IMG/VR virus record: IMGVR_UViG_3300020030_000056
Location: 1-6,414 of that record
Reading direction: 5' to 3' (one strand)
Source: a virus
Length of the DNA: 6,414 nucleotides
The position numbers and the translations under genes were made by a program. Within the stretch, counting starts at the first letter, position 1. The number at the start of each line of letters is the position of its first letter. Below, piece by piece: positions 1 to 6,414 of this stretch. The notes beneath the pieces were generated by a model that saw nothing but the letters and a program-made list of their open reading frames with translations, searched no databases and was not told the origin of the DNA.

Positions 1-121
1 GCAAATGAAGCCAAAGCAGTATCCACACTCGAAAAGTCAGGATGAAAAGCCTGATACGGAATAGGATTGACAGCAGAAGCCTGAGCACCAGAAGGTGAAG
101 AACCTGAACCAGCACCAGTCA
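1..121. repeat. Terminal redundancy, copy A (identical to 6294..6414); overlap from linearising a circular genome
   Basis: Base-by-base comparison shows 1..121 (gcaaatgaagccaaagcag...accagcaccagtca) is identical to 6294..6414. Reading frames continue seamlessly across the join. Confidence 0.97.
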
Positions 122-371
122 GAGCAGCAGAACCAGATATAAACGGATTTAAACCACGAGAAATCATAGCTTCGGGAGAATTATATTCTCGCGATTCATC
201 AACCATCTTTTCTTGCCAATCACGCTGCTTCTGAGCTTCCTTCATGTTAAACTGATTAGTAGTCTGAGTATTGCGAAAATTAGCACGATTAGCGCTAGAC
301 TGTTGCAATGTACCAAAAATACCACTAATAGCAGCACCAAGAAAGTGATGTTCATTTCTAGGAGAGAGCAT
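1..371 (-). CDS. DNA pilot / minor capsid protein VP2, N-terminal part; the gene continues across the circular junction into 6293..5570 (364 aa in total)
   Basis: ATG at complement 369..371 is preceded by TAGAAGTAGGAGAGAGT, a Shine-Dalgarno-like AGGAG. My translation is MLSPRNEHHFLGAAISGIFGTLQQSSANRANFRNTQTTNQFNMKEAQKQRDWQEKMVDESREYNSPEAMISRGLNPFISGSAALTGAGSGSSPSGAQASAVNPIPYQAFHPDFSSVDTALASFA.... It runs off position 1 in frame with ORF 5570..6319 (371 + 724 = 1095 nt = 365 codons). The QRDWQEKM...GLNPF block resembles the conserved N-terminal motif I recall in gokusho/alpavirus VP2 proteins (RDFQERMSNTAYQR...AGLNP). Confidence 0.88.
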   Translation of the reverse strand, partial: MLSPRNEHHFLGAAISGIFGTLQQSSANRANFRNTQTTNQFNMKEAQKQRDWQEKMVDESREYNSPEAMISRGLNPFISGSAALTGAGSGSSPSGAQASAVNPIPYQAFHPDFSSVDTALASF

Positions 372-394
372 ACTCTCTCCTACTTCTAAAAACC

Positions 395-838
395 TCATTG
401 TGCACTAGCGGCAGGGGCGGAATCCGTAGATGGCGCTGCCTGTTCCTCTGCCAGCATAGCCTGGGCGTATGCAGTCAATTCAGATTTCTCCTGAGACAAT
501 TGATTCAACACAGCCTGACGTTCAGACATTGTCTGGCAATGACGCGAGATAACACAAGCAAAACGCTCCTCATCTGTCATGCCGTCCATCACAGTAGATT
601 GAGTAGGATGCATTTGAGCAAGGATATCATTGACGTTCATATCGCCAAGCAAACGACGATACTTTTCTTGATTTAAAAGGATCTGAGTCATATCACATTG
701 AATCAGATCACCGTCAGGAGTCTCATCATACATAACCGGATCATAAACAGAAGCCTGATAACACGGATTGCCTTCCTTCAGCTCAGGAACATACGAATTC
801 TTTTCAAAATTCTCATTTTTATACGCAAAACTTCTCAT
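395..838 (-). CDS. Hypothetical 147-aa protein between VP1 and VP2; candidate internal scaffolding protein (VP3-like) by position only
   Basis: This is the track ORF 395..964 trimmed to the first ATG downstream of the VP1 stop (complement 836..838; VP1 stop is at 849..851). The product begins MRSFAYKNENFEKNSYVPELKEGNPCY... and ends in an Ala/Ser/Glu-rich tail. It shows T3 codon bias. The 5' extension to 964 is in the +1 frame of VP1 and is Leu/Ile-rich, so it looks like a shadow ORF. I recognise no family motif and function is inferred from gene order. Confidence 0.6.
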   Translation of the reverse strand: MRSFAYKNENFEKNSYVPELKEGNPCYQASVYDPVMYDETPDGDLIQCDMTQILLNQEKYRRLLGDMNVNDILAQMHPTQSTVMDGMTDEERFACVISRHCQTMSERQAVLNQLSQEKSELTAYAQAMLAEEQAAPSTDSAPAASAQ

Positions 839-848
839 AATCAATACA

Positions 849-2576
849 TTAATAAGGTAAACCATTTCTGTCCAAATTCTGCACAGCATAAACTTGGAAA
901 TTAACATTACATAAAAGCTGGTCGTAAGCAACGGAACAATTCTGACCTGAAACTTGAGGTTCAAAGATAGAGTTCAATTGCTGAGGACGAACTTTCATTG
1001 ACTGATAAGACCAAGTACCAGAAGAGGTCAGGACATCCCAACCGTCAATAGGAGCAGACCAAGACTGATACGCCATACCAGAGCGGAAAGCAGCATGAAC
1101 AGTATCAATATTAGACTTCCATTGCCAGTACCGAAGATTATAACCAAGAGCTTTAGAAACAGTACGAGACGGGTTATTCTGTAAGTTCAAAGCAGGAACA
1201 GGCTGCATACCTAATTGGTCGAATGCAGGTTGGGGGAAGTCAGTAATAGCCGAAACAGTCAACTGAGGATTCTGGCCAGTCAGATTCCAATCAACCATAG
1301 GAACAGCATGATATACACACATAATTACTTGATGTTCGGCACCACAATCATAAGTCAACGTATGACCAGAAGCAGAACCTACACCTTTACCAGCAATTAC
1401 GGCTTGAGAGTTAGCAGATTCCAAATTGGTATTCAAGACTTCGTTAATATTGATCACATTAGACCAACCTCCAATATAATGAGCGTGATTACCCATATAT
1501 TCAGGAGCCTTAATTCCGAATTGAGCCAGCATCTGATCTGAATAGTCTTTGCTAGAGAATTGAACAACTTCTTTCCAGCGCTGAAGGTATTCTGTAGCAC
1601 GAATTGAGAGGGCGGAGAGGTCTGAATTAAGAATAACAGCACGGCCAGAAGCACCAGCAGAGTCCACAGTAGAAACAGAACTAGAGTCTGATTGTTGAAT
1701 AAAGGTTCTATTTTGAGGTAAACCAACAGCAATCAAAGAATTACTAGGATCTTGAGGAAGAACAGTAGCCGGTAAAACAGCTACCGAGCCATATTGAGAT
1801 GAAGGAAGCATACCCATGAAGTAATCCTTCGGATAGTTAGCATAGCGGAGCTGAAGCATCTCAGGAGCGAGATCCAATTGAGATTTACCATCCCAATAAT
1901 CAACATTATAGGAATAAGCCAAGTGTTTTTCCCATTGAGAGTCAGAGAAGAAATCATAGTATATCTTCTGATAAGCCAACAACGGAAGAAGGTTTACAGT
2001 CTGACTAGCAGAATAAATCAAAGGATTAAGAATATCTTCAAGAGACTGAATCCCTAAATAAGATTTGGTAATAACAGCTTTAGCAGTATTCGAGGACGCA
2101 AGGAATGAACCATATCCAAGCATGTCTAATATCTTAGAGGCACCATAGACATAAGGAAGACCTGCATCATCGAAGACATCTTGACCATTAATCGTCTGAA
2201 GACTCAACGATATCAAGTTTAACGTTGTATTCGGTACAGAAGTCAACATCTCGGTATTAGCAGTATTACTAGCAGCGGACGTCATATAGTTCGTCATTTG
2301 AGTAAACGCCTGCGGGAGAGCACGAGAAATCAAGCGTAACGGCACTGCATAAAAATCATAGTACTCCTTAATACGAGTATATGCAGCCGTATTAACAGGA
2401 ACAGTACGAGTAAACCAATCAGAAGAAATACGATACTTGTTACCAGGGATAGCAATCTGCCAATAACAAGGAAGGATCTCCCCAACTTTTGCCGTAAATA
2501 GTTTTTTACTAGACAAATCAAAGGAAGAGCGATGCACGGCAACTTTCGCTCGATCCAGCGGATTAAAATCACTCAT
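849..2576 (-). CDS. Major capsid protein (Microviridae VP1 / phage F family)
   Basis: 575-aa ORF. The N-terminus HRSSFDLSSKKLFTAKVGEILPCYWQIAIPGNKY...EYYDFYAVPLRLI follows the microvirus capsid pattern: R-x-x-FDLS, then G-x-(L/I)-P, then PG(D/N), then D-x-(F/Y)-x-VP-x-R. Pronounced T at codon position 3. Size is typical of VP1. Confidence 0.95.
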   Translation of the reverse strand: MSDFNPLDRAKVAVHRSSFDLSSKKLFTAKVGEILPCYWQIAIPGNKYRISSDWFTRTVPVNTAAYTRIKEYYDFYAVPLRLISRALPQAFTQMTNYMTSAASNTANTEMLTSVPNTTLNLISLSLQTINGQDVFDDAGLPYVYGASKILDMLGYGSFLASSNTAKAVITKSYLGIQSLEDILNPLIYSASQTVNLLPLLAYQKIYYDFFSDSQWEKHLAYSYNVDYWDGKSQLDLAPEMLQLRYANYPKDYFMGMLPSSQYGSVAVLPATVLPQDPSNSLIAVGLPQNRTFIQQSDSSSVSTVDSAGASGRAVILNSDLSALSIRATEYLQRWKEVVQFSSKDYSDQMLAQFGIKAPEYMGNHAHYIGGWSNVININEVLNTNLESANSQAVIAGKGVGSASGHTLTYDCGAEHQVIMCVYHAVPMVDWNLTGQNPQLTVSAITDFPQPAFDQLGMQPVPALNLQNNPSRTVSKALGYNLRYWQWKSNIDTVHAAFRSGMAYQSWSAPIDGWDVLTSSGTWSYQSMKVRPQQLNSIFEPQVSGQNCSVAYDQLLCNVNFQVYAVQNLDRNGLPY

Positions 2577-2592
2577 AATTAATTAATTTAAA

Positions 2593-4419
2593 TTAGACCA
2601 TACGGTTAAATATATTGTTTGCATCATTCATTTTTTTATGCTTAATCATATCGCGACAGAAGGTAGCAGCACGGAAATCAAGACATTTTTGTAAGTCGCT
2701 ACTTTGCCCATTATCATAGGCACTTCTTGTATCGGGTTTCGCAGATTTAAAGTAATTACAAGTCGCGAGAGGTGGGATTCTGGGGTCATCAAACGGTACT
2801 CGTATTTGTTCTTTAATGGGACGAATAAATCCGTCTGCATACTCGCCGTCTTCACCGATACCAATGGTCGCCATTTCGCATCCTTCGGCTGGTAAATAGA
2901 AATACCGAAGCATAGGGGCAGACAAAGTCTGTTGTATTCGCAACGAATCACACATTCGTACATAGTCCGATTTCTTCTCATATTCTATTCCTGTTTTAAT
3001 GATAAATATAATACGATTGGTATAAGGATCAAGATTGCCTCCAATGAAAGGCAGATGCCAATTCCTGAGGAACTTACTGACATAAAGGAATAACCGATAC
3101 AATTTATTAACATAAGATTCAGTGTCGAAATCAACAGAACTAAAACAAAACCTAGTAGAACACCTAGCAGCATGTAAAACAATCTCATCATCATTAAATA
3201 AATTATTTTTAGTTAATGTAAGATATTTATAATAAGCACGGGTTATAGATAAAATAGAATCGGAATCATAAGCTATAATACCGAATCTTGCAATTCTTTT
3301 CGGCGCATCTGCAACAGCTCGAATAATTCTAGCAATCGCAACAGCATCGTCATAGCGAGCACTTGAGAATCGGGGGAGTAAAGTACGGATATACGACATA
3401 GGGGGAGTTGATTTAACACTAATCCCGTTGAAGTTATAGATTCGTCCATTAACGACAGAATCGATTTTTTGTTCAATCGCGTGATAGACGTCTTCACCTT
3501 CCTCAAAAACCTCGCCTTTCTCAAAAAATCCAAGAGACGCTCTTTGTCGGGGTTTAAATGCACAGCATGCTCGATATAATAAGGGAGCAGAACTAAGGCT
3601 GTTAACGTAACTCGCAACGTACGATGAAGCTCCACCGCGGGAAGTCTGAAAATCTGAACGACCGAACTTCCAACTCTTATCATGACACTGTCGTAATACC
3701 TTTGAGATTTGTTCCGAGTTTGTGAATAATAAGATATGATAATGCGGGCGGAAATGGACTGGTCCGTATTCACCCACAGCGTAGAAGTGTAACGTTTCAT
3801 AAGAACCTAAAGCTGTTTTTAAATGTTTACGTAATCGTTTAATATAGTTCTGAACATCGACATAATTCAGATAAGGGAGAAGATTATCTCCGTATCTAGC
3901 GGAAAGCTCTCCTTCTTTACCGTAAGGTGTAGCGGACTTCGTCTTAGCAATAAAGGAACGGATAGCATCCATAGAAAGAAACCAATTATCCTTAACTGGC
4001 TCATATTGAGATGATTCGCGGTTATACGGCACTGTACCCTGTACTTGTGTAAAGAATATATGACACAAGCGAGATGTATCTGAACAACTATATTCGGATA
4101 CCGGAATATACGAATGTTTTTCATAACCAAAAACTTTATCTCCTGAAATACTCAAAGCATCTTCATACTCACTATGCAGAACCTCACAATTCATCAAAGG
4201 AACATGCTCGTTATCATAAGTAAGTGTCACAAAATAAGAATACTTAAAAGCACTTCCAGCGGTCTTCACACGCATGGACGCTTTTTGAGCACGCTTATGA
4301 ATACAGTAATCACATTGTCCGCAGTCTACAGCAATACGATGACCTGTGTAACGATTAGTTATAAAAGAGCGATGCTGGCAATGATCAGCAGCTTTAAGTA
4401 ATTCAGGAGTATATTTCAT
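2593..4419 (-). CDS. Replication initiation protein (VP4 / gpA-like HUH rolling-circle endonuclease)
   Basis: 608-aa ORF. Motif I FVTLTYD is at aa 63-69 (nt 4213..4233). The HUH motif RPHYHILLF has H-Y-H at nt 3736..3744. The double-tyrosine motif SYVASYVNS has Tyr codons at 3619..3621 and 3607..3609 and closely resembles the phiX174 gpA YVAKYVNK catalytic site. There is an N-terminal Cys/His cluster, HCQH...CGQCDYC. Confidence 0.94.
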   Translation of the reverse strand: MKYTPELLKAADHCQHRSFITNRYTGHRIAVDCGQCDYCIHKRAQKASMRVKTAGSAFKYSYFVTLTYDNEHVPLMNCEVLHSEYEDALSISGDKVFGYEKHSYIPVSEYSCSDTSRLCHIFFTQVQGTVPYNRESSQYEPVKDNWFLSMDAIRSFIAKTKSATPYGKEGELSARYGDNLLPYLNYVDVQNYIKRLRKHLKTALGSYETLHFYAVGEYGPVHFRPHYHILLFTNSEQISKVLRQCHDKSWKFGRSDFQTSRGGASSYVASYVNSLSSAPLLYRACCAFKPRQRASLGFFEKGEVFEEGEDVYHAIEQKIDSVVNGRIYNFNGISVKSTPPMSYIRTLLPRFSSARYDDAVAIARIIRAVADAPKRIARFGIIAYDSDSILSITRAYYKYLTLTKNNLFNDDEIVLHAARCSTRFCFSSVDFDTESYVNKLYRLFLYVSKFLRNWHLPFIGGNLDPYTNRIIFIIKTGIEYEKKSDYVRMCDSLRIQQTLSAPMLRYFYLPAEGCEMATIGIGEDGEYADGFIRPIKEQIRVPFDDPRIPPLATCNYFKSAKPDTRSAYDNGQSSDLQKCLDFRAATFCRDMIKHKKMNDANNIFNRMV

Positions 4420-4421
4420 AA

Positions 4422-4730
4422 TTATTTCCTTTTATCAATCACTTGGAGACGACTACGCGGGCCAAACGAAATATGAATAAAGTCAGAATAAATAATAAGT
4501 TGGTCAAAAGGAGAAACATGATCAGAATAACCATAAATCATCTCAAGCAACTTGCTAAAACTAGTAGAACCGTAAGGTTTGATATCAATGGCTTCACCTA
4601 TCAGATGTTGGGAATTAGGAGCGCCATCACAAGCCTTATTCTGTTCAGGGGTGCGACGTGCGCTGGTCACTGTAAAATGAACATTAGAAAATAACAGATA
4701 CTCAAGAAAATGCATAAGAGAATAGTTCAT
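4422..4730 (-). CDS. Minimal zinc D-Ala-D-Ala carboxypeptidase-like peptidase, M15 family (putative cell-wall hydrolase/endolysin)
   Basis: 102-aa ORF. TSARRTPEQNKACDGAPNSQHLIGEAIDI plus DFIHISF matches the Peptidase_M15_3/VanY-type signature S-x-(Y/R)-R-x-x-x-x-N...S-x-H-x-x-G-x-A-x-D-(I/V)...H-(V/I)-(D/S). Putative Zn ligands are H42 (4605..4607), D49 (4584..4586) and H86 (4473..4475). Its stop is 2 nt before the VP4 ATG, and its ATG overlaps the upstream stop as ATGA. Confidence 0.8.
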   Translation of the reverse strand: MNYSLMHFLEYLLFSNVHFTVTSARRTPEQNKACDGAPNSQHLIGEAIDIKPYGSTSFSKLLEMIYGYSDHVSPFDQLIIYSDFIHISFGPRSRLQVIDKRK

Positions 4731-4810
4731 AATCCGATAGCATTAAGAATGTAACCAAGAGCAGCAGAAATAGCACCAATTACAATTTTCCAAACATTAT
4801 TACTTTTCAT
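4727..4810 (-). CDS. 27-aa hydrophobic (single transmembrane-like) peptide; candidate holin-like or membrane partner of the M15 peptidase
   Basis: ATG at complement 4808..4810. The product is MKSNNVWKIVIGAISAALGYILNAIGL. 18 of 27 codons end in T, matching the genome-wide coding bias. The TGA stop (4727..4729) overlaps the peptidase ATG (4728..4730) as ATGA, which suggests translational coupling. It is too short for the ORF track and corresponds to the C-terminal end of track ORF 4727..5068. Confidence 0.55.
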   Translation of the reverse strand: MKSNNVWKIVIGAISAALGYILNAIGL

Positions 4811-4994
4811 CGCTTTGAGTTTTAAGTTCAACAAAATTGCTTTCTTCCTTAATCGAGTCCACAATAATAATAAGACCCAGCGGAGAAACTCGCTCAGAAT
4901 AATTTCCAAGACCATCCAAAGAATTGACAATATAAGGCGCCATAACATCACGACCAGTCTGTTTGTCTTTAAGAGAGATAATAAATTTCTGCAT
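4800..4994 (-). CDS. Hypothetical 64-aa protein, first gene after the non-coding region
   Basis: The track ORF MQKFIISLKDKQTGRDVMAPYIVNSLDG... has a balanced soluble composition and clear T3 codon bias. The competing 113-aa frame is the +1 shadow. It overlaps the 27-aa peptide gene by 11 nt. I recognise no motif. Confidence 0.6.
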   Translation of the reverse strand: MQKFIISLKDKQTGRDVMAPYIVNSLDGLGNYSERVSPLGLIIIVDSIKEESNFVELKTQSDEK

Positions 4995-5110
4995 AATTGT
5001 AAAATTTTAAATGTTAATAATTTAATGAGTTGGTTTCTACAGGGGCAAAGGAAAAAAGTATTTTTCAAATAAACAAATAATTTGGAGTTTTTTTTTGGGA
5101 ATTAAGATTC

Positions 5111-5402
5111 TACAGCTGGGTGTGAGTTGTGCGTTTATGGACAAGAGAAAGGCGAAATTGAGATGATAACTCAATTTTCCTTCGGACACAACTAGGGGCT
5201 TCGCTTAAATAACAAAGCGGATGTATACAGGGTGTATAGACACGGCAGGTCAGATAGAACCTGCCTTTGCGCACCTACGTGCTAAAATACCGGAGCGGAA
5301 CGCTCCTCTAAGGAAGTCGCTCCGCTCCATTTTATACCAGGCCCTACGCGGGCGGCGGGTGTATATCCCTCAAGCGCCGGGATTGGCTTCTAGTCCTGAA
5401 GA
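5111..5402. other. GC-rich, hairpin-dense non-coding island (candidate complementary-strand origin, structured RNA or recombination site)
   Basis: No ORF with coding bias on either strand. Hand count gives 147 G+C in the 290 nt of 5111..5400 (about 51%) and 88/150 (about 59%) in 5241..5390, against roughly 37-45% in coding lines I spot-counted. Helices paired by eye are listed here. (a) 5125-5131/5187-5193, 7 bp, enclosing 5155-5162/5170-5177, 8 bp. (b) 5202-5206/5215-5219. (c) 5224-5229/5233-5238. (d) 5244-5250/5259-5265, 7 bp. (e) 5292-5299/5321-5328, 8 bp. (f) 5353-5357/5375-5379. Confidence 0.6.
5283..5328 (-). terminator. Candidate intrinsic terminator for the minus-strand transcription unit
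   Basis: The minus strand reads GGAGCGGA-(21 nt, partly paired)-TCCGCTCC followed by GGTATTTTAGC. That is an 8-bp GC-rich stem followed by a short interrupted U-tract (UAUUUU), located downstream of the last minus-strand ORF. The U-tract is weak. Confidence 0.3.
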
Positions 5403-5558
5403 TCATCGTGGAATAATATGATAAACCGGGAAATAATTAAGAGTTAAGGATTTATGCTTTTCCTCATAACAACGAATTTGGTCAAACACCTCATCCAAAG
5501 TTTTAAACACATAAGAAAACATCACATGTTGACGATTCATAATACGTAATTCAAACAT
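5403..5558 (-). CDS. Hypothetical 51-aa protein (below the ORF-track length cutoff)
   Basis: ATG at complement 5556..5558, 11 nt after the VP2 stop (5570..5572). TGA at 5403..5405. My translation is MFELRIMNRQHVMFSYVFKTLDEVFDQIRCYEEKHKSLTLNYFPVYHIIPR. About half the codons end in T, consistent with the genome's coding bias. No recognisable motif. Confidence 0.45.
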   Translation of the reverse strand: MFELRIMNRQHVMFSYVFKTLDEVFDQIRCYEEKHKSLTLNYFPVYHIIPR

Positions 5559-5569
5559 AACTATAAGTT

Positions 5570-6414
5570 TTAATAACCAATACCATTAGCTGAAGAGGGA
5601 TTACCACGAGAACTAAATTTGGGACGAGGAATATTCTGAATAAACTTCGTACCGTAATCTATAGTATTACGAAGGCCATAAGAATTAAAATCCTTTTTAG
5701 CATTTCCAGCAGACCATTTATAATAGTCACGAATAGCCTTATTCTTAGAATATTCAACACCCTTACGGATTCCAACATTTTTATAATCCCAAAGAGAATC
5801 ATAATACTGAGTATAATAAGCCATATTAGTAGCACTAATCAGAGCATCAGCAGTACGAAGAGCAATAGAATTATCAATTTTCTGACCCAAAGTCTGAGCA
5901 GAAATCTGAATAGCACGCTTTATTTCAGTACGAACCTGTTGCTTAGTTAAAGCGCCTTGCTGAACTAAGTTATACAAATACTGAGACTTTGTAAACAAGT
6001 CTGCTTGTTGTTGAGAATCCATATACTTATTCAGGATAGCTTGAGCATCAGACTGTAAATAAACCTGAGTAGTCTGAGCAGCCGAAAGCTTTCCTGCCGT
6101 AACAGCGTTCTCCAGTCGCTGACGCTCCATAGATTGGTCTAATTCAGCAGAAATACGACCTGTCTGCTTATTCCAATAACCAGATTCACCGATACCTATC
6201 TGCTTATAGTTCGTATCACCTTTCATCTTTTCAATCATATATGGCGTCATAGCATTAATCTGGTTAGACTCAGATATAAGTTTCTTAGCTTGAGCAAATG
6301 AAGCCAAAGCAGTATCCACACTCGAAAAGTCAGGATGAAAAGCCTGATACGGAATAGGATTGACAGCAGAAGCCTGAGCACCAGAAGGTGAAGAACCTGA
6401 ACCAGCACCAGTCA
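5570..6414 (-). CDS. DNA pilot / minor capsid protein VP2, C-terminal part (6294..6414 duplicates 1..121; same gene as 1..371)
   Basis: The frame is open from the window end down to TAA at 5570..5572. The track start at 6319 is a GTG (Val in ...DFSSVDTALASFAQAKK...) inside the continuous frame, not a real start. The product is Gln/Ala/Ser-rich and predicted helical, typical of microvirus pilot proteins. Confidence 0.88.
   Translation of the reverse strand, partial: TGAGSGSSPSGAQASAVNPIPYQAFHPDFSSVDTALASFAQAKKLISESNQINAMTPYMIEKMKGDTNYKQIGIGESGYWNKQTGRISAELDQSMERQRLENAVTAGKLSAAQTTQVYLQSDAQAILNKYMDSQQQADLFTKSQYLYNLVQQGALTKQQVRTEIKRAIQISAQTLGQKIDNSIALRTADALISATNMAYYTQYYDSLWDYKNVGIRKGVEYSKNKAIRDYYKWSAGNAKKDFNSYGLRNTIDYGTKFIQNIPRPKFSSRGNPSSANGIGY
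6294..6414. repeat. Terminal redundancy, copy B (identical to 1..121)
   Basis: Exact 121/121 identity with 1..121 by direct comparison. Confidence 0.97.

Follow-up and report, generated by a model that had tools for sequence, protein, structure and literature searches.

Among the described systems that most resemble the locus considered here is the phage T5 pair of a holin and an endolysin that is an M15 L-alanyl-D-glutamate peptidase. In both cases, a small membrane-protein gene lies upstream of, and overlaps, the gene for a (presumed) muralytic enzyme devoid of a signal sequence, and the enzyme of our locus is of the M15/LAS class, as is the T5 endolysin. The likeness extends to the cassettes of tailed phages, in that short transmembrane ORFs also precede M15 homologues in larger phages; on dsDNA-phage and prophage contigs, such an ORF ended at the start of 45 of the 154 M15 homologues, approximately three-fold above the background of 9.4%. 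Unlike tailed-phage holins, however, the peptide described here, designated pep27, has 27 residues and one predicted transmembrane helix, lacks a charged cytoplasmic C-terminal tail, belongs to no holin family and is encoded by an ssDNA microvirus of ~6.3 kb. It is also more conserved than is usual for holins, which are typically very diverse, and this unusual conservation speaks against a holin. To our knowledge, a single helix of 27 residues is far smaller than any known holin, and the release of an 11.7-kDa enzyme by so small a peptide is difficult to picture.

Another point of reference is given by the proteins that lyse the host single-handedly, e.g. the E protein of phiX174, which acts on MraY and has an essential proline in its N-terminal transmembrane domain, and the 37-aa levivirus protein LysM, which acts on MurJ. 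Like these, pep27 is tiny, has a single transmembrane segment and comes from a phage with a minimal genome; the strong constraint on its helix surface points to a specific target in the membrane, as for proteins of the phiX174 E type, and its putative relatives occur in genomes without a muralytic enzyme. Unlike E, pep27 is not embedded out of frame in an essential gene (it overlaps its neighbours by 11 nt and 4 nt), has no proline in its helix, displays no sequence similarity to E and, in its lineage, always has a peptidase alongside. A weakly hydrophobic, Gly/Ala/Ser-rich transmembrane segment tied to a muralytic enzyme is likewise a hallmark of the SAR endolysins that work with pinholins (phage 21, P1 Lyz), but the segment is a separate polypeptide in our case, given the stop codons, the variable frames and the lack of a fused form among close relatives.

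That the inner membrane can be depolarised by peptides as small as this is exemplified by the type I toxin peptides TisB (29 aa) and DinQ (27 aa), and in Serratia the holin-like protein ChiW and the M15/LAS-type endopeptidase ChiX serve secretion outside classical phage lysis. The latter pair parallels chromosomal gene clusters that combine an M15 gene with a gene for a ‘smalltalk protein’ (NCBIfam NF033879; Pfam DUF6486), a family of uncharacterised peptides of ~30 aa found in Bacteroidota. TisB, DinQ, ChiW and ChiX bear no sequence relationship to pep27, and they are mechanistic precedents only.

For microviruses, a lysis mechanism is established for phiX174 only (PMC3394797), in agreement with an earlier sequence-only reading of this DNA. 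An endolysin role was proposed for the M15 peptidase of alpa- and gokushoviruses, with no partner identified (PMC3394797), and no partner of the microvirus peptidase is described in PMC3394797 or PMC9239249. The enzyme has figured as a putative lysis accessory since 2012, the route by which a signal-less enzyme reaches the wall being unexplained, and this in alpavirus- and gokushovirus-like microviruses, which count among the most abundant phages in the gut of mammals. Could a membrane partner have been encoded next to it all along? A conserved small gene makes the question of microvirus lysis directly testable.

An overlooked gene next to the M15 peptidase gene

The window, i.e. the whole stretch of 6,414 nucleotides that was analysed (IMG/VR record IMGVR_UViG_3300020030_000056), belongs to an alpavirus-like gut microvirus, the host of which is most likely a member of the Bacteroidales. 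The nearest cellular homologues of its peptidase are all in Bacteroidales, and the setting of pep27 is thereby Bacteroidota-associated. The genome is that of an ssDNA microvirus of ~6.3 kb. At 4727..4810 on the minus strand (read from 4810 to 4727 as ATG AAA AGT ... GGA TTA TGA), it encodes MKSNNVWKIVIGAISAALGYILNAIGL, a 27-aa predicted single-pass membrane peptide laid out as a short Lys-containing N-terminus followed by a hydrophobic helix of ~20 residues that reaches the C-terminus. The sequence-only reading had placed a transmembrane-like ORF here, and both the translation and the mean Kyte-Doolittle hydropathy of residues 9-27 (2.03) bear it out. Its remark on codon usage was also reproduced on recounting: 18 of the 27 codons (0.67) end in T, compared with 0.45-0.58 in the neighbouring genes and with 5/32 and 12/31 when this segment is read in either of the other frames. 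No Rfam family or tRNA was detected in the window.

A 27-codon ORF has by itself no significance in AT-rich DNA, where ORFs of this length are frequent, and pep27 is separately annotated in 0/35 GenBank relatives. Is it then a chance ORF, or a stretch conserved for a function of the nucleic acid? It is the conservation that raises it above chance. An intact ORF is present in 17 of 18 retrieved GenBank relatives, in 35/35 GenBank records with this type of peptidase, in 77/77 testable IMG/VR loci and, overall, in >110 genomes. Synonymous differences among these sequences are plentiful (pS 0.40-0.56) and amino-acid changes few and conservative, in the frame of pep27 alone, where dN/dS equals 0.066; the other two frames give 1.16 and 9.6. 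Because the selection signal is frame-specific, this explanation is effectively refuted, and we assign it next to no probability. Hence, pep27 is a genuine, overlooked gene that is strongly constrained at the protein level, more strongly even than its peptidase neighbour, the dN/dS of which is 0.205. Standard annotation has missed it, although it is intact in all tested relatives with this peptidase; annotation pipelines for microviruses systematically drop it and, in some records, substitute a spurious N-terminal extension of the peptidase.

The gene that follows (4422..4730, minus strand) encodes TTATGAAC, an M15_3 (LAS-type) zinc peptidase of 102 aa with a predicted mass of 11.7 kDa. It matches Peptidase_M15_3 (Pfam PF08291) with an E-value of 7.9e-10 and 39.3 bits against a cutoff of 23.2, the match spanning profile positions 43-108 only, and PHROG 894 ‘endolysin’ with an E-value of 1.5e-15. 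The Zn-ligand pattern H42, D49 and H86 (motif SxHxxGxAxD...H) does not vary among 16 diverse and 26 close sequences. The nearest PDB sequence is that of the T5 L-alanyl-D-glutamate peptidase (2MXZ, E 0.0027), and the AF2 model, which is of moderate confidence (pLDDT 71.6) and was built from a shallow alignment, finds its best Foldseek match in 1LBU (prob 0.95, E 0.047, TM 0.46). By these comparisons the enzyme belongs to the M15_3 family and resembles the T5 endolysin, its muralytic role being presumed. As had been claimed, it carries neither a signal peptide nor an anchor: the maximum hydropathy over 17 residues is 1.04, and the N-terminus is without positive charge.

How constant is the association of the two genes? 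pep27 adjoins the peptidase gene in 35/35 GenBank records and in 77/77 group-A genomes of IMG/VR, and in all 11 group-B genomes a peptide of like architecture precedes the orthologous peptidase (tblastn with the group-B peptide gave no matches, probably as a result of low-complexity masking). Within the window's own lineage, represented by 1775 peptidase clusters at 90% identity, pep27 never occurs without a peptidase among the GenBank and IMG/VR relatives. Loss or interruption of the small ORF in relatives that keep the peptidase, which the sequence-only reading had named as evidence against a functional pair, was thus not seen in groups A and B. The search for a small ORF upstream of M15 genes that it had also proposed gave a divided answer: in these two groups the ORF always abuts the peptidase gene, but no such peptide is present in mar63, which has the M15 peptidase, or in the cultured B. 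fragilis microvirus phiHBP1, which carries a full-length M15 peptidase at a different position.

Gene junctions and the possibility of a fused product

pep27 forms part of a tightly packed block in the order ORF64 > pep27 > peptidase > VP4, all junctions of which are overlapping or nearly so. The overlap of its TGA with the ATG of the peptidase gene, on which the proposal of translational coupling had been built, does exist (ATGA, 4727..4730, minus strand; the peptidase is in frame -1 relative to the peptide) and recurs, in the form [TC]TATGA, throughout the group-A relatives as well as in mar62; it is, however, unspecific, as every junction of the block overlaps or almost does and stop/start overlaps are a general trait of this genome. 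In group B, a stop codon (TAA or TAG) is followed by one codon and the ATG, which leaves peptide and peptidase in the same frame. On its other side, the start of pep27 lies under the end of ORF64 (4800..4994, minus strand), a 64-aa hydrophilic ORF that is a hypothetical protein in relatives, has homologues in groups A and B and produced no match in Pfam, PHROG or NCBIfam. The shared 11 nt (4800..4810, minus strand; ATGAAAAGTAA) are common to group-A relatives, and L024 has GTG there; this overlap of the pep27 ATG with the ORF64 stop is absent from the earlier reading.

Such close spacing raises the question of whether the two genes specify a single functional protein, with pep27 being a detached or recoded signal anchor of the peptidase, supplied by frameshifting, by read-through or as a tether in trans, in the manner of SAR endolysins. 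The 42% share of Gly/Ala/Ser/Thr in its transmembrane segment is part-way to the SAR composition, only one stop and one sense codon separate the in-frame peptide and peptidase of group B, and two database proteins of 133 aa (P0069 and P0080) look like natural fusions. These latter proteins had to be rejected as artefacts, though, since the DNA contains a TAG stop that was translated as Gln. Programmed frameshifting or read-through was likewise rejected, because the frame relation depends on the lineage (-1 in group A and mar62, 0 with TAA or TAG in group B, a spacer of 25 nt in the microvirus L018) and because the junction has no slippery heptamer; moreover, the peptidase homologues in the best 120 of the 1775 clusters are all 97-104 aa long. 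The variable junction, an overlap in one group and a stop, a codon and an ATG in the other, therefore indicates that pep27 and the peptidase are separate proteins and no recoded fusion, and we consider the signal-anchor explanation very unlikely. The N-terminal peptidase extension annotated in Dulem 238/226/243 was discarded as well: it is the peptidase frame read back over the small ORF, and the selection signal across this region follows the peptide frame and not the extended peptidase frame.

Helix faces of pep27 and a putative two-gene lysis module

The invariant residues G12, S15, G19, N23 and G26 share one face of the helix (R 0.88, p 0.003), and the face opposite to it, 184 degrees away, holds the variable I/V/L positions (p 0.006); overall, invariant residues take up about three quarters of the helix circumference. 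A related microviral peptide of the smalltalk type gives a weak match to the Pfam model ‘Glycine zipper 2TM’. There is no proline in pep27, and the peptide ends within the hydrophobic helix (...ILNAIGL-COOH), as do all its relatives. pep27 is thus a real gene for a constrained, hydrophobic peptide with a two-faced helix, adjacent to the peptidase gene throughout the lineage, and it is from these properties that we infer how its product may insert into the membrane, orient itself, oligomerise, permeabilise the bilayer and take part in lysis. The peptide would enter the cytoplasmic membrane as one helix, with its Lys-bearing N-terminus remaining cytoplasmic and its C-terminus at the outer leaflet. 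The G12/S15/G19/N23/G26 stripe would let helices pack tightly together, most likely copies of pep27 that assemble into an oligomer, and late in infection this assembly might compromise the membrane, whereupon the co-expressed, signal-less M15 peptidase could reach the peptidoglycan.

On this reading, pep27 and the peptidase would constitute a lysis module of two genes in <400 nt that is holin-endolysin-like in its logic. We regard this as a possibility somewhat short of an even chance; a muralytic two-gene cassette appears plausible from the sequence comparisons, and pep27 is at present the best candidate for its membrane half. Two features expected of holins are present, a small size combined with one or more transmembrane domains (as judged from hydropathy) and a gene adjacent to that of the endolysin, but a highly charged hydrophilic C-terminal domain was found neither in pep27 nor in its relatives. 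Nor did comparison with holin families produce a hit: the best PHROG match is ‘hemolysin’ with an E-value of 0.25, and the only Pfam match is to DUF6486, below threshold. The holin-endolysin pair suggested by the sequence-only reading is thus upheld in so far as a real, constrained ORF lies beside a signal-less peptidase, and weakened by the missing charged tail, the lack of a holin family and the independent assortment of the two genes that emerges from the wider comparison given below.

Smalltalk peptides in microviruses and Bacteroidales

pep27 resembles the smalltalk peptides in its length of ~30 aa, in its build (Met, a Lys-rich polar stretch of 4-8 residues and one Ala/Gly/Ser-rich hydrophobic helix) and in its location upstream of an M15_3 peptidase, as in the L018 microvirus and at the chromosomal loci L230 and L208. 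It differs from them in its DUF6486 score of 12.3 bits (Pfam cutoff 22.7) and in having no NCBIfam match; clear smalltalk peptides (L018, L269, L271, L274 and the chromosomal copies) reach 27-53 bits. Alignment of pep27 with the smalltalk family by hhalign over the transmembrane core (83% probability, E 9e-6, 13 columns) is suggestive, but 177 of 2000 architecture-preserving shuffles scored at least as high as pep27 on the smalltalk HMM (p 0.09), which is not significant. With a sub-threshold Pfam score and no NCBIfam match in addition, pep27 is at most a putative member of this family.

In the L018 microvirus, 25 nt separate the gene for a clear smalltalk peptide from that for a full-length M15 peptidase, which lies downstream. 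On Bacteroidales chromosomes, the order is HU-HIG > smalltalk > M15_3 (L230) or smalltalk > M15_3 (L208), and in Prevotella jejuni (L221) it is M15_3 > HU-HIG > smalltalk; the chromosomal copies adjoin HU-HIG DNA-binding genes at capsule loci, and the hydrolase neighbour is not constant. The viral and chromosomal cores are identical at 17 of 18 positions in protein, at 72% nucleotide identity. Similarly, smalltalk-type peptides from genomes with capsid proteins of 26-46% identity are still 72-88% identical to one another, and synonymous sites are saturated. A degenerate DNA pattern for such peptides found 0 exact matches in IMG/VR, and protein-database searches with the peptides yielded over-extended ORF calls and a single chromosomal smalltalk, but nothing else. 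In six microviruses, a smalltalk-type peptide is present without a detectable peptidase or other muralytic domain, the gene being placed either directly upstream of VP4 or after it. Because there are six such peptide-only genomes and, with mar63 and phiHBP1, genomes that have the peptidase only, neither gene strictly requires the other, and the two assort independently across microviruses.

What do the peptide-only phages tell us about pep27? They carry no recognisable muralytic gene and must still lyse their hosts. Perhaps, then, pep27 is a single-gene lysis peptide, or ‘protein antibiotic’, that binds, through its invariant helix surface, a conserved membrane protein with which the host makes cell-wall precursors, the peptidase being a dispensable accessory that speeds or completes wall breakdown. 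This is the leading rival to the two-gene module and a serious alternative, even though we hold it to be unlikely. Its appeal lies in the degree of constraint: dN/dS is lower in pep27 than in the peptidase, smalltalk-type peptides stay alike while capsid proteins diverge, and an invariant surface covering about three quarters of the helix is what would be expected of a specific protein-protein interface. The near identity of the viral and chromosomal smalltalk cores, too, would fit binding to a conserved host target better, and there is precedent in Sgl proteins of 37 aa (PMC12506998). The genomes without a peptidase, however, carry clear smalltalk peptides, to which homology of the group-A pep27 is unproven, and in the window's lineage the peptidase is always present. 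In addition, pep27 has none of the features known from E, the essential proline among them, and no PHROG match, and the location of chromosomal smalltalk genes beside hydrolase genes would be odd for a lethal inhibitor of wall synthesis.

It is also conceivable, if rather improbable in our judgement, that pep27 is a membrane peptide with no part in lysis at all, acting in superinfection exclusion, in the tethering of replication or assembly, or as a mimic of host smalltalk, and that it adjoins the peptidase gene only because all accessory genes of these genomes sit between the pilot and replication genes. These thoughts find some support in the uncharacterised nature of the smalltalk/DUF6486 family and in its residence beside HU-HIG genes at capsule loci, where a hydrolase is not always adjacent, as well as in the VP4-linked position of the gene in peptide-only microviruses, the independent assortment of peptide and peptidase and the near identity of viral and host cores in protein. 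Against them stands a recurrent pairing: a smalltalk-type or smalltalk-like peptide neighbours a signal-less M15 peptidase in three arrangements among microviruses and at no fewer than three chromosomal loci, which exceeds what a shared accessory locus would lead one to expect. Furthermore, these 6-kb genomes contain no other lysis candidate, and in larger phages small transmembrane ORFs are enriched approximately three-fold at the starts of M15 genes.

The same pairing invites a broader, speculative reading, to which we give little credence as a whole. Smalltalk-type peptides, with pep27 as a divergent or convergent member, might be ultra-small membrane effectors that gate signal-less M15 hydrolases and are shared by Bacteroidales chromosomes and microviruses. 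Phages with both genes would then bring a full mini lysis cassette, peptide-only phages would hijack a smalltalk-associated hydrolase of the host, and peptidase-only phages (mar63, phiHBP1) would rely on host smalltalk. If this gating reading were true, microviruses other than phiX174 would gain their first lysis mechanism, no smaller holin-like protein would be known, and an orphan gene family of Bacteroidota would have a function. The link itself, between accessory genes of microviruses and Bacteroidota smalltalk peptides that lie beside the same kind of hydrolase, points to a function for the smalltalk family.

A conserved peptide gene upstream of the peptidase

The microvirus genome of the window is complete and circular (unit of 6293 nt, terminal redundancy of 121 nt), the exact direct repeat at positions 1-121 and 6294-6414 being the signature of a circular-genome assembly. 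All window genes are carried by the minus strand, including those for the major capsid protein VP1 (849-2576; Phage_F), the replication initiator VP4 (2593-4419; REP_ORF2-G2P), an M15_3 peptidase (4422-4730; Pfam PF08291) and the pilot protein (5570-6319 and beyond). The nearest GenBank records, at ~86% nucleotide identity, are 'Dulem virus' microviruses from lemur faeces and a human-derived Microvirus sp. Directly upstream of the peptidase gene, pep27 (4810..4727, minus strand) has the product MKSNNVWKIVIGAISAALGYILNAIGL. Its stop codon, TGA, overlaps with the ATG of the peptidase gene (TTATGAAC), and its own ATG overlaps by 11 nt (ATGAAAAGTAA) the stop of a hydrophilic 64-aa ORF (4800-4994, minus strand), which is kept in both group A (the window's lineage) and group B, is labelled 'hypothetical' in relatives and has no match in Pfam, PHROG or NCBIfam. 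Codons ending in T make up 18 of 27 in the pep27 frame, compared with 5/32 and 12/31 when that stretch is read in its two other frames. The sequence-only reading had described the peptide, its overlap, its codon bias and its hydropathy accurately; the ATGA overlap that it took for a sign of coupling is a weak argument, because every junction in this gene block is compact.

Is so short a frame a gene? In 17 of 18 whole-genome GenBank relatives (peptidases 37-88% identical to the window's), a short ORF of hydrophobic character terminates at the peptidase start or slightly ahead of it, so that the synteny that the same reading had proposed to look for is present. Group-A peptides, including that of mar56, whose peptidase is only 54% identical, follow the pattern M-x(3-6)-W[KR]IIIGAVSAALGY[IV]LN[AST][IL]GL; those of group B (Dulem 236/257, bajarodmic 410/1134, mar62) read MKSETKSKIWSAIIAAAVSLLTSIAQIFS, and that of bajarodmic 1034 (L018) reads MSTKNKTFETILRVIIAVASALAGAFGYSQF. 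With a group-A peptide as query, tblastn returned 35 phage records, exactly those with a group-A peptidase, and the matches always adjoin the peptidase and are never annotated as a separate gene. A scan of IMG/VR with the peptidase alignment yielded 229 relatives, of which the best 80 were examined; pep27 is intact in all 77 loci with enough upstream sequence, once with a GTG start. Across 73 ungapped genomes, the overlapping ends being left out, dN/dS was 0.066 in the pep27 frame, 1.16 and 9.6 in the other frames and 0.205 in the peptidase, and a frame-specific selection pattern was likewise seen in ten divergent GenBank relatives. Since synonymous differences are abundant (pS 0.40-0.56), the constraint falls on the protein and not on a nucleic-acid element. 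We regard pep27 as almost certainly a translated gene.

Two further features of this region may be recorded. One IMG/VR relative (L025, ~330-470) carries a 33-nt tandem duplication of the junction between peptide end and peptidase start, so that the intact peptide is followed by a short extra ORF before the peptidase. In the window, a 408-nt non-coding stretch (4995-5402) between a 51-aa ORF and the 64-aa ORF is locally GC-rich (up to 59% GC vs 39% for the genome), with G+C-rich hairpins at 5246-5267 and 5292-5328, and is 72-84% identical among group-A relatives, about equal to coding DNA; it matches no Rfam or tRNA model and may be an origin, packaging or promoter region.

A probable membrane helix and a separate, signal-less peptidase

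The product of pep27 is very probably a membrane helix (mean hydropathy of residues 9-27, 2.03). Among 31 distinct group-A sequences N5, W7, I11, G12, A13, S15, A16, A17, G19, Y20, L22, N23 and G26 are invariant, and variation is limited to I/V/L (and A/S/T) swaps at positions 10, 14, 21, 24 and 25. Plotted on a helical wheel, the small and polar residues (G12, S15, G19, N23 and G26) line up as a single stripe (resultant 0.88 at 100 degrees; permutation p 0.003), and the vector of variability is directed to the face across from it (284 degrees, p 0.006). This is the pattern of a transmembrane helix that packs tightly through a glycine-zipper-like interface and turns its back to the lipid; the Pfam model 'Glycine zipper 2TM' is weakly matched by a related microviral peptide. 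As the positive charges are N-terminal, the topology should, by the positive-inside rule, be N-in/C-out, and there is no hydrophilic C-terminal tail.

The peptidase scores above threshold for PF08291, matches PHROG 894 'endolysin' (E 1.5e-15) and has invariant zinc-ligand residues H42, D49 and H86. Its nearest solved structure by sequence is the L-alanyl-D-glutamate peptidase of phage T5, and the top Foldseek match of an AF2 model of moderate quality (pLDDT 71.6) is 1LBU, the M15 archetype. The earlier claim that it has neither signal peptide nor anchor held up: hydropathy over 17 residues peaks at 1.04, and the N-terminus carries no positive charge. At 90% identity this very large family falls into 1775 clusters, of which the best 120 are all of 97-104 aa and from ~6 kb contigs, so no N-terminally extended forms occur among these close relatives. 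Almost all of the nearest cellular homologues (<=44% identity) are from Bacteroidales, which points to a host in that order. The closest of them, on a Caecibacteroides pullorum scaffold (L203, 389-5715; 44% over its best segment), comes after a 442-aa ORF that weakly matches Rep_trans, and this region may be an integrated small element.

Judged from the reading frames, peptide and peptidase are two separate proteins: in group A and mar62 the peptidase is in the -1 frame relative to the peptide (ATGA overlap), in group B it is in the same frame with TAA or TAG plus one codon between, and in L018 a 25-nt spacer intervenes. Two database proteins, P0069 and P0080, were considered as in-frame fusions and rejected, as the DNA has TAG, which the gene caller translated as Gln; these and P0216 (L267 156-557, L268 794-1195, L276 8001-8193) were translated with alternative codes (TAG=Gln, TGA=Trp), as their flag 'translates_to_query: no' shows, hence false fusions and false extensions. 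Rejected, too, were longer 'peptidase' genes in Dulem virus 238, 226 and 243, in which the peptidase frame is read back over the small ORF; the deposited 'peptidase' or hypothetical CDSs (L007 3985-4359, L008 3935-4309, L009 3998-4372) have an N-terminus longer by 21 codons (MENHHWCCLCC...) and are probably mis-annotations that hide the conserved peptide gene. On the group-B contig L267 (240-262) ATA replaces the canonical peptidase ATG (GTC ATA AAT GCC AAG TTA ATG), and the peptidase would thus begin at a rare initiator or at a conserved Met six codons downstream.

A putative two-gene lysis module

In its best-supported putative function, pep27 would supply the membrane activity of a lysis module whose other half is the signal-less peptidase, a module holin-like in its logic. 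The reading draws on recurrent pairing, seen in microviruses (three arrangements), in chromosomal clusters and in larger phages, and on there being no other way for the peptidase to reach murein. The holin-endolysin-type pair originally proposed is strengthened by this recurrence, but not in its classical form: unlike a classical holin, pep27 has no charged tail, is extremely small and unusually conserved, and its gene and that of the peptidase assort independently. There is a substantial chance that its mechanism differs from that of classical holins, and the two genes may be viewed as a minimal two-component lysis cassette. In alpa- and gokushoviruses the M15 peptidase, known since 2012, has been put forward as an endolysin (PMC3394797), and later surveys list the peptidases as lysis-associated accessory genes, overprinted genes being explicitly not analysed (PMC9239249); our search of the searchable literature turned up neither the peptide gene, nor its pairing with the peptidase, nor a microvirus-smalltalk link.

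In dsDNA-phage and prophage contigs, a short TM ORF ends within -40 to +12 nt of the M15 homologue's start in 45 of 154 cases, compared with 9.4% of other long-ORF starts in the same loci. In four large dsDNA-phage contigs (L175 2753-2839, L174 2795-2893, L144 2732-2842, L180 2885-3001) the M15 start is overlapped by ORFs of 28-38 aa that have a single TM segment and a basic C-terminal tail, e.g. MGLKIVLLIASIGYTISKWIEIYKRRKK; with the TM segment first and the charged tail last, these candidate mini-holins differ in architecture.

Smalltalk peptides in microviruses and chromosomes

The L018 peptide clearly belongs to Pfam DUF6486 (43.9 bits; cutoff 22.7) and to NCBIfam NF033879 'smalltalk protein' (38.2 bits; cutoff 24.7), a family of Bacteroidota peptides on which no functional literature was found under either name. 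Is pep27 a smalltalk protein as well? It aligns with DUF6486 end to end at 12.3 bits only and has no NCBIfam match; hhalign of group A against smalltalk-type microviral peptides gives 83% probability over 13 columns, and 9% of architecture-preserving shuffles score as well against the smalltalk HMM. Membership is not demonstrable at the sequence level. Given the weak scores and the shuffles, what pep27 shares with smalltalk proteins is its architecture and where it lies with respect to a homologous peptidase; a smalltalk ancestor may have diverged past recognition or given way to an analogue.

With the L018 peptide, tblastn returned 24 phage records (20 named microviruses and four unannotated 'Bacteriophage sp.' contigs of 4-13 kb), and six of these were retrieved (bajarodmic 622, 324, 419 and 1012; Dulem 247 and 251). 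Representative peptides from three of them (L269, L271, L274) score 30-46 bits against the curated families; the others (L270, L272, L273) are close variants, at least 77% identical to a scanned peptide, and their scores of 65-72 bits refer to a profile made from the same set, not to the curated families. Neither tblastn nor HMM search found an M15 peptidase in the six genomes, and their other accessory ORFs have no muralytic Pfam domain; in these peptide-only genomes the peptide usually lies just upstream of VP4. Smalltalk-type microviral peptides are 72-88% identical, VP1 of the same genomes only 28-46%, and at 67-77% nucleotide identity the peptide genes are saturated at synonymous sites, which indicates ancient divergence under strong purifying selection and not recent transfer. 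Perhaps the peptide is, like phiX174 E or LysM, a lysis effector that suffices by itself and acts on a membrane protein conserved in the host; this main rival to the two-gene module would explain both the peptide-only genomes and the strong constraint on the peptide, and the recurrent pairing speaks for the module. Peptidases also occur alone. In mar63, whose VP1 is 64% identical to that of the peptide carrier mar62, the peptidase is present and a small TM ORF is absent genome-wide, the homologue of the 64-aa ORF overlapping the peptidase start directly (ATGA). Similarly, in phiHBP1 of B. fragilis, the first Bacteroidota microvirus to be cultured (PMC13064476), VP4 is followed by a full-length M15 peptidase, and a peptide of pep27 or smalltalk type is absent.

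At a capsule-locus edge on contigs of 43-83 kb, an HU-HIG DNA-binding gene is followed downstream by a smalltalk gene of 30 aa, whose core shares 17/18 residues, at 72% nucleotide identity, with the bajarodmic 622 peptide. Among 64 bacterial loci retrieved solely for encoding an M15_3 homologue, curated models confirmed the orders HU-HIG > smalltalk > M15_3 (L230), smalltalk > M15_3 (L208) and M15_3 > HU-HIG > smalltalk (L221, Prevotella jejuni), as well as a 44-aa smalltalk-like ORF 3.4 kb downstream in L203; the M15 proteins of these loci start without an obvious signal peptide. A non-lytic membrane role of pep27, or mimicry of host smalltalk, is possible; the chromosomal clusters with M15 genes count towards the lysis module.

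In the capsule-locus contigs (L276-L279, from JGI), HU-HIG > smalltalk stands at the end of the capsule-polysaccharide biosynthesis locus, and two of them have a 60-aa muramidase-domain fragment two genes upstream. The chromosomal peptides of L230 (3577-3669), L208 (443-535) and L221 (5559-5651) have the C-termini ...SVQSC[LM] or ...GVTSCM. A Lys-rich start, a hydrophobic core and almost nothing beyond the lipobox-like Cys, which is not kept in the viral copies, make them resemble orphan lipoprotein signal peptides.

Follow-up and report, generated by a model that had tools for sequence, protein, structure and literature searches.

A conserved structured island behind the last gene of an Alpavirinae-like microvirus genome, a candidate single-stranded DNA replication-origin region

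In the Ff phages (M13, f1 and fd) the intergenic hairpins A–E comprise the packaging signal, the (-) origin, which is an ssDNA promoter for RNA polymerase, and the (+) origin nicked by gpII. The elements ssoA, ssoT, ssoU and ssoW of rolling-circle plasmids and ssi/Frpo of conjugative plasmids are orientation-specific structured ssDNAs of 150–300 nt that serve host lagging-strand priming, and an sso is usually found just upstream of the Rep nick site. Alpavirinae-like microviruses belong to the commonest phages of the human gut. To our knowledge, no cis-acting element (origin, promoter or terminator) has so far been defined for them, and we know of neither a packaging signal in microviruses nor a study of ssDNA replication priming in Bacteroidetes. 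In other microvirus clades conserved intergenic hairpins were proposed as complementary-strand origins (PMC9865509). GNA/GNNA mini-hairpins are a feature of RSF1010 ssiA, of the ssDNA promoters of N4 and of the complementary-strand origins of G4, St-1 and alpha3, which depend on primase; as DNA, d(GCGNAGC) and d(GCGNNAGC) have a much higher stability than as RNA (PMC13037366). The ori(-)/PriA hairpin of phiX174 is likewise intergenic and overlaps the terminator T_F.

The locus described here can be likened, by description only, to the Ff region, since in both cases a hairpin-packed block of several hundred nucleotides lies between the last and the first genes of a compact ssDNA phage. We delimit this element of about 290 nt with a model at base-pair level, together with a 96-nt core that is widely shared.

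Position, composition and conservation of the island

The window, i.e. the whole stretch of 6,414 nt that was analysed (IMG/VR record IMGVR_UViG_3300020030_000056), contains all large ORFs of the ORF list on its minus strand. It has a terminal redundancy of 121 nt and, consequently, the genome length is 6293 nt. Between the stop of ORF51 (5403) and the ATG of ORF64 (4994) there are 408 nt (4995–5402) without a conserved ORF, which is 6.5% of the genome also after the length correction. The GC-rich structured island occupies 5111–5402 and is composed of a 5' domain (5240–5402), TATAC repeats and a 3' domain; this and all structural features below are on the minus strand. It is followed by an AT-rich spacer (4995–5110) with an A9 run (5088–5096), a -7 box and the ORF64 leader. 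The GC content is 50.7% in 5111–5402, 58.7% in 5241–5390 and 22.4% in 4995–5110, compared to 39.4% in the genome. The non-coding interval, its share of the genome and the hand-counted GC values given by the first-pass annotation are therefore confirmed. Two of its statements have to be revised. The island is not compositionally foreign in the sense of acquired DNA, because it is vertically conserved within the lineage and its GC is located in the stems. Furthermore, not every other gene junction is an overlap or a gap of 2–23 nt, since 69 nt (4731–4799) separate ORF64 from the peptidase gene.

Upstream of the island lies ORF51 (5403–5558), a variable accessory slot. In an alignment of 56 related loci it was aligned in 0–4%, compared to 85% for the adjoining island. 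The segment immediately 5' of the island is a hypervariable insertion slot.

We found 183 distinct homologues of the island in GenBank, IMG/VR and gut metagenomes, and its motif pattern in at least 120 metagenome contigs. Mean identity over the 56 loci is 87%, and 90% for 5301–5400, versus 79% for the MCP and 82% for Rep; purifying selection on the island is stronger than on the genes. The 96-nt 3' domain (5116–5211) is conserved throughout the wider microvirus group. A covariance model of it (R1) scores 116 bits at this position of the window and matches 38 of 55 sources, including four proviruses and genomes with 25–30% Rep identity. This core is common to lineages whose proteins are only 25–37% identical (Rep down to about 25%), and it is present in proviruses of Bacteroides, Phocaeicola, Paraprevotella and Muribaculaceae. 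The element is undescribed in the literature that we searched.

Covarying helices and conserved unpaired tracts

On both strands, and with RNA as well as DNA parameters, the island folds with clearly lower energy than its shuffled controls, none of which (0/200) folded as well. The z-scores are -3.6 (RNA) and -4.4 (DNA) for the minus strand and -3.0 (RNA) and -3.7 (DNA) for the plus strand. When the sense strand was tiled into 43 windows of 292 nt, the lowest values (-3.8 to -4.9) belonged to the three windows overlapping the island, and the remaining ones had a mean of -0.7 (sd 1.4). At least six stem-loops had been recognised by eye; covariation supports eight ordinary helices and a two-stem pseudoknot. 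In the clade alignment 99.1% of the 2567 cells of these ten helices are paired, and 16 pairs changed on both sides, a result that no shuffled alignment equalled (0/500). The helix model also holds across the 183 distinct sequences. Across the wider group 98.7% of the cells of the 3' domain are paired, with changes on both sides in 17 of 20 pairs.

The strand of this structure follows from the wobble pairs. There are 174 G.T cells on the minus (coding-sense) strand versus 9 A.C cells, which correspond to G.T on the plus strand, and the structure is selected only on the minus strand. By analogy with phiX174, where this is established, we assume that the gene-sense minus strand is packaged. Since the packaged ssDNA and the mRNA are then identical in sequence, strand polarity does not separate an origin from an RNA. 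The energy parameters do not discriminate between DNA and RNA either, because both sets reproduce the helices. Structural selection on the island is evident, as are its conservation, strand, boundaries and its position from the last gene to the promoter.

The 5' domain begins with hairpin H1 (5365–5383; ATCSC/GSGAT), in which the pair of columns 23:35 is GC in 155, AT in 20 and CG in 7 sequences. Its 9-nt loop GGCGCTTGA is variable within the clade. H1 is followed by a TATAC copy (GATATACACC, 5358–5365) and an H-type pseudoknot of 17 nt (5341–5357; CGC-C-GCCC-GCG-TA-GGGC), whose stems 5355–5357/5347–5349 and 5350–5353/5341–5344 both covary. Pair 46:56 is CG in 164, TA in 10 and GC in 9 sequences, pair 51:61 is CG in 171, GC in 7 and AT in 3, and pair 53:59 is CG in 179 and TA in 4. 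RNAalifold had paired columns 46–48 with 278–280. This pairing is broken in G46 variants and the local stem 46–48/54–56 never is; hence the latter was adopted. Not part of the model is a hairpin at the very 5' end (CTTC/GAAG, 5387–5401), since its pairs are inconsistently kept in relatives.

The long hairpin H3 has 15 pairs (5291–5329) and is continued by GGTATTTTAG (5282–5291), which makes the whole element (5282–5329) terminator-like. Its 5' arm GGAGCGGAGCGAC, which contains GCGGAGC and is found as a motif even in the distant relative L058, is invariant in sequence; the many G.T wobbles of H3 are confined to the 3' arm. The short hairpin H4 (5271–5282, GCAC-loop-GTGC) has AT in 143 and GC in 40 sequences at pair 125:132. 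In H5 (5240–5270, GC..GGCAGGT/ACCTGCC..GT) the distal part differs among relatives. Two further TATAC repeats, CTATACACC and TGTATACATC, are unpaired or palindromic and occupy 5220–5238. Exact TATACACC occurs only twice in the genome, in addition to one copy with a single mismatch, and all three belong to the minus strand of the island; distant relatives, too, contain YTATAYACC.

The 3' domain is arranged in the order mini-hairpin 1, long-range helix, mini-hairpin 2, H7, CTYGTC pyrimidine tract, closing strand and ACTCACA. Mini-hairpin 1 (5198–5204, GCGAAGC) has a 2-bp stem and a triloop, which is GAA in nearly all 38 sequences of the wider group. Its closing pairs covary (GC 26/AU 10 and CG 31/UA 6). 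The long-range helix (5125–5193) pairs AGTTGTGT (5186–5193) with ACGCACAACT (5125–5132) and encloses a three-way junction. Six of its eight pairs changed on both sides in the wider group, and there is no unpaired cell among the 183 clade sequences. Mini-hairpin 2 (5179–5185, CCGAAGG) appears in relatives as GCGAAGC, ACGAAGT, CCGGAGG, CCGTAGG or GCGAAAGC, with pair 297:304 being GC in 89, CG in 64 and AT in 10 sequences. All eight stem pairs of H7 (5155–5177) covary in the wider group, and T-W-A is conserved in its 7-nt loop TTAYCNY. The unpaired pyrimidine-rich linker (5133–5154) contains CTYGTC (5140–5145) and ends in CTTGTCCATAAAC. In 38 sequences across the group, the conservation of CT.GTC and of the next A/T-rich bases is 90% or more; variant CTYGTC linkers occur in L058–L060 and L141. 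Thus, two GNA/GNNA mini-hairpins covary, and a further one, GCGGAGC (5319–5325), is part of H3. The motif alone is not rare, with 11 occurrences genome-wide versus 5 expected.

Replication origin, RNA and other readings

We consider the island to be a structured ssDNA replication-origin region, i.e. a complementary-strand priming site, possibly with a Rep nick site, with a probability of roughly 0.5. The first of the three hypotheses of the first-pass annotation had placed a complementary-strand origin on the coding-sense strand, which should be packaged. Short of proof, this origin is the reading most consistent with the sense-only structure, the mini-hairpins and the density of hairpins. We infer every functional step of the following model. 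In a microvirus of the Bacteroidales type (Alpavirinae-like), the island would control replication in cis. After injection, the packaged sense ssDNA may fold into H1, the pseudoknot, H3–H5, the two GNA-triloop mini-hairpins and the three-way junction. This array would be kept free of single-strand-binding protein and could provide a defined entry site for host primase, the PriA primosome or RNA polymerase, from which complementary-strand synthesis would start. An HUH Rep might recognise and nick a site in the 3' domain (CTYGTC..ATAWAC, the TTA loop, ACTCACA) and/or in the TATACACC repeats. Such a layout would be akin to that of the intergenic region of filamentous phages, in which the (-) and (+) origins form one block, or to that of rolling-circle plasmids, where an sso lies next to a dso. 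H3 may in addition act as a weak terminator of the genome-length transcript, comparable to the T_F hairpin in phiX174.

An origin is also favoured by the position directly after the last gene and directly before the AT-rich spacer with the -7 box, by the Rep protein, which is encoded at 2593–4419 on the minus strand and belongs to the Pfam family REP_ORF2-G2P named after filamentous-phage gpII, and by the finding that the island is neither coding nor a known RNA nor an att site. Speaking against it, covariation and G.T asymmetry are equally compatible with RNA, given the same polarity of mRNA and packaged DNA, and a 17-nt H-type pseudoknot with two covarying stems is commoner in RNA than in known ssDNA origins. 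GNA/GNNA loops are found in RNA as well, where GAAA and GTAA are GNRA tetraloops, and neither the sequence nor the model resembles the origins of G4 or phiX174.

The island might instead act as RNA, either as the structured 3' end of the polycistronic transcript (a terminator and/or a block to 3'-exonucleases) or as a processed or stand-alone ncRNA with phage or host targets. We regard this as rather unlikely. In its favour, it is the mRNA-sense strand that forms the structure, immediately behind the last gene, with good tolerance of G.U-type wobbles; both stems of the compact pseudoknot have compensatory changes, and some variants of the mini-hairpins are GNRA tetraloops (GAAA, GUAA). H3 followed by GGUAUUUUAG resembles a terminator. 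Together with GGTATTTTAG, H3 passes a lenient terminator scan (1 found vs 0.7 expected per kb) and fails a stricter rule. Terminator-like sites upstream of the 3' domain are present in the window and in L059 and L060. We had argued from such sites that the 3' domain lies beyond a terminator and is untranscribed. This was withdrawn, as strict hairpin-plus-T-run sites upstream of the 3' domain occur in only 16 of 180 genomes (9%) versus 12 of 405 controls (3%). Since strict terminators are so few, transcription may run through the whole island, and the 3' domain is probably transcribed, at least through read-through, as the RNA reading would have it.

The promoters point in the other direction. 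A Bacteroidetes-type -7 box, TTCCTTTG at 5046–5053 and TATATTTG or TACATTTG in relatives, is conserved 45–55 nt upstream of the first ORF in all lineages examined. This only conserved box is downstream of the island, and neither the island nor the 3' domain has a conserved promoter-like box upstream. The permissive cmscan of the whole window against Rfam 15 gave no match at E≤1 on either strand, in line with the earlier failure to recognise an RNA family, and ARAGORN found no tRNA or tmRNA gene in the window. Of the hypothesis of a structured RNA, the pseudoknot and the terminator-like H3 thus remain compatible, whereas a known family is not found. Moreover, 2-bp GNA-triloop hairpins, which are kept by covariation, are marginal in RNA and very stable in DNA. 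That the sequence never varies in the 5' arm of H3 and in several unpaired tracts suggests that a DNA-acting protein recognises them. Finally, an ssDNA phage needs a complementary-strand origin, and the genome has no other non-coding structured region. In a mixed version, which we regard as unlikely, a new structured ncRNA of microviruses would be formed by the island, or minimally by the pseudoknot-containing 5' domain, and the 3' domain would separately be a DNA origin. Such an ncRNA could, for example, form a nuclease-resistant 3' end or regulate expression in the phage or its Bacteroides host. We know of no structured ncRNA described for Microviridae.

Doubtful, too, is a main role of the element as viral-strand (+) origin, which, as a sub-case, shares ground with the origin region preferred here. 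In this case the TATACACC repeats would be the binding site of the HUH Rep, and the nick would fall in an exposed single-stranded tract, extruded by the hairpins from the supercoiled RF. Three tracts are candidates: the CTYGTC linker, the H7 loop and the H1 loop CTTGA. Invariant unpaired tracts within a covarying scaffold, three same-strand TATAC repeats restricted to the island and the hypervariable insertion slot directly 5' of it agree with this. The H1 loop, however, varies within the clade, and tolerance of G.T on one strand is unnecessary for a site in double-stranded RF DNA. The unpaired sequence is conserved despite a Rep identity of about 25%, so that recognition by a host factor fits at least as well. 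In distant relatives CACCTTGATATCG lies beside a mini-hairpin in the same region, and the origin of phiX174 itself is followed by CCCCGAAGGGG. Visually, CTTGA..TATACACC..GC-hairpin of the island and, in L058 and L060, CACCTTGATATCG had seemed to correspond to CAACTTGATATT..CTATAGACC..CCCCGAAGGGG of phiX174. In local alignments of phiX174 4294–4343, with the 30-mer CAACTTG^ATATTAATAACACTATAGACCAC, to the window and four relatives, the best matches were elsewhere. The score of 22 compares to a mean of 23.3 for shuffled queries, 162 of 200 of which scored as high. Consequently, the resemblance to the 30-mer has no statistical support and was dropped as evidence.

That the island is a dif-like/XerCD recombination site or host-derived DNA, as had also been suggested, is very improbable. 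Related Bacteroidales microviruses are indeed temperate and carry dif-like sites in the same non-coding interval (PMC3091885 and our provirus comparison), namely a dif-like attP in the spacer. We compared four related proviruses and one metagenomic provirus (L144, L145, L146, L139 and L222). L145 is the provirus of Phocaeicola plebeius DSM 17135. Their att repeats are dif-like imperfect direct repeats that flank the provirus, of the AT-rich site type of about 28 bp, and lie in the AT-rich spacer, 9–400 nt downstream (3') of an intact element. Since the repeats are outside and 3' of the element, the island is not the recombination site. Temperate members have their dif-like attP as a module of its own next to the element. 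The clade of the window lacks it, and 4995–5402 of the window has no dif-like match above chance. A host or plasmid origin of the GC-rich DNA was rejected as well: the island has no match in representative bacterial genomes or plasmids, neither by exact-motif search of 185,579 representative genomes and of plasmids nor by blastn against 72,556 plasmids. That the island is an overlooked small protein gene or was created by misassembly is hardly credible, because the small ORFs that do exist (5221–5421 on the plus strand, 5110–5274 and 5037–5189 on the minus strand) match neither Pfam nor PHROG in spite of a 'hypothetical protein' annotated in GenBank over the homologous element of Dulem virus 257, their frames are broken in relatives (1-nt indels are 191 of about 250), substitutions track base pairing rather than codons, and the occurrence of the island in over 180 assemblies made independently, in several studies and from several hosts, rules out a chimeric insert.

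If the island is a complementary-strand origin, it offers a concrete substrate for studying ssDNA replication priming in Bacteroidetes. The element may also serve as a nucleotide-level marker of this phage group and as a required part of synthetic or resurrected Bacteroides microviruses or ssDNA vectors, and it corrects the 'hypothetical proteins' annotated across it in databases.

Comparison with known origins

In phiX174 the intergenic hairpin of the F–G region is ori(-) on ssDNA and a terminator on RNA, and H3 could do both. The PriA (n') element of phiX174 is, however, a single hairpin of about 55 nt without homology to the island with its ten helices, and the (+) origin is inside gene A. 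The Ff phages, whose gpII gave its name to the Pfam family of the microvirus Rep, belong to another virus realm and differ in morphology. In temperate microvirus relatives the dif-like attP lies beside the element, as in CTXphi-type phages.

Closer is the complementary-strand origin of G4, St-1 and alpha3, phages of the same family, which is likewise an intergenic non-coding block with several stable hairpins on the packaged strand. The island is such a non-coding hairpin cluster on the sense strand, which we assume to be packaged. Both also contain a mini-hairpin of the GCGNNAGC/GCGNAGC type, read as GGCGAAAGCC in the G4 sequence and found at 5198–5204, 5179–5185 and 5319–5325 in the island. 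The proposed task would be alike, i.e. an SSB-free entry site for host priming. Unlike the primase-recognised hairpins in the F–G intergenic region of G4, the island is about twice as long, contains a pseudoknot and a three-way junction and is found in Bacteroidales phages. Scanning G4 and phiX174 with model R1 and filters off gave a best score of 9.4 bits (E=1.3), and no match at the origins.

The ssoA CS-6 hallmark TAGCG[TA] is absent from the 408-nt non-coding region. In size and density of hairpins, the island matches known single-strand origins, and the mini-hairpin CCGAAGG of RSF1010 ssiA is identical to mini-hairpin 2 (PMC13037366).

Genome layout and the non-coding interval

The first 121 nt of this circular microvirus contig (1–121) are identical to its last 121 nt (6294–6414). 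Since this repeat is the overlap of a circular assembly, the genome has a length of 6293 nt. All genes of the window lie on the minus strand in the order pilot protein, ORF51 (5558–5403), non-coding interval (5402–4995), ORF64 (4994–4800), M15 peptidase (4730–4422), Rep (4419–2593, Pfam REP_ORF2-G2P) and major capsid protein (MCP; 2576–849). The pilot gene appears as split ORFs in the raw window and is a single open frame of 375 codons once the overlap is removed, extending from 404 across the contig join to 5573. The nearest GenBank relatives are unclassified Microviridae with about 85% identity from lemur, human and dog samples.

The 408-nt non-coding gap and the GC jump described in the first-pass annotation are real. 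The GC content is 50.7% at 5111–5402, the structured element termed island here, and 58.7% at 5241–5390, compared to 39.4% for the genome; the adjoining AT-rich spacer has 22.4%. The statement that all other gene junctions are overlaps or gaps of 2–23 nt is inexact, since ORF64 and the peptidase are separated by 69 nt (4731–4799). Therefore, the compactness of the genome varies even outside the island. Folding of the island yields z-scores of -3.6 (RNA) and -4.4 (DNA) for the sense strand and of -3.0 (RNA) and -3.7 (DNA) for the opposite strand. When the genome is tiled with 292-nt windows, those of the island are the most extreme (-3.8 to -4.9), the others averaging -0.7. The 3' end of the capsid gene (892–1183, minus strand) has a z-score of -3.4, the second most negative folding outside the island.

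Neither strand of the island matches Rfam at E ≤ 1, no tRNA or tmRNA was found in it, and the ORFs inside it have no match in Pfam or PHROG. No similarity was detected among 72,556 plasmids, and the conserved island motifs have no exact match in 185,579 representative prokaryotic genomes. A description of the element was found neither in Rfam nor in the literature searched.

Conservation and covariation of the island

The island could be aligned in 36 phage records of GenBank and in the majority of 52 IMG/VR loci that were collected via the neighbouring peptidase gene. One of its motifs is present in at least 120 contigs from gut metagenomes, almost all of 6.0–6.3 kb, and 183 distinct full-length copies were recovered in total. 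Across 56 loci the identity to the window is 87% for the island and 90% for positions 5301–5400, compared to 79% for the capsid gene, 82% for Rep and 75% for the AT-rich spacer. ORF51, directly 5' of the island, is absent from almost every relative: this ORF and the adjacent 5559–5600 are aligned in 0–4% of the 56 loci, the island in 85%. The segment from the pilot gene to the island appears to be an accessory, hypervariable slot that is sharply delimited at 5402/5403. Flanked by this slot on one side and by the fast-evolving spacer on the other, the island is one of the genome regions under the strongest constraint.

Ten helices were assigned with RNAalifold and manual inspection of an alignment of 46 island sequences. 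They include hairpin H1, a compact H-type pseudoknot (CGC-C-GCCC-GCG-TA-GGGC), the long hairpin H3, helices H4 and H5, mini-hairpin 1 (GCGAAGC) and a long-range helix that closes a three-way junction containing mini-hairpin 2 (CCGAAGG) and hairpin H7. Standard pairs account for 99.1% of 2567 cells, and both sides have changed in 16 pairs (112 cells). None of 500 shuffles reaches the observed values for pairing and two-sided changes, and sliding the partners by 1–3 columns leaves a pairing of only 29–50%. The stem-loops first seen by eye are borne out by the relatives, as every helix is maintained across the 183 sequences. Both pseudoknot stems show compensatory pair types with almost no violations (pair 46:56 is CG in 164, TA in 10 and GC in 9 sequences; pair 51:61 is CG in 171, GC in 7, AT in 3 and CA in 2). 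With 174 G.T cells on the minus strand of the window versus 9 A.C cells, which correspond to G.T on the plus strand, the structure is clearly selected on the sense strand. Indels in the island are overwhelmingly of 1 nt, and none of its reading frames is conserved.

Five relatives (L009, L010, L018, L046 and L053) carry an extra insertion of ~35 nt (alignment columns about 221–255) between the TATAC repeats and mini-hairpin 1, which is itself a near-perfect hairpin (CCTAGATC..GATCTAGG). The second TATAC copy is absent from seven other relatives. Therefore, this spacer is tolerant to both gain and loss of a whole hairpin.

In a capsid search the island-bearing clade (at least 68% MCP identity) is separated by a gap from the next relatives (at most 37%). 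Four distant genomes (L057–L060) also possess, downstream of the pilot gene, a GC-enriched non-coding stretch of 175–576 nt that contains mini-hairpins and YTATAYACC motifs. An island profile picks up the 3' third of the island in many distant genomes. A covariance model of the 3' domain (R1; 96 positions, window 5116–5211) matches 38 of 55 sources, some with a Rep only 25–30% identical. It also matches proviruses in Bacteroides, Paraprevotella and Muribaculaceae MAGs and in Phocaeicola plebeius DSM 17135. In the R1 alignment 98.7% of the cells are paired, a figure somewhat inflated by fitting the alignment to the model. Two-sided changes occur in 17 of 20 pairs; among these are all eight pairs of H7, six of the eight in the long helix and those closing the two mini-hairpins. 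Outside the stems, conservation extends to the GAA triloop in mini-hairpin 1, the beginning of the H7 loop (T-W-A), the CT(Y)GTC..A.A.. tract and the ACA that follows the closing helix. Mini-hairpin 2 occurs as CCGAAGG, GCGAAGC, ACGAAGT, CCGGAGG, CCGTAGG, GCGAAAGC and CCGTAAGG, most of which fit a GNA/GNNA loop rule.

In at least one GenBank record, that of Dulem virus 257 (PP511330, locus L057), a CDS annotated as 'hypothetical protein' (3581–3784) spans the homologous core at 3650–3747 (R1 51 bits) and is probably not a gene. A divergent 3' domain (6622–6700, R1 23.6 bits) was found in an 11.3-kb contig binned with a Lachnospiraceae genome (CAVBFV010000077.1) that also carries a microvirus Rep. 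This contig may stem from a microvirus, possibly as a concatemer, and have been wrongly assigned to a Firmicutes MAG.

Candidate functions of the island and its flank

An ssDNA phage must turn its packaged strand into duplex DNA with host enzymes. In known microviruses this conversion occurs at structured intergenic sites; in phiX174 the PriA hairpin overlaps the terminator T_F. The primase hairpins of G4, St-1 and alpha3 bear GCGAAAGC or GCGTTAGC mini-hairpins, and GNA mini-hairpins with two-base-pair stems are very stable as DNA and weak as RNA (PMC13037366). Conserved intergenic hairpins in other small microviruses were interpreted as complementary-strand origins, too (PMC9865509). Apart from the island, the genome has no sizeable region that is both non-coding and structured. 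The island also carries covarying GNA mini-hairpins and shows stronger conservation than the proteins. Because of these features, the sense-strand selection and the precedents, we favour a replication-origin region acting as complementary-strand priming site, with a probability of roughly 0.5. Host enzymes would then prime on the packaged sense strand at the island, and the invariant single-stranded tracts and TATACACC repeats would be candidates for Rep recognition and nicking. A complementary-strand origin had already been suggested with reference to phiX174 and G4; sense-strand structure and GNA mini-hairpins favour this function.

Three observations count against the origin: mRNA and virion DNA have the same polarity, the pseudoknot looks RNA-like, and no relation to the G4 or phiX174 origin is detectable. 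We consider a structured RNA, in the form of a 3' end or of a non-coding RNA, a serious rival, albeit less likely than the origin. Both roles could coexist in the island, as in phiX174.

Every lineage has an A-run, an AT-rich spacer and a -7-type box 3' of the element. The Bacteroidetes -7 promoter consensus is TAnnTTTG, and a matching box is located 45–55 nt before the first small ORF in every lineage (TTCCTTTG at 5046–5053 in the window, TATATTTG or TACATTTG in many relatives). Since this box lies downstream of the element, the main promoter is probably located after the island, which follows the last gene of the circle. The sense-strand run of 7–10 A, ~20–30 nt after the element, is kept in most lineages, even in the distant L059 and L060 (A9 at 5088–5096, minus strand, in the window), and might serve in unwinding or bending. 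H3 with the adjoining GGTATTTTAG is picked up by a lenient terminator scan; when 180 genomes were scanned under a stricter rule, no general terminator was seen upstream of the 3' domain.

According to a proposal by Krupovic and Forterre, Bacteroidetes proviruses have dif-like att sites upstream of Rep (PMC3091885). Four proviruses (L145, L139, L146 and L144) are flanked by imperfect direct repeats 6.2–7.2 kb apart, which contain TTAAACATAA-type sequences (dif-like sites at 7125–7153 and 13580–13608 in L145). The right-hand repeat is located ~9, 47, 87 and 400 nt 3' of an intact R1 element. In L222, a 35.6-kb gut contig with a provirus of the Dulem-257 clade, the junction is right after TATATTAAACATTCTGCTGATATT, and the flank past it matches DNA beside the Phocaeicola plebeius DSM 17135 provirus. 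This clade has a dif-like site, TATATTAAACATTCTRCTGATATT, ~85 nt after the element (about 3805–3830 in L057, 3688–3712 in L222). Since provirus repeats and junctions fall 3' of the intact element, the att site forms an AT-rich module of its own within the spacer. The window lacks an equivalent of the dif-like site beyond chance, and an integrated copy of its clade was not found. Hence, the suggestion that the island itself is a host-derived recombination site is not supported. Because of its conservation across GenBank, IMG/VR and metagenome relatives, it is neither a chimeric assembly insert nor recently acquired foreign DNA.

Comparison with known origins

Structured origin regions of ssDNA phages are an already known kind of element. 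The island family is new and sequence-unrelated to characterised origins; the gut phages that carry it are an abundant, uncultured group. The proposed arrangement would resemble that of the intergenic region in filamentous phages or of the sso-dso block in rolling-circle plasmids. In phiX174, CGCCCCGAAGGGGACG at 4329–4343 directly follows the 30-nt viral-strand origin and is a hairpin with a GAA triloop, the type also seen in the mini-hairpins of the island.
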